A stretch of 64,000 nt of DNA. Origin: an uncultured Fidelibacterota bacterium (GTDB taxonomy: Bacteria > Fidelibacterota > Marinisomatia > Marinisomatales > UBA1611). Below the pieces are notes generated by a model. It did no database searches, was not told the origin of the DNA, and saw only the letters and a list, made by a program, of their open reading frames with translations. The translations under genes and the position numbers were made by a program. The first letter of the stretch is position 1, and the number at the start of each line of letters is the position of its first letter. Location: the NCBI GenBank assembly GCA_913040915.1, contig CAJWHW010000002.1:43227-107226 (forward strand), written 5' to 3'. Shown in pieces: positions 1 to 64,000 of the stretch.

Positions 1-75
1 ATTTGGATATCCTGCTGTTATGAAAGGAATGAGTTTTTTTCGAGGTTCTTTAAATAAAGCTTGAATACCGTTCAT
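1..75 (-). CDS. trpA: Tryptophan synthase alpha chain, N-terminal part (runs off the window edge)
   Basis: Hand translation from ATG at 75 gives [25 protein letters not shown], with the TrpA motif (L/F)IP(F/Y)ITAG(Y/D)P. ATGA overlap with the trpB stop. Confidence 0.92.
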
Positions 76-1277
76 AGTTTTTCTCCTAAGGTTTCAGCAA
101 CGGTATTAACGTCTTTATCACCACGACCAGAAAGGCAGACCAAGACATCTTCATTTGGTTTAATTCCATTATTTGATTGACGTAAATAAGCTATAGCATG
201 AGCAGTCTCAAGTGCTGGTAGTATACCTTCTTTTTTTGATAACCATTGAAATGCGTCTAATGCTTCCTGGTCTGTGGCAGAGCGGTATTCTATTCTACCT
301 ACTTCGTTTAAATAACTATGTTCTGGGCCGATGCCAGGATAATCTAGGCCAGCGGAAATGGAATGGGGTAGAATAACCTGCCCATCATTATTTTGAAGTA
401 AAGTAGAAGCAGCGCCATGCAATACTCCAAATTCTCCTTTATTCATAGTGGCAGCATGTTCTCCAGATTCAAGCCCTTTACCAGCTGCTTCAACTCCAAT
501 AATCTTTACATCATCTTTCAGAAATGAATAAAATAATCCCATTGCATTTGATCCGCCTCCCACACAGGCAACTAAACGATCTGGTAAAATTTTATCAGAT
601 TGTTGAGAAAATTGTTTTTTTGTCTCCTTCCCAATTATTGATTGAAAGTCTCTTACAAGCATTGGATAAGGATGGGGGCCAACGGTTGAGCCAATTAAAT
701 AATAGGTGGATTCAACATTAGTTACCCAATCACGGATAGCTTCATTGGTGGCATCCTTTAAAGTCATGCTACCTGAAGACACTGGTCTGACTTCAGCATT
801 AAGTAATTTCATCCGAAATACATTTAATTTTTGTCTTCGTATGTCTTCTTCGCCCATATAAATAATACATTCTAACCCAAATCGTGCAGCAACCGTAGCG
901 GTGGCAACGCCATGCTGCCCAGCACCAGTTTCAGCAATAATTCGTTTTTTCCCCATTTGCTTAGCCAATAAGATCTGCCCCAAAGCATTGTTGATTTTAT
1001 GAGCTCCGGTATGATTTAGATCTTCTCTCTTTAGCCATATATTAAATTCCAATTCTTTTGAAATACGTTCTGCGAAGTAGAGAGCTGTCTCACGTCCTGA
1101 ATAATGATTAAGTAAATTATTTAACTCATCTTGAAAAAAGCGATCATTTGTTGCCCTAAGATATTGTTTCTCTAATTCTTCTAGAGCTGGAATAAGTGTC
1201 TCGGGTACATACTTTCCACCAAACTTATCAAAATGTCCTCGTTCATCTGGAAGGTTATAATTATCAAATTTTCTCAT
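72..1277 (-). CDS. trpB: Tryptophan synthase beta chain
   Basis: [15 protein letters not shown] (PLP lysine), [17 protein letters not shown]. Start moved to MRKFDNY at 1277 to avoid overlap with trpF. Confidence 0.97.
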
Positions 1278-1284
1278 TTTTTTA

Positions 1285-1932
1285 TCATGATTTAAGTAAA
1301 CCAGAGAATACATTAAAATTTGTGACAGTATCTCTGATATTTTTAAAAAATAATTTAATTTTTAGGTGATCTTTTATGCCTGGTGATTTTTCTAAACCAC
1401 TATTTAAGTCAATGGCATCAGGTTTCATTAATTTAATTGCCTTCAAAACATTTTCTGAATTAAGTCCGCCAGAAAGGATAATCGGTTTATCTGTTGGATT
1501 TATAAAAAGTGACCAGTCAAAAGTTTCTCCTGTGCCTCCATATTTATCCTTTGAAAAAGTATCAAATAAAAATGCATCTACATTATAATCATTCATAATT
1601 GAAAAGCTACCTGAATTTCTAATATGAAGTGCTTTTATTACAGGTAATTGAAACTGTTCACAGAATTCCGGTGATTCATCTCCGTGTAATTGAATTATGT
1701 TCAAGGGCACATTTTGGACTGCTTCTAAAATGAATGGCATAGACTGATCAACAAAAACCCCCAGTTTTATTGTTTTATCAGGTAAATGATCTGAAATAAA
1801 TTTTGCTTTTTTGATAGTGATAGCACGGGGACTCTTATCATAAAAAATAAATCCAATTGCTGCTGCACCAAATTCTAATGCGCATTGAGCATCTGCAATA
1901 TTTGTAATCCCACATACCTTTGTTGCCATCAT
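1285..1932 (-). CDS. trpF: Phosphoribosylanthranilate isomerase
   Basis: [26 protein letters not shown] motifs; position in the trp operon. Confidence 0.95.
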
Positions 1933-2690
1933 ACTAATTCTCCCACTAAATCGTCTAAAGCTTTGCCAGGATTTCCAGTTTTCATGAGTGAAGTTCCAAC
2001 TAAAACCGCATCATACCCTAAATCATAAACATATTTAAGATCATCGGGAGACTTTATTCCGCTTTCTGCTACTTTTAGAGAAGATCTTGGTAAATAATTT
2101 ACTATCTTTGAAAAATAGGATATATCAGTATTCATTGTTTTTAAATCTCGACAGTTAACACCCACAATTTCTGGTTTAATCTCTCCAATAATTTTTGCAT
2201 TTTCATCACTGTGGAATTCTACCAATACATCTAGATTCATTTTATTCCCAATAGCTATTAATTCAGCAATTTTCCTATCATCTAAAGCTTCTGCAATAAG
2301 TAAAAAAGCATCCGCTTTGGCGAAACCTGATTGAATTATTTGACATGGATCAATAATAAAATCCTTACGAAGAATAGGAATAGATACTTCATTCTTTATT
2401 GATTCTAAAACGTCAATATGTCCGCCGAAAAACTGTTGATCTGTTAATACTGAAATTGCTGAAGCACCTGCTGACTCATAATCCTTAGCAATCTGAATTG
2501 GGTCAGCATTTGGCAGGATTAAGCCTTCACTGGGAGATTTCATTTTAATTTCAGCTATAATCGATAACCTTTGATTTGTAAGAGCATCTTTCAGGCTTAA
2601 TGTATGAAATGGTTCAACCCCATTAGCAAAAGGCGGCATGTGCTCTATCTCTTTCTGCTTGATATCTAAAATTTGTTCAAGGATATTCAT
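1929..2690 (-). CDS. trpC: Indole-3-glycerol phosphate synthase
   Basis: IAEIKMKSPS, ISVLTD, LRKDFI, AESGI motifs. Confidence 0.95.
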   Translation of the reverse strand: MNILEQILDIKQKEIEHMPPFANGVEPFHTLSLKDALTNQRLSIIAEIKMKSPSEGLILPNADPIQIAKDYESAGASAISVLTDQQFFGGHIDVLESIKNEVSIPILRKDFIIDPCQIIQSGFAKADAFLLIAEALDDRKIAELIAIGNKMNLDVLVEFHSDENAKIIGEIKPEIVGVNCRDLKTMNTDISYFSKIVNYLPRSSLKVAESGIKSPDDLKYVYDLGYDAVLVGTSLMKTGNPGKALDDLVGELV

Positions 2691-3682
2691 TTTGTCATTT
2701 GTGATAACACATTTAGTGCCGCACCTGAATCAATAGACTCAGATGCTTTTAATAATCCTTCTTTTAGGGTTTTTGCCTTATTACCTACAACGATCCCAGC
2801 AGCTGCATTAATTAAAACAATATCACGTTTGGGCCCCATTTCACCATTTAAAATGTTTTTAATAATCTTCGCATTTTCTTTTGGGTTGTAACCCATCAGA
2901 TCATCTAAAGAAGCTTGATTTAAACCTAGCTTTCTAGAATCAAATTCGATTGTTGAAACATGCCCACCATTTTGCATTTGGCTGATTTTTGTGGTAGTTG
3001 TTGTAGAGATTTCATCTAAACCATCACGGCCGTGAAAAACCATTACATCTGTAGAACCTAATGCTTTTAATACGTTTGTTTGAACCTCAGTCAAATCAGG
3101 ATGAAAGATGCCCATAGCTTGAGCTTTAACATTTGCAGGATTACACAGGGGACCAAGAATGTTGAAAACTGTTCGTGTGGCTAAAGCAGTTCTTGCTCCA
3201 ATAGCATGTTTCATAGCTGGGTGGTATGCCGGTGCGAACATAAAACCCAATCTATAATTTTCTATATCCTCTAAAAATTTATCTACAGATTTGTCAATAA
3301 TAATTCCTAATTCTTGAAGAACATCGGCCGATCCTGATTTAGATGTCATGGAACGGTTCCCATGTTTTGCAACACGCACACCTGTCCCAGCTACAACAAA
3401 TGTTGCTGCAGTGGAGATATTGAATGTACCCGATGCATCACCGCCAGTACCACACATATCAATGGCTGGTGTACTTAGTGGAACTGTAACCATTTTTTCT
3501 CTCATGGCCTTTGCAAAGCCTGTGATTTCATCCACTGTTTCACCTTTAGCCCGAAGCGCTACTAAAAATCCAGAAATTTGTGCATCATTATATTCCCCTG
3601 ACATAATGGATAGCATTACTCTAAAAGCTTCATCTTTAGAAAGATTTTGTTTATCTAATAATTGTTCTAATATTTGTTTCAT
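2687..3682 (-). CDS. trpD: Anthranilate phosphoribosyltransferase
   Basis: CGTGGD, FNIST, KHGNRS..SKSGSAD, GLDEIS. Confidence 0.96.
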   Translation of the reverse strand: MKQILEQLLDKQNLSKDEAFRVMLSIMSGEYNDAQISGFLVALRAKGETVDEITGFAKAMREKMVTVPLSTPAIDMCGTGGDASGTFNISTAATFVVAGTGVRVAKHGNRSMTSKSGSADVLQELGIIIDKSVDKFLEDIENYRLGFMFAPAYHPAMKHAIGARTALATRTVFNILGPLCNPANVKAQAMGIFHPDLTEVQTNVLKALGSTDVMVFHGRDGLDEISTTTTTKISQMQNGGHVSTIEFDSRKLGLNQASLDDLMGYNPKENAKIIKNILNGEMGPKRDIVLINAAAGIVVGNKAKTLKEGLLKASESIDSGAALNVLSQMTK

Positions 3683-3736
3683 TGTAAGCTCAAAGACTCT
3701 AGTTATAACTGTAGTTATATTTTTGTTTTAACAAGA

Positions 3737-4306
3737 TCAACATTTTATTGTTAAGAAGTTTTTTATTATTTGTAAACCATTCTCAGTTGCTATGGATTCA
3801 GGATGAAATTGTAATCCATAGACTGGATCATTTTTGTGTTCTATGGCCATAATTAGGCCATTGTTTAATTCTGCTGTTATTATTAATTCTTTAGGGAGTA
3901 ATTTTTTGTCAGCTACTAATGAATGATAGCGAGTGGCCATAAAAGATCCTGAAAATCCTTTGAATAGAGCAGATCCATTATGTTGAATCTTTGCAGTCTT
4001 ACCATGAACAATCTCCGATGAATGAACTACTGTGCCACCATAAGCAATTGTAATTGCTTGATGGCCAAGACAGACTCCAAGTATAGGAATTTCTTTCCCA
4101 TATTTTTTAATAATATTTACAGAATGACCCGCATTTTCAGGCCTCCCGGGTCCAGGAGAGATGACAATATGAGTTGGATCCCAATGAACAATATCATCCA
4201 ATTCGAATTGATTATTTCGTATCACTTTCACATCTGGATTAAGAACACCGATGTATTGTACCAGATTAAATGTGAAAGAGTCGTAATTATCAATAACTAA
4301 GATCAT
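3737..4306 (-). CDS. trpG: Anthranilate synthase component II (glutamine amidotransferase)
   Basis: IDNYDSFT, ISPGPG, GVCLGHQ, QFHPES. Confidence 0.95.
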   Translation of the reverse strand: MILVIDNYDSFTFNLVQYIGVLNPDVKVIRNNQFELDDIVHWDPTHIVISPGPGRPENAGHSVNIIKKYGKEIPILGVCLGHQAITIAYGGTVVHSSEIVHGKTAKIQHNGSALFKGFSGSFMATRYHSLVADKKLLPKELIITAELNNGLIMAIEHKNDPVYGLQFHPESIATENGLQIIKNFLTIKC

Positions 4307-5787
4307 GCTGCTAATCCATCCTCTGCGAAGTCAATTGCTGACATGATAGCCTTGGCCTTACTTACCGTTTCCTCAAATTCTTTGGTGGGGTCTGAATCAT
4401 AGACAATGCCTGCACCGGACTGAAAATGGACGGATCCATTTTTCATAATCATAGTCCTTATAGCTATACAAGTATTTACATTGCCGGTAAAATCAAAAAA
4501 CCCGACAGCACCTGAATAAATATTTCGTCGTTCAGGTTCTAGATCTTTGATTATTTCCATAGCTCGAATTTTGGGAGCACCTGTAACCGTACCAGCAGGG
4601 AAACCACTCATAAGCGCATCAAATGGATCTTTATGTTCGGCAAGCTTTCCTTTTACATCAGAAACAATATGCATAACGTGGGAATAATTTTCGATTACCA
4701 TATTCTCGGGAATGGTAATTGACCCAAATTCTGAGACACGGCCCACGTCATTTCTGCCCAGATCTAAAAGCATAAGGTGTTCTGCTCTTTCCTTTTCATC
4801 ATTTAATAGTTCGTGCGCTAATTTTTTATCTTCATCAACTGAGTCCCCACGTTTACGCGTGCCTGCAATAGGGCGGATTTCCACATTGCCATCTTCTACT
4901 TTTACTAAGAGTTCAGGTGATGCACCAATAATATCAAAATCATTAATCTTTAAATGGAACATATATGGTGATGGATTAATGTTTCTCAAAGCTCGGTAAA
5001 GGGTTGTAGCCTCTACATCGGTGGCCCTTTCGAACCGCTGACTGAGAACCAGTTGAAAAATATCACCGTTGACAATATACTCTTTAGCTTTAGCCACTGC
5101 TTTCTCAAATTTATTTTGATCAAAATTTGAAATTACTTTACTTTTTTTTACTTGTATTGGCGTCTGATAATCCACATTAGTATGTAGTGATTCGCCAATT
5201 ATATCTATCTTTGAATGTGCTTTATTAAATTGGAATTCCAAATCTGCTGAATCATCAATATTAACATTTGAGATTACTAATGCAGACCCTTTTAAGTGAT
5301 CGAAAGCAATTATGTTTTCAAATAACATAAAGACTGAATCAGGTATATTTAATGCTGAATCTGTGTGAATTGGAATATCTTCGAACCAGGTGATAGTCTC
5401 ATAGCCAAGGTAACCAACTAGTCCACCGGTAAAAGATGGAATCCCGGGAAACTTCATCATTTTATATTGAGATTGAATATCGCGAAGTAAATCTAAAAAT
5501 GGTGTTTCCACTTTATTTTTGTTACCATTTTTATAGATAATTGTTTGTCCATTTTTGTGTGTCAATATTTGTTTTGGATTAATTCCTACATAAGAATATC
5601 TGGTATATTGATTCCCTTTTTCTACAGATTCTAGTATGAAAGCATATTTAGCCTTTTGAGATAAATGTATCCATGCTGCCACGGGCGTAAGAAGATCTGC
5701 CAGGATACGTTTATATACAGGTATAGTTCGGTTCCCTTGGGAAACCAAATCTTGAAATTCTTTGTAGGTCAGTTGAGTTTTATCCAT
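4303..5787 (-). CDS. trpE: Anthranilate synthase component I
   Basis: LESV, GDIFQLVLSQRF, NPSPYM, PIAGT, FPAGTVTGAPKIRAM. ATG at 5787 preferred because the TTG at 5796 lies in the terminator U-tract. Confidence 0.95.
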   Translation of the reverse strand: MDKTQLTYKEFQDLVSQGNRTIPVYKRILADLLTPVAAWIHLSQKAKYAFILESVEKGNQYTRYSYVGINPKQILTHKNGQTIIYKNGNKNKVETPFLDLLRDIQSQYKMMKFPGIPSFTGGLVGYLGYETITWFEDIPIHTDSALNIPDSVFMLFENIIAFDHLKGSALVISNVNIDDSADLEFQFNKAHSKIDIIGESLHTNVDYQTPIQVKKSKVISNFDQNKFEKAVAKAKEYIVNGDIFQLVLSQRFERATDVEATTLYRALRNINPSPYMFHLKINDFDIIGASPELLVKVEDGNVEIRPIAGTRKRGDSVDEDKKLAHELLNDEKERAEHLMLLDLGRNDVGRVSEFGSITIPENMVIENYSHVMHIVSDVKGKLAEHKDPFDALMSGFPAGTVTGAPKIRAMEIIKDLEPERRNIYSGAVGFFDFTGNVNTCIAIRTMIMKNGSVHFQSGAGIVYDSDPTKEFEETVSKAKAIMSAIDFAEDGLAA

Positions 5788-5794
5788 TTTGCGC

Positions 5795-5823
5795 AAAAAA
5801 AAACCCCGATCATTGCCGGGGTT
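5795..5823 (-). terminator. trp attenuator terminator
   Basis: Minus strand reads AACCCCG-GCAATGAT-CGGGGTT followed by 7 more T, ending 8 nt before the trpE ATG. Confidence 0.88.
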
Positions 5824-5857
5824 AAAGTGCAGTCAATATATACAGGTATCCCTGGGA

Positions 5858-5926
5858 CTACGTAACCCCTTTAAGGCTAAAAAACCAATACCAGTTGTAA
5901 TAATTTTCTATGTTTTTGTAATTCAT
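5858..5926 (-). CDS. trpL: trp operon leader peptide (22 aa, MNYKNIENYYNWYWFFSLKGVT)
   Basis: Hand-translated short ORF with a YYNWYWFF cluster, directly upstream of the terminator and trpE. Confidence 0.85.
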   Translation of the reverse strand: MNYKNIENYYNWYWFFSLKGVT

Positions 5927-5966
5927 AGCATCAAATATTAAGGAAAAGTGAGAACTGTATCCAACA

Positions 5967-6239
5967 TTATTTATTTTTTTGAAATTTTTTTGAAATTTTA
6001 TAAACAGGATCAAAAATTGAAGCAATATCTTCTTTATTTAGCTTTCCATCCAATTTATTGGCAAGATGCTCTATAATTTCTTTTTCTCGATTTGGATCAT
6101 GGATTTTAATATTATTGGATGCTTTGATTTCACCAATCTGTTTTGAAATAGAAAAACGCTTTAAAAGAAAATCTAATATTTGATTATCTAAATAATCAAT
6201 TTTGTCTCGCAGTGAATCAATTTTCTCTTTTGGGTTCAT
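5967..6239 (-). CDS. Monofunctional chorismate mutase (AroQ class)
   Basis: LRDKIDYLD...LLKR...IGEIK...DPNRE pattern of type II chorismate mutases; 90 aa. Confidence 0.88.
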   Translation of the reverse strand: MNPKEKIDSLRDKIDYLDNQILDFLLKRFSISKQIGEIKASNNIKIHDPNREKEIIEHLANKLDGKLNKEDIASIFDPVYKISKKFQKNK

Positions 6240-6296
6240 GAATTAAACTACACAAATCATAAATTGGTTAGAAAGTGAAATAATCAAAATATTTAA

Positions 6297-7439
6297 TTAA
6301 GTTTGTTCCAATGCCTGTTTGAGGTCAGCAATAATATCTTTGTGGTTTTCTATCCCCACGGAAATTCGCACTAAACCATCTGTGAGGCCTCGGGCATCTC
6401 GTTCTTTTTTCGGGACATCCGCATGGGTCATGGTAGCAGGGTGAGTGATCATGGTTTCCACAGAACCCAAACTTTCTGCTAACTTTGCCAATTGAACAGA
6501 ATTCATCACAATTTTTGCTGCGGGGATGCCGCCAATTAATTCAAAAGAAATCATACCACTATATCCGGACATTTGTTTTTTGGCAATAGCGTGGCAAGGA
6601 TGAGAAGGGAGTCCAGGATATGCTACCCGGAATACTTTAGGATGAGCCTCTAAATATTCCGCTACTGCTTGGGCATTTGAAAAATGCTTTTTCATTCGTA
6701 TATCCAATGTTTTAACACCGAGAATGGTGAGCCAGCAATCAAAGGGCCCGGGAACGGCGCCAATGGTTTTTTGGATGAATTTCAGTTTTTCAAACAAGTC
6801 TTCCCTATTGGTAATTACTACGCCCCCAATCAATTGGTTATGGCCGCTTAAATATTTGGTAGTACTGTGCATCACCAAATCTGCACCGAATTCCATTGGT
6901 CGGAGGAAAACAGGTGTAGCAAAGGTAGAATCCACTCCAAATAAGATATTATGTTTTTTAGCAATTTCACCAACAGCTTCAAGATCTGTGATCTTTAATA
7001 ATGGGTTTGTGGGTGTTTCTATCCAAATTAATTTTGTTTTGGGTTGAATTGCATTTTCAACATTTGTAGGAATGGAAGAATCTACATACGTGAAATGTAA
7101 ATCATAATTCACTAAGATCTGGTTAAAATACCGGGACACGCCACCGTAAACATCATCGGAACAAATGATATGGTCGCCTGCTTTCAACAATTTTAAAACA
7201 CCATCCACAGCGGACATACCACTAGCAAAGGCAATTCCAAATTGTCCTCCATCAAGCTCGGCTAAAATTTCTTCCATAACCTGTCTTGTGGGGTTGGATG
7301 AACGGGTATAGTCAAATCCTTTATCTTGGCCAACTTCTTCCAAAACGTAAGTGGCTGTTTGGTAGACAGGCGGTAGGATAGACCCAGTAGTAGGATCAGG
7401 TTCTGTACCTGCCTGGACAACTTTTGTATCAAATTTCAT
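6297..7439 (-). CDS. metB: Cystathionine gamma-synthase / gamma-lyase (Cys/Met metabolism PLP enzyme)
   Basis: YTRSSNPT, FASGMSA, ETPTNP, HSTTKYLSGH, AESLG, LVRISVGIE. Synthase versus lyase cannot be resolved by eye. Confidence 0.8.
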   Translation of the reverse strand: MKFDTKVVQAGTEPDPTTGSILPPVYQTATYVLEEVGQDKGFDYTRSSNPTRQVMEEILAELDGGQFGIAFASGMSAVDGVLKLLKAGDHIICSDDVYGGVSRYFNQILVNYDLHFTYVDSSIPTNVENAIQPKTKLIWIETPTNPLLKITDLEAVGEIAKKHNILFGVDSTFATPVFLRPMEFGADLVMHSTTKYLSGHNQLIGGVVITNREDLFEKLKFIQKTIGAVPGPFDCWLTILGVKTLDIRMKKHFSNAQAVAEYLEAHPKVFRVAYPGLPSHPCHAIAKKQMSGYSGMISFELIGGIPAAKIVMNSVQLAKLAESLGSVETMITHPATMTHADVPKKERDARGLTDGLVRISVGIENHKDIIADLKQALEQT

Positions 7440-7462
7440 AAAAGATCCTGTGTTCTAATTCA

Positions 7463-8755
7463 TTATTTTGCCAGTAAATATTCCTTTAGGTCAGAAAATT
7501 TTTTGGACATTTTTATGGATTTTTTTTCTTTTTTTATAGTAATCTGCAATGAATCTGGCAGGGATGTTTTAAATCCAGTAATGGGTTCAATCACATCTGC
7601 AAATTTCCCCGGGTGGGCTGTGGATAAAACAACTCCCGTTGATATTGAATTTGTTTTCTCTCTATATTTTTTTAATCCCAAGACACCAACTGAAGTGTGT
7701 GGATCAATCAAATAGCCAAATTCATCTTGAATACTTTTAATAGATTCTTTTGTCTCTTCATCAGGGAAGCTCCAACTGGCAATATCCATTTTTACTTGCC
7801 TTATATTATCGTGAAATAAGTCTATTATTCGATCCAAATTACTGGGCACACCAACATCCATTGCATTAGATATTGTTTGTACAGCATCTTGATGTTGAAT
7901 TATTCCACTGCTTAAAAAGTGTGGGAAAGTATCATTTGCATTTGTGGAAGCTATAAATTTCTCAACTGGAACTCCCATACGGTTTGCGAAAAGCCCCCCG
8001 GTTAAATTCCCAAAGTTTCCACTAGGAATGCTAAATATTATTGGCTTGTATTTACTGCAGTGTTTCCAAGCCCAGGCATAATAAACCGATTGAGGCAATA
8101 GTCTAGCTATATTAATTGAATTAGCAGAACTTAATGATAAACTACTACGCAAATCGATATCTTGAAAAGAAGCTTTAACTAATCGTTGGCAATCATCAAA
8201 GGAGCCATCTATTTCTAAAGCAGTAATATTGCCACCCAAAGTTGTAATTTGTTTTTCCTGAATGGCACTTACTCGATTGGAAGGATAAAGAATAATAACA
8301 TCAATGCCATCTACATTAAAAAAACCGTTTGCAACGGCACTTCCAGTATCACCAGATGTAGCTACTAATATCTTTAACCTATCACCATTATTTTCAAGAA
8401 AATAAGACATCGTTTGAGCCATAAACCGTGCAGCAAAATCCTTGAAGGCGAGTGTCGGCCCGTGAAATAACTCCAATATAGAATCGGTTTTATTTAATTC
8501 TTTAATTTGCATGGGAAAATTAAATGCCAATTCACAAATATCAGTTAATTGAGCATGTGTTAAATCACCTTCTGTGAATGGATAAATCATACCAACAGCT
8601 AATTCGGGGTAACTAAAATCAGATTTAAAAAAGTCTATCCCTAATTGAGGAATAGTTGCAGGCATATAAAGTCCACCATCCGGCGCTAATCCATGGAACA
8701 ATGCTTCCTTGAATCCGACTGAAATAGCCTTATTATTTGTACTGTAAAAGCGCAA
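7463..8755 (-). CDS. thrC: Threonine synthase
   Basis: GLAPDGGLY, ELFHGPTLAFKDF, ATSGDTG, PSGNFGN; TTG start. Confidence 0.96.
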   Translation of the reverse strand: MRFYSTNNKAISVGFKEALFHGLAPDGGLYMPATIPQLGIDFFKSDFSYPELAVGMIYPFTEGDLTHAQLTDICELAFNFPMQIKELNKTDSILELFHGPTLAFKDFAARFMAQTMSYFLENNGDRLKILVATSGDTGSAVANGFFNVDGIDVIILYPSNRVSAIQEKQITTLGGNITALEIDGSFDDCQRLVKASFQDIDLRSSLSLSSANSINIARLLPQSVYYAWAWKHCSKYKPIIFSIPSGNFGNLTGGLFANRMGVPVEKFIASTNANDTFPHFLSSGIIQHQDAVQTISNAMDVGVPSNLDRIIDLFHDNIRQVKMDIASWSFPDEETKESIKSIQDEFGYLIDPHTSVGVLGLKKYREKTNSISTGVVLSTAHPGKFADVIEPITGFKTSLPDSLQITIKKEKKSIKMSKKFSDLKEYLLAK

Positions 8756-8758
8756 GTA

Positions 8759-9694
8759 TCAGTCCAAAATTTCCGGTGGTTTTGTATGAATTGGTGTACT
8801 ATAAGCAGTACTTTCAAGTCCAGCGTTTTTAAATGTATTCACCATTATTAGTCCTATTTTCTCCGCAGTCTCTATTGAATCTGATAAAGCGAAAATAGCA
8901 GGCCCAGAGCCAGAAATACCGCAGCCGATTGCCCCGGCATCTATTGCGGATTGTCGAACAGATTTGTAACCGGGTATAAGTTCTGCTCGAACAGGTTCAG
9001 CAAAAAGATCCACCATTGAACGGCTCAAAAGATCAAAATCAGATTTATGAAGGCCTAAAGTAAAACCTGCCAAGTTTCCGGCCTGCTCAACTGCAGATTT
9101 TAAAGAAACTCGTTTAGGTAGCATACGCCGTGCGTCAAGAGTATTCACGCTAAAATCAGGTAATACTGCTGTACTGAATAAATTTTTTGGAACTGGTAAA
9201 TTCAGAACATCTAAAGGTTCATAACTGCGAATCAGGATGATTCCGCCGAAAAGAGCAGGTGCAATATTATCTGCATGTAATCCACCCGATGCAACTGCTT
9301 CTCCTGCCATACCATGAGCTAACAATTCACTATTTTTGAATGGATTATTCAATAATTCATTTAAACCCACAACAGCTGCAGCTGCACTGGCAGAACTAGA
9401 ACCCAACCCGCTTCCTGGTGGAATACCTTTTTCAATATGAACCTTAAATCCTTGATTACTACCCAAAGTATCAAGAAAAGATAATATAGCTTTACCTGCA
9501 GTATTATTTTCAGGATTAACAGGGATTGATTCATATTTTATACCCGAAATTGAAATTTCTATTACCGATTTTTCATGTTTTTTAATTGTAACAATATCTC
9601 CCGGTTTTGTAATGGCGTAACCAATACAATCAAAACCGCAAGATACGTTAGCGACTGAAGCCGTTGCTTGGACTCGAATTGAATTATTGAACAT
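8759..9694 (-). CDS. thrB: Homoserine kinase
   Basis: ANVSCGFD, GHMP-kinase loop IPPGSGLGSSSAS, HADN, ISGSGP. Start moved to MFNNSI at 9694. Confidence 0.94.
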   Translation of the reverse strand: MFNNSIRVQATASVANVSCGFDCIGYAITKPGDIVTIKKHEKSVIEISISGIKYESIPVNPENNTAGKAILSFLDTLGSNQGFKVHIEKGIPPGSGLGSSSASAAAAVVGLNELLNNPFKNSELLAHGMAGEAVASGGLHADNIAPALFGGIILIRSYEPLDVLNLPVPKNLFSTAVLPDFSVNTLDARRMLPKRVSLKSAVEQAGNLAGFTLGLHKSDFDLLSRSMVDLFAEPVRAELIPGYKSVRQSAIDAGAIGCGISGSGPAIFALSDSIETAEKIGLIMVNTFKNAGLESTAYSTPIHTKPPEILD

Positions 9695-10790
9695 GGATAT
9701 ATCCTTTTTGAACAAGTAGTTCTGCCATAAGAATGGCACCACCAGCGGCACCTCGAACTGTATTGTGCGACAATCCAATAAATCGAATATTAAAAAACAT
9801 ATCCTCTGTTATTCGCCCAACTGTTACAGTCATGCCATTTCCCAAATCTCGATCTAATTTAGGTTGGGGACGATCTATTTCATCCAAAACAATAATAGGA
9901 ATTTTTGGGGCTGATGGGAAATGCATAGCTTGTGGTTCTCCTATAAATGAAGATAAAATTAATTTGAACTCATCTATAGTAGGGGCAATATCAACAAATC
10001 CAATATGTACTACAGCAGTATGTCCATCTATTACTGGTACACGTGTACATACTGCATTTATAGCTAATCCCTTGAATTGCTCAATACCGCTTTCCGTTAC
10101 TTCACCAAATATTTTTAATGGTTCTTTTTCTGTCTTTTCTTCTTCTCCACCAATATAGGGTACAACATTATCTTTTAAATCTGGATTGGTTAATGCTTTA
10201 TAGCCAGCACCTGACAATGCTTGAAGGGTGGTCACTTGTACGCGATCCACCGGAAACCCTGCTTGTTTTAATGCTTCTAAAACAATAATATATGATTGAA
10301 TTGAACAATTAGGTTTAACTGCTACAAAACCAGAGTTTGGTAAATTTCGAATCATCTGTTGGATAGGAATCACCTCTGCATGATGAGGATTTATTTCAGG
10401 AATGATCATAGGTACATCACGGGTTTGACGATTAGCAGAACTAGTGGAAATAACAGCGTATCCTTTTTTTGCATACCCAAATTCAAAATCACGTGTATCC
10501 TGTTTTTTTTGTAAGTCTAACGCAGAAAATACACAGACTACATCCTCAGGTATTGATTCAAAATCATTCACATCCCGAACAATCAAGTTAGCAATTGAAT
10601 CAGGAATCTGTGTATCTATAGCCCATTTCTCACTAGTTGCTTCCCTGTAAGTTTTTCCGGAAGAATGCTTGGATGCAGCAACGTCTATAACGTCAAACCA
10701 TGGGTGGTTTTCCAATAATTTTAAGAAGTTTTGACCGACCATTCCAGTAGCACCTAAAACACTTACTTTAATATTTTTTTTTAGTAACAT
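9684..10790 (-). CDS. asd: Aspartate-semialdehyde dehydrogenase (resembles the archaeal/eukaryotic-type subfamily)
   Basis: LGATGMVGQ, PNCS (catalytic Cys), QALSGAG, CTRVPVIDGH, SHNTVRGAAG. Confidence 0.94.
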   Translation of the reverse strand: MLLKKNIKVSVLGATGMVGQNFLKLLENHPWFDVIDVAASKHSSGKTYREATSEKWAIDTQIPDSIANLIVRDVNDFESIPEDVVCVFSALDLQKKQDTRDFEFGYAKKGYAVISTSSANRQTRDVPMIIPEINPHHAEVIPIQQMIRNLPNSGFVAVKPNCSIQSYIIVLEALKQAGFPVDRVQVTTLQALSGAGYKALTNPDLKDNVVPYIGGEEEKTEKEPLKIFGEVTESGIEQFKGLAINAVCTRVPVIDGHTAVVHIGFVDIAPTIDEFKLILSSFIGEPQAMHFPSAPKIPIIVLDEIDRPQPKLDRDLGNGMTVTVGRITEDMFFNIRFIGLSHNTVRGAAGGAILMAELLVQKGYIHVQ

Positions 10791-13165
10791 TTTAAAATAT
10801 CTCCTAATACACCAGCAGCAGTGACTTCAGCTCCGGCACCATGTCCTTTTATAACCATGGGGGTATCTTTATATCTTTTAGTCGTAAACATAATAAAGTT
10901 TTCACGTCCATTTTGATGATAAAAAGGGTTTTTAATTCCCACTGCTTTCAATTTCACTGTTACATTTTGCCCATCCCAGGTGGCAATATATCGTAACGCC
11001 TTATCCTCTCTAGAAGCTGAAATATACATGTTTAAAAATTGGTCATCATATTTGGATAATTGCTCTAAAAACTCATCAATGGAAAATGCCGGATCCATAT
11101 TTTCTGGAATTAAGCTTTGAATAGATACATCATCAAACTCTAATTGTGCACCAGTCTCTCGGGCCAAAATGAGAATTTTTCTTCCCACATCCACACCATT
11201 CAAGTCATCTCTTGGGTCTGGTTCTGTGTACCCGTTTTCCTGTGCATATTTTACCAACTTACTAAATGCAATTGAACCATCAAATCGACTGAATAAATAG
11301 CTTAGCGTCCCAGACATAATTCCTTCAATTTTTTCAACTGTATCACCTGTTGCCAATAAAGTTTGTAATGTTTCAACAATAGGGAGACCTGCGCCAACAT
11401 TTGTTTCATATTTAAATTGAGAACCGGCAGCATTTGAATTTTCACGAATTAAATCATAATAATTCTGATTCATGGAATTGGCCAGTTTGCTAGCAGATAC
11501 AACAGAAATTCCTTTTTTTAAAATGTTTGCTATTTTTTTTGCGATTATAGGTGATGATGTTACATCCACAAATACGGGGTTAAGAGACTGAGCTGCATAA
11601 GAAATAAATGATTCTAAATCGACTGTATCACCACTTGCTAATTCTTCTACATAATTTTGGGAATCTAATCCATTTGGATTAATAATCATTTTTTGACTAT
11701 TTATTATACCGCATATATTTATGGAATTATTATCCTGAATTAACTTTATTAAATCTGAGCCAACCAACCCAACCCCAGCAATAAATACATTTATAATAGC
11801 ATTGTTTGAAAAAATATATTGATGCAAAGATCGAATGGCTGATTTGACTTCATCATTTTTAATAATAAAGGATATATTTCTTTCCGAAGATCCTTGAGCA
11901 ATAGCAACCACATTCACATTTTTTTCTCCAAGAACGGAAAATAGTTTCCCGGAAATTCCAGGTGTATGGCGCATCCCCTCGCCTACAACAGCAATGAGAG
12001 AAAGATCATTTTCAATATTAATAGTATCTATAAAATGGTTTTTCAGTTCAAACAAAAATTCTTTCTTCAAAAGTGATTCAGCTAGATCAACTTCTTTAGG
12101 TTGGATAGCAAAACAAATGGAATGCTCGCTAAACACTTGAGATACAAGAATAATATTTATTTTCTTTTTGGCTAGTGCATCAAATACACGTCCAATAACT
12201 CCAAAACGTCCCACCATACCGGCTCCTTGGAATCGGATTAAGGAAACATTATACAAAGATGAGATACCCACGGCAAAATGGTCATCCCTTGCACGGTCCT
12301 GTGTAATAGCCGTTCCTGGATTATCCGGTTCAAATGTATTTTTAATACGGATCGGAATAGATTTATATAAAGCAGGAATCATAGTGGGTGGGAAAATAAC
12401 TTTTGCCCCGGCATGAGCCAATTCCATGGCTTCTTCATAAGTAATATGAGAAATGGTTTTTGCATCAAAAACCACATTGGGATCGGCAGACAAAATACCG
12501 TTTACATCAGTCCAGATTTCTATTTCATTTACATCTAAAGCAGCGCCAAAAATGGATGCGGTATAGTCTGAACCGCTCCTTCCAAAAGTTGTTGTTTCTC
12601 CTAATTCAGTGGCACCAATGAATCCAGTAATTATCCTTGTTTTTGATTCATCTTTCCATTCATTACGAATATTATTGTAAGATTTTTGATAATGAACAAA
12701 TGCATTTCCGAAATGATCATCTGTTAAAATAACCTTTCGCGCATCCAAATATGTTGCATTTATTCCTTTTTCGATACATACTTCCGTAATAATTATTGCA
12801 GATAATTGCTCACCAATACTTAGTGCTGCATCTTTTAATTGCAGTGTACATTTTTTCTTTTTGGCAATTGTACTTAATATAAGACATAATTCATTTTCTA
12901 TTTCTTGGATAGTATTAAACAATAGTTCTTTTTCAAGATGAAGATCATGAATAGTTTTCCGATGCCTATCAAAAAACAATTGTAAATCATTATTATAATC
13001 AGCGTCCCGTTCTGCACATGAGATTAATTGAATGAGTTGATCCGTAATGCCACCAAACGCAGATACAACTACACCACATGGATGTTCAGATGAAATAAGC
13101 TGCACCACTTGCTCAATTCGTTGGGACGTTTTTACGGATGATCCGCCAAATTTGAGAATTTTCAT
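10781..13165 (-). CDS. thrA: Bifunctional aspartokinase / homoserine dehydrogenase
   Basis: KFGGSSV, GRSGSDYTA, two ACT domains, GVGLVG Rossmann motif, YETNVGAGLP, GYTEPDPRDDL. Confidence 0.95.
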   Translation of the reverse strand: MKILKFGGSSVKTSQRIEQVVQLISSEHPCGVVVSAFGGITDQLIQLISCAERDADYNNDLQLFFDRHRKTIHDLHLEKELLFNTIQEIENELCLILSTIAKKKKCTLQLKDAALSIGEQLSAIIITEVCIEKGINATYLDARKVILTDDHFGNAFVHYQKSYNNIRNEWKDESKTRIITGFIGATELGETTTFGRSGSDYTASIFGAALDVNEIEIWTDVNGILSADPNVVFDAKTISHITYEEAMELAHAGAKVIFPPTMIPALYKSIPIRIKNTFEPDNPGTAITQDRARDDHFAVGISSLYNVSLIRFQGAGMVGRFGVIGRVFDALAKKKINIILVSQVFSEHSICFAIQPKEVDLAESLLKKEFLFELKNHFIDTINIENDLSLIAVVGEGMRHTPGISGKLFSVLGEKNVNVVAIAQGSSERNISFIIKNDEVKSAIRSLHQYIFSNNAIINVFIAGVGLVGSDLIKLIQDNNSINICGIINSQKMIINPNGLDSQNYVEELASGDTVDLESFISYAAQSLNPVFVDVTSSPIIAKKIANILKKGISVVSASKLANSMNQNYYDLIRENSNAAGSQFKYETNVGAGLPIVETLQTLLATGDTVEKIEGIMSGTLSYLFSRFDGSIAFSKLVKYAQENGYTEPDPRDDLNGVDVGRKILILARETGAQLEFDDVSIQSLIPENMDPAFSIDEFLEQLSKYDDQFLNMYISASREDKALRYIATWDGQNVTVKLKAVGIKNPFYHQNGRENFIMFTTKRYKDTPMVIKGHGAGAEVTAAGVLGDILKCY

Positions 13166-13239
13166 TTTAATACTAATTAAATAGGTTTATCGTTAGTCGA
13201 AATATTACGGTTAATAAAAGTTTTACATGCTAAAAAGTG

Positions 13240-13419
13240 CTAATTGGAAATCAAAATATTACCAAATTCCTTTAATGAGAATAGGTTCACAGCATGATCC
13301 GCATTGTTGAATATATATGATGTTGAAGAAAAAATTCGGACTGCTCTAGCGTTTGTGCCTGCCATCGGTTCCTGCCTGGTATGGAACTGTAATTTATCAA
13401 AATGATTATTATTGCACAT
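13240..13419 (-). pseudogene. metY: Truncated O-acetylhomoserine sulfhydrylase (MetY) N-terminal relic, 59 aa
   Basis: Hand translation MCNNNHFDKLQFHTRQEPMAGTNARAVRIFSSTSYIFNNADHAVNLFSLKEFGNILISN* parallels the MetY N-terminus (FETLQLHAGQEP..T..RAVPIYQTTSYVF..ADHAA.LF.LKEFGNIY). AAGGA RBS upstream; lies directly behind a SAM-I riboswitch. Confidence 0.85.
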
Positions 13420-13560
13420 AGATATTTTTCCTTATTTTGTGTTATTTATTGGTTTGTTACTAATATTTATGAATTAGTTATTCATAATAAATACAAAACG
13501 TAATTGATAGCTTGTTGGGATAATATGTTAGAGGGCAAGAGACATTACAGCAGTATCTGT

Positions 13561-13670
13561 CTTATCAGTCTTCTAAAAAACTCGAAGCAGGAATTAGCAC
13601 CTTGAACCGCATTGTACGGAGATGGTTGCTAAGGTATCTTAGGGCCTGATCCCTCCACCTTTCTGGATAA
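13561..13670 (-). promoter_or_regulatory. SAM-I (S-box) riboswitch
   Basis: Minus strand reads TTATCCAGAAAGGTGGAGGGATCAGGCCCTAAGATACCTTAGCAACC...GGTGCTAATTCC...GATAAG. This contains P1 (TTATC/GATAA), GAGGGA..GGCCC, GCAACC and GGTGCTAATTCC. Confidence 0.93.
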
Positions 13671-13866
13671 AATCCGGTACTGATCTGTCAAAAAGCATAA
13701 AAAACTTCTTTTAAATGTTAAATATGAAAATAAAATAATGCAAGATAACATTAATATATTTAACTATACTCCATCATTTTCTATAATTTTTTTATAAATA
13801 AAAGGAATATGATTTATATTTGAATGTTGCCCTTTATAAGAATTTGTTATAAACTTTTAGCCAATT

Positions 13867-13950
13867 ATGAACATACGACGACGCCATAACCATCATCTTA
13901 ACACTTTGATTAATAACAATAATAATATGAGTGGGGGCGAAGCTTTGTAA
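13867..13950 (+). CDS. Putative asnB leader peptide (27 aa, MNIRRRHNHHLNTLINNNNNMSGGEAL)
   Basis: Hand-translated ORF with five consecutive Asn codons (AAT AAC AAT AAT AAT, 13912-13926) and 8 Asn in total, upstream of a terminator and asnB. Confidence 0.8.
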   Translation: MNIRRRHNHHLNTLINNNNNMSGGEAL

Positions 13951-13970
13951 CCATAAGGTTAAGCTTTAAT

Positions 13971-14010
13971 AAAAACCTCCAGGGATTTTAATTCATGGGG
14001 GTTTTTTTTT
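13971..14010 (+). terminator. Intrinsic terminator in the asnB leader (attenuator)
   Basis: AAAAACCTCCA...TGGGGGTTTTT stem (one G-U pair) running into a T9 tract, 23 nt before the asnB ATG. Confidence 0.8.
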
Positions 14011-14033
14011 ATATCAAATAAAAGGAAAAAATT

Positions 14034-15623
14034 ATGTGTGGCATATTTTTATATAAAGGTAGAAAACAAGATTGGAATTCATTGGAACCTGATATTAAAC
14101 GGATTGGTTATCGCGGCCCAGATAATACACACCATGAAATGATTGGCAATGATATATTATTAGCTTTCCATCGATTAGCTATCATGGGCACAAGTGAAAT
14201 GGGCGATCAACCGATGAAACATCCCAATGATGCTTCGCTCACTCTGATCTGTAATGGTGAAATTTATAATTATAAAAATTTAGCTAAAAAATATAGCTTT
14301 AATTTGAAGACAGGCTCTGATTGTGAAATTATTTTATTCATGTTTAAACAATTTGGTATTCAAAGAACTGTAAAGGAATTAGATGGCGTTTTCATGTTCG
14401 TATTATATGAAGCAAATACTGGTCTACTTTTTGCTGGCCGGGATCCCATGGGTGTTCGTCCGGGGTTTATCGGTCGAAATGGAGATGAGATTATGATTGC
14501 ATCAGAAGCAAAATCCATGGTGAATCATTCTTCAAGTATTATTCCATTTCCCCCAGGGCATTGGTGGTGTTCGAACCTTTCAGATATATTCAATCCTTAT
14601 TTTCTTTATAATAAAATCAAAATTCAAGAAAACACCGAAGAAGATATTTGTAATAAAATCCAGTTATTATTAACAGCTGCAGTTAAGAAACGGCTTATGA
14701 CAGAACGTGATATTGGGTGTTTATTATCTGGTGGTTTGGATTCGAGTTTAATTTGTGCTCTTGTGAATAAGTATTATGAAGGACCAAAACTAAATACATT
14801 TTCTATTGGACTTGTAGGGAGCATTGACCTTGAATATGCACAAGATGTGTCCTCTCATTTGAAATCAAAACACCACCAGATAGAAGTATCTCAAAATGAG
14901 TTTTTAGATGCAATTGAAACTGTGATTTATAATATTGAATCTTATGATACTACTACAGTCAGAGCCAGTGTAGGCAATTACCTCGTTTCAAAATATATTT
15001 CAGATAATTCTGATTGCAAGGTGATTTTTAACGGTGATGGCAGTGATGAGGTATGTTGTGGATATGTATATTTAAGGAATGCACCATCACCAGTTGATTT
15101 GCAAAAAGAAAATGAAAGGCTGGTTGAAGAGATTCATTATTTTGATGTGCTGCGCTCAGACCGCAGTATTAGTTCTAATGGTTTGGAAGCACGGACGCCT
15201 TTTTTGGATAAAACATTTGTGAAGTATTATTTATCAATTCCTGCGGAATTAAAGTTATTTGATGGGGCACAAAGATTAGAAAAATATTTATTAAGAAAAG
15301 CTTTTGATGATCAGGGACTTTTACCAGATAAAGTTTTATGGCGTCGGAAATGTGCTTTTTCAGATGGTGTAAGTTCGCAGAATAATTCCTGGCATCATAT
15401 TATCCAATCATTTGTAGACCAAAAAATTAGTGATGAAGAATTTCAGCGAGAAAGCACTAAGATCACACATTGCACTCCTCAATTAAAAGAGAGTTATTAC
15501 TATCGTAAAGTATTCAATAGCTTCTTTGAGAATCATGAGAATTTAATTCCTCATTTCTGGATGCCTAAGTGGTCCAATACGATAGACCCTTCAGCTAGAG
15601 AATTAAGTGGGTACAAAGAATAA
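14034..15623 (+). CDS. asnB: Asparagine synthetase (glutamine-hydrolysing)
   Basis: N-terminal MCGI (Ntn Cys2), RGPD, CNGEIYN, LSGGLDSS, GDGSDE, EARTPFLD. Confidence 0.96.
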   Translation: MCGIFLYKGRKQDWNSLEPDIKRIGYRGPDNTHHEMIGNDILLAFHRLAIMGTSEMGDQPMKHPNDASLTLICNGEIYNYKNLAKKYSFNLKTGSDCEIILFMFKQFGIQRTVKELDGVFMFVLYEANTGLLFAGRDPMGVRPGFIGRNGDEIMIASEAKSMVNHSSSIIPFPPGHWWCSNLSDIFNPYFLYNKIKIQENTEEDICNKIQLLLTAAVKKRLMTERDIGCLLSGGLDSSLICALVNKYYEGPKLNTFSIGLVGSIDLEYAQDVSSHLKSKHHQIEVSQNEFLDAIETVIYNIESYDTTTVRASVGNYLVSKYISDNSDCKVIFNGDGSDEVCCGYVYLRNAPSPVDLQKENERLVEEIHYFDVLRSDRSISSNGLEARTPFLDKTFVKYYLSIPAELKLFDGAQRLEKYLLRKAFDDQGLLPDKVLWRRKCAFSDGVSSQNNSWHHIIQSFVDQKISDEEFQRESTKITHCTPQLKESYYYRKVFNSFFENHENLIPHFWMPKWSNTIDPSARELSGYKE

Positions 15624-15799
15624 ATTATTTAATTATATTAATAATAAAATAAAATATATTTATTATTTGTTAAATTAAATTAAATGAATAATATTATAGA
15701 CAGGAAATAATTAAAATAATGTACGATACTGCAATAAATAAAATTAGCATTACGGGGATGAAGCCAATTGGGCTTTGTGACCGCGAAATTCTATGCCAA

Positions 15800-15886
15800 A
15801 TGGTTACTATATTGCAATCCATTATTCGGTACCTAAGTATATCAATTTTGGTACTTATTATTACCTTCGCCGTTTTGATCGCCTAG
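15800..15886 (+). CDS. Putative ilv-leu leader peptide (28 aa, MVTILQSIIRYLSISILVLIITFAVLIA)
   Basis: 16 of 28 residues are Ile/Leu/Val, including ILVLII. An in-frame ATG at 15719 would give 55 aa. The 3' end forms a long hairpin, and the ORF precedes ilvB. Confidence 0.65.
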   Translation: MVTILQSIIRYLSISILVLIITFAVLIA

Positions 15887-16119
15887 TTAAAACAAATACA
15901 TTCAGGTGATTCAAACGGTGAAAAAACTCTCCCCGATTAATTAGTCCATCCCTGAAGTATCTAATCTGGCAATTCGAACTGGTAAAATAGTTTGCGTAGT
16001 ATTTATTGTTGCGTTGAAAAAGGGACTTGATGAGTTTAGATCAAATAAAGTAGGATTTGAACATGCGTCCCACAGAAGCCCTTTGCGGGCTGCGAGCACA
16101 GTATTAAAGTAGTGGAGAC

Positions 16120-17847
16120 ATGAAAATGGAAAAACGAACTCTAACAGGAGCAGAAATTATTTGGGAATGTGTGACTAAAGAAGATGTGGGTGTGGTTTTT
16201 GGATATCCAGGAGGTGCAATCCTACCGGCATATGATGCTTTGAATAATTATCGGGATAAAATTCACCATGTGTTAGTGCGCCATGAACAGGGCGCGACAC
16301 ATATGGCTGATGGGTATGCACGTGCTAGTGGAAATGTGGGGGTAGCTATAGCGACATCAGGACCAGGAGCAACCAATATGGTCACAGGTTTGGCTACTGC
16401 AAAATTAGATTCTGTCCCCATTGTATGTATTACAGGTCAAGTTCCCCGGACTGCCATTGGATCAGATGCGTTTCAAGAAGTAGATATTTATGGTACAGTT
16501 TTTCCGGTGACAAAACATAGTTATTTAGTTATGGATATAAAAGACTTGGCCCCAACTATTAAGGAAGCATTTGCAGTGGCACGTTCCGGTAGGCCTGGTC
16601 CGGTTCTGATTGATATCCCTAAAGATATCCAAACTGAAACAATAGAATTTATTTATCCCAGTGAGCCTGTGAGATTGCCGGGAAATAATAAACTACAAAT
16701 CTCCACTGAAAAACAAATTAACGATGCAATCAACTTAATAAATAATGCAAAAAAACCAGTTATTCTTGCAGGACATGGTATTCTTCTATCTGGCGCTTCT
16801 CGAGAAGTGATAAAATTGGCAGAAACTGCATCAATTCCCATTGGCTGGACTTTATTGGGTTCAGGAAGTGTCCCTGCCAGCCACCCACTGAATATGGGTA
16901 TGATGGGCATGCATGGCGAATTTGCAGTGAATAATGCGATCCAAGATGCGGATCTATTAATTGCCTGTGGAATGCGTTTTGATGATCGTGTTACAGGTAA
17001 TGTAAAAACCTATTCACCCAATTCAAAAAAAATTCACATTGAAATTGATCCATCAGAAATCAATAAGAATGTCCCTGCCGATGTAGGTATTGCCGGAGAT
17101 CTACGAACTATTTTACTTCAACTTCTTCCGTTGGTAAAACAACGGAAAAATGAAGACTGGCTTAAAATAATTTCTTCTTGGCAATCTGAATCTATGGAAA
17201 GAGATATCATCAATGTCCAAACAGATACCCTCTACGGGGCCCAAGTGATTCGTGATATCTGGAAAGAGACCAGGGGTGATGCGCTTATTGTAACAGATGT
17301 AGGCCAGCACCAAATGCTTGAAGCACAGTATTATGCTCATGAAGAGCCCAACACATTATTAACCTCTGGTGGTTTGGGGACGATGGGTTTCAGTTTACCG
17401 GCGGCAATAGGTGCTAGTTTCACAAATAGAAATAAAGATATTTGGGTTATTGTCGGAGATGGTAGTATCCAGATGACAATTACTGAATTGGCTACTGCAG
17501 TACAAGAGAATGCTAATATAAAAATTGCCATAATTAATAATGGTTACTTGGGCATGGTTCGTCAGTGGCAGCAGCTATTTTATGATGCCCGTTATGCTGA
17601 AACACCCATTAGTAGCCCCGATTATTTAAAGATTTCAGAGGCGTATGGTCTGCCAGGCCATAGGGTACAAACCCGTGCTGAGATTCCTAATGTAATTAAT
17701 ATGGCAAAAAAAAATGAAGGCCCCGTCCTTATAGAGTTTGTAGTGGAGCAACATGATATGGTTTATCCTATGGTGCCAGCTGGCGCTGATTTGAATGCTA
17801 TGATCAACAGGCCGAAAAATAAGCAATTTCAAGAAATAGAAGAATAA
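16120..17847 (+). CDS. ilvB: Acetolactate synthase large subunit
   Basis: FGYPGGAILP, RHEQGA, TSGPGATN, RFDDRVTG, ThDP motif GDGS...NN. Confidence 0.96.
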   Translation: MKMEKRTLTGAEIIWECVTKEDVGVVFGYPGGAILPAYDALNNYRDKIHHVLVRHEQGATHMADGYARASGNVGVAIATSGPGATNMVTGLATAKLDSVPIVCITGQVPRTAIGSDAFQEVDIYGTVFPVTKHSYLVMDIKDLAPTIKEAFAVARSGRPGPVLIDIPKDIQTETIEFIYPSEPVRLPGNNKLQISTEKQINDAINLINNAKKPVILAGHGILLSGASREVIKLAETASIPIGWTLLGSGSVPASHPLNMGMMGMHGEFAVNNAIQDADLLIACGMRFDDRVTGNVKTYSPNSKKIHIEIDPSEINKNVPADVGIAGDLRTILLQLLPLVKQRKNEDWLKIISSWQSESMERDIINVQTDTLYGAQVIRDIWKETRGDALIVTDVGQHQMLEAQYYAHEEPNTLLTSGGLGTMGFSLPAAIGASFTNRNKDIWVIVGDGSIQMTITELATAVQENANIKIAIINNGYLGMVRQWQQLFYDARYAETPISSPDYLKISEAYGLPGHRVQTRAEIPNVINMAKKNEGPVLIEFVVEQHDMVYPMVPAGADLNAMINRPKNKQFQEIEE

Positions 17848-17862
17848 AGGAATTAATAAGTA

Positions 17863-18414
17863 ATGAAGCAAACCTTAATCGTATTTGTTCAGGATGAGCC
17901 TGGCGTATTAAATAGGATCTCCAGTCATATCCGACGGCGAAACTTTAATATTGAAAGTCTGGTGGCAGGCCGGACCGAAAAGAAAGGTATTACCAGAATG
18001 ACCGTTGTGTTAAATGAACCTGACCAAACCAAACAACGGATTGTAGTCAATAGTTTAAAACAACTTATTGATGTATATGATGTAATTGATGCGACCAAAA
18101 TTGAAAGCCATATACGAGAATATGCATTGGTTAAAGTTGCCATAAAGAAAAATGATTTGGCAGATGTGGAAAAAGTAGTTAAAAGTATTCATGGTAATAT
18201 TATTGAAAGTAGTGATGATGCTACCATCTTTGAATTGACGGGTTATGAAGAAGAAGTAGAATTAGCAATTTCGCAACTTGAGCGATATAACGTATTAGAA
18301 ATTGTTCGTTCAGGGAAAGTAGCCATGGCTTCCGGTAATTACGCGGAAAATCAGCCTGAGTTAAACAAGACAGAACCAAATTGGTCAACCCGTAGAATTC
18401 TGGAATCCTTTTAA
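17863..18414 (+). CDS. ilvN: Acetolactate synthase small (regulatory) subunit
   Basis: DEPGVLNRI, RRNFNIESL, EIVRSG. Confidence 0.93.
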   Translation: MKQTLIVFVQDEPGVLNRISSHIRRRNFNIESLVAGRTEKKGITRMTVVLNEPDQTKQRIVVNSLKQLIDVYDVIDATKIESHIREYALVKVAIKKNDLADVEKVVKSIHGNIIESSDDATIFELTGYEEEVELAISQLERYNVLEIVRSGKVAMASGNYAENQPELNKTEPNWSTRRILESF

Positions 18415-18446
18415 CAAAAGCTTTGAATTAAATCTTTGGAGACAAA

Positions 18447-19490
18447 ATGAAAGAATTAAATATTAATGGATATTCTGAAACCATTATTGAACGGTCAGAT
18501 TTTCCACAAGAAAAATGTAAAGCTATATTAAAAGATGAAGTTACAGCCATCCTTGGATATGGCCCACAAGGTTATGGTCAAGGAATGAATATGCGTGATC
18601 AGGGGTATAATGTCATCTTGGGGCTACGCCGCGGACTTAGTTGGGATAAGGCTTTAAGTGATGGATGGCTGGAAGGTGAAAATCTTTTTGAAATTTCTGA
18701 TGCCGCAAAGCGAGGGACTATAATTCAATTTCTACTTTCTGATGCTGGACAAATTCAAGCATGGCCTACAGTTAAAGAGCACTTGAACGAAGGTGATGCT
18801 CTTTATTTTTCACACGGTTTCGGTGTTGTCTTTAATGATCACACTAATATTGTTACACCAGATAATATAGATGTAATGCTCGTAGCTCCCAAAGGTAGCG
18901 GTTTAACAGTGCGAACGCATTTTAAATCGGGACGCGGAATTAATGCTTCATTTGCAATCCATCAGGATTTTACAGGTAAGGCTAGAGACCGTTGTATTGC
19001 AACAGCATTTGCAATAGGCTCAGGGCATTTATTCGAAACGACTTTTGAAAAGGAAGTCCATAGTGATTTGACTGGTGAAAGATGTGTATTAATGGGACTT
19101 CTTCAAGGAGCCTTTTTAGCACAATATGAAGTCTTACGTGAAAATGGACATTCTCCATCTGAGGCTTATAATGAAACGATCGAAGAAGCATTACAAAGTC
19201 TTTATCCGCTGGTAGCAGAAAATGGTATGGATTGGATGTATGCAAATTGCTCTACAACAGCTCAGCGTGGAGCTTTGGATTGGGCACCCAAATTCAGAGA
19301 TACCTTAAAACCAGTTATTGAAGAATGTTATCAAAAAGTATTGAGCGGCGAAGAAGCCAAACGTGCAATTGAATCCAACTCAAAATTAGATTACAGGGAG
19401 ACACTGGAAAAAGAATTAGCTGCAATTAATGATCAGGAAATGTGGGTTGCTGGAAAGGAATTACGGCAATTGCGCCCAGAGAATCTCTAA
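18447..19490 (+). CDS. ilvC: Ketol-acid reductoisomerase (Bacteroidota/fungal-like form)
   Basis: GYGPQG, FSHGF, APKGSG, SDLTGER, ANCSTTAQRGALDW. Confidence 0.95.
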   Translation: MKELNINGYSETIIERSDFPQEKCKAILKDEVTAILGYGPQGYGQGMNMRDQGYNVILGLRRGLSWDKALSDGWLEGENLFEISDAAKRGTIIQFLLSDAGQIQAWPTVKEHLNEGDALYFSHGFGVVFNDHTNIVTPDNIDVMLVAPKGSGLTVRTHFKSGRGINASFAIHQDFTGKARDRCIATAFAIGSGHLFETTFEKEVHSDLTGERCVLMGLLQGAFLAQYEVLRENGHSPSEAYNETIEEALQSLYPLVAENGMDWMYANCSTTAQRGALDWAPKFRDTLKPVIEECYQKVLSGEEAKRAIESNSKLDYRETLEKELAAINDQEMWVAGKELRQLRPENL

Positions 19491-19497
19491 TCATATT

Positions 19498-20616
19498 ATG
19501 AAATCATTAAAATTAACAATTCTTCCAGGTGATGGTATAGGCCCAGAAGTAATGGATGCCGCCCTGGGTATCTTGGATGTTATAGGTGCTCACTATAACC
19601 TGAATTTTGAATTTCAGTCAGAATTAATGGGCGGGGCATCAATTGATCGATGTGGCGAGCCTATTACTGTAGATGTTTTGGAAAAATGCAAGGCATCTGA
19701 TGCTGTACTTTTAGGTGCTGTGGGAGGACTTAAGTGGGATGACTTACCTCCAGAAAAAAAACCTGAAAAAGGGTTGTTACGCCTTAGGGAAGAGTTAGGA
19801 TTGTTTTGCAATCTTCGCCCTGCGAAGATTTATACCCCATTGGCAGATGCATCAACACTTAAAAGGGATGTAATTGTAGGCTCGGATATAATGGTGGTCC
19901 GTGAATTAACAAGTGGAATTTATTTTGGTGAGCCTAGGGGCCTTAATCGAGATGAAGGTTATAATACACTTTATTATAAAAGAAATGAGGTAGAGAGGAT
20001 TGCCAAATCAGCCTTTAAGCTAGCGCAAAAACGTAATGGCCATGTTACATCAGTAGATAAGTCCAATGTATTAGATAGTTCGCAGTTTTGGCGGAATATT
20101 GTTCATGAAGTTCATAAGGATTTTAAAGATGTTCCTTTAACAGACATGCTTGTTGATAATGCTGCTATGCAATTAGTACGTGATCCTAAGCAGTTTGATG
20201 TCGTAGTCACTCAAAATTTATTCGGGGATATATTAAGTGATATTACCGCTATACTTACCGGCAGTTTAGGTATGCTTCCATCGGCCAGTATTGGTGATAC
20301 CCATGCCTTATATGAGCCTGTCCATGGGACAGCACCAGATATTGCCGGACAAAATAAAGCTAATCCGATTGCCATGATTAGTTCCGTAGCCATGATGTTG
20401 GAAATCACTCTAAATCTGCCTCAGGCAGCATTGGAGTTAAATCAAGCGATTGAATCCGTATTAAATGAAGGATATAGGACTTTGGATATTGCATCTGAAG
20501 GTTCGATCATTATTTCAACAACTGATATGAGGGATCAAATAATCCAAACCTTTGAAAAAAATGTAGTTCAAGTTACTAATATGTCTTCTCAAGAATTTGT
20601 AAAGGAAAAAAGATGA
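19498..20616 (+). CDS. leuB: 3-isopropylmalate dehydrogenase
   Basis: PGDGIGPEV, VRELT, NLFGDILSD, EPVHGTAPDIAG. Start moved to MKSLKL at 19498. Confidence 0.95.
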   Translation: MKSLKLTILPGDGIGPEVMDAALGILDVIGAHYNLNFEFQSELMGGASIDRCGEPITVDVLEKCKASDAVLLGAVGGLKWDDLPPEKKPEKGLLRLREELGLFCNLRPAKIYTPLADASTLKRDVIVGSDIMVVRELTSGIYFGEPRGLNRDEGYNTLYYKRNEVERIAKSAFKLAQKRNGHVTSVDKSNVLDSSQFWRNIVHEVHKDFKDVPLTDMLVDNAAMQLVRDPKQFDVVVTQNLFGDILSDITAILTGSLGMLPSASIGDTHALYEPVHGTAPDIAGQNKANPIAMISSVAMMLEITLNLPQAALELNQAIESVLNEGYRTLDIASEGSIIISTTDMRDQIIQTFEKNVVQVTNMSSQEFVKEKR

Positions 20617-22190
20617 GTGAAAAAATTATAGTATTTGATACAACATTGCGGGATGGTGAACAAGCGCCAGGTGCATCCCTCAACGTATATGAAAAGTTGG
20701 AAATTGCAAAACAAATGGAGCGACTTAATGTGGATGTTATTGAAGCAGGATTCCCAGTCTCATCGCAAGCACAGTTTGAAGCTGTCCAGCGGATTGCTGA
20801 TTCTGTTGATGCAACCATCGCTGGTTTAGCTCGGACAATTGAAGCTGATATAGATGCTTGTAGGAAGGCGTTGCAAGGTGCTGATCTCTCTCGTATTCAT
20901 ACATTTATTGGCACATCTGATATCCATCTACAGGGAAAATTTGGAGCAGCTCGTTATGGGAAATCACTAAAAGAGAAAAGAAAGACCATAATGAAAATGG
21001 CTCATAATGCGGTTCGATATGCAAAAACATTTACAGATGATGTCGAATTTTCTCCTGAAGATGCAGGAAGAACAGATATTGGCTATTTATCAGAAGTGAT
21101 AGAAACTGTTATTTCTGCCGGAGCGACCACTGTGAATATCCCTGACACAACCGGCTACACTATGCCGGAAGAATTCGGTGCCAAGATTGCAGAAATAAAA
21201 AGTAGAGTGAGTAATATTAATAAAGCTGTGATAAGCGTCCATTGCCACAATGACCTTGGGCTTGCAGTAGCAAATTCATTAAGTGCCATATCTAATGGTG
21301 CGCGGCAAGTAGAATGCACTATTAATGGCATAGGTGAACGAGCAGGAAATGCCAGTATGGAAGAAATTGTGATGGCACTTAATGTTCGTTCCAATTTTTG
21401 GGATTTTCATACAAATATCAACACCGAAGAAATATATAATACCAGCCGTATGGTTTCTGGGTTTACAGGAATGTTGGTTCAGCCTAATAAAGCTATCGTA
21501 GGAGAAAATGCATTTGCTCATGAATCGGGGATACACCAGGATGGTATGTTAAAGAATAGGCATACCTATGAGATTATGACCCCAGAATCGGTAGGCATTG
21601 TTAAAAATAAAATTATTTTGGGACGTCACTCAGGCCGCCATGGACTTTCAGCACGTATGGAAGCACTTGGTTATGAGATATCAGATGAAAACATGGATAA
21701 TCTTTATGAGAGATTTTTAGAGTTGGCTGATAAAAAGAAAGAAATTTATGATGAAGATCTCCGGGTACTTATGGGAGATAAAGCTGAAAGTGATAATGGA
21801 TTTTATCATCTTGATTATCTCCATGTTAACCTAGGGACTACAACGATTGCTACTGCTACAGTCAGGATTAAATCTAAAAACAAAATCTGTGAAGAATCAG
21901 CAACAGGTGATGGCCCTGTAGATGCTTGTTTTCGTGCGATCAGCCGAGCGATTAATTTCCAAGAGCAGGTAAAACTGGAGCATTACCAGGTACGCTCTAT
22001 TACAGCTGGGAAAGGTGCTCTTGGTGAAGTTACCACTCGTCTAAATATCCTTGGCACCGCATATACAGGAAAGGGAGTATCCACAGACACGATCCGTGCC
22101 AGTGCAAAATCTTACCTGCATGCTCTAAATCATTTTGAGTCCATGAAAGATATGGATAATCTTTTTGAAAAAATTACTGAAACTATCTAA
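20613..22190 (+). CDS. leuA: 2-isopropylmalate synthase
   Basis: [41 protein letters not shown]. Confidence 0.95.
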
Positions 22191-22192
22191 TT

Positions 22193-23584
22193 ATGGCTGG
22201 TAGTACCTTATATGATAAACTTTGGGATATCCATACAGTACGTAACAATGAAGATGGAACAAGTCTTCTTTATATTGATCGCCAGCTAATCCATGAAGTA
22301 ACATCACCACAAGCCTTTGAAGGATTAAAGCTAACTGGTCGTAATCTTTGGCGATCTACTGCTAATGTGGCTGTTCCAGACCACAATATTCCTACCCAAA
22401 ACAGGGATGAAGGAATTACTGATCCTGTATCCAAGTTGCAGGTAGATACTTTGGATAAAAATTGTGATACATTCAATATTATGGAATTTAAAATGTCAAA
22501 TCCAAACCAAGGGATAGTACATGTTATAGGACCTGAACAAGGATTAACATTACCTGGGATGACTATTGTTTGTGGGGATTCCCATACATCTACCCATGGT
22601 GCCCTTGGTGCTCTAGCTTTTGGGATTGGTACATCAGAAGTGGAGCATGTGTTAGCTACTCAATGTCTTATCCAGAAAAAATCAAAAAATATGCTGGTTA
22701 AAGTAGATGGACAATTGCAATCAGGTGTAACAGCAAAAGATTTGATTCTAGCTATTATTGGGAATATTGGCACATCAGGCGGGACAGGACATACCATTGA
22801 ATTTTCCGGTGAGACAATCCGTTCTTTATCAATGGAAGGACGCATGACAATATGCAACATGGCAATTGAAGCGGGTGCACGTGCTGGATTGATAGCTGTC
22901 GATGAAAAAACTCTTAATTATGTGGAAGGGAAACCTTACGCCCCAAAAGGGAATATGTGGTTAAAGGCAGTTAATTATTGGCAGACTCTTCAAAGTGACT
23001 CAGATGCTATTTTTGATAAAATAGTAGAAATGGATGCTAATAAAATCAAGCCCATGGTTACTTGGGGCACATCTCCAGAAATGGTAACAGATGTGGATGG
23101 GGTCATTCCTGTTTCTGCGAGGGGCTCGATGCCACAGGCCTTGTCTTATATGGGTCTTAAGGAAGGTACAGCCATAAAAGATATCACATTGGATAAAGTT
23201 TTTATTGGTTCCTGCACAAATTCACGAATTGAAGATCTTCGTGAAGCAGCTAGGATTGTAATTGGTAAAAAAGTAGCGAACTCAATAAAATTAGCTATGG
23301 TTGTCCCCGGTTCGGGACCAGTCAAATATCAAGCAGAGAAGGAGGGGTTAGACAAGATATTTTTAGATGCAGGATTTGAATGGCGTGAGCCAGGCTGTTC
23401 TATGTGTTTGGCTATGAATTCTGACCGTTTAAATCCGGGTGAGCGTTGTGCATCAACATCTAACCGAAACTTTGAAGGGCGTCAGGGGAGAGGTGGTCGG
23501 ACCCATTTAGTAAGTCCAGCCATGGCAGCTGCAGCTGCTATAAATGGTCACTTTGTCAATGTAGCTAGAGATTGGAATAAATAA
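22193..23584 (+). CDS. leuC: 3-isopropylmalate dehydratase large subunit
   Basis: [36 protein letters not shown]. Confidence 0.96.
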
Positions 23585-23585
23585 A

Positions 23586-24230
23586 ATGGAAAAATTTCAA
23601 ACTTTTACTGGAATAGTTGCTCCTCTAGATCGTGCTAATATTGATACGGATGCCATTATTCCAAAACAATTTTTAAAATCTATTAAACGAACTGGCTTTG
23701 GTCCAAACCTATTTGATGAATGGCGATATTTAGATACTGGCGAACCGGGCCAAGATTGTAGTAACCGGCCACTGAATAAGGATTTTGTTCTAAATAAAAA
23801 ACGATTTATAGATGCTTCAATTTTATTAACAGGTGAAAATTTTGGATGTGGATCCAGTCGAGAACATGCACCCTGGGCCTTGTTGGATTATGGTATTAAA
23901 ACAGTTATTGCAGAAAGTTTTGCAGATATTTTTTACAATAACTGTTTTAAAAATGGAATCCTTCCTATTACCTTGGGGAAAAATCTCATCCAGAGTCTTT
24001 TTAAAAAAACTGAAGCCGAAAAAGGGTTTTTTCTAATAGTAGATCTAGAAAAGCAGTTATTAACAGATCCCAAAGGTGAATCTTTAGGCTTTCAATTAGA
24101 AGCTTTCAGAAAGAGCATACTATTGAAAGGGCTTGATGAGATTGGATCAACGCTAACTTATAAGGAAGAGATACAAAAATTTGAATTACACCATAAAAAA
24201 GGGCAGCCGTGGCTGTTTACAAACAGATGA
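23586..24230 (+). CDS. leuD: 3-isopropylmalate dehydratase small subunit
   Basis: [34 protein letters not shown]. Confidence 0.96.
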
Positions 24231-25846
24231 ATAAAAAATTAAAAAAAATCGAATTATTTGATACGACACTCAGAGATGGGACTCAAGGAGAAGGAGTTAA
24301 TCTTTCCGTGGATGATAAATTACGGATTGCTGCTAAGCTAGATGAATTTGGCATTAATATTATTGAGGGTGGCTGGCCTGGGAGTAACCCAAAGGATCAG
24401 GAATTTTTTCAGCGTTCAAGCGAATTAAATTTGCAACAAGCACAAATATGTGCTTTTGGTTCAACAGCACGTTGGCCAGATAAAATTGAATCTGATCCTA
24501 ATCTAAATGCACTGTTAGATGCTGAAACACCAGTGATTACACTTTTTGGAAAAACTTGGGAGCTTCATTCTGAAAAAGGCCTGGGATTAAATGAATATGA
24601 GAATGCCCAGCTTATTGAAAAATCAATCTCTTTTTTAGTAAAAGAGGGAAAACGAGTCATTTTTGATGCTGAGCACTTTTTTGATGGATATAAGGCTTCT
24701 CCATCATTTGCATTATCGATGTTAGAAGCAGCACAAAGAGGTGGAGCAGATACTCTAGTATTATGTGATACAAATGGCGGCTCCTTACCAGGGTTTATTA
24801 AAAATGCTACCGATAAAGTAGCTAGGAAATATAATACTCGTGTTGGAATTCATGTTCATAATGATGGAGGTCTCGCTACAGCAAATACATTAGCTGCTGT
24901 TGAGGCAGGAGTCACGCATGTCCAGGGGACGATTAATGGTGTTGGTGAACGATGTGGGAATGCGAATCTGGGTATAATCATACCTAATCTAATTTTGAAA
25001 ATGGATTATGAGACTCAATCAAAAATCAATTTAGAAAATTTGACACATTTAACCCATTTTGTGTATGGCAGCATGAATCGTCATCCCGATGATCAAGCCC
25101 CTTATGTTGGAAAATCAGCCTTCGCACACAAGGGGGGTATTCATGTTAGTGCGGTAATGAAAGATAGTAGAATGTATGAACATATTGACCCTAAGGTTAT
25201 TGGAAACCACCAAAGGGTACTCATATCAGACCTAGCTGGACAAAGTAATATTCGATTCAAGGCAGATGAACTTAATGTGGCATTAAATGGAGATAATAAA
25301 TTAACAAAGGATATAGTCCTTCATATTAAATCCTTGGAACACGAAGGTTACCAATTTGAAGGAGCTGAGGCTTCTTTCGAACTTATGCTTCTTGAAAGAA
25401 AGGGTGCTTTTACACCGTTTTTTGATGTAATGAGTTCCAGAGTTAATGTGAACTATGATCATTCTGGACATAATAAAGCAGATGCCATGTTGAAAGTTGT
25501 TGTAGATGGTGAAGTTGAGCAAACAGCTGCAGATGGTGTAGGCCCAGTTGATGCTTTAAATAATGCATTAAAAAAAGCATTAATTCGATTTTATCCTCAA
25601 TTGAATGAATTAAAACTTACTGATTATAAAGTTCGTGTATTAAATGAAGAGGACGGCACTAGTGCCAAAGTTCGTGTCTTGATTGAAAGTTCGGATGGCA
25701 TAGCTAGTTGGACAACCATTGGTGTTTCAGAAAATATTATTGAAGCCACATGGCAGGCACTGAGGGATAGTTTTAATTATCGTTTATTAAAGACAGAAGT
25801 AAATCAGAAAATAAATATAAATAAAAAAGAAAAAACACATGCCTAA
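24227..25846 (+). CDS. cimA: Citramalate synthase
   Basis: [52 protein letters not shown] overlap with the leuD stop sets the start at 24227. Confidence 0.9.
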
Positions 25847-25903
25847 TCATTGGGAAAAATATGGCTTAATGGTGAAACACTCCATATAACTACCAGGTTT
25901 TAA
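25839..25903 (+). pseudogene. Possible relic of the branched-chain aminotransferase (IlvE) N-terminus
   Basis: An ATG overlaps the end of cimA; after a one-base shift the sequence reads GKIWLNGE, similar to the IlvE start (IW.NGE). Very short match. Confidence 0.35.
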
Positions 25904-25919
25904 TTTTTAATTATTAAAA

Positions 25920-28900
25920 ATGTATAAGGAAAAGAAAATTTATTCTTTATATAACCCACAGGTCTTTCACGATGCCTGTGGTATTGGATTCATTGTAACA
26001 AGATCTGGAAAACCAGAGAAAAGAATACTTCCTTTAGCTATAAAATCATTAAAACGACTATCTCACCGTGGAGCAAAGTCTTATGATCGGAAATCTGGTG
26101 ATGGTTCAGGTATCCTTATAGACTTACCGAAAACATTTTTTAGAACTGTTCTTCGTAATGAGTTTAATAAGTCTATTCCCGGAAGAGAAATTTTAGCAGT
26201 AGCTATGGTTTTCACAACTGCATATGAGCGGAAGTGGCTTGAAAAACTATTTGCAATACAATTAAAGGAATCGGGATTTCGCTTACATGCAGTCAGGTGT
26301 GTTCCTACAGAAAATAAATCTTTAGGTGAGCTTGCCTTTAAAACTAAACCTATAATATTACAGTTCATTGTTTCTGGAAAAAAAATCAGGAAAAAGAATT
26401 TTGAGACTAGTTTGTATCTTCTAAGAAAAATAATTGAGAAAAAGATATTAAATGAAAGAAAAAAATCATACATCTGTTCTTTTTCATCAAAAATAATTGT
26501 GTATAAGGGGCTGATGGCATCAGCACAGCTCGATCAGTTTTACCTTGATCTTCGCGATAAGGATTTTGTTGTAAAAATGGTTTTATTTCACGAACGCTTT
26601 TCTACTAATACAGGATCTGCTTGGGCCATGGCCCAGCCGTTTCAAATGGTTGCTCACAATGGTGAATTCAATACCATAAAAGGAAACAGGTTATGGATGA
26701 AAGCTCGTGAAAAAGAAATTTCATCAAAATTTTGGGGATCAGATTTAGATAACTTAAAACCAATAATAGAACCTACCGGAAGCGATTCAAAAAGTTTTGA
26801 TAATGTATTGGAGTTTCTAGTAAGAAGTGGGCGGAATATTTTTGATAGTATTATGATTATGATTCCGGATACATATTCTCAAAAAAAGAAATACTACAGT
26901 AACAGAAATATGAATAGAAAAATGCGTGATTATTTTGTATATCATGAAAACTTTATAGAACCATGGGATGGCCCTGCTGCAGTTGTTTACACCGATGGTG
27001 ACTTTATAGGTGCTAAAATGGATCGTAATGGTTTACGTCCTCTAAGATATACTATTACAAAGGATAATCTTGTCATAATGGCATCAGAAGCGGGTATTCT
27101 TGAAGTGGATGATGATAACCTAATTCTTCACCACCATATGAAATCGGAAGAAATATTTGGCGTATCTCTATCTGATGGCGCAATTATAAAAAATAAAGAA
27201 TTGAAAATTAGGGAGGCATCAAAAAAACCCTATGGTCAGCTCTTAAAAAATAATTTGCACGTTTTAAATAGACAAAACACTTCCGATGAATTTGGAATAT
27301 TTGGAATACCTCCAGATGGGTTTGATCAGCGTTTAAGAGTTGCGCTTGGATGGTCAAAGGAAGATCTCACTAAATTTTTAATTCCAATGGCTACAAATAG
27401 AAGAGAACCATTGGGATCAATGGGGGATGATACTCCTTTGGCTGCAATTTCACAAATTGACCGCAGGTTTTATGATTATTTTAAACAGTGGTTTGCACAG
27501 GTTACAAATCCACCAATTGATTCGATAAGAGAACGATCTGTCATGAGCTTATATAAATACCTCGGTAGTGAGGATAATTTATTAAATACTCGACCGACAT
27601 TTAATGGAGCTATAAGAATAACGAGCCCAGTATTATCACCAAATGAAATTTTAAAACTCCATGGCTATAAAGATTGGTTTATGCATAAAAAATTTATTTG
27701 TCACTATAAAAAATCTGCGAACCTAGGTTTAAAACTGCAACGAATTAATTATAATTCTGCAAAATCTGTAGAAAATGGGGCAAAGATTATTTTTTTAAGT
27801 GATGAGGGATTAAAATGTGGCGCCTTGCCTATACCAATGCCCCTGGTTGTTTCATCCGTACATAATTATTTAGTTAAGAAAAAGTTAAGAAGTAATGTTT
27901 CAATTATTTGCATTGCGGGTGATGTTGTTGAAGACCATCACATTGCAGTTTTAATAGCTTTAGGCGCTAGCGCGGTATATCCCTATATGGCTTATGAACT
28001 AATCAGAGAATATTTTAATGATGATGATTGGGCTGAAAAAATGAGTAACTATCGTTATGCACTTGAAAAAGGGTTACTCAAGATTATGTCCAAAATGGGA
28101 ATATCTACTATAAGTAGCTATCATGGTAGTATGTTGCTACATTCTATAGGACTGGGTCCAAAAATTTCCAAATCTCATTTCCCTACTATTCCAAGCTATT
28201 TAGGTGGGGTTGAGATTGAAAATATTCATAATTCTTTATTGAAACGTCATGAGATTGCTTTTGATGTAAAAAAGAATGGAATGGTAGAAAAAGGATTATA
28301 CAGGTATAGAAAAAAGGGCGAGGCTCATGGGTTTAGCCCTGTAAATTTTAAAAAAATACAATCTGTATCCGAAAATAATAAGGTTACCAAATCCTCTGCT
28401 GAAATTGATATTGTTTATATTAGAGATTTTTTCAAGATAGTAAGTAAAAGAATTTCTATTAATATTGATATGGTAGAGTCATCAGAATCAATTCTTAAGC
28501 GAATTGGGTCAGGTGGAATCTCCTTTGGAGCAATTTCTGAAAAATCTCATCGGGAACTTGCTAGAGGCTTTACTTTAGTTGGCGCAAGAAGTAATACAGG
28601 AGAAGGAGGTGAGTTGGAAGACCGTTACAGTGTATCTAATCCTGATAAAAATGTGAATTCTTATGTAAAACAGATTGCGAGTGGAAGATTTGGAGTCAAT
28701 GTTGAGTACCTTACGGCAGCACGCGAAATACAAATAAAAATGGCACAGGGTGCGAAACCAGGTGAAGGAGGGCAACTTCCTGGGTTCAAAGTTTCAAATC
28801 TAATTGCTTCAGCCAGATCATCAACACCTGGCATGCCATTAATTAGTCCACCACCTCACCATGATATATATAGTATTGAAGACATCAAACAATTAATTTA

Positions 28901-30413
28901 TGATTTAAAAGTAGTAAACCCGCGTGCAAAAGTATCTGTAAAGCTAGTGGCTCAACCAGGTATTGGTACAATTGCATCTGGAGTTGTAAAGGCAGGCGCC
29001 GATATTATTTTGATTTCTGGTGCAGATGGAGGGACAGGAGCAAGTCCATTAGGTTCTTTAAAACATGCAGGTTTCCCTTGGGAATATGGGTTAGCAGAAT
29101 CTCACCAGGTTCTTCATGCAAATGGGCTTCGTGACAGAGTTATACTTAGGGTAGATGGTGGAATTAAATGGGCAAGAGACATTATCATTGCGGCTATTCT
29201 TGGTGCGGAGGAATACGATTTTGGTACTGCTGCTTTAGTTTCTTTAGGGTGCATTATGGCTAGACAATGTCATTTAAATACTTGTCCTGCAGGCATTGCT
29301 ACAAATGATGAAAAATATATGAAAAAATTTAAGGGCAAAGCTGAGAATATTAGTTATTATTTAGAAAATATTACCCAGGAAATAAGATTAGAATTATCTG
29401 AAATGGGGTATATGCATTTGCAGTCGATTATAGGGCGTACAGATTTATTAAGTATCAATAGAAAGTATAATGGATATATGAAAAGTCGCGGACTCAATTT
29501 TGATATCCTGTTAAATAAAGGTGCAAAAAATGGATTGCCATTACAATCTGATATGAAAGTACAATATACCGATGTAAGGCAGAAAAAAACCATTGATGAA
29601 GAAATTATCAATGAAATACGATCGGAAATGTTAACTCATGGTCATGCTGTTATTTATAAAAATATAAAAAACACTGATAGAGCAATTGGTGCGCGTATAT
29701 CAGGTGAAATTTCTTTTCTTTATGGAAGAAATAATTTTAAAGGGAGTATTCAGTGCCGTTTATTTGGTACAGCCGGACAAAGTTTTGGCGCATTTTTAAG
29801 TAAAGGCATAGAATTACGTTTAAAAGGGATTGCCAATGATTATGTCGGCAAAGGCATGTCATCAGGTTTGATTACTATTCGTATGCCCGAAAAAATTCGT
29901 AGACAGGATAAAGACCATACCGTTATTGGAAATGTGGCCCTCTATGGAGCGACGGGAGGTCAAATATTTGTTGCAGGTAGAGGAGGTGAAAGATTTGCCG
30001 TTAGGAATAGCGGCGCATCTGGTGTTATTGAAGGGATAGGTAACCATGGATGTGAATACATGACACAGGGAACAATCATTATTCTTGGGCAAATAGGGAA
30101 AAATTTCGGCGCAGGCATGACAGGCGGTGTTGCTTATGTTTATTCCAAGAAAAAAAAGCTAGAAAACTATATAAATAAAGATTTTATTAATGAAGTTAAT
30201 TTGGATAAAAAGGATCAAAGCTTGGTTTTAAGGCTACTAAGGAACCACAATTTTCACACTGATTCATCTATAGGTAAAAAGATTATAAATAACTGGGATA
30301 ATGAAATAATATTTTTTAAGAAATTAATACCAACTGCCATGGATATTGTGGATTTGGACAATATTTATAATTTACATGTGGCGGATCGAATCAATGTGGT
30401 TTTAAATGAGTAG
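25920..30413 (+). CDS. gltB: Glutamate synthase large subunit
   Basis: HDACGIGF (processed Ntn Cys), HERFSTNT, EPWDGPA, QGAKPGEGG, [3Fe-4S] motif CIMARQCHLNTC, C-terminal GXGXG beta-helix. Confidence 0.96.
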   Translation: MYKEKKIYSLYNPQVFHDACGIGFIVTRSGKPEKRILPLAIKSLKRLSHRGAKSYDRKSGDGSGILIDLPKTFFRTVLRNEFNKSIPGREILAVAMVFTTAYERKWLEKLFAIQLKESGFRLHAVRCVPTENKSLGELAFKTKPIILQFIVSGKKIRKKNFETSLYLLRKIIEKKILNERKKSYICSFSSKIIVYKGLMASAQLDQFYLDLRDKDFVVKMVLFHERFSTNTGSAWAMAQPFQMVAHNGEFNTIKGNRLWMKAREKEISSKFWGSDLDNLKPIIEPTGSDSKSFDNVLEFLVRSGRNIFDSIMIMIPDTYSQKKKYYSNRNMNRKMRDYFVYHENFIEPWDGPAAVVYTDGDFIGAKMDRNGLRPLRYTITKDNLVIMASEAGILEVDDDNLILHHHMKSEEIFGVSLSDGAIIKNKELKIREASKKPYGQLLKNNLHVLNRQNTSDEFGIFGIPPDGFDQRLRVALGWSKEDLTKFLIPMATNRREPLGSMGDDTPLAAISQIDRRFYDYFKQWFAQVTNPPIDSIRERSVMSLYKYLGSEDNLLNTRPTFNGAIRITSPVLSPNEILKLHGYKDWFMHKKFICHYKKSANLGLKLQRINYNSAKSVENGAKIIFLSDEGLKCGALPIPMPLVVSSVHNYLVKKKLRSNVSIICIAGDVVEDHHIAVLIALGASAVYPYMAYELIREYFNDDDWAEKMSNYRYALEKGLLKIMSKMGISTISSYHGSMLLHSIGLGPKISKSHFPTIPSYLGGVEIENIHNSLLKRHEIAFDVKKNGMVEKGLYRYRKKGEAHGFSPVNFKKIQSVSENNKVTKSSAEIDIVYIRDFFKIVSKRISINIDMVESSESILKRIGSGGISFGAISEKSHRELARGFTLVGARSNTGEGGELEDRYSVSNPDKNVNSYVKQIASGRFGVNVEYLTAAREIQIKMAQGAKPGEGGQLPGFKVSNLIASARSSTPGMPLISPPPHHDIYSIEDIKQLIYDLKVVNPRAKVSVKLVAQPGIGTIASGVVKAGADIILISGADGGTGASPLGSLKHAGFPWEYGLAESHQVLHANGLRDRVILRVDGGIKWARDIIIAAILGAEEYDFGTAALVSLGCIMARQCHLNTCPAGIATNDEKYMKKFKGKAENISYYLENITQEIRLELSEMGYMHLQSIIGRTDLLSINRKYNGYMKSRGLNFDILLNKGAKNGLPLQSDMKVQYTDVRQKKTIDEEIINEIRSEMLTHGHAVIYKNIKNTDRAIGARISGEISFLYGRNNFKGSIQCRLFGTAGQSFGAFLSKGIELRLKGIANDYVGKGMSSGLITIRMPEKIRRQDKDHTVIGNVALYGATGGQIFVAGRGGERFAVRNSGASGVIEGIGNHGCEYMTQGTIIILGQIGKNFGAGMTGGVAYVYSKKKKLENYINKDFINEVNLDKKDQSLVLRLLRNHNFHTDSSIGKKIINNWDNEIIFFKKLIPTAMDIVDLDNIYNLHVADRINVVLNE

Positions 30414-30659
30414 TTATTTAAGGATCAATAATGCCATTATTTCATATATTTATAATATATAGTTAAAATACATTATATATTAATTATTATAAAGTTATTA
30501 ATTATATAATAATAATATATTTATACATATTACTTTATAATTTTATAATATTCTTGATTATTATTCTTATTAAAATTAATATTATATGTTAATATCATTA
30601 ATATAATAATATTATAATGATATTATATAAATATATTTAATATTATAAGGGATGAGGCT

Positions 30660-31295
30660 ATGTCAAAAAAAATAATCTTACACTTCTTAGTAATTATTTC
30701 AGGGTTCACAACTATTTATGGAGAATGGGGAGTTTCATGTGATATATATAGTCGATATGTGTGGAGAGGTACTGATTTTGGAAATAGCCCATCGATTCAG
30801 CCCGGTATTTCATATACTACAGGTCCCTTAACTTTGGGTGCGTGGAGTGCATGGCAATATAGCGGAAGTGGAAATGAGAATGACTTATATGTGACTTACA
30901 CAATCGGCGATTATTCATTAACCTTTACAGATTATTATTTCCCAGGACCCTCTTCTAGTGGTGATTTCACCGTATTTGCACCAGATACAGGAGCTCACAA
31001 TATAGAAATATCTCTTGGCGGTTCCTTTAGTGGGGTAGGGTTAACAGCAGCAATGTTTATTATTGAGCCAGGTTTTTATGGTGCATTCGAAGATGAAAAA
31101 GCTCCAATGTCAAAATACATTAATCTTTCTTATGGCTCTTTCATGATTGGTTTAGGAAATGGAGGCTATACATCTGATGGTGGGTTTACGGCGATTGAAT
31201 TAGGGGTATCCGCGAGCAATGATAAATTTAAATGCTCATGGATTTTAAATCCTGATTCTGGTTTGGCCTTTCTTATTATCGGTATGAGTCTATAA
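30660..31295 (+). CDS. Putative outer-membrane beta-barrel (TorF / gcw_chp-like porin) associated with amtB-glnK
   Basis: Signal peptide; motif SRYVWRG....PSIQP...GAW...ENDLY...DYYFP recalled from this family; directly upstream of amtB. Confidence 0.7.
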   Translation: MSKKIILHFLVIISGFTTIYGEWGVSCDIYSRYVWRGTDFGNSPSIQPGISYTTGPLTLGAWSAWQYSGSGNENDLYVTYTIGDYSLTFTDYYFPGPSSSGDFTVFAPDTGAHNIEISLGGSFSGVGLTAAMFIIEPGFYGAFEDEKAPMSKYINLSYGSFMIGLGNGGYTSDGGFTAIELGVSASNDKFKCSWILNPDSGLAFLIIGMSL

Positions 31296-31316
31296 AATAA
31301 TATAGGAATCAAAAAA

Positions 31317-32621
31317 ATGAAAAAAATTAGAATTTTATTTATTTGTTTATTTTGCACGAATTTTTCATTATTACTTGCTAATAGTGATCCAACAACTTCA
31401 GATGCCATATTTACTGTTAATAATACCTGGATGCTCGTTGCAACAATTTTAGTATTTATAATGCATTTAGGATTTGCAAGTTTAGAGGCAGGACTTACTC
31501 GATCAAAAAATACAGTAAACATTCTTTTTAAAAATGTTTCTATCATTGCCATTGGTATTTTGAGTTATGCTATTTGTGGATTTAACTTAATGTATCCAGG
31601 TGATTTCAATAGCTACTTTGGATTTGCCGGTTTTGGTATAAATAATCCAGTAGGTTCGGCAGGGTTGATTGATTATGCTGGTGGAGCTTATACTTATTTC
31701 ACAGATTTTATATTTCAAGCTATGTTCGCTGCAACAGCTGCAACTATTGTTTCTGGAGCTGTGGCAGAAAGAATAAAGCTATCATCATTCCTGATATTCT
31801 CAGCTGTATATGTAGCAATAATATATCCCATAGCAGGTTCTTGGAAGTGGGGTGGAGGCTGGTTAGATCAACTTGGTTTTTATGATTTTGCAGGATCTAC
31901 TTTGGTACATGGTGTTGGAGGTTGGGCTGCACTTGTAGGCGCAATTATACTAGGACCTAGAATTGGTAAATATGGGAAAAATGGAAAAATGAAACCAATT
32001 TTAGGCCATAATATGCCACTTGCAACTATTGGTGTTTTTCTTTTATGGTTTGGTTGGTATGGATTTAATGGAGGGTCAGTACTTTCTGCAGATCCTGGTG
32101 CTGTATCTTTAGTGTTTGTTACTACCACTTTAGCAGCAGCAGCGGGTGTGATTGGAGCAATGGCTACGTCTTGGTTTATAAGTCAAAAACCAGATTTATC
32201 AATGATATTAAATGGTTCATTATCTGGGTTGGTTGGTATCACAGCTGGTGCAGACGTTATCAGTCCAATGAACTCTGTATTAGTTGGTTTTATTTCGGGT
32301 ATCATTGTGGTTTTATTTGTAATACAATTAGATAAATTAAAAATTGATGATCCTGTTGGCGCTATATCTGTCCACCTTGTTTGCGGTATCTGGGGAACTC
32401 TTGCTGTCGGTATTTTTAGTCCCCTACACAGTTTATATGTTCAAGCGTTGGGTATTTTAGCATATGGATTTATCAGTCTTATTGGTTCAATTCTGATCTT
32501 TTTAGCATTGAAACATACCATTGGCCTAAGAGTCTCAGAAGATGAAGAAATTATAGGACTTGATATTGGAGAACATGATATGGAGTCATATGCTGGCTTT
32601 GAAATTTTCACTGTAGAATAG
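31317..32621 (+). CDS. amtB: Ammonium transporter
   Basis: FQAMFA, DFAGSTLVH, LWFGWYGFNGGS, DDPVGAISVH; both pore His residues present. Confidence 0.96.
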   Translation: MKKIRILFICLFCTNFSLLLANSDPTTSDAIFTVNNTWMLVATILVFIMHLGFASLEAGLTRSKNTVNILFKNVSIIAIGILSYAICGFNLMYPGDFNSYFGFAGFGINNPVGSAGLIDYAGGAYTYFTDFIFQAMFAATAATIVSGAVAERIKLSSFLIFSAVYVAIIYPIAGSWKWGGGWLDQLGFYDFAGSTLVHGVGGWAALVGAIILGPRIGKYGKNGKMKPILGHNMPLATIGVFLLWFGWYGFNGGSVLSADPGAVSLVFVTTTLAAAAGVIGAMATSWFISQKPDLSMILNGSLSGLVGITAGADVISPMNSVLVGFISGIIVVLFVIQLDKLKIDDPVGAISVHLVCGIWGTLAVGIFSPLHSLYVQALGILAYGFISLIGSILIFLALKHTIGLRVSEDEEIIGLDIGEHDMESYAGFEIFTVE

Positions 32622-32633
32622 GAGAATTTATTA

Positions 32634-32978
32634 ATGAAACTAATTATTGCAATTATTCAGCCGGAAGAATTACCGGCAATTAAAGAAGAACTTCTCAAAA
32701 GGAAAATTTACAAGTTTACCATTTCCAATGTTAGAGGTCAGGGAAAAGAAATTCCGGTAAAGGAGGTCTATCGAGGCATATCTCATGAAATTAGTCTATT
32801 AAAAAAAGTTAGGCTTGAGATTGCAGTCAATGATGATTTTGTAGAAGCTGCTATAGAAGCTATTACTACAGTAGCCAAAAAGGATAAGGATAAAGGCCGA
32901 GGTAAGATATTTATTCTTGCTATTGAAGAGTGTATCCGTATACGAACTGGTGAAAAAGGTAAGGAAGCAATTGGGTGA
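32634..32978 (+). CDS. glnK: P-II nitrogen regulatory protein
   Basis: AIIQP, YRG, GKIF, IRIRTGE.G.EAI; follows amtB. Confidence 0.9.
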   Translation: MKLIIAIIQPEELPAIKEELLKRKIYKFTISNVRGQGKEIPVKEVYRGISHEISLLKKVRLEIAVNDDFVEAAIEAITTVAKKDKDKGRGKIFILAIEECIRIRTGEKGKEAIG

Positions 32979-33262
32979 AAATTAATTATGGATAATCTAT
33001 ATTATTTTTCGTAAACCAGAGTTGGCAAGTAAATCTCATCAAAAATTTATTTCTTCACCCAGAGATTTGTCAATTTACTAATCAGATTTGATCGCGGTTC
33101 CCAAACTTTAATAATATTTAATATAAATTGTGATTTAATTCTTGTAAATAAACACTGGTAACTATATTAAATTACTAAATATATATTATTATATTGAACA
33201 AATACTTAATATTACTATATAATTAACAATATTATTTTAATAATTTAAATAAAGAATAGAAA

Positions 33263-34282
33263 ATTAATATTCCTATAAATATAGCACTTTTTGGATTTGG
33301 TCGTATTGGAAGAAATCTATTCCGATTAGCAAGTAAAGATCCCCGTTTTAACATAGTTGCTATTAGCGAACACAGTCATGTGGAAGCATTGCACTACCTG
33401 TTGGTTCGTGATTCCGTGCATGGCGCACTAGATGATAATGATATCCAGTTAGATGGAGACTCCTTCATTGTTCATGGGAAAAAAATACGTATTCTGCCAG
33501 GGAAAAAACCAGGAGAAGTTCCTTGGATTACGTTGGGCGTGGATGTCGTTGTTGATGCTACAGGTAAATATTTAAAACGTGATGAATTAAATAAACACAT
33601 TAAAGCCGGAGCAAAACGTGTTATTGTTTCCCGTATGCCCGAAGATGAAATTGATCGAATTATTATTCATGGTGTAAATGAGGATACCATATCAAAATCA
33701 GATAAAATTATTTCTGCTACATCCTCTACAACCCAGGTATTAGCTCTTATGTTGAAAATTCTCAATCAGCACTATTCTGTAAAGCGAGCAATGATGACTA
33801 CCGTACATGCGTTTACATCGGATCAGCCTTTGGTGGACGCAATAGGACTGGATTTACGTAGATGCCGATCAGCAGTTAAAAATATTATTCCCAATACTAC
33901 TTCTGCTCCGGAGATAGTTGAGAAATTGATGCCAGAATTCACTGGGAAAATTGATGGAATAGCATTCAATGTTCCAGTTCCAAATGGATCTTGTGTTGAC
34001 TTGACTACAGAACTGGAATTGATGCCTACTGTAGATGAAATAAACCAGACATTGAAAGAAGAATCAGAAAATACATATAAAGGTATTATGGGCTACACAG
34101 ATGATCCTATTGTTTCCTGCGATGTAATTGGCCGTGATGAGACTATGGTTTTTGATGCTCAGGCTACCATGATTAACTCAAAATCCTTATTGAAAACAAT
34201 TTGCTGGTATGATAATGGTTGGGGATTCTCAAAAAGAATTTTGGATACGATCGAACTTTATGCCAAGGAAAATATTCGCTAA
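33263..34282 (+). CDS. GAPDH-family paralogue lacking the catalytic Cys, with a non-canonical or lost start
   Basis: The frame is open back to the TAG at 33257 and reads INIPINIALFGFGRIGRN upstream of the called GTG. The active-site segment is SATSSTTQV instead of SNASCTTNC. Confidence 0.8.
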   Translation: MNIPINIALFGFGRIGRNLFRLASKDPRFNIVAISEHSHVEALHYLLVRDSVHGALDDNDIQLDGDSFIVHGKKIRILPGKKPGEVPWITLGVDVVVDATGKYLKRDELNKHIKAGAKRVIVSRMPEDEIDRIIIHGVNEDTISKSDKIISATSSTTQVLALMLKILNQHYSVKRAMMTTVHAFTSDQPLVDAIGLDLRRCRSAVKNIIPNTTSAPEIVEKLMPEFTGKIDGIAFNVPVPNGSCVDLTTELELMPTVDEINQTLKEESENTYKGIMGYTDDPIVSCDVIGRDETMVFDAQATMINSKSLLKTICWYDNGWGFSKRILDTIELYAKENIR

Positions 34283-35283
34283 TGAAAATTGCAATAAATG
34301 GATTTGGAAGAATTGGAAGGTCTGTATTCAGAGTTCTTAATAATAATAAAGAAATTGAAATCGTAGCCATCAACGATATTTTCGATAAAGGTTCCCTCGT
34401 ATATTTACTGAAATATGATACCGTCATGGGTCGGTTCCCTGGAGATGTCTCCTTAAATGGGGATCTGTTGATTACAGCTAATCAAAGGGTAAAATTATTG
34501 GCAGAACGAATTCCTAGGCAATTACCCTGGCATGAATTAGGAGTAGATATTGTTATAGAATCTACAGGAATATTCCGGCAAAGATCCCAATTGGAGGATC
34601 ACATTTCTGCTGGAGCAAAAAGGGTAATTTTAACTGTTCCTGCGAAAGATGAAATTGATTATACTGTTGTATTGGGTGTAAATGATAATGGTTTAACAAA
34701 AAATCATCGTATCGTATCCAATGCCAGTTGCACTACAAATTGTTTAGCACCTATGGCGAAAGTACTCCATGAAGCATTTGGAATTGAGTTAGGTATAATC
34801 AATACGATTCATGCATATACCAATGACCAGCGTTTGGCTGATGTTCCTCATTCAGACTGGAGAAGGAGTCGTGCTGCGGCTGAAAATGTAATTCCTACAA
34901 CAACGGGTGCTGCACGTGCTGTGGGTAAAGTATTACCGGAGCTTAATGGTAAACTAGATGGAATAGCTATGCGAGTACCGGTTCCAGATGGCTCGGTCGT
35001 AGATTTCAATGTACGTTTACAACATGAAGTCACAGTTGAAACAATTAATGATGCTGTACGATCGGCTGCAGATGATGGTCCCATTTCAAAAGTATTACAA
35101 TATTCTAATTTACCAGTTGTATCAACAGACATTATTGGGAATAAGTATTCTTCCATTTTTGATGCACCATTTACAAGGGTAATTAAGGGAAATTTTGTAA
35201 AAACACTGAATTGGTATGATAATGAATGGGGATATGCCAGCAGAGTAGTGGATCTTATAGGATTGCTAGGAAAATTGATCTAA
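34282..35283 (+). CDS. gap: Type I glyceraldehyde-3-phosphate dehydrogenase
   Basis: MKIAINGFGRIGR, SNASCTTNC, IHAYT, WYDNEWGY. The ATG overlaps the previous stop (TAATG). Confidence 0.96.
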   Translation: MKIAINGFGRIGRSVFRVLNNNKEIEIVAINDIFDKGSLVYLLKYDTVMGRFPGDVSLNGDLLITANQRVKLLAERIPRQLPWHELGVDIVIESTGIFRQRSQLEDHISAGAKRVILTVPAKDEIDYTVVLGVNDNGLTKNHRIVSNASCTTNCLAPMAKVLHEAFGIELGIINTIHAYTNDQRLADVPHSDWRRSRAAAENVIPTTTGAARAVGKVLPELNGKLDGIAMRVPVPDGSVVDFNVRLQHEVTVETINDAVRSAADDGPISKVLQYSNLPVVSTDIIGNKYSSIFDAPFTRVIKGNFVKTLNWYDNEWGYASRVVDLIGLLGKLI

Positions 35284-35525
35284 TTCAAGCAAACAGCAAT
35301 ATAGCTTACTGGCATTTTTTAGCATTGTAGGTATATGTTTTTAACAAATAAATTTATTGCCTGCTCGTTCTATGGTTTTGTATCAGACCATATTTATTAA
35401 GGCTAGAATTCTCCTATATCATTATCAACAATTACAGTCAATTCTGTGGTATAGTTTTTTCATCAATCTTTTAAAATGACTTGTTCAAATACTTATAATA
35501 CTGGAATAATAATTATATAACTAAG

Positions 35526-38294
35526 ATGTTAGTAAAGGATAAATTATTTACTTTTGCACAGCAATGCGGTATATCGGATCAAATGCAATCTAGATCAGTA
35601 TTGATATTTGAATTACTGGAAACAGTTTTTTATAGGTTAGATAACTCTAAAGAACTTGAATTTAAGACTATATTAAATTCTCTTCTATCTATAGGAGATC
35701 ATACTTCTTTGAATAATTCCATATTATCAACTCTGGAAACATGGTCAAATGAAGATCTATATCAAGTATTGAAATTTATGGGAACCTACTTTCACTTACT
35801 TAACCAAGCAGAGCTAAGTGAAATTATATCAATAAATAGAAATCGATCAAATAATGCTACATTCGATATTCCCAAAGCTGATTCTATTTTTGCTAGCATT
35901 AAAATGTTAAAACAGAAAAACATAAATTTTGATGAAGCAATGTCAATTCTTAAAAGTATTAAGATACACCCTACATTTACAGCCCATCCTACGGAATCTA
36001 GAAGGCAATCCTCCATAGATAAACAAAAATATATTATTAAAAAGATTAATCAAATTTTATTTGATCCAATTGGCGAAAAAGAAAAAGAAAACCTTATGAA
36101 TGAGGTAAAGCGACTATGTACATTGCTTATGATGACAGATGATATCCGTTCGCACAGAATATCCATAAGAGATGAAATAAATAATACAATAAATAATACC
36201 TTAGATGCGCTTTGGAATGCGGTACCCAGACTTTCACATGATATTGCATCAGCATTTGAAATCTATTATAACAAAAAAATCACTATTCCTAATTTCATTA
36301 GATTCCATAATTGGGTAGGGGGGGATAGAGACGGCAATCCTGAAGTAACTCATGATATTACTGAATATGCAATCCAAACTCAAAAAATACATATAGCGGG
36401 GAAATATATCGATGCGTTGAATATGCTATACGATGACCTAAGCATAACAGTAAAAGACCAAACAAAGCTTATAAAGTTACAGAATTCTATTGAAGCTGAT
36501 ATAATCAATTTGGATATAGATGAAAAAATTCAAAAACAGCTCAAACTAGAACCATTCCGACTAAAGATATTGTGTCTGAAACAAAAATTAGAGCGTCATA
36601 AAGAAAAATTAACCATCCATTACAAAAACCCAGATTATATATCTAAAGAATTCATATCTGAACTGAAGATTATCCAATCATCTCTCAAATTATTATCAAC
36701 TAAAAATAAAATTGATATTGGACCTATCAGCGATTTAATAATTCAAGCAGAAATATTTGGTTTTAACATGATGAGCTTGGATATACGTGAACATTCAGAT
36801 GTACACGAAGAAGTGATCCATGAAATATTAAAAAAAATAAATTGTAAAGTGAATTATAAAGCTTTGGATGAATCCAATAAAAATGAAATTTTGATTGAAA
36901 GTATCAAATTTCAACAGGAGTTGAACCAAACATTTATAAATAACTTATCTGAAAAATCCAAAGAGACTCTCCATACTTTTCTAGTTATCAAAAATGAGTT
37001 ATTGATTGACCCAGATTCAATATCATCATATATCGTAAGTATGACTCATGCAAAAAGTGATATTCTTGAAGTGCTTTTTTTAGCCAAACTTACAGGGGTT
37101 CTGCATTATCAAGATGGTAAAATGAACTGTGGACTCCATATTGTGCCCCTATATGAAACTATTAATGATCTTAAATCAGCACCTAAGCAATTTGCTGAGT
37201 TATTAGATGATAACATTTATAAAAACTATATACAAAGTCAGGGTTTATTTCAAGAAATTATGCTCGGTTATTCAGATAGCAACAAGGATGGAGGTATGGG
37301 TACTGCCCAATATTCTCTGTACAAATGTCAAGAAAGACTGGCTAAAATTTGTAAAGAAAATTGTATTGATTATAGATTATTCCATGGACGTGGCGGATCA
37401 ATAAGTAGAGGTGGAGGAAAATCAAATAAAGCAATAATTAGTTTACCTCCTAATTGTCATAATGGGAAAATACGGATGACAGAACAAGGTGAAGTGATTT
37501 CTTATCGGTATGGATCTTCTCGAATTGCAAAAAGGCATCTAGAACAAATTATCCATGCCCAAATGATTGGATTGGTTGGTATTATAAATGATGAAATAGA
37601 ATTTGAAAATCCGCTCAACTTAGACATTTCAATTAGAGCCTATGATTCCTATAAGAAAAATATAATGAATCAACAGTGTTGGAATTATTTTGTAAATGCA
37701 ACTCCCATTAATCATATTAGTAATTTACCAATTGCTTCAAGACCTGCAGCAAGAAAAACTTTTTCAGATGAATCAACAGGGTTTTATGATTTAAGGGCAA
37801 TCCCCTGGGTATTTTCTTGGACACAGTTAAGATATAATCTTACCGGTTGGTTTGGTTTAGGAACAGCATTATCCCATTTGATTGAAAAATCGTCAAAATT
37901 AAATGAATTAAAAACGTTATATAAAAAATCAAAATTTTTAAAACAACTTATGGATAATATGTCTTTTGAAATGGCTCGTTCCAGATTACACATATCAGAA
38001 TTATATTCGAAGACTAAAAGTGAAAAAGCATTCCATGCTATTTTAATGAGTGAATATAAACTTTGTTTGAATGCCTATAAGGATATAAGCGACTATGAAA
38101 ATTTACTAGATAGAAATCCTGTTATTTCAAATTCTATTGCATTCCGAAATCCGTTTACTGATCTATTAAACATCATTCAAGTTATCCTGTTAAGACGTCA
38201 AATGGAAAATAAAGATCTTACAGATCATGATTTGGACAAATCAATTTTTATGTCAATCAATGCAATTGCAGCAGCAATGCAAACCACAGGTTAA
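35526..38294 (+). CDS. ppc: Phosphoenolpyruvate carboxylase
   Basis: FTAHPTE, GGDRDGNP, MLGYSDSNKDGG, FHGRGGS, TEQGE, LRAIPWVFSWTQ, C-terminal MQTTG. Confidence 0.95.
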   Translation: MLVKDKLFTFAQQCGISDQMQSRSVLIFELLETVFYRLDNSKELEFKTILNSLLSIGDHTSLNNSILSTLETWSNEDLYQVLKFMGTYFHLLNQAELSEIISINRNRSNNATFDIPKADSIFASIKMLKQKNINFDEAMSILKSIKIHPTFTAHPTESRRQSSIDKQKYIIKKINQILFDPIGEKEKENLMNEVKRLCTLLMMTDDIRSHRISIRDEINNTINNTLDALWNAVPRLSHDIASAFEIYYNKKITIPNFIRFHNWVGGDRDGNPEVTHDITEYAIQTQKIHIAGKYIDALNMLYDDLSITVKDQTKLIKLQNSIEADIINLDIDEKIQKQLKLEPFRLKILCLKQKLERHKEKLTIHYKNPDYISKEFISELKIIQSSLKLLSTKNKIDIGPISDLIIQAEIFGFNMMSLDIREHSDVHEEVIHEILKKINCKVNYKALDESNKNEILIESIKFQQELNQTFINNLSEKSKETLHTFLVIKNELLIDPDSISSYIVSMTHAKSDILEVLFLAKLTGVLHYQDGKMNCGLHIVPLYETINDLKSAPKQFAELLDDNIYKNYIQSQGLFQEIMLGYSDSNKDGGMGTAQYSLYKCQERLAKICKENCIDYRLFHGRGGSISRGGGKSNKAIISLPPNCHNGKIRMTEQGEVISYRYGSSRIAKRHLEQIIHAQMIGLVGIINDEIEFENPLNLDISIRAYDSYKKNIMNQQCWNYFVNATPINHISNLPIASRPAARKTFSDESTGFYDLRAIPWVFSWTQLRYNLTGWFGLGTALSHLIEKSSKLNELKTLYKKSKFLKQLMDNMSFEMARSRLHISELYSKTKSEKAFHAILMSEYKLCLNAYKDISDYENLLDRNPVISNSIAFRNPFTDLLNIIQVILLRRQMENKDLTDHDLDKSIFMSINAIAAAMQTTG

Positions 38295-38429
38295 TTCATT
38301 AAAATTATATATTGTCATTAGAGATAATTATAAAACATAAAAAAAGTCTGTATAGAGTTGATATATACATCCCTTGCTGTAAATCTTTTAGGGAAGTCTT
38401 TGGTTCAATAAATTGCTAATTTATCTTTT

Positions 38430-38463
38430 AATAAAAAAGGCGTTAAATAACGCCTTTTTTATT
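38430..38463. terminator. Bidirectional intrinsic terminator between the convergent ppc and glnII genes
   Basis: Perfect inverted repeat AATAAAAAAGGCGTTA-AA-TAACGCCTTTTTTATT. Confidence 0.88.
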
Positions 38464-38476
38464 TTTTGAGATTAAT

Positions 38477-39487
38477 CTAACTACATGTGGTTTCAATTAA
38501 TGCAGCACATACTTTATAGGGATCCATATTTGCAGAAGGTCTGCGATCTTCAAGATATCCATAACCATCATTAGCAGTACCCATAGGAATACGAATAGAT
38601 GCTCCACGGTCACTTACACCATATCTAAATTCTTTGATAGAGCAAGTTTCATGTAATCCTGTGAGCCGTTCTTCATTATGAGCTCCATAAATAGCTATGT
38701 GTTGATCATGCTTTTTACCTAATGCATCACAGGCGGCTTCAATTACCTTTAAACCTCCTTCTGTTCGCATGGACTTAGTACTGAAATTGGTATGTGCACC
38801 GGCACCATTCCAATCTCCTTTAACCGGCTTGGGGTGTAATGTAGCGCTCACTCCATAATCTTCAGCAATCCGGTACAATAGCCAGCGGGATAGCCACAAC
38901 TGATCTGCAACATCAAGTGGTCCTAAAGGTCCTACTTGATATTCCCACTGCCCCGGCATGACTTCTGCATTGATTCCAGAAATTTCTAACCCAGCATCAA
39001 TACATAACTCTAAGTGATCCTCAACAATATCACGGCCATATACTTCATCTGCGCCAACTCCACAGTAAAAAGGGCCCTGTGGTGCAGGGTAACCACCTTC
39101 AGGCCAACCAAGAGGTACACGTCCCTGGAAAAAGGTATATTCCTGTTCTATACCAAACCAAGGCTCATGCTCAGCATATTTTTCAGTTACAACTCGTAAA
39201 TGAGCTCGCGTATTTGATTCATGAATAGAACCATCTGCATTCATAACTTCACACATGACCAATAGATTCTCTCCTCCACGAATTGGATCCTGTATAAAGT
39301 AGACTGGTTTCAGCATACAGTCACTATCTTCTCCTGCAGCCTGCATGGTGCTTGATCCATCAAAACCCCAGTCTGGCAAATCAGAAAGAGAATTTACTTT
39401 CCCAGAAATTATTTTAGTTTTGGATCTGAGTTTCTGGGTTGGTTCATGCCCATCCATCCATATATATTCAACTTTTACTTTACTCAA
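38477..39487 (-). CDS. glnII: Glutamine synthetase type II
   Basis: 336 aa; EYIWMDG, LRSKT, FDGSST, EQEY, NAEVMPGQWEYQ, DWNGAGAHTN, EDRRPSAN. TTG start with an AAGGAG RBS. Confidence 0.93.
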   Translation of the reverse strand: MSKVKVEYIWMDGHEPTQKLRSKTKIISGKVNSLSDLPDWGFDGSSTMQAAGEDSDCMLKPVYFIQDPIRGGENLLVMCEVMNADGSIHESNTRAHLRVVTEKYAEHEPWFGIEQEYTFFQGRVPLGWPEGGYPAPQGPFYCGVGADEVYGRDIVEDHLELCIDAGLEISGINAEVMPGQWEYQVGPLGPLDVADQLWLSRWLLYRIAEDYGVSATLHPKPVKGDWNGAGAHTNFSTKSMRTEGGLKVIEAACDALGKKHDQHIAIYGAHNEERLTGLHETCSIKEFRYGVSDRGASIRIPMGTANDGYGYLEDRRPSANMDPYKVCAALIETTCS

Positions 39488-39520
39488 TTTTGTTTCTCCT
39501 TATTTATACTATGGTGTTGA

Positions 39521-39976
39521 TTAATTAAAAACGGGAATATTCTGTATCAATTTATATGATGATAGAATTAACTGTGTTTCTGTACGTATGACTCCGGGCC
39601 AACTTTGAATATTACGTAATAGTTCTTCAAGGCTATGGGAATTCCGAGTTACCACTAAAAGACTATGAGATCCATTCCCTGTTGTACTGAAGCACTGAAT
39701 TACTTCTGGTGTTTTTTCGACAGATTGTATGAATTTTTTGTAATGAATTGACGATTCAGATATAACAGTAATAAGGGCGGATACATCCAAATTTAGCTTT
39801 TTAGGATCCAAAACAGCATGGATACCCTGAATAATACCTGAATCCTGCAATTTTTTTATTCGTTCTGTAACAGTGGGAATTGAAATATTTAATTTATCTG
39901 CTATATGACTTGCAGCAATACGACCATCTTCCTGCAGTAATTCTAAAATTTTCCGATCTATATTATCTATTTTCAT
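39521..39976 (-). CDS. Lrp/AsnC family transcriptional regulator
   Basis: DRKILELLQEDGR HTH, ERIKKL..SGII, C-terminal RAM domain (GVIRTET). Start taken at MKIDNID. Confidence 0.92.
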   Translation of the reverse strand: MKIDNIDRKILELLQEDGRIAASHIADKLNISIPTVTERIKKLQDSGIIQGIHAVLDPKKLNLDVSALITVISESSIHYKKFIQSVEKTPEVIQCFSTTGNGSHSLLVVTRNSHSLEELLRNIQSWPGVIRTETQLILSSYKLIQNIPVFN

Positions 39977-40193
39977 TAAGTAATTCAATTTGCCCCTTCT
40001 TAATATTATTAATATTTAGTATAAAACAATAATAAATATTTATTTAATATTTATTTAATATTTATTATTATTAATGTATAAACGCAATTATATTGATAAT
40101 ATTTATTATAAATCTTACCAATAAATGAAAACTAGATTATTTAATTTTTTTAATACAAAAGTGTTTAAATCAAATAAGTATTTAAAATAATAA

Positions 40194-40649
40194 TTATGAT
40201 TTTATAGGCAATTTTTGTCGGATGTTATATTTTGATAATATGACTTGGGTTTCTGTACGTGTAACATTTGGCCAACTCTGTATATTTCGTAATAATTCTT
40301 CAAGTGTTTTTGAGTTTTCCGTTGCCACCCATAGCATTAGTGATCCTAACCCGGTAGTACTGAAACATTGAATTATTTCGGGGGTCTTTTTGGCGTTTTC
40401 AATAACTTTTTTATAGTTTGTTGATGATGATGAAATTACCGTTATCATAGCTGTCACATCCAGCCCTACTGATCTAGGATCAATTACTGCCTGAAAGGCT
40501 TGAATAACAGATCCTTCCTGCAGTTTGCGTATTCTTTCTGTGATTGTAGGGACAGTTAAATTTAATTCTTTAGCAATTTCGCTAGCTGTTTTTCGACCAT
40601 CTTCCTGTAAGCTTATCAGAATCTGACGATCAATACGATCAATTTTCAT
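40194..40649 (-). CDS. Lrp/AsnC family transcriptional regulator (paralogue of the adjacent gene)
   Basis: DRQILISLQEDGR; shares TPE.IQCFSTTG and LEELLRNIQSWP..TRTETQ with its neighbour. Confidence 0.92.
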   Translation of the reverse strand: MKIDRIDRQILISLQEDGRKTASEIAKELNLTVPTITERIRKLQEGSVIQAFQAVIDPRSVGLDVTAMITVISSSSTNYKKVIENAKKTPEIIQCFSTTGLGSLMLWVATENSKTLEELLRNIQSWPNVTRTETQVILSKYNIRQKLPIKS

Positions 40650-41010
40650 TTATAATTAATATTATTATTACACTAACTAGTTTAATCTGGATTATTAAAT
40701 GAATCAAGTTAATAAGGTTTGCATAGAATATTAATAAAAATTTTATTTAGCAAAAAGTTATTCATCTATATAACCTGTTTATAATGAAACCTATTATTAC
40801 AACATAATTGAGTTGAAAAAAGATTGTTAAAATATAATAAATACCATACTCAGTCCTAAAATCTATTTTTGATAAGGGAGAAAAATCAAATTTTATTTCG
40901 GCATTAAAGAAAATAGTATTTGAATTTTTTATGTAATTCTGCTGTATTCTAATAATAAACCCTCTCATATATATTTATTAATTTCTTTATCAATATTTAC
41001 GTTAGCAATA

Positions 41011-42303
41011 ATGAGTACTCCAACGAAACGTATCGCATTCCATACTTTGGGATGTAAACTGAATTTTTCTGAAACTGCAACTATTTCCAGAGATTTTACT
41101 CGCCATGGATTTGAGCAGGTTGACTATAGAGATCAAGCTGATGTATATGTTCTGAATACTTGCTCTGTTACTGAAAATGCAGATAAGGAAGCCCGAAAAC
41201 TCATTCGTCAGGCAAAGCGACGAAATCCTAATTCATCTATTGCTGTCATTGGTTGCTATGCCCAACTCAATCCCAATGAGATAGCTAATATCGATGGAGT
41301 AGATCTTATCTTGGGAGCTGAAGAAAAGTTTAATTTAATTAAATATTTAGATCAATTTGAATTCAATGATAGTGCTACGATTATTCAATCGAATATTGAT
41401 TATGTCCATAAATTTAAACCATCTTATTCTTCTGGTGAACGGACGCGTGCTTTTCTTAAAGTGCAGGATGGCTGTGATTACACCTGTTCTTTTTGTACTA
41501 TACCTTTGGCCCGGGGTAAGAGCCGCAGTGGTACTATAGAAAAGACAATGGAGATGGCGAATCAAGTTGCAGCCACCAAAACCAAAGAGATCGTACTAAC
41601 TGGTGTGAATATCGGCGATTTTGGTAAAGGAACAGATGAGACATTTTTTGATCTCATTCAACAATTAGATGATTTAAAGGGCATTGATAGAATACGCCTT
41701 TCTTCTATTGAACCTAATTTACTGACAGATGATATCATTGAGTTTTGTGCAGGTTCAAAGAAGTTTATGCATCATTTCCATATTCCGCTCCAATCTGGAT
41801 CAAATAAAATTTTGAGTACCATGCGTCGACGCTATAAATCAGAATTATATAAAAATAGAGTTGAAAAAATCAAACAAATGATTCCAGATGCGTGCATTGG
41901 CGTAGATGTGATCGTTGGCTTTCCAGGTGAAACAAATGATGATTTTCTAGACACGTATAATTTTTTAAATGAATTGGATATTGCTTATCTCCATGTATTC
42001 ACTTACTCAGAACGCCTTAATACCGATGCTATGAAAATACGTAAAAGTGTACCCAAAGAAATACGGGTGCAAAGAAGTAAAATGTTGCACATATTATCTG
42101 ATAAAAAACAACGGTATTTTAATAATCAATTTATAGATACAACACGTCTAGTTTTGTTTGAGAATAGTAAGAATGGAGAACTTTATGGCTACACTGATAA
42201 TTATATTCAAGTCCGGATAAATGGTGACATTAAGTTAATTAACTCTATTCTTCCAGTAAAGTTATTATCAAATCATGGCAACATGGTTGATGGAAATATA
42301 TAA
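41011..42303 (+). CDS. mtaB: tRNA t6A37 methylthiotransferase
   Basis: TLGCKLN, NTCSVT, radical SAM motif QDGCDYTCSFC, RLSSIEP, GYTDNY. Confidence 0.92.
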   Translation: MSTPTKRIAFHTLGCKLNFSETATISRDFTRHGFEQVDYRDQADVYVLNTCSVTENADKEARKLIRQAKRRNPNSSIAVIGCYAQLNPNEIANIDGVDLILGAEEKFNLIKYLDQFEFNDSATIIQSNIDYVHKFKPSYSSGERTRAFLKVQDGCDYTCSFCTIPLARGKSRSGTIEKTMEMANQVAATKTKEIVLTGVNIGDFGKGTDETFFDLIQQLDDLKGIDRIRLSSIEPNLLTDDIIEFCAGSKKFMHHFHIPLQSGSNKILSTMRRRYKSELYKNRVEKIKQMIPDACIGVDVIVGFPGETNDDFLDTYNFLNELDIAYLHVFTYSERLNTDAMKIRKSVPKEIRVQRSKMLHILSDKKQRYFNNQFIDTTRLVLFENSKNGELYGYTDNYIQVRINGDIKLINSILPVKLLSNHGNMVDGNI

Positions 42304-42345
42304 TATCTTTTTTCATTTTATTATAAGTTTGTATTTAAATAAATA

Positions 42346-44211
42346 ATGATACGATTAGAAAGTCTTTCTAAATCTTATCCGGAAGGTAATTTATTCTCAA
42401 ATGTAAATATTTTTATAAAAAAAGGCATGCGGACAGGTCTTGTGGGCCCAAACGGATCAGGTAAGACTACTTTACTTCGATTAATGCTTGAAAAAGAATC
42501 CCCTGACTCTGGAATTGTTCAAAAAGATAAATCTATTACTATCGGTTATCTGGCACAGGATATTGTAACTGGAACAAATCTCTCTATTTTGGAAGAAGTC
42601 TTAAGAGCTTTCCCTGAAATGCAGGAGATTGAAGTAAAAATGCTGACATTATCTAATGCACTAACAAATGATCCTGACAATATAGAATTAGTAAATCAAC
42701 TTGGGGAAACCCAGAATCGATTTGAAGCTTTAGGTGGTTGGAAAATTGAAGAAAGAGCAAAAAAAATTCTAAGTGGTTTAGGATTCTCAGATAACAAATT
42801 CAATGAACCCATGGATGTTTTTTCCGGTGGATGGCGGATGCGTGTAGCTTTAGCATCCATTCTATTAAAAGAACCGGACATTTTATTTTTGGATGAGCCG
42901 ACCAATCACTTAGATCTTGAAGCCACCATTTGGCTGGAATCTTTTTTATCGGATTGGAAGGGTGCCATGGTTATGATCAGTCACGACCGTGCCTTTTTGG
43001 ATCGATCGGTTAATCACATCCTTGAAATTGATTTGAAAAAAATCACTCTTTATCAGGGGAATTATTCAAAGTATAAAAAAGAGAAATCTTTACGGATGGA
43101 GCAGCATCTAAATGCCTACCAAAATCAACAAAAACAGATCAAGGCCACAGAACGATTCATTGAACGCTTTCGATATAAAAATACGAAGGCTACCCAAGTA
43201 CAGAGCAGGGTAAAGATGCTTGAAAAAATGGAAAAGATTGAGGAGCCTACCGAATATAATCGAACCATCAATCTAATGTTGCCTCAACCAAGTCGTTCTC
43301 CGTTAAATTTGGTATCTTGCCAAAATGTGACCAAGCATTATGGTGATATAGAAGTATTCAATAAGATGTTTTTGGCGATAGAACGGAATCAAAAAATTGG
43401 ATTAGTTGGATATAATGGTGCTGGTAAATCCACTTTACTCAAAATATTAGCAGGCATAGAACCAGTCACATCAGGTGAAGTTACGATTAGTAGTCATGTG
43501 GATCGTGCCTATTATGCCCAGCATCAATTGGAAACACTAGATCCAGATGATACGGTATTTGAATCTATCCAAAAAGTTAGTTCCGGTTGGAGCGAAACAG
43601 AAATTAGAACTTATTTGGGCAGTTTCATGTTCACAGGAGATGAGATTGAAAAATATGTTAAAGTTTTATCAGGGGGAGAAAAAGCTAGGATAGCCATGGC
43701 ACGTATTTTGGTAAAGCCATCACATTTATTGTTATTAGATGAGCCAACCAATCATTTGGATATCATGACACGTAATATAGTAGAAACAGCCTTGAAGCAA
43801 TTCACTGGTTCTATTGTATGTATTTCTCACGACCGCCATTTTCTGAACGAAGTGACTGATCTTACCTGTGAAATAGGGGGCGGTAAAATTAGGGTTTTTA
43901 ATGGAAATTATGATTATTATACATGGAAAAAAGACTCAGAATCATCAGACAAATCTAAATTAATAAAACAGAAAACATTTAGAAAGGGTAAGGAAAATTA
44001 TCAGGAGCGAAAGAAAACCCGCAATAGACTTGCATGGATTGAAAAAAGGTTTAAGATTATTGAATTAGAAATAGAATCGCAACGAGAGATCACCCGGAAT
44101 TCTGCAAATGGAGATAATTATGAATTGCTTCAAAAGGCTTTGGAAAAAATGAATAAATTGGAATTGGAGTATTTAGATTTAATGGAAGAACAGGAAAAGT
44201 TATTAGAGTAG
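42346..44211 (+). CDS. ABC-F family ATPase
   Basis: Two ABC domains (GPNGSGKT, FSGGWRMR, LDEPTNHLD; GYNGAGKS, LSGGEKAR) and no transmembrane segments. Confidence 0.93.
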   Translation: MIRLESLSKSYPEGNLFSNVNIFIKKGMRTGLVGPNGSGKTTLLRLMLEKESPDSGIVQKDKSITIGYLAQDIVTGTNLSILEEVLRAFPEMQEIEVKMLTLSNALTNDPDNIELVNQLGETQNRFEALGGWKIEERAKKILSGLGFSDNKFNEPMDVFSGGWRMRVALASILLKEPDILFLDEPTNHLDLEATIWLESFLSDWKGAMVMISHDRAFLDRSVNHILEIDLKKITLYQGNYSKYKKEKSLRMEQHLNAYQNQQKQIKATERFIERFRYKNTKATQVQSRVKMLEKMEKIEEPTEYNRTINLMLPQPSRSPLNLVSCQNVTKHYGDIEVFNKMFLAIERNQKIGLVGYNGAGKSTLLKILAGIEPVTSGEVTISSHVDRAYYAQHQLETLDPDDTVFESIQKVSSGWSETEIRTYLGSFMFTGDEIEKYVKVLSGGEKARIAMARILVKPSHLLLLDEPTNHLDIMTRNIVETALKQFTGSIVCISHDRHFLNEVTDLTCEIGGGKIRVFNGNYDYYTWKKDSESSDKSKLIKQKTFRKGKENYQERKKTRNRLAWIEKRFKIIELEIESQREITRNSANGDNYELLQKALEKMNKLELEYLDLMEEQEKLLE

Positions 44212-44234
44212 AAGTAAAACTTTAATTATTTCAA

Positions 44235-45017
44235 TTATTTTATTACAATTTTTTGAAGAATCCCATCCCAAAGATTAATCCGAGCCTGCATTGCTGTGCG
44301 AGCTGCTTCTGTTGCTTCATTCCATTTTTGTTGATCATCTCCGCATAATTCTTTCACCATTTTCAGAGCTGCTGGTGTATGCTCATCTTCATCCAGTCCA
44401 ATATGTCGATCTAGATAATAAATAAATGATTTTAGTCTACCTTTTAAATCTTTATCTATTTTGTTCACTATTGATCTGAACATATCAGGGATAACTTCTT
44501 CTCTTCCAAAAGTAAAAATGGCAGCTACCACGTGGGCAGGAGCCTTGTCCAGAATATTAAACGTTGAAATTACAAATTCCTTTGCCGGTTCAGGACTCTG
44601 GGCCATATCCAATGCTTTAGTAACAGAGTAATGCTCTAAATTAGAGATAAATATATTGATTATATCTGTATTCGCTCCGGCTTGCTGCATCGCATGACAA
44701 TACATTTCAAAATGGCTAATATACTGTCCGTAGCGATCTAAGTCTGATTCTTCTTCCGTGACTATTTCATTTACTAGACGAGATGGAGTCCCTTTTCCAG
44801 CTGGTATCCAAGGTACGTTAATACAGGTTAGCTGAGATTGTAGTGATTTTAAAATAGACATGAAATCCCATACAGCAAATACATGGTTTTCCATAAATAC
44901 ATGGAGCTCATCTAATGTTTTTATTTTGCTGTAAATGAGATGGTTTTGAAGTTGATCGCGCTCTTTTTGAGTTTCATCTAAAATATTTAGAATATCATTT
45001 TTTAGAAACCAAAACAC
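44235..45017 (-). CDS. DUF3050 family protein (heme-oxygenase-like fold)
   Basis: FMENHVFAVWDFMS..K.LQ, EESD, SHFEMY, FGREEVIP, YYLDRHI..DED.H recalled from DUF3050. Confidence 0.8.
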   Translation of the reverse strand: MFWFLKNDILNILDETQKERDQLQNHLIYSKIKTLDELHVFMENHVFAVWDFMSILKSLQSQLTCINVPWIPAGKGTPSRLVNEIVTEEESDLDRYGQYISHFEMYCHAMQQAGANTDIINIFISNLEHYSVTKALDMAQSPEPAKEFVISTFNILDKAPAHVVAAIFTFGREEVIPDMFRSIVNKIDKDLKGRLKSFIYYLDRHIGLDEDEHTPAALKMVKELCGDDQQKWNEATEAARTAMQARINLWDGILQKIVIK

Positions 45018-45032
45018 AAGAAATAGATAAAA

Positions 45033-47849
45033 TTAATCTTCAAAATTTTCGATCTGCGGACAAGTACAGATCAAATTACGATCACCATATGCATTATCCA
45101 CACGACCAACAGTTGGCCAATATTTATGTTTTTTTAGCCAAGGTATAGGATAAGCTGCTTCTTCACGTGAGTAATTATGATCCCATTTTTCTGTAATAAT
45201 TCTTTCTGCAGTGTGGGGTGCATTCTTTAGAGGATTATCAATTTTATCATATTTACAATCGATTACATTTTGGATTTCATTTTTAATAGAAATCATAGCA
45301 TCACAAAATCGGTCTAATTCTTCTCTAGCTTCACTTTCAGTTGGCTCAATCATGAGAGTTCCAGGAACAGGAAAGGACATGGTTGGTGCATGAAACCCAT
45401 AATCCATAAGACGTTTTGCTATATCTTCATCAGAAATACCGGATTTTTTCCGAATATCTCTCAAGTCAATTATGAACTCATGGGCATTGTAACCACTAAT
45501 CCCCTTATAAAGAATAGGAAAATGATTTTCTAATTTCATTGCCATATAATTTGCGTTTAAAATAGCTACTTGTGTTGCCTGTTTTAGGCCATCTGGCCCC
45601 ATCATTCTTATATATGACCAAGAAATAGGTAGGATGCTAGTGCTGCCAAATGGAGCTGCTGATACTGCATGAATAGCTTTCTCCCCTCCCGTTTTAATTT
45701 GGGAATGTCCCGGTAAAAATGGAGTTAAGTGATTTTTACAAACGATTGGACCCATCCCAGGTCCACCACCACCATGAGGAATGCAAAAAGTTTTATGGAG
45801 ATTAATATGCATCACATCTCCGCCAAATTTACCGGGTTTACACAAACCCACCATCGCATTCAAATTAGCACCATCCAAATACACTTGCCCACCATGAGAA
45901 TGAATAATATCACATATTTCGTGGATTGTATGTTCAAAAACACCATGAGTAGAAGGATAGGTTATCATAACTGCCGCCAAATTTTCACTATGCTTCTGAG
46001 CTTTGCTTTCCAAATCATCTTTGGCAATATTGCCGTGTTTATCACAAGCGACTACAATCACTTTCATTCCAGCTAGTACAGCTGATGCAGGATTAGTCCC
46101 ATGGGCAGACGCAGGGATTAAACAAATATTCCGGTGGTGATCACTATTCGCCTGGTGAAAGGCGCGAATAACTAATAATCCTGAATATTCGCCCTGTGCT
46201 CCTGAATTTGGTTGCATTGAAATGCCGTCAAACCCTGTTAATTTGATTAACCAGTCCCCCAACTTAGATACGATTTCTTCGTAGCCTTTAGTTTGTTCTC
46301 TTGGTGCAAAGGGATGAATGTTCCCAAATTCAGGCCAACTCACTGCTTCCATTTCAGTACTGGCATTAAGTTTCATGGTACAGGACCCCAACGGAATCAT
46401 ACTTGTATTTAGTGATAAATCTTTTAATTCCAAGCGATGGATATAACGCATCATCTTTGTTTCAGATTGATATGCCTGGAAAACTGGATGGGTCAAAAAG
46501 GATGAAGACCTTAATAATTCTTTTGGTATAGTGGGAGTAAATATTTCTTTTTTTTGGGCGTTAAATATAGATAGCAATTGATCTAAGTTAGTTTCTGTTG
46601 TGGTTTCATCAATGGAGATACCAACATGCCCATCTCCATAATCTCTTAAATTAAATTTTAATAATTTCGCTTTCTCTAACCAGCCCTTCTCCACTTTTAA
46701 CTTTACCGTATCAAAAAAATTGTCATGAATACATTCAATACCAGCTTGCGCCATCGAACTTGCAAGTTTTCCTGTCAAATGGTTCACCCGTTTAGCAATC
46801 AATTTCAGTCCATCATGCCCATGATATACCGCATACATTCCAGACATTATTGCCAGCAAAACCTGTGCTGTACATATGTTAGATGTAGCTTTTTCCCGTC
46901 TTATATGTTGTTCTCGGGTTTGGAGCGCCATACGAAGCGCCGGATTGCCTTGTGCATCTTTAGATAAACCAATTATTCTGCCGGGAATTTTTCGTTTGAA
47001 TTCATCTGTAGTTGCAAAAAAAGCAGCATGTGGTCCACCATAGCCCATTGGTACGCCGAACCGCTGGGAATTGCCAACCGCTGCATCAGCACCCATTTCA
47101 CCTGGTGTTTTGAGTAAGGTCAATGCTAGCAAATCAGTTGCTACGCAAATAAAAGATTGGTTTGAGTGAGCTAATCCACACAAACTTGAAAAATCCCTTA
47201 TATGACCTTCGGTATCTGGATATTGAACTAAGCCACCAAAGACTTTTTCATGAAAATCAAATTGGTCATGGTTTTTGATATCAAGTTTAATTCCTAAAGG
47301 GCCGGATCGTGTTTTTAAAATGTCAATTGTTTGGGGATGACAACTTTCAGATACAATAAATGTATTTTTATTTGGATCTCGAGTTATATTATAGAACATA
47401 ATCATTGCTTCCGCAGCTGCGGTGCCTTCATCTAAAAGTGAAGCGTTTGCAAGCGAAAGCCCGGTTAAATCTGAGACCATAGTTTGAAAATTTAATAATG
47501 CCTCAAGTCGCCCTTGACTAATCTCAGGTTGGTAAGGTGTATATTGCGTATACCAACCCGGATTTTCCAAAATATTGCGTTTAATAACACTCGGAACAAA
47601 AGTACCATAGTATCCCATCCCAATAAAAGATCGAAATACCGAATTTGACTTTGCTAATTTCTGAAGATATTTTATTGTATCAGCTTCAGATATTTTTTGG
47701 GGTAAATCCAATTCAGACTGTATTAAAATATTCTTAGGGACTACAGCTTCGGATAATTCGCTAAGAGAAGAAAACCCTAATTCTCTTAACATCTCCTTTA
47801 TGTGAGATGTTTTGGAGCCTATGTGACGAGTAACGAAAGAACTAAACAT
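45033..47849 (-). CDS. gcvP: Glycine dehydrogenase (decarboxylating), single-chain P protein
   Basis: [57 protein letters not shown]. Confidence 0.96.
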
Positions 47850-48128
47850 TAAAAAGATAAATTTTTGTTTAAAATAATACCACGAGATTAAAAAGAAACC
47901 TGATCAGAGTCTAATCTGTTTTTTAGAAGCAATGGTTGCAATATTCCTTTTTTAAACCAAACTTTTATCGGAAAATCTAAGATTTATTAATTATTTTTAT
48001 TAAATAAAATAAATAAATTGAAGTTCTGAAAATGAATAGAATAGTTAAAATAGAATACATGGGGTCATTTCCTTCAAAGATTTGTAATTACTCTAAAAGG
48101 GAAACCGGATTAAAATATAATAAGATAT

Positions 48129-48158
48129 AAAATGCACCTTGGTGGTGCATTTTTTTTT
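48129..48158 (+). terminator. Intrinsic terminator-like hairpin directly upstream of the zinc-ribbon gene
   Basis: AAAATGCACC-TTGGT-GGTGCATTTT followed by further Ts. Confidence 0.7.
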
Positions 48159-48172
48159 ACAATGAGGTGAAT

Positions 48173-48883
48173 ATGTCTATGGAAAAACTTATTACTTTAC
48201 AAGGTATTGATACCAAATTGAAAGATCTTAATGATCTATTGGGCGACCTACCTTCAAAAGTAAATGAATTAAATAATCAAGAAAAATTAATGAAAACTAC
48301 ATTGGTTGAAAAGAAAGAACGCCTAAAAGAGTTAGAAGTTGAATCTAATAAAAGGGATGTCTTAATTGCAGAAATCAATAATAAAGTCAATAAATTAAAG
48401 GACCAACTATTCCTGGTAACTAGTAATAAACAATACGATGCTATTATGCATGAGATTGATCATGTAAAAGAAAAACGCACATCTTATGAATCAGAAGCTC
48501 TATCTTTCATGGAAGAAAAAGATTCATTGAATGAAGCCACTGAATCAATGGAATCAGAACTAGGATCTTTATCGGAAAATTTAGTTATTCGTAGAGAAAA
48601 ATTAGAATCCGCCATTTCTGAATCGGCAGATGAAAAATTAGTTTTGGAACAAAAAAGGTCTCAACAAATTGATAAAATTGATGTAAATATAATTTCGATT
48701 TATAAACGTGTTTCGGAAGCACGTGATGGTCTTGCTGTGGTGAATTTATCAGGTAATGCTTGTGGTGGCTGTGGAGCTCATGTTCCAATGCAAAAAGTAA
48801 CAGAAGTTCGGGCAAATTCTGCAATACACCGATGTGATGTTTGCGGAAGATTTCTCTTTAGTGAAAATAATTCTGTAAATTAA
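48173..48883 (+). CDS. Coiled-coil protein with a C4-type zinc ribbon (DUF164 / CT398-like)
   Basis: Long coiled coil followed by CGGC...CDVCGRFL. GAGGTG RBS; ATG at 48173 or 48179. Confidence 0.88.
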   Translation: MSMEKLITLQGIDTKLKDLNDLLGDLPSKVNELNNQEKLMKTTLVEKKERLKELEVESNKRDVLIAEINNKVNKLKDQLFLVTSNKQYDAIMHEIDHVKEKRTSYESEALSFMEEKDSLNEATESMESELGSLSENLVIRREKLESAISESADEKLVLEQKRSQQIDKIDVNIISIYKRVSEARDGLAVVNLSGNACGGCGAHVPMQKVTEVRANSAIHRCDVCGRFLFSENNSVN

Positions 48884-48900
48884 GTCACTTATTTTAAATT

Positions 48901-49280
48901 GAGTCGGTTGGATGGTTACTCCTGGCTTACATTAGTAATCTGGGAGAGGAAAGTCCGGGCACTGCAGGACAGGATGCTTCTTAATGAGAAGAGGTGTGCT
49001 GATGTACATTATGGAAAGTGCAACAGAAAGTAAACCGTCTGCCAACTGGCGGATAAGGGTGAAAAGGTGGTGTAAGAGACCACCAGATTTTGAGGAAACT
49101 CAGAATGCTTGTAAACCCCATCCAGTGCAAGATCATATAGGCTCTAAGATGTTGTTCGCATCGATTTAAGAGCGGGTAGATTGCTAGATCTTATTGGCGA
49201 CAATTAGACTAGATGAATGACCATCCAATCAGGTTTGATACGTCAACCTGATGGACAAAACTCGGCTTATAGACCGGCTC
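48901..49280 (+). ncRNA. rnpB: RNase P RNA (bacterial type A)
   Basis: GAGGAAAGTCCGGGC, GAAAGTGCAACAGAA, GGGTGAAAAGGTGGTGTAAGAGACCACCAG, ACAAAACTCGGCTTA; terminal P1 GAGTCGGT/ACCGGCTC. Confidence 0.96.
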
Positions 49281-49291
49281 AATTTTTTTAT

Positions 49292-51001
49292 ATGAAGTGG
49301 AAATTTCCCCAAAAAGATAAGTTATTAGTTCAGCAAATTATTGAACAGTACAATGTCCCAAAAGTATTTGCGGAAATAATGGTATCAAGAGGCTTTAAAG
49401 AGTCAGATAAAATATCACCTTTTTTTACTCCGGACATTTTGCAGCTACATAATCCATTCTTGATGAAAGGGATGGAAAAGGCAGTTGATCGTGTTATTAA
49501 AAATATTTTTGAAAAAAAACCAATTTTTGTTTTTGGGGATTACGATGTTGATGGAACAACAGGAGTATCTCTTCTTTATATCGGTTTAACCAAACTAGGT
49601 GGGAATGTCACAACCTATATTCCAAACCGACAAAGTGAAGGCTATGACTTATCCCAATTTGGTATAGACAAAGCATCAACAATTGGTGCTGATTTATTAA
49701 TTACTTGTGACTGCGGAATCAATGCTATAAACTGTGTTAATTATGCCAATGAAAAAGGAATCGATATCGTCATCACTGATCATCATATTCCAGGGAATAT
49801 TTTGCCTAATGCCTTTGCTATTTTAAATCCAAAACAATCTGAGTGTGAATACCCTTTCAAAGAGCTCTCTGGAGTGGGTGTTGCTCTTAAATTTTTAACA
49901 GCTATTGTTAAGAAAATGAAAAAATCATCTGATTGGTTAATAGGTCTTATGGATCTAGCTGCATTGGGAACTGCTGCAGATCTAGTACAATTAAAAGATG
50001 AAAATAGGATAATAGTCCATTATGGATTAAAAACACTTAAAACCACTCAACGTCCGGGATTAAGAGAATTATTAAAGTCAGCTAAAATAGATTTAGAGAG
50101 AGACCTTTCTGTCACAAAAATTATTTTTCATGTAGCACCTAAAATCAATGCTGCTGGGCGACTGGGGAATGCAAACAGAGCTGTGGAATTATTTACAACA
50201 ACTAATTCACATAAAGCTAGAGAATTAGTAATTGATTTGGATAAAGAAAATAAAAAGCGTCAAATTATTCAACAAAATATTTTTGATGAAGCAATTCGAA
50301 TGGTAAAGAGAAAAATAGACTTAGAAAATGATAAGGCAATTATACTTGGAGAAAAAGGATGGCATTATGGTGTAGTTGGGATTGTGGCATCCAAGTTGAA
50401 GGAAAAATTCAATCGACCAGCCATAGTTATCTCTTTTGATGAGGAAGGAAAAGGAATAGGATCTGCAAGGAGTTTGAAAGGATTAGATTTGCATGAAGCA
50501 TTAAGTGAAACAAGTAATTATCTTGAAAACTACGGTGGCCATGCAATGGCAGCAGGGCTCAAAATAGATAGATCCAATTTTACTAACTTCAAAAAAAAGT
50601 TTTTAGAATATGTCAATTCAAAATTGAATCAGGATGATTTAGAACCACCCATCTTTTTGGATGCAAAATTAGGACTAATTCATATCAATCAACGCCTAAT
50701 AAAATTCATGAAAAGGTTAGGACCTTATGGCCCCGGAAATATGCCGCCTAAATTTGCTATTATTAACGCAAATGTTGTAGGTAACCCTAAGGTAATTAGT
50801 AATGGAGATCATGTTCGATTTCAAATTAAACAGGACCATTCTGTTATTGAAGTTATAGGGTTTGGTCTTGCCAAAAATTATGAAATGTTAATCCTTGGTG
50901 AGCCTATTGACATTGCGTGTGTTATTGAAACCAATGTTTGGAAAGGAAAAGAAACTATACAATTGAATGCTATAGATATTAGATTATCTGAAAGTGTCTG
51001 A
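49292..51001 (+). CDS. recJ: Single-stranded-DNA-specific exonuclease RecJ
   Basis: GDYDVDG, TCDCG, TDHH, APKINAAGR, GGHAMAAG. Start moved to 49292, outside rnpB. Confidence 0.95.
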   Translation: MKWKFPQKDKLLVQQIIEQYNVPKVFAEIMVSRGFKESDKISPFFTPDILQLHNPFLMKGMEKAVDRVIKNIFEKKPIFVFGDYDVDGTTGVSLLYIGLTKLGGNVTTYIPNRQSEGYDLSQFGIDKASTIGADLLITCDCGINAINCVNYANEKGIDIVITDHHIPGNILPNAFAILNPKQSECEYPFKELSGVGVALKFLTAIVKKMKKSSDWLIGLMDLAALGTAADLVQLKDENRIIVHYGLKTLKTTQRPGLRELLKSAKIDLERDLSVTKIIFHVAPKINAAGRLGNANRAVELFTTTNSHKARELVIDLDKENKKRQIIQQNIFDEAIRMVKRKIDLENDKAIILGEKGWHYGVVGIVASKLKEKFNRPAIVISFDEEGKGIGSARSLKGLDLHEALSETSNYLENYGGHAMAAGLKIDRSNFTNFKKKFLEYVNSKLNQDDLEPPIFLDAKLGLIHINQRLIKFMKRLGPYGPGNMPPKFAIINANVVGNPKVISNGDHVRFQIKQDHSVIEVIGFGLAKNYEMLILGEPIDIACVIETNVWKGKETIQLNAIDIRLSESV

Positions 51002-51051
51002 CTGCTGTTGTAAATTCAGGCTCTTTCCTTCAAAACAAGACTATAATTTTA

Positions 51052-52206
51052 ATGGATAGTTTATTTTTTAACGATGACCATTTAATGATTCGTGATATGG
51101 TGCGAGATTTCGCTGAATCAGAGATTATGCCAGTTGCGCCAAAATTAGATGAAAAGGAAAAGTTTCCATCAGATCTTGTAGAGAAAATGGCCGAACTTGG
51201 ATTAATGGGAATCATTATTCCTGAAGAGTATGGTGGAGCAGGACAGGATATGGTTGCATTTGTAACTGCAATTATTGAATTGGGTCGTGCTGATGCGTCT
51301 GTTGCAATTACAATGGCTGCTCATACTTCTTTGGGCACATTGCCTGTTCTATTATATGGAAATGATGAACAAAAGAATACATATTTACCTAAACTTGCTT
51401 CTGGGGAAACATTAGGTGCCTTTGGCTTAACAGAGCCAGATGCCGGTAGTGATGCCGGTGCAACTAAAACAAAAGCTGTAAAAGATGGTGATGAATATAT
51501 TGTGAACGGTGGTAAGATTTTTATTACAAATGCTGGTGAGGCTGGAATATTATCTTTCACATCACAAGTTGAAGAAAATGGAGAAAATCTTGGCATCGCT
51601 TCATTTATTATTCCAACTACCACACTAGGTCTTGAAATTGGTCCAAAAGAAAAAAAAATGGGTTGGAGGGCTAGTGATACACGGCAACTCTTTTTTAAAG
51701 ATATGCGAATCCCTACATCATCAATGCTGGGCTCACCAACTCAAGGATTTAAAACATTTCTAAAAACCCTTACATCAGGGCGAGTCTCAATTGGTGCATT
51801 ATCTGTCGGGACAGCCGTTGGTGCATATGAACGAGCTCTAAATTATTCCAATCAACGCAATGCATTTGGTAAACCAATTAACAGGTTTCAATCTATTGGG
51901 TTTAAATTAGCAGATATGGCTACAAAGATTGAGGCATCTAAATTGTTAGTTTATCATGCAGCATGGCTTAAAGACCAAGGACATTATATCACGAAGGAAG
52001 CTGCAATGGCGAAACTGTTTGCCAGTGAAACAGCCATGGAAGTGACCACTGAAGCAATTCAAATCCATGGAGGGTATGGGTACGTAAAGGAATATGATGT
52101 GGAACGGTTTTTTCGTGATGCCAAAATTTTAGAGATAGGCGAAGGAACGTCTGAAATTCAACGCCTAATAATTTCGAGAGAATTACTAAAGGGCATTCAG
52201 ATATAG
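51052..52206 (+). CDS. Acyl-CoA dehydrogenase
   Basis: FGLTEPDAGSDA, NGGKIFITN, QIHGGYGY, EIGEGTSEIQR. Confidence 0.93.
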   Translation: MDSLFFNDDHLMIRDMVRDFAESEIMPVAPKLDEKEKFPSDLVEKMAELGLMGIIIPEEYGGAGQDMVAFVTAIIELGRADASVAITMAAHTSLGTLPVLLYGNDEQKNTYLPKLASGETLGAFGLTEPDAGSDAGATKTKAVKDGDEYIVNGGKIFITNAGEAGILSFTSQVEENGENLGIASFIIPTTTLGLEIGPKEKKMGWRASDTRQLFFKDMRIPTSSMLGSPTQGFKTFLKTLTSGRVSIGALSVGTAVGAYERALNYSNQRNAFGKPINRFQSIGFKLADMATKIEASKLLVYHAAWLKDQGHYITKEAAMAKLFASETAMEVTTEAIQIHGGYGYVKEYDVERFFRDAKILEIGEGTSEIQRLIISRELLKGIQI

Positions 52207-54527
52207 TGACTGAAACAAACAATAAAAACCCATTTATTCAATACTTTTTATTGAACAAATTTTGGCCTCAATATCTAATTATTATCGGACTGATTTTTTT
52301 GATTTCAATATTGTTCCCCTTAGGTAAATCTTTGAAATACTCATATCAATTGAACGATATCACGCAAGAACCAATTATTGCACCATTTACGTTTCCAATT
52401 CTAAAATCTGAACAAAAGCTTCAAAAAGATTTAGAAGATCAAAAAAAATCTGTACCATTTATATTTAATCGTGTTGGAAAAGTAGTAAGCAACCAGTCTG
52501 CAGAAATAAATGAATTCTTTGCTATGGTAAATGAACTACGATTTGCAAGTTGGCGGTTAGATGAGTCTAGGAGATTAGTTTACGAACGTCGCTATCATAG
52601 ACAATATGAAAAAGCACGATCAGTATTTTTTTCTGATAGTGCAAATCTGGCTATTCTAACAAATGAATTTTATCGACTTTACTCCTTTACTTTAGATAAA
52701 CCTAATTGGTCCAAATATATTACCCCTGAGCAGGATCCGAAGAATATGAAAGATCTTGACAAAAATAAAAATCATGTAATGCAAATCTGCCGAAACCGTT
52801 GGACAGAAGGTATCTATGATATTAATCTAAAAGATATAGCAAGTTCTCAAGTCACTGTAAATCAAAGTGATGTGCCAGATTTAGCAACTCCGGAATCATT
52901 CAATGATCTACAAGCCGCGTGGACCAAAGCAAGAAAAGAATTGTTATTACTATTCCCAGAAGGAGATGTATTCCGTGACTTAGGATATGACTTAATTGTA
53001 GAATTCATGAAACCCAATCTATTATTTGAACGAGAGATTACCGAACGTCGTCAAACTGAAAGCTTAAATAAAGTGCCTCGCAGTCAGGGTGTCGTTTTAG
53101 AAAATGAATTGATTGTAGATGCCAATATTCGAATTACAGATGATGTCCTTCAGAAATTGAATTCCCTTTCTGTTGCTGTTACAAAACAAGAAAAAGGATC
53201 TGGATGGACTAAAATTATAGTGAACTATATAGGCAGGATCATTTTATTATCTGTAGTTGTATCGCTCTTCTTTGCATTTTTAGTTGTATATCGTATTACT
53301 ATTTTTCGTGATTGGAAGAAGGTTCTTTTGATTTCAATTGTTTTTTTATTTCAATTAGGATTAGCGCATATTTTTGTTATTCGATTGGAATGGTCAGAGT
53401 ATTTAATTCCTGTAACAGTTGGGGCTATGACATTAACAATTTTATTTGATGCTCGTATTGGATTTATGGCAACAACCTCTATGGCAATTCTTTTGGGTTT
53501 AATGATGGGCCAAAATATTGACTTAGTGATTGTATCACTATTCACAACAACTATTGCAGTTTATAATATTCGTGAATTAAGAAAAAGAAGTCAGTTGTTT
53601 ATCACCATATTTGCATTAATTGCTGCAAGTGTTTTTGTAGTCATAGGGCTTGGGCTTTTTAAAGAGCATAACTGGACAAAGATGCTGATGGATATTCAGC
53701 TATTAGCGATAAACAGTATTTTAGCACCAATCATTACTTACGGGCTTATAGGATTGTTTGAAATCTTTTTTGAGGTAACTACAGATCTTACTTTAATTGA
53801 ATTACTGGATTATGATCATCCACTTTTAAAACGCGCACAACAAGAGACAAATGGCACATTCAATCATAGTATAGTTGTTGGTAATCTTGCAGAAGCTTGT
53901 GCAAATGCCATTGGGGCACATTCTCTTTTATGCCGAGTTGGTGCCTATTATCATGATATTGGTAAAATGGTGAAGTCTGAATATTTTATTGAAAACCAAT
54001 ATAGTGGTGATAATAAACATGATACATTAACACCTACAATGAGTGCTAAAATTATCCGTGCTCATGTGAAAGAAGGCTTGCGACTTGCAAAGGAATACGG
54101 TTTACCAAAAATTGTTTCAGATTTTATTCCAATGCACCATGGAACAACCCGAGTCGAATATTTTTATAGAATGGCCTTAAAACATTCTAATGAAAATGGT
54201 GATAAAATAGATGAAGGTGCTTTTCGATACCCAGGACCAAAACCAAATACAAAAGAAACCGGAATACTTATGATTTGTGAAGCTGTAGAAGCTGCGGTAC
54301 GTTCCATTAAAGAACCAGATATATTTAAAATTGAAGCCATGATTGATAAGATTATCAAAGGACGTATTGATGATGGTCAGCTTAATGAATGTCCTATAAC
54401 TCTTGATGAATTAAATAAAATTAAAGGCACTATAGATGGAAATTCGGGAATGTTACCTGTTCTACGCGGTATTTACCATATTCGAATTGAATATCCGGAT
54501 GATCCAATGGAAACGCCAGCCACATGA
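52206..54527 (+). CDS. 7TM-HD (HDIG) metal-dependent phosphohydrolase, PgpH-like
   Basis: N-terminal TM and extracellular domain, 7TM region, GTFNHS, YYHDIGK, HHGT, FRYPGPKP. Confidence 0.88.
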   Translation: MTETNNKNPFIQYFLLNKFWPQYLIIIGLIFLISILFPLGKSLKYSYQLNDITQEPIIAPFTFPILKSEQKLQKDLEDQKKSVPFIFNRVGKVVSNQSAEINEFFAMVNELRFASWRLDESRRLVYERRYHRQYEKARSVFFSDSANLAILTNEFYRLYSFTLDKPNWSKYITPEQDPKNMKDLDKNKNHVMQICRNRWTEGIYDINLKDIASSQVTVNQSDVPDLATPESFNDLQAAWTKARKELLLLFPEGDVFRDLGYDLIVEFMKPNLLFEREITERRQTESLNKVPRSQGVVLENELIVDANIRITDDVLQKLNSLSVAVTKQEKGSGWTKIIVNYIGRIILLSVVVSLFFAFLVVYRITIFRDWKKVLLISIVFLFQLGLAHIFVIRLEWSEYLIPVTVGAMTLTILFDARIGFMATTSMAILLGLMMGQNIDLVIVSLFTTTIAVYNIRELRKRSQLFITIFALIAASVFVVIGLGLFKEHNWTKMLMDIQLLAINSILAPIITYGLIGLFEIFFEVTTDLTLIELLDYDHPLLKRAQQETNGTFNHSIVVGNLAEACANAIGAHSLLCRVGAYYHDIGKMVKSEYFIENQYSGDNKHDTLTPTMSAKIIRAHVKEGLRLAKEYGLPKIVSDFIPMHHGTTRVEYFYRMALKHSNENGDKIDEGAFRYPGPKPNTKETGILMICEAVEAAVRSIKEPDIFKIEAMIDKIIKGRIDDGQLNECPITLDELNKIKGTIDGNSGMLPVLRGIYHIRIEYPDDPMETPAT

Positions 54528-54967
54528 TTCAAATCTCAGTAGATTGTGATCCTAAATTGGATTCACCAAATCAAGACTATATTATTAATATTTTAACATT
54601 AGTTTTTAACAACTACAATATTATAGATGGAGATTTAACTCTAATTTTTGGTACAGATGAATTATTATCACAATTAAAAAAAGAATACTTCAAAAAAGAC
54701 CAATTAACAGATGTAATTGCTTTTCGTTTAAATGATTATGAAGAAAATTTAGTAGAGGGGGAAATTTACATCAGTTTACCAAGAGCAGCAGAAAATGCTA
54801 AATTTTTTTGTGAGCAATATGAAAAGGAAGTGGCACGTCTAATTATACATGGCAGTCTACATCTTTTGGGTCATACTGATAAAACGAAAAAAGATAGAGC
54901 TAAAATGACTCAAATAGAAAATGAGTTTTTAGATCAGGTTAATTGGCGAGTACTCTTTGATAATTAA
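54524..54967 (+). CDS. ybeY: rRNA maturation endoribonuclease YbeY
   Basis: TDVIAF, GEIYIS, HGSLHLLG. Confidence 0.9.
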   Translation: MIQISVDCDPKLDSPNQDYIINILTLVFNNYNIIDGDLTLIFGTDELLSQLKKEYFKKDQLTDVIAFRLNDYEENLVEGEIYISLPRAAENAKFFCEQYEKEVARLIIHGSLHLLGHTDKTKKDRAKMTQIENEFLDQVNWRVLFDN

Positions 54968-55750
54968 ATGAATAAACAAAACACAGCAGAAAAATTTATT
55001 GAACTTCTAGAAATTGTAGAAAAACTTCGTGGGCCAGATGGCTGCCCCTGGGACAAAGAGCAAACTCATGCTTCCCTACTACCCTATTTTTTAGAAGAAG
55101 CTTATGAAGTGATAGAGAGTGTGGAGGAGGAAGACTGGAATACATTTGTGGAAGAGTTAGGTGATATTATACTACATGTAATACTTCAATCTCAAATTGC
55201 AATGGAAGACAAAAAATTTAATATGTCTGATATTCTAAAAACTGTTAATGAAAAACTGATTCGTAGGCATCCACATGTTTTTGGTGATAAAAAAATAGAT
55301 GCCGCAATTGAAGCCAAACAAAATTGGGAATTATCAAAACATAAAGAAAAGAATCGGAAGTCCCGTTTGGATGGCGTTCCACCTGCACTCCCAGCCTTAA
55401 CTCGTGCTCAACGGCTACAACAAAAAGCTGCTTATGCTGGCTTCGATTGGGAGCAGGTAGATGATATTTGGTCAAAATTGGATGAAGAGATTGAAGAGCT
55501 CAAATCAGCTCATAAAAATGGTAATATGGATAATGTAAAGGAGGAAATTGGAGATGTACTTTTCTCAGTGGTGAATTTAGCAAGATACATGGATATCCCT
55601 GCTGAAGATATGTTGCGGGCAACCAATAAAAAATTTATATCTAGGTTTCAGAAAATTGAAGAAGTGCTGGAAAAGAAAGGTAAAAAGCTAGAAGACTCTA
55701 CCCTAAAAGAAATGGATGAAATTTGGGATATGGCTAAAGAAGAAAGTTAG
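54968..55750 (+). CDS. mazG: Nucleoside triphosphate pyrophosphohydrolase MazG
   Basis: GCPWDKEQT, EEAYE, EELGD, RRHPHVF, GFDW, EEIGD. Confidence 0.94.
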   Translation: MNKQNTAEKFIELLEIVEKLRGPDGCPWDKEQTHASLLPYFLEEAYEVIESVEEEDWNTFVEELGDIILHVILQSQIAMEDKKFNMSDILKTVNEKLIRRHPHVFGDKKIDAAIEAKQNWELSKHKEKNRKSRLDGVPPALPALTRAQRLQQKAAYAGFDWEQVDDIWSKLDEEIEELKSAHKNGNMDNVKEEIGDVLFSVVNLARYMDIPAEDMLRATNKKFISRFQKIEEVLEKKGKKLEDSTLKEMDEIWDMAKEES

Positions 55751-55898
55751 ATGAAACATATTTTTAAAATAATCATAAATCTATCCTTATCCATTTTAAA
55801 AATAGCTATTACTTCAGTTAAATATTCATCTCACGGCCCTTTGGCAAAGGCTTAGTTAGCATCGTATTATATGATTGCAGGGTTTGAATTACACTTTT

Positions 55899-56324
55899 TT
55901 ATAAATTATTTCCTTGAACTGTTACTAACAATTTTCGAGCAGAACCATGGTTCCTGTGTTCACATAAATATATGCTTTGCCAGGTTCCCAGATTTAATTG
56001 TCCTTTTGTAATGGGAATTGATACTGAAGACCCCAAAATAGATGCTTTTAAATGGGCAGGCATATCATCTGGACCTTCATAGGTGTGCTCGTAATAAGAT
56101 TGATTTTCAGGAGCTAACATATTAAAATGAGATTCAAAATCTGCACGGACTGTTGGGTCAGCATTTTCATTAATGGTTAGAGACGCAGATGTATGTTGTA
56201 TAAAAACGTGAAGAATACCGATAGAAATATTTTTGATTTCGGGGAATTGCTCTACCACATTGTTAGTAATAATATGGAACCCGCGTGAACGAGGAGAGAT
56301 GGTTATACTTTTTTGTATCCACAT
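55899..56324 (-). CDS. yjbQ: YjbQ / UPF0047 family protein
   Basis: QHTSASLTINENADP, HTYEGPDDMPAH, LGTWQ.IYLCEHR. Confidence 0.9.
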   Translation of the reverse strand: MWIQKSITISPRSRGFHIITNNVVEQFPEIKNISIGILHVFIQHTSASLTINENADPTVRADFESHFNMLAPENQSYYEHTYEGPDDMPAHLKASILGSSVSIPITKGQLNLGTWQSIYLCEHRNHGSARKLLVTVQGNNL

Positions 56325-56355
56325 ATTATAGCTTTTTCTTTATCCAAGTTATTTT

Positions 56356-56590
56356 AATACTTTTTCATCTAAATTCCGGAAAAACACCACCTATCCATCT
56401 ATAAAAAGGTTTATCACCAAAGCGATCATAGTCAGCTTTAAAGCCTATTGGAATATGATTTTTTTCAGCAATGGTTATTAGCTGATTTATTGAATGTTTT
56501 TTTCATATTCGGATAATCCATACCGGAAACCCACTTCAGATATTTGCTTGGAAAGTTTGACACATTCTTAGTAGGTATTTTCACTAATGT
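56356..56590 (-). pseudogene. Degraded GNAT-family N-acetyltransferase
   Basis: Hand translation across one frameshift: ECVKLSKQISE...YGLSEYEK / QLITIAEKNHIPIGFKADYDRFGDKPFYRWIGGVFPEFR*KSI, which resembles a GNAT motif A region. Confidence 0.6.
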
Positions 56591-56593
56591 TTA

Positions 56594-57841
56594 TCATGTT
56601 TTCCTTTCTTTTTTTCTGGCTGCTGGGAAAAGGATATTATTCAAAATCAATCGATACCCTGGAGAATTTCGATGTAAAGAAAGGTCAGTTGGTGGGTCAC
56701 CAACAAAATGTTGGTAATCTTCTGGATCATGACCTCCATAAAAAGTAAATGTCCCTTTACCAAAATTTCCATGTAAATATTTCACTTGATCTGATGCTGG
56801 ATCTTCACCCATTAGGACAACATGCTTTTTAATACGATCCTTATGAAATCCTGTTGTTTGTCCCATAAATCCTTTTATCACAGATACATGGTTTTGGGTT
56901 AGCATAGTGGGAACAGGATCATATTTCGCAGAGAATTCAAATAAGGAAAAATAATCTGCTTCTGCACCACGTGTTACCGGGTTATGGCTGGGAGGAAAAT
57001 CAATGTCAGAAAATTCATATACCATAGGATCTGGCATAAGTTTAAATCCTGTAAAAGCAAATGATTGTTTAAAATCGAGTTTTGAATTGAGAGTAGGGTC
57101 TACCGGTGAACCATCAAATACTGTATGAACCCCATCTACATTTTCCATTGATAATGCTAAATCGTATGAATCGGTTGCAGAGCACATAGCAAATAAAAAA
57201 CCACCCTTACCTACATAGTCTTTAATTTTACGGGCAATAAATTTTTTCTGTTTATGAACACTGGAAAAGCCCAATTTTGAGGCCATTGCTTCAAATTGCT
57301 TTTTCTGATCTCTATACCACTGGGCATTATGGTGACTGCGATAAAATTTTCCATATTGTCCTGTAAAGTCCTCATGATGTAGATGAAGCCAGTCATACTC
57401 TTCTAGTTTCCCTAAATATACTTCTTCATCCCATAAAGTTTCATAATCCACTTCTGCATAAGTCAGTGCAAGAGTTACAGCATCATCCCAAGGCTGTTTG
57501 TTGGGTGGTGTATAAATTGCAATTTTTGGTTTTTTTTCTAAGAGAACTATATCCATGTTACCCTGATCAATATCAGAATAAATGTTTACTAAGCTTGCAG
57601 CATCCACCATTTCAAAAGTGACACCACGTATTCTACATTCTGTTTGAACAAATTGATCTGCATTGATTAAAAATGATCCGCCCCTGTAATTCAATAGCCA
57701 TTCTACATTTGTGTTTTTTGTCAATGTAAAATATGCAATACCATATGCTTTTAAATGATCATTTTGAACTTGATCCATGGGAATCAAAAGTTTTTGTCCA
57801 AAGGAAGTAGAAAGAAAAAGAATTAAGAATATTTGTGTCAT
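56594..57841 (-). CDS. Conserved secreted protein with a possible class I glutamine amidotransferase-like domain
   Basis: Signal peptide; QNDHLKAYG, WLLNYRGGSF, WDDAVTLAL, WLHLHHEDFTGQYGKF, GGFLFAMCSA. Family recalled from FCB genomes; it shows none of the AsnB motifs. Confidence 0.75.
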   Translation of the reverse strand: MTQIFLILFLSTSFGQKLLIPMDQVQNDHLKAYGIAYFTLTKNTNVEWLLNYRGGSFLINADQFVQTECRIRGVTFEMVDAASLVNIYSDIDQGNMDIVLLEKKPKIAIYTPPNKQPWDDAVTLALTYAEVDYETLWDEEVYLGKLEEYDWLHLHHEDFTGQYGKFYRSHHNAQWYRDQKKQFEAMASKLGFSSVHKQKKFIARKIKDYVGKGGFLFAMCSATDSYDLALSMENVDGVHTVFDGSPVDPTLNSKLDFKQSFAFTGFKLMPDPMVYEFSDIDFPPSHNPVTRGAEADYFSLFEFSAKYDPVPTMLTQNHVSVIKGFMGQTTGFHKDRIKKHVVLMGEDPASDQVKYLHGNFGKGTFTFYGGHDPEDYQHFVGDPPTDLSLHRNSPGYRLILNNILFPAARKKERKT

Positions 57842-59704
57842 TTAACTTTCAGTTTTTTGCATGGATCGAATGTGAAAACGAATTGGTTCAACAAAAATAG
57901 AGTTAGGAAATTCATCAAGGATTCTCATATAGTGTGCCATAGCTTTATCTGAATCTAAAAATTTAGTTTCATAAATCTGACCTGCTAGTATTATCCCGCG
58001 ATCTGCCATATGAGTATCATTTAAGGACAAAGCTAATGAAATGGCTTGGTCGTATTCTTTCAGACGATAATGTAAAAGACTTTGTCGAAGAATTGCTATA
58101 GGAACAATAGTGGCCGTTGAATCATTCGTAACCAAAAATTCTAACTCTTTTATCGCATCTCCGATTTTACGCTGACGAAGGTACCATTCTGCTCTTAAAA
58201 AATGTTTAAATGATAATATACTAGTCGGATCATTCTCAATGTACTGAGTTATAATATTTTTTAATTCCATTAAGTCATTAAATGAAGGGTCAACCGGGCT
58301 CATAGCAAAAAAGGATTTTTGTACTATTTTTAGCGTTGAATCCGGTTCATCCGCTAAAAAATGTATCAATATTTTTTTCTGTTCAATGGCCGGCAGTGGA
58401 TTCTGTTCTAATTGTCTTTGGAGAAAATCCAGTGCTTTCTGGGATTCGCCTTTAGCCAAATGAATGTCTGCTGTTCGAAGTAATATTTTCAGTTTCAATT
58501 TTTTATCAGGTTTGGACTGTATTGCTTTATTTAGCAATTTATAAGCTTGGTCAAAATCCTGAAGAATTTTAAACTGAATTTCACCCAATCGAAAATAAGC
58601 TTCTGCCAATAATGGTGATGTAGGTAAAGAGACTAAGAGTGAATCATAAAGCGCTAAACATGATTCTAAATGATTTGGTGAGATTTTGGAATAAACCTGA
58701 AAGGGATCCTCAAAGAATATATTATTATCAAAAAAATAAGGAATTAAATATGATTCATTGATAGGTACAATTTGATCTTCAAAGGTTTGTGCTAGTCCCA
58801 GCAATGCTTTCCCTATATATTTCGAATTTAAATTCTGGCTCATAATAAAATTATAGGATTTTATTGATAAATCGTATTGCATCTCACTTCTTAAATCATT
58901 AGCAAATTTGAGCCAATCATTAGAATCAATATTACCCAGTTTTGACAATTCTGCTTTAACCTGGTAAGCTTTCTCATAATACTGTTGCTTAAAATAAAAT
59001 TCACTCAATAGATTGAGAATCAACTTTGGATTTTCTTTTGATGCAGCAATTAGCTTTTTTTCAATGATATCGATTGCATCTTCTTCATCACTCATTTGAA
59101 GTATACGGCGATGAATTATAACATTTTGTCTTGGCTTATTTGTCAGATGGAGGATGAATTGATCTAATGATTTATCATAGACTCTTCGAGACTGATAATA
59201 AACTCCAGCTTCATATGCCATAAATGATTTCCCAAATTTATTTCGGCCTGTTTCCATTAATGAAAGTAATTCCTGATCTAAACTGTAGCGATTAAAAAGT
59301 GAAATCATGATTCGATAATAAGATCGATTATCTTGAAATATTTCTGTGGAAGTTTTCCAAATCGATTTCGCATGACTCAACTTATCATTTAAATAATAAA
59401 ATTCTCCCAATTGTGAGTAAGTCTGGATATCATTGGGAAAAAGAACAAGTTGCTCTTTTAGAAATTGTATACCCTCATTATACCGCTTATTATTTTTATA
59501 TAAAGATTTTAAATCTTTAACAGCTCTTTGATGGTTCGGAATTTTTTGAATAATATCTGCATAGATAGCGATAGCACCGTCAATATCACCTTTTCGCTCC
59601 AACATTTTTGCCGTTTTTAACGAACCATTTATTGAAGGGGTATTCTGGCCTAATAAGAAGGTAAAGCTACCAAAAACTAGAAGTTTCAATAAATTATTCT
59701 TCAT
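57842..59704 (-). CDS. Secreted tetratricopeptide-repeat protein
   Basis: Signal peptide; repeated TPR-like helices (AEAYFRLGEI, A.A.Y..IL..FP.S.F). Confidence 0.8.
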   Translation of the reverse strand: MKNNLLKLLVFGSFTFLLGQNTPSINGSLKTAKMLERKGDIDGAIAIYADIIQKIPNHQRAVKDLKSLYKNNKRYNEGIQFLKEQLVLFPNDIQTYSQLGEFYYLNDKLSHAKSIWKTSTEIFQDNRSYYRIMISLFNRYSLDQELLSLMETGRNKFGKSFMAYEAGVYYQSRRVYDKSLDQFILHLTNKPRQNVIIHRRILQMSDEEDAIDIIEKKLIAASKENPKLILNLLSEFYFKQQYYEKAYQVKAELSKLGNIDSNDWLKFANDLRSEMQYDLSIKSYNFIMSQNLNSKYIGKALLGLAQTFEDQIVPINESYLIPYFFDNNIFFEDPFQVYSKISPNHLESCLALYDSLLVSLPTSPLLAEAYFRLGEIQFKILQDFDQAYKLLNKAIQSKPDKKLKLKILLRTADIHLAKGESQKALDFLQRQLEQNPLPAIEQKKILIHFLADEPDSTLKIVQKSFFAMSPVDPSFNDLMELKNIITQYIENDPTSILSFKHFLRAEWYLRQRKIGDAIKELEFLVTNDSTATIVPIAILRQSLLHYRLKEYDQAISLALSLNDTHMADRGIILAGQIYETKFLDSDKAMAHYMRILDEFPNSIFVEPIRFHIRSMQKTES

Positions 59705-62700
59705 TATAGTTATCTAATGATTTCTGTACGGTTTTGATCTGACTTAGTGAATTGAAGTATCGTTTAATCATAGTCTGGTTCTCCCGGGAATATCCTGCAT
59801 TAATAGCTTTATTTAAAGCCTGAAGCGCTAGATTTTGTCTTTGACCTAAATCAGCTGGTAAACCTCCAGGCCCTTCATAAAAAACAGATCCATCTGCAAC
59901 TGTTGATTTTCTCTCATCATCAAATCCTCTCTGAGTCATAGAAGTCTGACTATCCAGCATTCTAGTTAAAATTCGCTGTTGCCTTTCTTTAGTTTTTCGA
60001 TTGAATATATTCTTTTGCAAATCTTTGATTACCTCATCCATTTCTTTACCAATTCCGCTCAAATCACCCATCCCCTTCTGTCCTGAGTGCCGCATTTCAT
60101 TCATCATTTTCTCTAGTGATTTACGCAAGCCTTGTTGTTTTTGAAGCATTTGCTGTAACATTTGTTGTTGTGCTGCTGCTGCCATTTGACCTAAACTTAG
60201 TTGCATACCCTGTTGGTTCAAGCTCTGCTGCTGACCTGCCATTTGTTGCATCATTTGTAAAAACTGTTCGTACCCACTGGCAGATCCTGCCTGTTGCATA
60301 CTTTGTATACTGTTAAATAAGCCTAATGCAGTTTCATTGAGTCCCTCCATGGCAGCTTTCTGGTTTTGTCGGGCTTGGCTGATATTTCGATCCGTTAATT
60401 TATTTTTAGCTTCTTGCATTCTTGCATTGGCTTTTCCAATACCTCGCCCGATTTCCGGTGTAATTGCAAAAGTTTGTTTGGATAATTCCATCATTTGATT
60501 TGTAATAGACTGTAATTGATCCTGTAACAATTGTTGACGCGCTGCAAATTCTCGTAATCTAGGTGAATTTCTAGAAGCTAACTTTACATCTGAACGTAAT
60601 TGTTCTTCCTCAGATGAGATGTAAAGTATATCCTGCATAATCAATTGAAATTCCACCGTCATTTTTGATACAGTTTCTTGTTGAAACTGTTGTTTTATTT
60701 GCATCAATTGTTCTATCATTACTTCCATATTTTGAAGCGCTTTCTGACTGGATTCTTTTGCCATTTGCATTTTTTGATTTGATAGATTTTGCATTGTTTT
60801 CATTATTGCCTTTTCTGTGTGTTCCGTTAGATCTGCATGAGCTATTTCTGCTAAATTCTGTGCTGTATTTTGGCTATAAGGTTCTACAAGTTCAGATGCT
60901 TCTCGCATCAATGATTTTACATTTGTAAATTCTTCTAAATTTCTTTTTTCCTCCTGCTCTAATCTTGCTAATGTCGATTTGTCTATAAAATTATCTGTTT
61001 GATTTATCTTCTCATCTAGTGCTATTTGCTGGTTATACAATTGCTGCATTCGATTCTGAAGCTCATCCATTTTTTGTTCCGCTTGTAATCGTTTAAAAAT
61101 GTCAAGATAACGATCCAAACCCTGCTCAATCTGATCTAAATTTTCTGCAAGACTATTGAGAGATTCCTGAAGTTTTTTCATGTCCATTTCTTCTAAGGCT
61201 TGCTTAAGGTCATTCATATTATTAAGCATTTCATTAGGAATTATATCTCGAATTAATTCTGATAATTCTTTGAATTTATCCAATAAATCGGATGAAAAAA
61301 GTTTATGTTTTTGGGCCTGTTCTGTAACAAGGTCTATTGCTGCGGCCATTTTTTCTAGATTAGCTAATTCATCCTTTGCATTTTCAAGAGAGTTTTTTAC
61401 AGATTGTTGTTGATTCCAATCCATTTCTTTTGTTTTTAATGCTTCCAACTCAAGAGCATCAAACTGGTTCTTTAATTCTTGAAATTCATCCATGCTGGAT
61501 GATACTTCTTCAATGAAATCTAATTCGTTATTTTCAGCTGTTTCATATAGATCTGCCAATGAAGGCACACGAGCAATGAAGGTAGATGATATAGTCTTTT
61601 TGGGACCGGAAACCTCATCATTATCCATAAGTTCGAAATGGAAGTGTACTTCATCTTCAGGCATAAGTACCATATCATTCAATTCCCATAATGTCTGAAG
61701 TGATTGCACTGTCGTATCAGAATTTAATTCGTAGATTGGAAACATTGACACATAGGGGTCAGCCTGTAAGTAGGATGGGCGCCGAATTTCATAAGCAACC
61801 TGCAACTCCGTAAACCCGTAATCATCCTCAATTTCCAAATGAATCGGAATTGATTGATTACTACCCAGCTCTATAACAGGTGATGGCTGGATAACTAAAA
61901 GACTGGGATCAAGATCGGGAATGATCTCCAGCGAATAAGGTACAGGGTCACGGTTTGTAATACCACGCTGGTCAACTATATTAATTGAAAAACTCCCTTC
62001 TTTCATTAATGAAAAATATCCAGATGCCGAACGATTGGTTGATGTGAGAGTAGATTTTTCCCCGTTGATATCTAGATAAGCGGATTCCAAGATTCTGTTA
62101 GATGAAAGGTAAATTTGCACCTTAGACCCCTTTAATCCCTGAATCACTGCAATATTACCTTCTTGGGTTTCCGTTTCTAATTTGCTGTAAGTTGGAGGGA
62201 TAACACTAATGAGAAAAGATTCAAATATAGGACGATCTGTTACAAAAATTGTATCTGAATTGGATGTGACTTTTCCCCATCCTTCCCAAAAATGATTAGC
62301 TTTAACTATAGCCTCGTAAGCATAATCCTGGAATAATTCAGGAAGAGTAAACTTATAAAATCCGTTTGAATCCCGTGCAGATGAAAATACTAGGGTTAAC
62401 AAGTCCCGTTCATTCATTGCAGTCTGGATTGGGTTTAAGTGTAGAGAGACAGAATCTGGTTCAGCATCGTACGATTGTATTTTAATCTCTGCTTTTTCTC
62501 CTCCTAATATATGAATACTACCTGTCAAACTCTGGAGAGAAAATGGTTTTGGTGCATGAAATTCTTGTTTCGGATGAGCCCATCTATAAAATGCATTTGC
62601 AGCATTATTGTATTGAAGAGAAAAAATAAGAACTAAAAAAACCCAAGTTCCCAGAAGACCCATTTTTAATTTGTTAATTTTTGGATCCTGTAAAAGAAAG

Positions 62701-63122
62701 AAGTAATCCAGTTTCATTAGTTTTTCAGAAACCTTGTTTACATAGGAATCTACTAGCTCTTTTGATTCATTTTTCTCTGCAGCTGATTCCAATTGATAAG
62801 CATTAATAATTGTGTCATGTTTATCTGGGAATGCAGCCTGACCTAAACGCAGAGATAATATTTCAATTTTATATCGCTTTAATAAATTTCTTTGTGATCT
62901 AAAATAGCGGTAAATCCAAAAAAGAAAATATAATCCGAATAAACCAAGAATGGTAAAAAGAACTCTGAGTTTAATAAATGGTAAAAAATAATAAATAGTT
63001 TCAAGTTCTATAAATAATAAAAATATAATTGAGGACCAGATCGTCAAACAAATCAAACTGGCAAGAAAATCTTGCCAGAAAAGGATAGACCTGGCAGTTA
63101 AAATATGATTTTTAATTTGCAT
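59694..63122 (-). CDS. DUF4175-like membrane-anchored coiled-coil protein
   Basis: N-terminal TM helices, beta-rich middle (PP.Y, DDYG, DNDEVSGPK), long Gln/Met-rich coiled coil, RQQRILTRMLD. Confidence 0.75.
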   Translation of the reverse strand: MQIKNHILTARSILFWQDFLASLICLTIWSSIIFLLFIELETIYYFLPFIKLRVLFTILGLFGLYFLFWIYRYFRSQRNLLKRYKIEILSLRLGQAAFPDKHDTIINAYQLESAAEKNESKELVDSYVNKVSEKLMKLDYFFLLQDPKINKLKMGLLGTWVFLVLIFSLQYNNAANAFYRWAHPKQEFHAPKPFSLQSLTGSIHILGGEKAEIKIQSYDAEPDSVSLHLNPIQTAMNERDLLTLVFSSARDSNGFYKFTLPELFQDYAYEAIVKANHFWEGWGKVTSNSDTIFVTDRPIFESFLISVIPPTYSKLETETQEGNIAVIQGLKGSKVQIYLSSNRILESAYLDINGEKSTLTSTNRSASGYFSLMKEGSFSINIVDQRGITNRDPVPYSLEIIPDLDPSLLVIQPSPVIELGSNQSIPIHLEIEDDYGFTELQVAYEIRRPSYLQADPYVSMFPIYELNSDTTVQSLQTLWELNDMVLMPEDEVHFHFELMDNDEVSGPKKTISSTFIARVPSLADLYETAENNELDFIEEVSSSMDEFQELKNQFDALELEALKTKEMDWNQQQSVKNSLENAKDELANLEKMAAAIDLVTEQAQKHKLFSSDLLDKFKELSELIRDIIPNEMLNNMNDLKQALEEMDMKKLQESLNSLAENLDQIEQGLDRYLDIFKRLQAEQKMDELQNRMQQLYNQQIALDEKINQTDNFIDKSTLARLEQEEKRNLEEFTNVKSLMREASELVEPYSQNTAQNLAEIAHADLTEHTEKAIMKTMQNLSNQKMQMAKESSQKALQNMEVMIEQLMQIKQQFQQETVSKMTVEFQLIMQDILYISSEEEQLRSDVKLASRNSPRLREFAARQQLLQDQLQSITNQMMELSKQTFAITPEIGRGIGKANARMQEAKNKLTDRNISQARQNQKAAMEGLNETALGLFNSIQSMQQAGSASGYEQFLQMMQQMAGQQQSLNQQGMQLSLGQMAAAAQQQMLQQMLQKQQGLRKSLEKMMNEMRHSGQKGMGDLSGIGKEMDEVIKDLQKNIFNRKTKERQQRILTRMLDSQTSMTQRGFDDERKSTVADGSVFYEGPGGLPADLGQRQNLALQALNKAINAGYSRENQTMIKRYFNSLSQIKTVQKSLDNYNEE

Positions 63123-63766
63123 TATTGTGTAAGGGCAAAATAAATAATATTAACGCCCATTTTCAAAGCAGCTTCCCTTACTGGCCAGGGATCTTGATGT
63201 ACACTAGCATCTTCCCAGCCATCGCCTAAATCAGATTCATAAGTGTATAAAATTATCATACGTTCATTTTCATATAGAGCTAGTGCTTGCGGTGTTTTAT
63301 TATTATGCTCATGGACCTTAGGCAATCCATTTGGCAGTTTATAAAATGAAGAAAAAATTGGATGTGTTTTGGGGAGTAGTACAAAATCCTTGTTAGGAAA
63401 GACCCTTTTTATTTCTCTGCGAAATGATTCATCCATTCCATAATTATCATCCGCATGAAGAAATCCTCCGTTCATTAAGATGGATCTAAGAGTAATGACC
63501 TCGTCATTATTGAGTCTAATATTCCCATGGCCAGTCATATAAAGATAAGGAAAATGATAAATCTCATCATCAGTCAGTTTCAATTGAAATTCATCAGGGT
63601 GTGCAGACATGGGAGTATTCTTATTCAGATAATCCAATAAATTAGGTAAACTGCTGGGGTCGCTGTACCAATCGCCCCCACCACTATAGTGGATTCGTGC
63701 AATGGAAAATGATTGAGTAAAAGTCATTGCCATTGAAGATAAAAGAATGATGATTATTTTCCCCAT
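63122..63766 (-). CDS. DUF4159 domain protein
   Basis: YSGGGDWYSDP, PYLYMTGHG, GGFLHADDNYG, GLPKVHEH, DLGDGWED. Confidence 0.85.
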   Translation of the reverse strand: MGKIIIILLSSMAMTFTQSFSIARIHYSGGGDWYSDPSSLPNLLDYLNKNTPMSAHPDEFQLKLTDDEIYHFPYLYMTGHGNIRLNNDEVITLRSILMNGGFLHADDNYGMDESFRREIKRVFPNKDFVLLPKTHPIFSSFYKLPNGLPKVHEHNNKTPQALALYENERMIILYTYESDLGDGWEDASVHQDPWPVREAALKMGVNIIYFALTQ

Positions 63767-63892
63767 GAAAACTGAATGTAAGAATCTATTTATTTGTTCC
63801 CCAAAAGATACTGGAAAAGTTAGCTTGTTTTTTATTAGTCTCTACTTGTAAAACTCATTGGAATCACGGAATTTTTATTACCCGTTTCTATT

Positions 63893-64000
63893 ATGAAAAA
63901 TATACACCATGCTTTACTTTTGTTAATCTTCACCGGATTATTGGCACAAATAGAAGAGGAAAAACCTGCCAGAACTTTCCTCTTCGGTCTAATCAAATTC
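63893..64000 (+). CDS. Partial ORF with a signal peptide (runs off the window edge)
   Basis: MKNIHHALLLLIFTGLLAQIEEEKPARTFLFGLIKF, open to the end of the window. Confidence 0.55.
   Translation, partial: MKNIHHALLLLIFTGLLAQIEEEKPARTFLFGLIKF

Follow-up and report, generated by a model that had tools for sequence, protein, structure and literature searches.

The asparagine synthase gene asnB of an uncultured Marinimicrobia bacterium is preceded by a short open reading frame (ORF) containing a run of asparagine codons and by a hairpin ending in a run of U residues, which raises the question of whether its transcription is controlled by a ribosome translating that ORF. The window, i.e., the whole stretch of 64,000 nucleotides (nt) of DNA that was analysed, contains the following elements around the asnB start.

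13827-13855, + strand: possible promoter (TTGCCC-17 nt-TAAACT), recognised by eye, ending 11 nt before the start of the leader ORF
13867-13950, + strand: leader ORF (uORF) with ATG at 13867, 27 codons including eight Asn codons, and the stop codon TAA at 13948-13950
13882-13896, + strand: predicted region 1, whose segments CGCC and CCAUCAU are paired to region 2 in minimum-free-energy folds if the ribosome is absent
13900-13926, + strand: proposed sensor codons, a single Asn codon (13900-13902) and the tandem run of five (13912-13926)
13932-13937, + strand: region 2, the predicted antiterminator strand UGGGGG, with the same sequence as the terminator 3' arm
13939-13967, + strand: predicted inner hairpin (GAAGCU/AGCUUU and UAACC/GGUUA), which has the stop codon inside and would juxtapose regions 2 and 3
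13971-14010, + strand: intrinsic terminator, with a hairpin at 13971-14006 and then nine U at 14002-14010
13971-13986, + strand: terminator 5' arm (region 3), with the core CCUCCA at 13976-13981
13991-14006, + strand: terminator 3' arm (region 4), including UGGGGG at 13996-14001
14023-14026, + strand: Shine-Dalgarno (SD) sequence of asnB, AGGA, read from the sequence
14034-15623, + strand: asnB, encoding a glutamine-hydrolysing asparagine synthase of 529 aa, assigned by Pfam and NCBIfam

The product of the uORF is MNIRRRHNHHLNTLINNNNNMSGGEAL (translation of 13867-13950). Its five tandem Asn codons read AAT AAC AAT AAT AAT (13912-13926), and the other Asn codons are located at 13870, 13888, and 13900. 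The motif TGGGGG of region 2 occurs a second time at 13996-14001, and CCTCCA, with which either copy can pair, is located at 13976-13981. The inner hairpin consists of two nested helices (13939-13944/13962-13967 and 13948-13952/13957-13961). The first-pass annotation had described a 27-codon ORF with five Asn codons, a terminator at 13971-14010, and a gap of 23 nt between the T run and the asnB ATG (14034), and every coordinate was found to hold.

The free energy of the terminator hairpin of the window was -14.0 to -15.4 kcal/mol in the predicted folds. The RNA of 13860-14040 folded with -37.1 kcal/mol (z = -2.18), its strongest element being the terminator, and three of 200 shuffled sequences folded equally well. 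The leader terminator was not listed in a consensus terminator scan of 13100-16200 because that scan allows only loops of 3-8 nt and this stem carries an interior bulge as well as an inner stem. The neighbour upstream of the leader is the aspartokinase-homoserine dehydrogenase gene (10781-13165, - strand), which is divergent, and thus no + strand gene ends at the leader terminator. A SAM-I riboswitch (13559-13673, - strand, 73.8 bits) was observed upstream of this neighbouring gene, so that the 870-nt intergenic region would hold two RNA-based amino-acid sensors back to back, the riboswitch and the asnB leader.

The identity of the downstream gene was examined together with the ways in which its genome can make and charge asparagine. 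The asnB product matched Pfam Asn_synthase (7.1e-66) and GATase_7, and NCBIfam TIGR01536 with 354.8 bits (cut-off 267.1); the score for PRK09431 was 496.8 bits, slightly below its cut-off of 499. The genome (1.86 Mb, 71 contigs, 85% complete, 35.6% G+C) contains asnS, encoding asparaginyl-tRNA synthetase (AsnRS; 486 bits in the profile search), and therefore the direct route from Asn through AsnRS to the tRNA. Neither gatB nor AsnA was found in this 85% complete genome, and the same was the case for a second asparagine synthase besides asnB. As AsnRS is present and no GatB, AsnA, or second synthase was found, the charging of tRNA-Asn should track the free Asn made by AsnB and report its level.

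The asnB gene is patchy in the family. It is carried by 15 of 41 related genomes, and it was not found in the only other genome of the same genus (92% complete); the many relatives without asnB may depend on external asparagine. Among the 15 carriers, 14 upstream regions were readable, and the arrangement of Asn-run uORF and terminator was present in eight and absent from six of them.

The arrangement was then followed in Marinimicrobia genomes and marine metagenomes, which gave a set of 61 distinct leaders (28 genome-derived and 33 further metagenome leaders). From the public genome collection, 35 asnB loci of the Marinimicrobia type were examined. The covariance model R1 matched 21 of them, one more was recognisable by eye (L035), another was truncated by the end of its contig, and the element was absent from the remaining 12. 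When R1 was run on 82 sources, 24 strong + strand matches (45.5-105 bits) were obtained, all directly before asnB, and the other matches scored at most 39.9 bits and were mostly the mirror image of the terminator. On marine metagenome contigs, the leader was present at 45 of 68 asnB loci with a readable upstream region and absent from the other 23. Of 151 genomes sampled evenly across the phylum, 10 contained a single R1 match each. All 10 belonged to the order of the window, in four of its families, and they coincided exactly with the set of genomes having a full-length orthologous asnB; in an eleventh genome, asnB was represented only by a fragment, located where a contig ends. No Asn-run uORF followed by a terminator was observed before 37 control asnB loci from Bacteroidota, Bacteriovoracaceae, and other groups (38-45% identity; upstream G+C of 0.20-0.59) or before 18 asnB-like loci (36-41% identity) of other orders of the phylum.

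Within its own genome, the leader has one true copy according to R1. Two weak extra R1 matches in this genome were rejected as ordinary gene-end terminators. The genome contains 33 distinct short ATG-started ORFs with at least four Asn in six codons, and a hairpin followed by T6 within 120 nt was found after only one of the 33, the asnB leader. A genome scan for other leader-peptide attenuators (at least four of one residue in six codons plus a terminator) yielded nothing convincing beyond the asnB leader.

Two loci deviated in form. The leader of L035 (1083-1153 and upstream), which was missed by R1, is G+C-rich (MLIAHAQIFMNVNNNNANNAHDWAVGRSVRFFRR), with GGGCG/CGCCC replacing GGGGG/CCCCC; it precedes an asnB of 61% identity on a contig labelled Anaerolineales. 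In L039 (1008-1200), approximately 190 nt are inserted between the terminator and asnB, and the insert, having terminal inverted repeats of approximately 19 nt and an internal palindrome, looks like a miniature mobile element.

An ATG-started ORF with an in-frame Asn run was observed in all 28 genome leaders and in 31 of the 33 further metagenome leaders (59 of 61 in total), confirming that the run proposed from the single sequence is kept in frame in orthologous leaders. The ORFs of these 59 leaders were 19-48 codons long. In the 28 genome leaders, the ORF had 22-36 codons with 6-12 Asn, and its stop codon was located 48-61 nt before the T run; the 31 further metagenome ORFs had 4-16 Asn. Asn accounted for 28% of the 804 residues encoded by the 28 leaders, with 160 AAT and 65 AAC codons. 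The other two frames through the run were rarely open from an ATG (two of the 28 leaders for the Ile frame, none for the third frame). The length of the Asn run changed by whole codons, and the peptide diverged freely elsewhere. The leader ORF is thus enriched in the codons of the amino acid made by the biosynthetic gene that follows it, which is one of the features that define an attenuator. In the two exceptional metagenome leaders (L157 and L174), the Asn frame was open and only TTG, no ATG, was found upstream of the run; L174 had also lost the G-run of the terminator 3' arm. They may be decaying copies or assembly errors.

A second defining feature is also present, in that an intrinsic terminator separates the leader ORF from the biosynthetic gene. 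The terminators of the 28 genome leaders had free energies of -13.0 to -25.2 kcal/mol, with 6-9 U after the hairpin in nearly all of them, and the distance from the T run to the asnB start was 11-32 nt. This distance appears to leave no room for a separate promoter, and asnB would thus have to be transcribed through the terminator. In the alignment A4 (24 sequences), the terminator and the upstream hairpin were 87.8% paired, as compared with 38-53% when the partners were slid. Eight pairs were changed on both sides, including four of the 10 pairs of the terminator, so that the stem covariation suggested as a check by the first-pass annotation was found for the terminator. The covariation score of A4 was 0.265, as compared with 0.150 in shuffled alignments, and it was reached by none of 500 shuffles.

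The upstream hairpin (helix 1) is of the ACGCCAA/UUGGCGU type, includes Asn codons, and covaries in most lineages, with four of its seven pairs changed on both sides in A4. In the clade of the window itself, the upstream hairpin of regions 1 and 2 is a minimum-free-energy prediction only. The G-run was paired with the upstream region 1 in 20 of 27 leaders, which is at chance level (18.2 +/- 2.6 in shuffled sequences).

For the antiterminator, i.e., the helix of regions 2 and 3, evidence was obtained from the conservation of its strands. In 58 of 61 distinct leaders, a G-run of at least four preceded the stop codon by 8-11 nt, and in 56 of 61, the terminator 5' arm contained a C-run of at least four. 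The G-run occurred in two codon phases (34 and 26), in which its codons are read as Gly-Gly or as Val/Met/Leu/Ala-Gly, and this points to a constraint on the RNA rather than on the peptide. Region 3 begins 22-28 nt past the stop codon in the 28 genome leaders. The upstream strand mirrors the terminator 3' arm even in lineage variants, such as GCGGGGG/CCCUCGC in L106 and GGGGC/GCCCC in L053. By eye, an inner hairpin containing the stop codon was recognised between the G-run and the C-run in every lineage, with a different sequence in each (for example, GUGUAA/UUACAC, CUGUGU/ACACAG, CCCGU/ACGGG, and UCUCA/UGAGA).

In covariation and shuffle tests, the same helix did not stand out. On A4, the helix of regions 2 and 3 had no pairs changed on both sides. 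In a clade of 17 sequences, it was 78.4% paired, as compared with 39-55% when slid, and two pairs were changed on both sides, a number reached by 216 of 500 shuffles. RNAalifold did not recover the antiterminator on the unbiased MAFFT alignment A5, giving a six-pair helix at -0.7 kcal/mol that is meaningless; when the stop codon was aligned in A5, the G-run was offset by 2 nt between two clades. When the upstream segment was shuffled, a median of 38% of the shuffles paired with the 5' arm as much or more, and the pairing of the arm in any one sequence is thus unremarkable in itself. We infer the antiterminator from its conservation, without significant covariation. The competition of the upstream TGGGGG for CCTCCA, stabilised by the nested hairpin, had been put forward in the first-pass annotation; it was reproduced in the predicted folds, but covariation and shuffling did not distinguish it.

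The two states of the switch were modelled with a ribosome that masks the RNA up to 13 nt past the first base of the A-site codon, and only the RNA transcribed ahead of region 4 was folded. In the window, with the A site at 13900, 13912, 13915, or 13918, UGGGGG paired with CCUCCA and closed the 13939-13967 hairpin (-15.7 kcal/mol). With the A site at 13921, 13924, or the stop codon, the G-run was masked, regions 2 and 3 did not pair, and the terminator formed. The two RNA states predicted at the outset were therefore reproduced, with stalling leading to pairing of regions 2 and 3 and the stop codon leading to the terminator, but the claim that a ribosome stalled on the Asn codons leaves TGGGGG free applies to the first four of these six positions and fails at 13921 and 13924. 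Under the assumed footprint, the ribosome model has the stalled ribosome freeing region 2 and the terminating ribosome masking it.

The same procedure was applied to the 28 genome leaders. Upstream pairing of 5 nt or more of the terminator 5' arm was predicted in all 28 leaders when the first Asn codon of the run occupied the A site, and in only nine when the last one did. A ribosome placed at the stop codon left the 5' arm free of such upstream pairs in 21 of the 28. The 5' arm was still paired upstream in 19 of 28 folds without a ribosome, and thus termination in the absence of translation is not uniformly predicted. For the full-length RNA at equilibrium, the terminator won even with a stalled ribosome; therefore, the switch must be kinetic. 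In the trp attenuator, the terminator is likewise favoured at equilibrium and the switch is kinetic.

In the proposed mechanism, RNA polymerase would start shortly upstream and a ribosome would translate the 27-codon leader. When charged Asn-tRNA is ample, the ribosome would reach the stop codon (13948-13950), cover UGGGGG at 13932-13937, and open the inner hairpin. CCUCCA (13976-13981) would then be available to the downstream UGGGGG (13996-14001) as a pairing partner, and the formation of the hairpin followed by U9 would end transcription 23 nt before asnB. When Asn-tRNA is scarce, the ribosome would stall with its A site at the Asn codon 13900, 13912, 13915, or 13918; the upstream UGGGGG, outside the footprint, would pair with CCUCCA once this is made and close the 13939-13967 hairpin. 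The terminator would thereby be blocked, and the polymerase would read into asnB. Taken together, 13867-14010 is most likely a ribosome-mediated transcription attenuator that ties asnB to the charging of tRNA-Asn, with a new specificity.

The terminator could also be that of a real attenuator switched by a trans-acting factor (an RNA-binding protein, a small RNA, or a metabolite), with the Asn ORF having no role in sensing. Such a factor would be compatible with an antiterminator lacking significant covariation, with ribosome-free folds that do not uniformly predict termination, and with the absence of an SD sequence from the uORF, as an SD-like motif was found before the uORF in one of 28 leaders and before asnB in 25 of 27. 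Initiation on such an ORF may be of another kind: the possible promoter at 13827-13855 lies close to the ATG, and a TTGGTA-17-TAAGAT box, seen by eye in close relatives, ends 5 nt before it. These -10-like boxes, located 5-12 nt before the uORF ATG, suggest that the mRNA is leaderless or near-leaderless, with a 5' UTR that is very short or absent. The possible promoter matches eight of 12 consensus positions, and for this reason it was not listed by the promoter scan, which listed the nearby sites 13760-13787 and 13791-13820.

A trans-acting factor alone would not account for an Asn run that, in 59 of 61 distinct leaders, remained in frame with synonymous exchanges of AAT and AAC and whose length (4-16 Asn) varied in whole codons, nor for the occurrence of the element only before a gene that makes Asn. 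In addition, the leader did not match any Rfam family at the gathering threshold, riboswitches and T-box included. The leader families His_leader (RF00514) and Phe_leader (RF01859) scored 24.4 and 20.7 bits, below their thresholds of 49 and 55 bits, respectively, and no T-box match was obtained on the leader. Switching by a trans-acting factor is therefore regarded as unlikely.

According to another explanation, the uORF and terminator form a small gene of their own, the product of which is an Asn-rich micropeptide or a small RNA, and asnB is expressed by leak-through or from an overlapping promoter. A conserved ORF followed by a strong terminator would fit such a gene, and the promoter scan placed a promoter-like site matching 10 of 12 positions within the leader, at 13898-13926. 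However, the free divergence of the peptide outside the Asn run is not expected of a functional micropeptide, and the conserved Gly residues would be a by-product of the G-run, which is kept in two codon phases. A transcript started from 13898 would still have to pass the terminator, and only 11-32 nt are available between the T run and asnB. A separate small gene is, on this evidence, very unlikely.

Control could instead be exerted on translation, with the ribosome on the uORF altering access to the asnB ribosome-binding site or the stability of the mRNA, and termination not being the regulated step. In favour of this, the uORF and asnB are close neighbours. RNA-library contigs of related strains were found, namely a 910-nt contig spanning 13898-14507 (leader, terminator, and the 5' end of asnB) and further contigs covering 13898-13974 and 13898-14027. 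The sequencing runs accounted for only small shares of the sampled words (0.04-0.05), and the four runs compared with the window yielded only contigs of related strains. RNA ends are not readable from these contigs and DNA carry-over is possible, so they have no bearing on termination. Translational control is opposed by the hairpin with 6-9 U that was present in nearly all leaders and covaried like an intrinsic terminator, and by the position of the asnB SD sequence, which is located 13 nt past the T run, in a part for which the fold shows only a weak A/U helix. We consider it to be highly improbable.

Chance AT-rich low-complexity sequence beside an ordinary terminator, which the first-pass annotation had named as the finding that would overturn its proposal, is suggested by a genome of 35.6% G+C, in which AAT repeats are common, but it is counted as already refuted, as the run is kept in frame in 59 of 61 leaders, a terminator follows only one of the 33 Asn-run short ORFs of the genome, the element is conserved over four families of the order, and none of the 55 more distant asnB upstream regions, many of them equally AT-rich, shows it.

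Ribosome-mediated attenuation, as proposed here for asnB, was compared with known systems. The classical attenuators are those of the trpL, hisL, pheL, leuL, thrL, and ilv leaders of enterobacterial operons. The asnB leader shares with them a short ORF rich in codons of the end product, a terminator that immediately precedes the biosynthetic gene, mimicry of the terminator 3' arm by a strand further upstream, and a position of the stop codon at which a terminating ribosome would cover this strand. It differs from them in sensing Asn, as proposed, in its host, which belongs to the uncultured phylum Marinimicrobia, and in the absence of an SD sequence from its uORF. Furthermore, its regions 2 and 3 would form a short G-run/C-run helix closing an inner hairpin instead of one long stem.

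Genes for asparagine synthesis and charging are also regulated by Asn T-box leaders and AsnC, according to the status of Asn or tRNA-Asn. The asnB leader shares with the Asn T-box the choice between a terminator and an antiterminator, but unlike the T-box and AsnC, it would sense through a translating ribosome and not through direct binding of a tRNA or a DNA-binding protein.

The closest parallel to the codon run comes from mycobacteria, for which leaderless polycysteine short ORFs were proposed to sense Cys and control downstream operon genes (bioRxiv 10.1101/834739). Both have a run of codons for one residue and lack an SD-bearing leader; the mycobacterial ORFs differ in amino acid and host (Cys and Actinobacteria), and the asnB leader has Asn codons together with a canonical intrinsic terminator. 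No Asn leader-peptide attenuator was found in Rfam 15 or by full-text searches of the literature, and surveys in subscription journals may hold such a prediction. Of two papers on attenuators and leader peptides, PMC2965389 had the word "asparagine" zero times and "asn" once, with no passage on an Asn leader among those retrieved, and PMC4833913 had no occurrences. Asn is thus probably an undescribed specificity of classical attenuation, with the sensor placed in an SD-less, possibly leaderless mini-gene of an uncultured ocean phylum. The mechanism itself is textbook, and what would be new is the sensed amino acid.

If the proposal is true, one more amino acid would be added to the short list of those sensed by leader-peptide attenuation, and Marinimicrobia (SAR406), which are represented by metagenomes only, would have a first proposed mechanism for the regulation of asparagine synthesis. 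The ratio of terminated to read-through leaders in metatranscriptomes would then report Asn limitation in situ in a culture-independent manner. The leader is also an argument that this AsnB paralogue has been correctly annotated as the true asparagine synthase, which is of use because AsnB-like enzymes also perform other amidations. As a compact unit of 144 nt, it should suit tests in a heterologous host.

Several minor observations were made elsewhere in the window. Upstream of ilvB, a short ORF (15800-15886, + strand, or starting from 15719) ends in an Ile/Leu/Val-rich tail (...SISILVLIITFAVLIA), and similar tails end short ORFs located before ilvD in the relatives L019 and L029. This ORF is a candidate branched-chain leader peptide; no canonical terminator was seen after it. 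The segment 15818-16080 is 73% identical to L019/L002. An open stretch of 29 codons at approximately 16023-16112 (+ strand), which stops before ilvB (16120), resembles the IlvD N-terminus of L019 and L029. No member of the ilvD family TIGR00110 was found in the 85% complete genome, and the stretch at approximately 16023-16112 may be the stub of a deleted ilvD. A bacterial RNase P RNA of class A was identified at 48900-49285 (+ strand) with 272 bits.

Follow-up and report, generated by a model that had tools for sequence, protein, structure and literature searches.

Ahead of a canonical gap gene in an uncultured Fidelibacterota bacterium stands a gene for a glyceraldehyde-3-phosphate dehydrogenase (GAPDH)-like protein without the catalytic cysteine. 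Judged from its codon substitutions, the selection on this gene is as strong as that on the real enzyme, and the gene has been kept since before Marinimicrobia (SAR406, Fidelibacterota) diversified. The best reading of its product, with a probability of about 0.5, is a maintained subunit, dead for GAPDH chemistry, that binds a ligand and works together with Gap. The gene was read in a stretch of 64,000 nucleotides, referred to as the window, and the residue counts for its family cover 81 sequences, i.e., the window gene and 80 related loci. Residues are numbered in the conventional way, with Cys149, His176 and Arg231 as in PMC12041015.

The Cys-less gene, its start codon and its neighbours

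The frame from 33260 to 34279 is open throughout and translates into a GAPDH-like protein of 340 residues, in which the motifs GFGRIGR, ATSSTTQV, TVHAFT, AFNVPVPNGS and WYDNGWG can be read. The preliminary description had called this first copy whole and unbroken, with GFGRIGR, TVHAFT, VPVPNGS and WYDNGWG kept, NASCTTNC replaced by ATSSTTQV (Ser codon TCT at 33725) and AIND changed to AISE, and the translation bears out each of these points. The gene is also complete, as was claimed, but it does not start at 33257, since positions 33257–33259 are a TAG stop. No ATG, GTG or TTG is present between this stop and GFGRIGR, and the earliest canonical start, GTG at 33380, already lies 3′ of the Rossmann motif. 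The codon 10 positions before GFGRIGR is ATG in 50 of the 81 family members and ATT in the window (33263), and the same ATT is found in the related loci L001–L005, L007 and L018. Over the 50 codons counted from ATT, pairs of the six closest genomes show 11–25 synonymous vs. 0–4 non-synonymous codon differences; synonymous changes far exceed non-synonymous ones, which means that this stretch is translated. With TAG upstream, the relatives' ATG in the aligned position and purifying selection after it, ATT (33263..33265, forward strand) is a probable non-canonical start codon, and the gene most likely starts there and spans 33263..34282 of the forward strand, i.e., 339 codons from ATT followed by TAA. 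Gene callers shorten such ATT-started forms, and the closest relatives are annotated as proteins of 299–317 residues.

Both Pfam domains of GAPDH are recognized in the Cys-less protein (Gp_dh_N, 6.6e-27; Gp_dh_C, 4.1e-49), and the Pfam search showed neither a further domain nor a surface motif. Every NCBIfam match lies under its cut-off, so that no curated family was found for the protein: it reaches 324.6 bits against 367.2 for the type I GAPDH equivalog TIGR01534, and, for the erythrose-4-phosphate dehydrogenase models TIGR01532 and NF010058, 268.3 bits (cut-off 530.55) and 278.1 bits (cut-off 539), respectively. The downstream gene (34282..35283, forward strand) is a canonical type I gap, with 424.4 bits for TIGR01534, above the cut-off of 367.2, the motifs SNASCTTNC and AMRVPVPDGS and the Cys codon TGC at 34729–34731; its product is 40% identical to the Cys-less protein.

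The stop of the first gene overlaps the ATG of the intact gap within TAATG (34280..34284, forward strand), as the preliminary description had stated. That description also raised the question of whether Cys-less homologues consistently precede a normal gap, and a canonical gap does follow immediately, in the same orientation, in 79 out of 79 testable loci; the remaining locus breaks off within the first gene. Stop and start codons overlap in 70 of the 77 scorable junctions, which comprise 47 overlaps of 4 bases (mostly ATGA, a few with a GTG or TTG start), 23 of the TAATG/TGATG type and 7 gaps of 0–9 bases. The flanking genes, in contrast to gap, vary by lineage, which leaves gap as the sole constant neighbour. 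In the window, amtB (31317–32621) and glnK (32634–32978) lie upstream of the pair and ppc (35526–38294) downstream, and from this position a link between carbon and nitrogen status had been proposed. Among the 80 loci, however, amtB and glnK are each found upstream in 5 and ppc in none, hence the arrangement was rejected as a general feature and the proposal loses its ground. Genes for Lrp and type II glutamine synthetase are located near the pair in 10 of 80 loci, and in other lineages acs, pfk and fba, or pyk adjoin it. The AT-rich spacer before the pair holds a weak promoter-like candidate, TTGAAC-18-TATAAT (33194..33223, forward strand); a promoter and terminator scan gave nothing above chance, with 19 promoter-like sites vs. 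14.3 ± 3.4 expected in shuffles.

Family spread, selection and descent

The 80 related loci are 53–92% identical to the Cys-less gene, and every taxonomically named one belongs to Marinimicrobia/Neomarinimicrobiota/Fidelibacterota. Among the best 120 matches in the protein database, 115 carry the Cys-less motif and 5 fall outside the search pattern, and Cys was seen in none. The preliminary description had named Cys-bearing orthologues in relatives, and a dN/dS near 1, as observations that would count against a maintained gene. Cys occurs in 0 of the 80 related loci, and dN/dS is 0.045–0.084, which matches the 0.041–0.076 of the adjoining gap (same 15 genome pairs; at dS of 0.5–2.3 the ratios are partly saturated). 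Together with the gap that follows in 79 of 79 loci, these values uphold the claim that the gene is maintained and neither freshly mutated nor misassembled. The term "pseudoenzyme" used with it holds as far as the loss of catalytic residues, selection and retention are concerned and calls for caution otherwise, given pocket residues that are invariant in 81/81 sequences. Full-text searches of the literature yielded no description of a bacterial GAPDH paralogue that is natural, conserved and Cys-less.

In the trees the Cys-less sequences separate from the canonical gaps, each group forming a well-supported clan, with 99% SH-aLRT for the canonical one. A recent tandem duplication was rejected, since the Cys-less gene stands in an old clade apart from the canonical clan; the earlier expression "tandem gap pair", if it meant a recent copy, is contradicted. 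By its alignment and position in the trees, the Cys-less protein is a member of an old, unnamed Asn231/Gly314 GAPDH-like clade, with Marinimicrobia, Acidobacteriota, Thermoanaerobaculia and Desulfobacterales among the names of its sources. Within this wider clade 106 of the best 120 matches carry Cys, position 149 varies from branch to branch (Ser, Val, Asn, Ala, Gly or Pro), and the starred branches of the tree force at least four changes of the Cys-less/Asn231 label. On this tree, Cys is lost several times within the clade; the varied residues at position 149 and the repeated label changes argue that the selected function needs no nucleophile there.

In two mis-called ORFs of other lineages, P0227 and P0272, a Cys-less copy passes into canonical GAPDH sequence; in P0227 a Cys-less C-terminus continues in frame into a canonical N-terminus, within a fragment that could be an error. 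A search for fused Cys-less and canonical proteins gave 3 irrelevant matches out of 3511 candidates, namely two multi-domain products of plants and a weak third match, and a plasmid tblastn with the Cys-bearing Asn231 member P0275 returned 274 records, all of which were ordinary gap genes with less than 47% identity.

Active-site residues and predicted assembly

In GAPDH, Cys149 is the nucleophile that forms the thiohemiacetal and thioester, and Arg231 belongs to the Ps and Pi phosphate sites (PMC12041015). The essential Cys and Arg231 are both missing in 81/81 family sequences. In alignment with gap, position 149 of the window protein is Ser (TCT, 33725..33727, forward strand), and the family has Ser in 79 sequences, Thr in one (L002), Ala in one (L038) and Cys in none. 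Position 231 is Asn (AAT, 33968..33970, forward strand) in 81/81 and position 314, within WYDNGWG, is Gly (GGT, 34217..34219, forward strand), likewise in 81/81; the window protein is further changed at Cys153 (to Val), Arg183 (to Pro) and Gly209 (to Ser). The adjoining canonical gaps, in contrast, have Cys149 in 78/78 and His176 and Arg231 in 77/78 each, the exceptions being one unread residue and, at position 231, one alignment gap.

Much of the remaining pocket is kept. The dinucleotide-binding loop GFGRIGR (33293..33313, forward strand) is found as GFG[RK]IGR in 79/81 sequences, the other two being cut by contig ends, and the His176 equivalent (CAT, 33806..33808, forward strand) is invariant in all 81, as are Ser148, Thr150, Thr151, Thr179, Arg195, Arg197 and Asn313. 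Such invariance suggests that the pocket is still under selection. At 23 type II positions, both families are at least 95% conserved and differ in the residue; Gln152 (78/81), Val153, Pro183, Asn231 and Gly314 are among them. No position conserved in the Cys-less family yet variable in gap was found, the overall conservation is 0.755 vs. 0.837 for gap, and Gly209 of the phosphate site is hypervariable, with 17 states among the 81 sequences. As far as residues can tell, the conserved pocket with its fixed differences is compatible with a re-tooled active site and equally with a sensor of ligands.

The predicted fold of the Cys-less protein is intact (pLDDT 84.9, pTM 0.86), and Foldseek aligns the model with solved GAPDHs at TM 0.89–0.90. 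A predicted heterodimer with Gap scored 0.73 vs. 0.00 for the best of three controls, a score that may be explained by likeness to solved GAPDH homotetramers; of 157 complexes with known structure, 116 attain the mark used for such scores, as do 2 of 215 mismatched pairs. At least 96% of the contacts agree between runs, with partner pLDDT of at least 90, and the predicted interface falls in the catalytic domain and the S-loop region, which we take to be the large dimer interface of GAPDH tetramers. The interface is more conserved than the remainder (0.889 vs. 0.727), but it overlaps active-site segments and the comparison is thus confounded; moreover, a homotetramer would conserve its interface equally, so that interface conservation was set aside as an uninformative test of hetero-assembly. 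The heterotetramer idea of the preliminary description fits both the stop/start overlap and the model of the heterodimer, and two separate homotetramers would fit them too.

Comparison with known systems places the protein near, but outside, several of them. With type I GAPDH (EC 1.2.1.12; TIGR01534; e.g., PDB 1GD1) it shares both Pfam domains, a predicted TM of about 0.9, the glycine loop, His176, Thr179, Arg195 and Asn313, yet it lacks Cys149, Arg231, Glu314 and Cys153, stays below the TIGR01534 cut-off and falls outside the canonical clan. The Geobacillus stearothermophilus GAPDH mutants C149S and C149A (PDB 1NQ5/1NQO and 1NPT/1NQA), crystallised with NAD according to their entry titles, rank among the top PDB matches by both sequence and fold and are likewise changed at the nucleophile position; however, they are laboratory constructs that are otherwise canonical, whereas the natural protein has about 23 more fixed changes, including Arg231Asn. 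Erythrose-4-phosphate dehydrogenase (Epd/GapB; TIGR01532; PDB 2XF8), which is among the fold matches, is also a GAPDH paralogue of diverged function, but it uses a catalytic Cys, which the present protein lacks, and its models are missed by a wide interval (268–278 bits vs. cut-offs of 530–539). The chloroplast A2B2 GAPDH is a tetramer built from two paralogues, GapA and GapB, of which one is responsible for regulation; the entries PDB 2PKQ and 7Q53 are among the matches. Unlike the Cys-less protein, GapB has both the catalytic Cys and a regulatory C-terminal extension.

Possible working and its meaning

In the reading that we prefer, the Cys-less protein and Gap would be translated from a shared transcript, on which the stop of one overlaps the start of the other, and would form mixed tetramers via the ordinary GAPDH subunit interface. 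Without the Cys149 nucleophile and Arg231 of the phosphate sites, the Cys-less subunit would perform no GAPDH thioester chemistry; it may still bind NAD(H), perhaps along with a phosphorylated ligand, and it may tune the activity, cooperativity or stability of Gap. We infer its inactivity, its NAD binding, the hetero-oligomer and the regulatory effect alike. In its working the protein would resemble the trypanosomatid prozymes, among which a dead AdoMetDC paralogue activates the enzyme by heterodimerising (PMC6221367). Prozymes differ in that they have an unrelated fold, are eukaryotic and are encoded by non-adjacent genes, and pairing and activation are established for them and conjectural for the protein described here.

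The main rival, possible although in our judgement unlikely, is that the gene encodes a new thiol-independent, NAD(P)-dependent enzyme, which would form its own homotetramer and perform a step next to that of Gap; it might, for example, oxidise a hydroxyl group on a phosphorylated intermediate, His176 serving as the base. Invariant pocket residues (His176, Ser148, Thr150/151, Thr179, Arg195/197 and Asn313, all 81/81) and 23 positions fixed differently from gap are what such an enzyme would leave, the Cys-bearing members of the wider clade (106/120 best matches) could be true enzymes with another substrate, and adjacency with stop/start overlap is also common among consecutive enzymes of one pathway. 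Against this stand the Thr of L002 and the Ala of L038 at position 149, as well as the Val, Asn, Gly or Pro of other branches, the 17 states of the phosphate-site Gly209, and the outcome of the NCBIfam and literature searches, which turned up neither a curated family nor a described chemistry. In addition, engineered C149S GAPDH is nearly inactive.

A moonlighting role that does not involve Gap, e.g., binding of nucleic acids or other proteins, with the pairing to gap serving only co-expression, is improbable: conservation is centred on the NAD/substrate pocket and the subunit interface, gap is the sole constant neighbour with overlapping codons in 70/77 junctions, and neither an additional domain nor a surface motif was noticed, even though catalysis-free moonlighting is known for GAPDH proteins and the intact predicted fold and purifying selection agree with it. 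An artefact or decay (a Cys-to-Ser change of recent date, misassembly or a start-less pseudogene) has a negligible probability. The missing ATG, GTG or TTG before the Rossmann motif and the closest relatives called at 299–317 residues only would speak for it, but the family residues (the same substitutions in 80 independent assemblies, Cys in 0/81), the dN/dS of 0.045–0.084 with a frame unbroken in the window, and the codon differences in the region before GTG, where ATT is common to the six closest genomes, rule it out.

Returning to the maintained partner of Gap, we regard a wider version of it as rather doubtful: the proteins of the Asn231/Gly314 clade may, as an old class, be obligate partners of glycolytic GAPDH subunits across several phyla, many bacteria may run a mixed tetramer in which some sites are built to sense ligands and not to catalyse, and the Cys of the partner may have been lost repeatedly as unneeded. 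Half-of-the-sites behaviour is known for GAPDH, and such an obligate mixed tetramer would be a hard-wired form of it.

Public records label the Cys-less proteins as "type I glyceraldehyde-3-phosphate dehydrogenase", which inflates gap copy numbers in metabolic reconstructions. If the protein were a new enzyme, a thiol-independent reaction would be added to the GAPDH fold. GAPDH is among the most studied enzymes, and the product of the Cys-less gene is probably a non-catalytic partner subunit of a kind undescribed for it. If so, this would be a bacterial case of regulation by a dead paralogue, and SAR406/Marinimicrobia, a major ocean lineage, and perhaps other phyla, would run glycolysis on a heteromeric GAPDH.

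The Cys-less gene and its initiation codon

The Cys-less GAPDH-like gene forms a single open frame of 340 residues on the forward strand (33260–34279), and its translation carries the motifs GFGRIGR, AISE, ATSSTTQV, TVHAFT, AFNVPVPNGS and WYDNGWG. The preliminary description of a full-length Cys-less copy preceding an intact gap is confirmed by this frame and translation, as are its details: ATSSTTQV stands in place of NASCTTNC, AISE is present, TCT (33725–33727) stands where the catalytic Cys would be encoded, and the TAA stop (34280–34282) overlaps the ATG of canonical gap (34282–35283, forward strand; 333 residues, with SNASCTTNC and AMRVPVPDGS). Aligned over 332 residues, the proteins share 40% identity, and both contain the Pfam domains Gp_dh_N and Gp_dh_C; the NCBIfam model TIGR01534 (cut-off 367.2 bits) is reached by gap (424.4) and not by the Cys-less protein (324.6).

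The first assigned start, 33257, proved to be a TAG stop codon. ATG, GTG and TTG are all absent from here to the Rossmann motif; a canonical start first occurs at GTG 33380. An ATG lies 10 codons ahead of GFGRIGR in 50 of the 81 family sequences (80 related loci and the window), and other lineages have TTG, ATA, CTG or GTG at the same position; among the 79 sequences whose N-terminus is present, nine lack any canonical start ahead of the motif. From the sequence, ATT at 33263–33265 (forward strand) is the likely start codon, and ATT is also found at the matching codon of loci L001–L005, L007 and L018. Across the six closest genomes ATT-AAT is unchanged, and over the 50 codons that begin with ATT each pair shows 11–25 synonymous vs. 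0–4 non-synonymous codon differences; this N-terminus is therefore translated. Because the start is non-canonical, gene callers shortened the relatives that share it to 299–317 residues. Non-canonical starts occur in some lineages (the window, L001–L005, L007, L010, L014, L018 and L040), the window's clade using ATT and others CTG or ATA. Downstream gap starts with ATG, GTG or TTG in every case. A non-canonical start may lower the output of the first protein of the pair.

Conservation and genomic neighbourhood

A search with the Cys-less protein gave 2918 matches among 4974 candidates, and among the best 120 of these 2918 (67–99% identity) the Cys-less motif was found in 115, five fell outside the motif pattern and none had Cys. 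Scanning genomes, one for each species, gave 92 stretches that encode such a protein; 80 loci were retained from these (53–92% identity), every named one belonging to Marinimicrobia, Neomarinimicrobiota or Fidelibacterota. Counted over these loci and the window, position 149 is Ser in 79 sequences, Thr in one (L002) and Ala in one (L038). The substitutions Arg231→Asn, Glu314→Gly, Asn31→Ser and Arg183→Pro are fixed in 81/81, Ser148, Thr150, Thr151, His176, Thr179, Arg195, Arg197 and Asn313 are unchanged in 81/81, and the Gly209 position is hypervariable; the roles of Cys149, His176, Arg231 and Ser148 follow passages of a review of aldehyde dehydrogenase superfamilies that covers the GAPDH subfamilies (PMC12041015). 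Comparison of the two families revealed 71 positions fixed alike and 23 fixed differently; a further 25 are conserved in gap yet vary among the Cys-less sequences, and no position has the reverse pattern. The dN/dS ratio (NG86, 15 pairs among the window and L001–L005), partly saturated since dS is 0.5–2.3, is 0.045–0.084 for the Cys-less gene and 0.041–0.076 for adjacent gap.

Both active-site cysteines (149 and 153) are gone from the Cys-less family and two nearly invariant ones are gained, in NGSCVD and TICWYDN, where canonical gap has Val and Asn, respectively; the window protein has Cys245 (33989–33991) and Cys315 (34202–34204), numbered on the 340-residue translation. The gained Cys of NGSCVD falls inside the predicted subunit interface, and so does a site in the S-loop motif DWRRSR that is Trp (window 34855–34857) in 39/40 canonical Marinimicrobia gaps and Leu in 37/40 Cys-less partners.

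In 77 loci a long ORF for canonical gap comes immediately next, downstream and on the same strand. L019 and L025 have little sequence left after the first gene, and gap begins within it; L035 is cut off within the first gene. Overall, canonical gap comes next in 79/79 testable loci, in line with the expectation that Cys-less homologues consistently precede a normal gap. The 77 scorable junctions, window included, comprise 47 four-base overlaps, mostly of the ATGA type, 23 overlaps of the TAATG/TGATG type and 7 with 0–9 bases between the genes.

The rest of the neighbourhood varies. A role linking carbon and nitrogen status, suggested earlier from gene position, is not borne out, as amtB and glnK are upstream in 5/80 loci and ppc is near the pair in 0/80; the nitrogen-gene neighbourhood is a trait of the window's own sub-lineage. 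Genes for Lrp and type II glutamine synthetase are near the pair in 10/80 loci, and the window encodes on the reverse strand a short glutamine synthetase (38477–39487; 336 residues), taken as the eukaryote-like type II, next to an Lrp/AsnC regulator (39521–39988). Eight other loci were examined: L022, L028, L049 and L063 have acs downstream, followed by pfk and fba in all but L028, whose available sequence stops at acs; L012 has pyk downstream, and L044, L076 and L077 have unrelated genes there. Thus, in several lineages the pair is found among central-carbon genes.

Directly ahead of amtB, a 211-residue ORF (30660–31295, forward strand), whose N-terminus resembles a signal sequence and which matches no Pfam family, is kept at 54–55% identity in L003 and L005, and may encode a small outer-membrane channel tied to ammonium uptake. 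Further upstream, in the first half of the window, genes for amino-acid biosynthesis are densely packed at 72–25843 (trp genes, thrA-asd-thrB-thrC, asnB, ilvBHC, leuB, two HMGL-type synthases with leuCD between); gltB, assigned from its translation, comes next. The gap pair is therefore located at the border of an anabolic region.

The wider clade and the predicted assembly

A profile search over 1.84 billion representatives was followed up through its best 150 matches, and 21 of 135 aligned sequences (250–480 residues, the window's two proteins included) lacked Cys149. FastTree (140 rows) placed 23 Cys-less sequences together with a single Cys-bearing one (97% local support for the clan), separate from the other 116. 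The best 120 matches to a second profile, built from non-Marinimicrobia members, bore source names such as Acidobacteriota, Thermoanaerobaculia and Desulfobacterales, and had Asn231 in 118, Gly314 in 114, His176 in 120 and Cys149 retained in 106. IQ-TREE (73 rows) gathers the canonical Arg231 GAPDHs into one clan (36 rows, 99% SH-aLRT) and the Marinimicrobia family, joined by database proteins P0127, P0158 and P0168, into another, which is Cys-less (11 rows, 99%); the starred branches require at least four changes of the Cys-less/Asn231 label. Trees and residue markers therefore place the window gene within an old Asn231/Gly314 GAPDH-like clade that lost Cys repeatedly, on a branch without Cys. 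None of six clade members tested reached the cut-off of any NCBIfam model. P0227 and P0272, mis-called ORFs from other branches, read from a Cys-less copy into canonical GAPDH, which suggests that the tandem order also exists outside Marinimicrobia.

In P0227, a 329-residue fragment, the C-terminus of an Ala149 copy runs in frame, with no stop, into a canonical GAPDH N-terminus; this must be a natural fusion or else a mistake in sequencing or gene calling. P0274–P0391 include a large unnamed GAPDH-like group with SCTAHC, Asn231, Gly314 and the catalytic Cys kept, its source names again including Acidobacteriota, Thermoanaerobaculia and Desulfobacterales; three examples tested were all under the TIGR01534 cut-off.

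AlphaFold2 modelled the Cys-less protein (40-row alignment) with pLDDT 84.9 and pTM 0.86, confidence being low solely at residues 196–207, part of the S-loop, and Foldseek matched the model to solved GAPDHs (TM 0.89–0.90), engineered C149S and C149A mutants among them. The predicted Cys-less/Gap heterodimer scored 0.73 (best of three controls 0.00), a score that does not tell hetero- from homo-oligomer; the benchmark mark is reached by 116/157 solved complexes and 2/215 mismatched pairs, and runs had at least 96% contact agreement and partner pLDDT of at least 90. As GAPDH tetramers have been solved many times, the score shows likeness rather than binding by this copy. Conservation is higher at the predicted interface than elsewhere (0.889 vs. 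0.727 in the Cys-less family, 0.911 vs. 0.814 in gap), which is not independent evidence, since the interface overlaps active-site segments. A heterotetramer of the Cys-less protein and Gap is a plausible proposal.

Possible functions of the Cys-less protein

Judged by its residues, the Cys-less protein is incapable of the thioester chemistry that defines GAPDH. It is nonetheless retained under constraint as tight as that on the enzyme, and gap, with overlapping codons, is the sole constant companion of its gene. The proposal of a maintained, catalytically disabled paralogue is supported. We favour, with a probability of roughly 0.5, a non-catalytic subunit that would still bind ligand and would join Gap in one assembly. 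The many residue types at position 149 across the clade support a function that would need no nucleophile. Chloroplast GapA/GapB is a loose parallel to the pair. The proposed mode would match that of the trypanosomatid prozymes described in PMC6221367.

The main rival, a re-tooled thiol-independent NAD(P) enzyme, is less probable but a serious candidate: invariant His176, Asn313 and phosphate-site residues, as well as the 23 fixed substitutions, suggest such an enzyme. A moonlighting role independent of Gap is improbable. An artefact is extremely improbable, with sequence error or a decaying gene ruled out by the Cys-less form across 81 sequences and by the low dN/dS.

Neither a natural Cys-less bacterial GAPDH paralogue nor a heteromeric bacterial GAPDH was found described in full-text searches of papers open without subscription; in the passages of PMC12041015 concerned, "pseudoenzyme" and "catalytically inactive" refer to another family, Aldh16. 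The Cys-less protein would be a dead-paralogue partner, a type already known, within a very well-known enzyme family.
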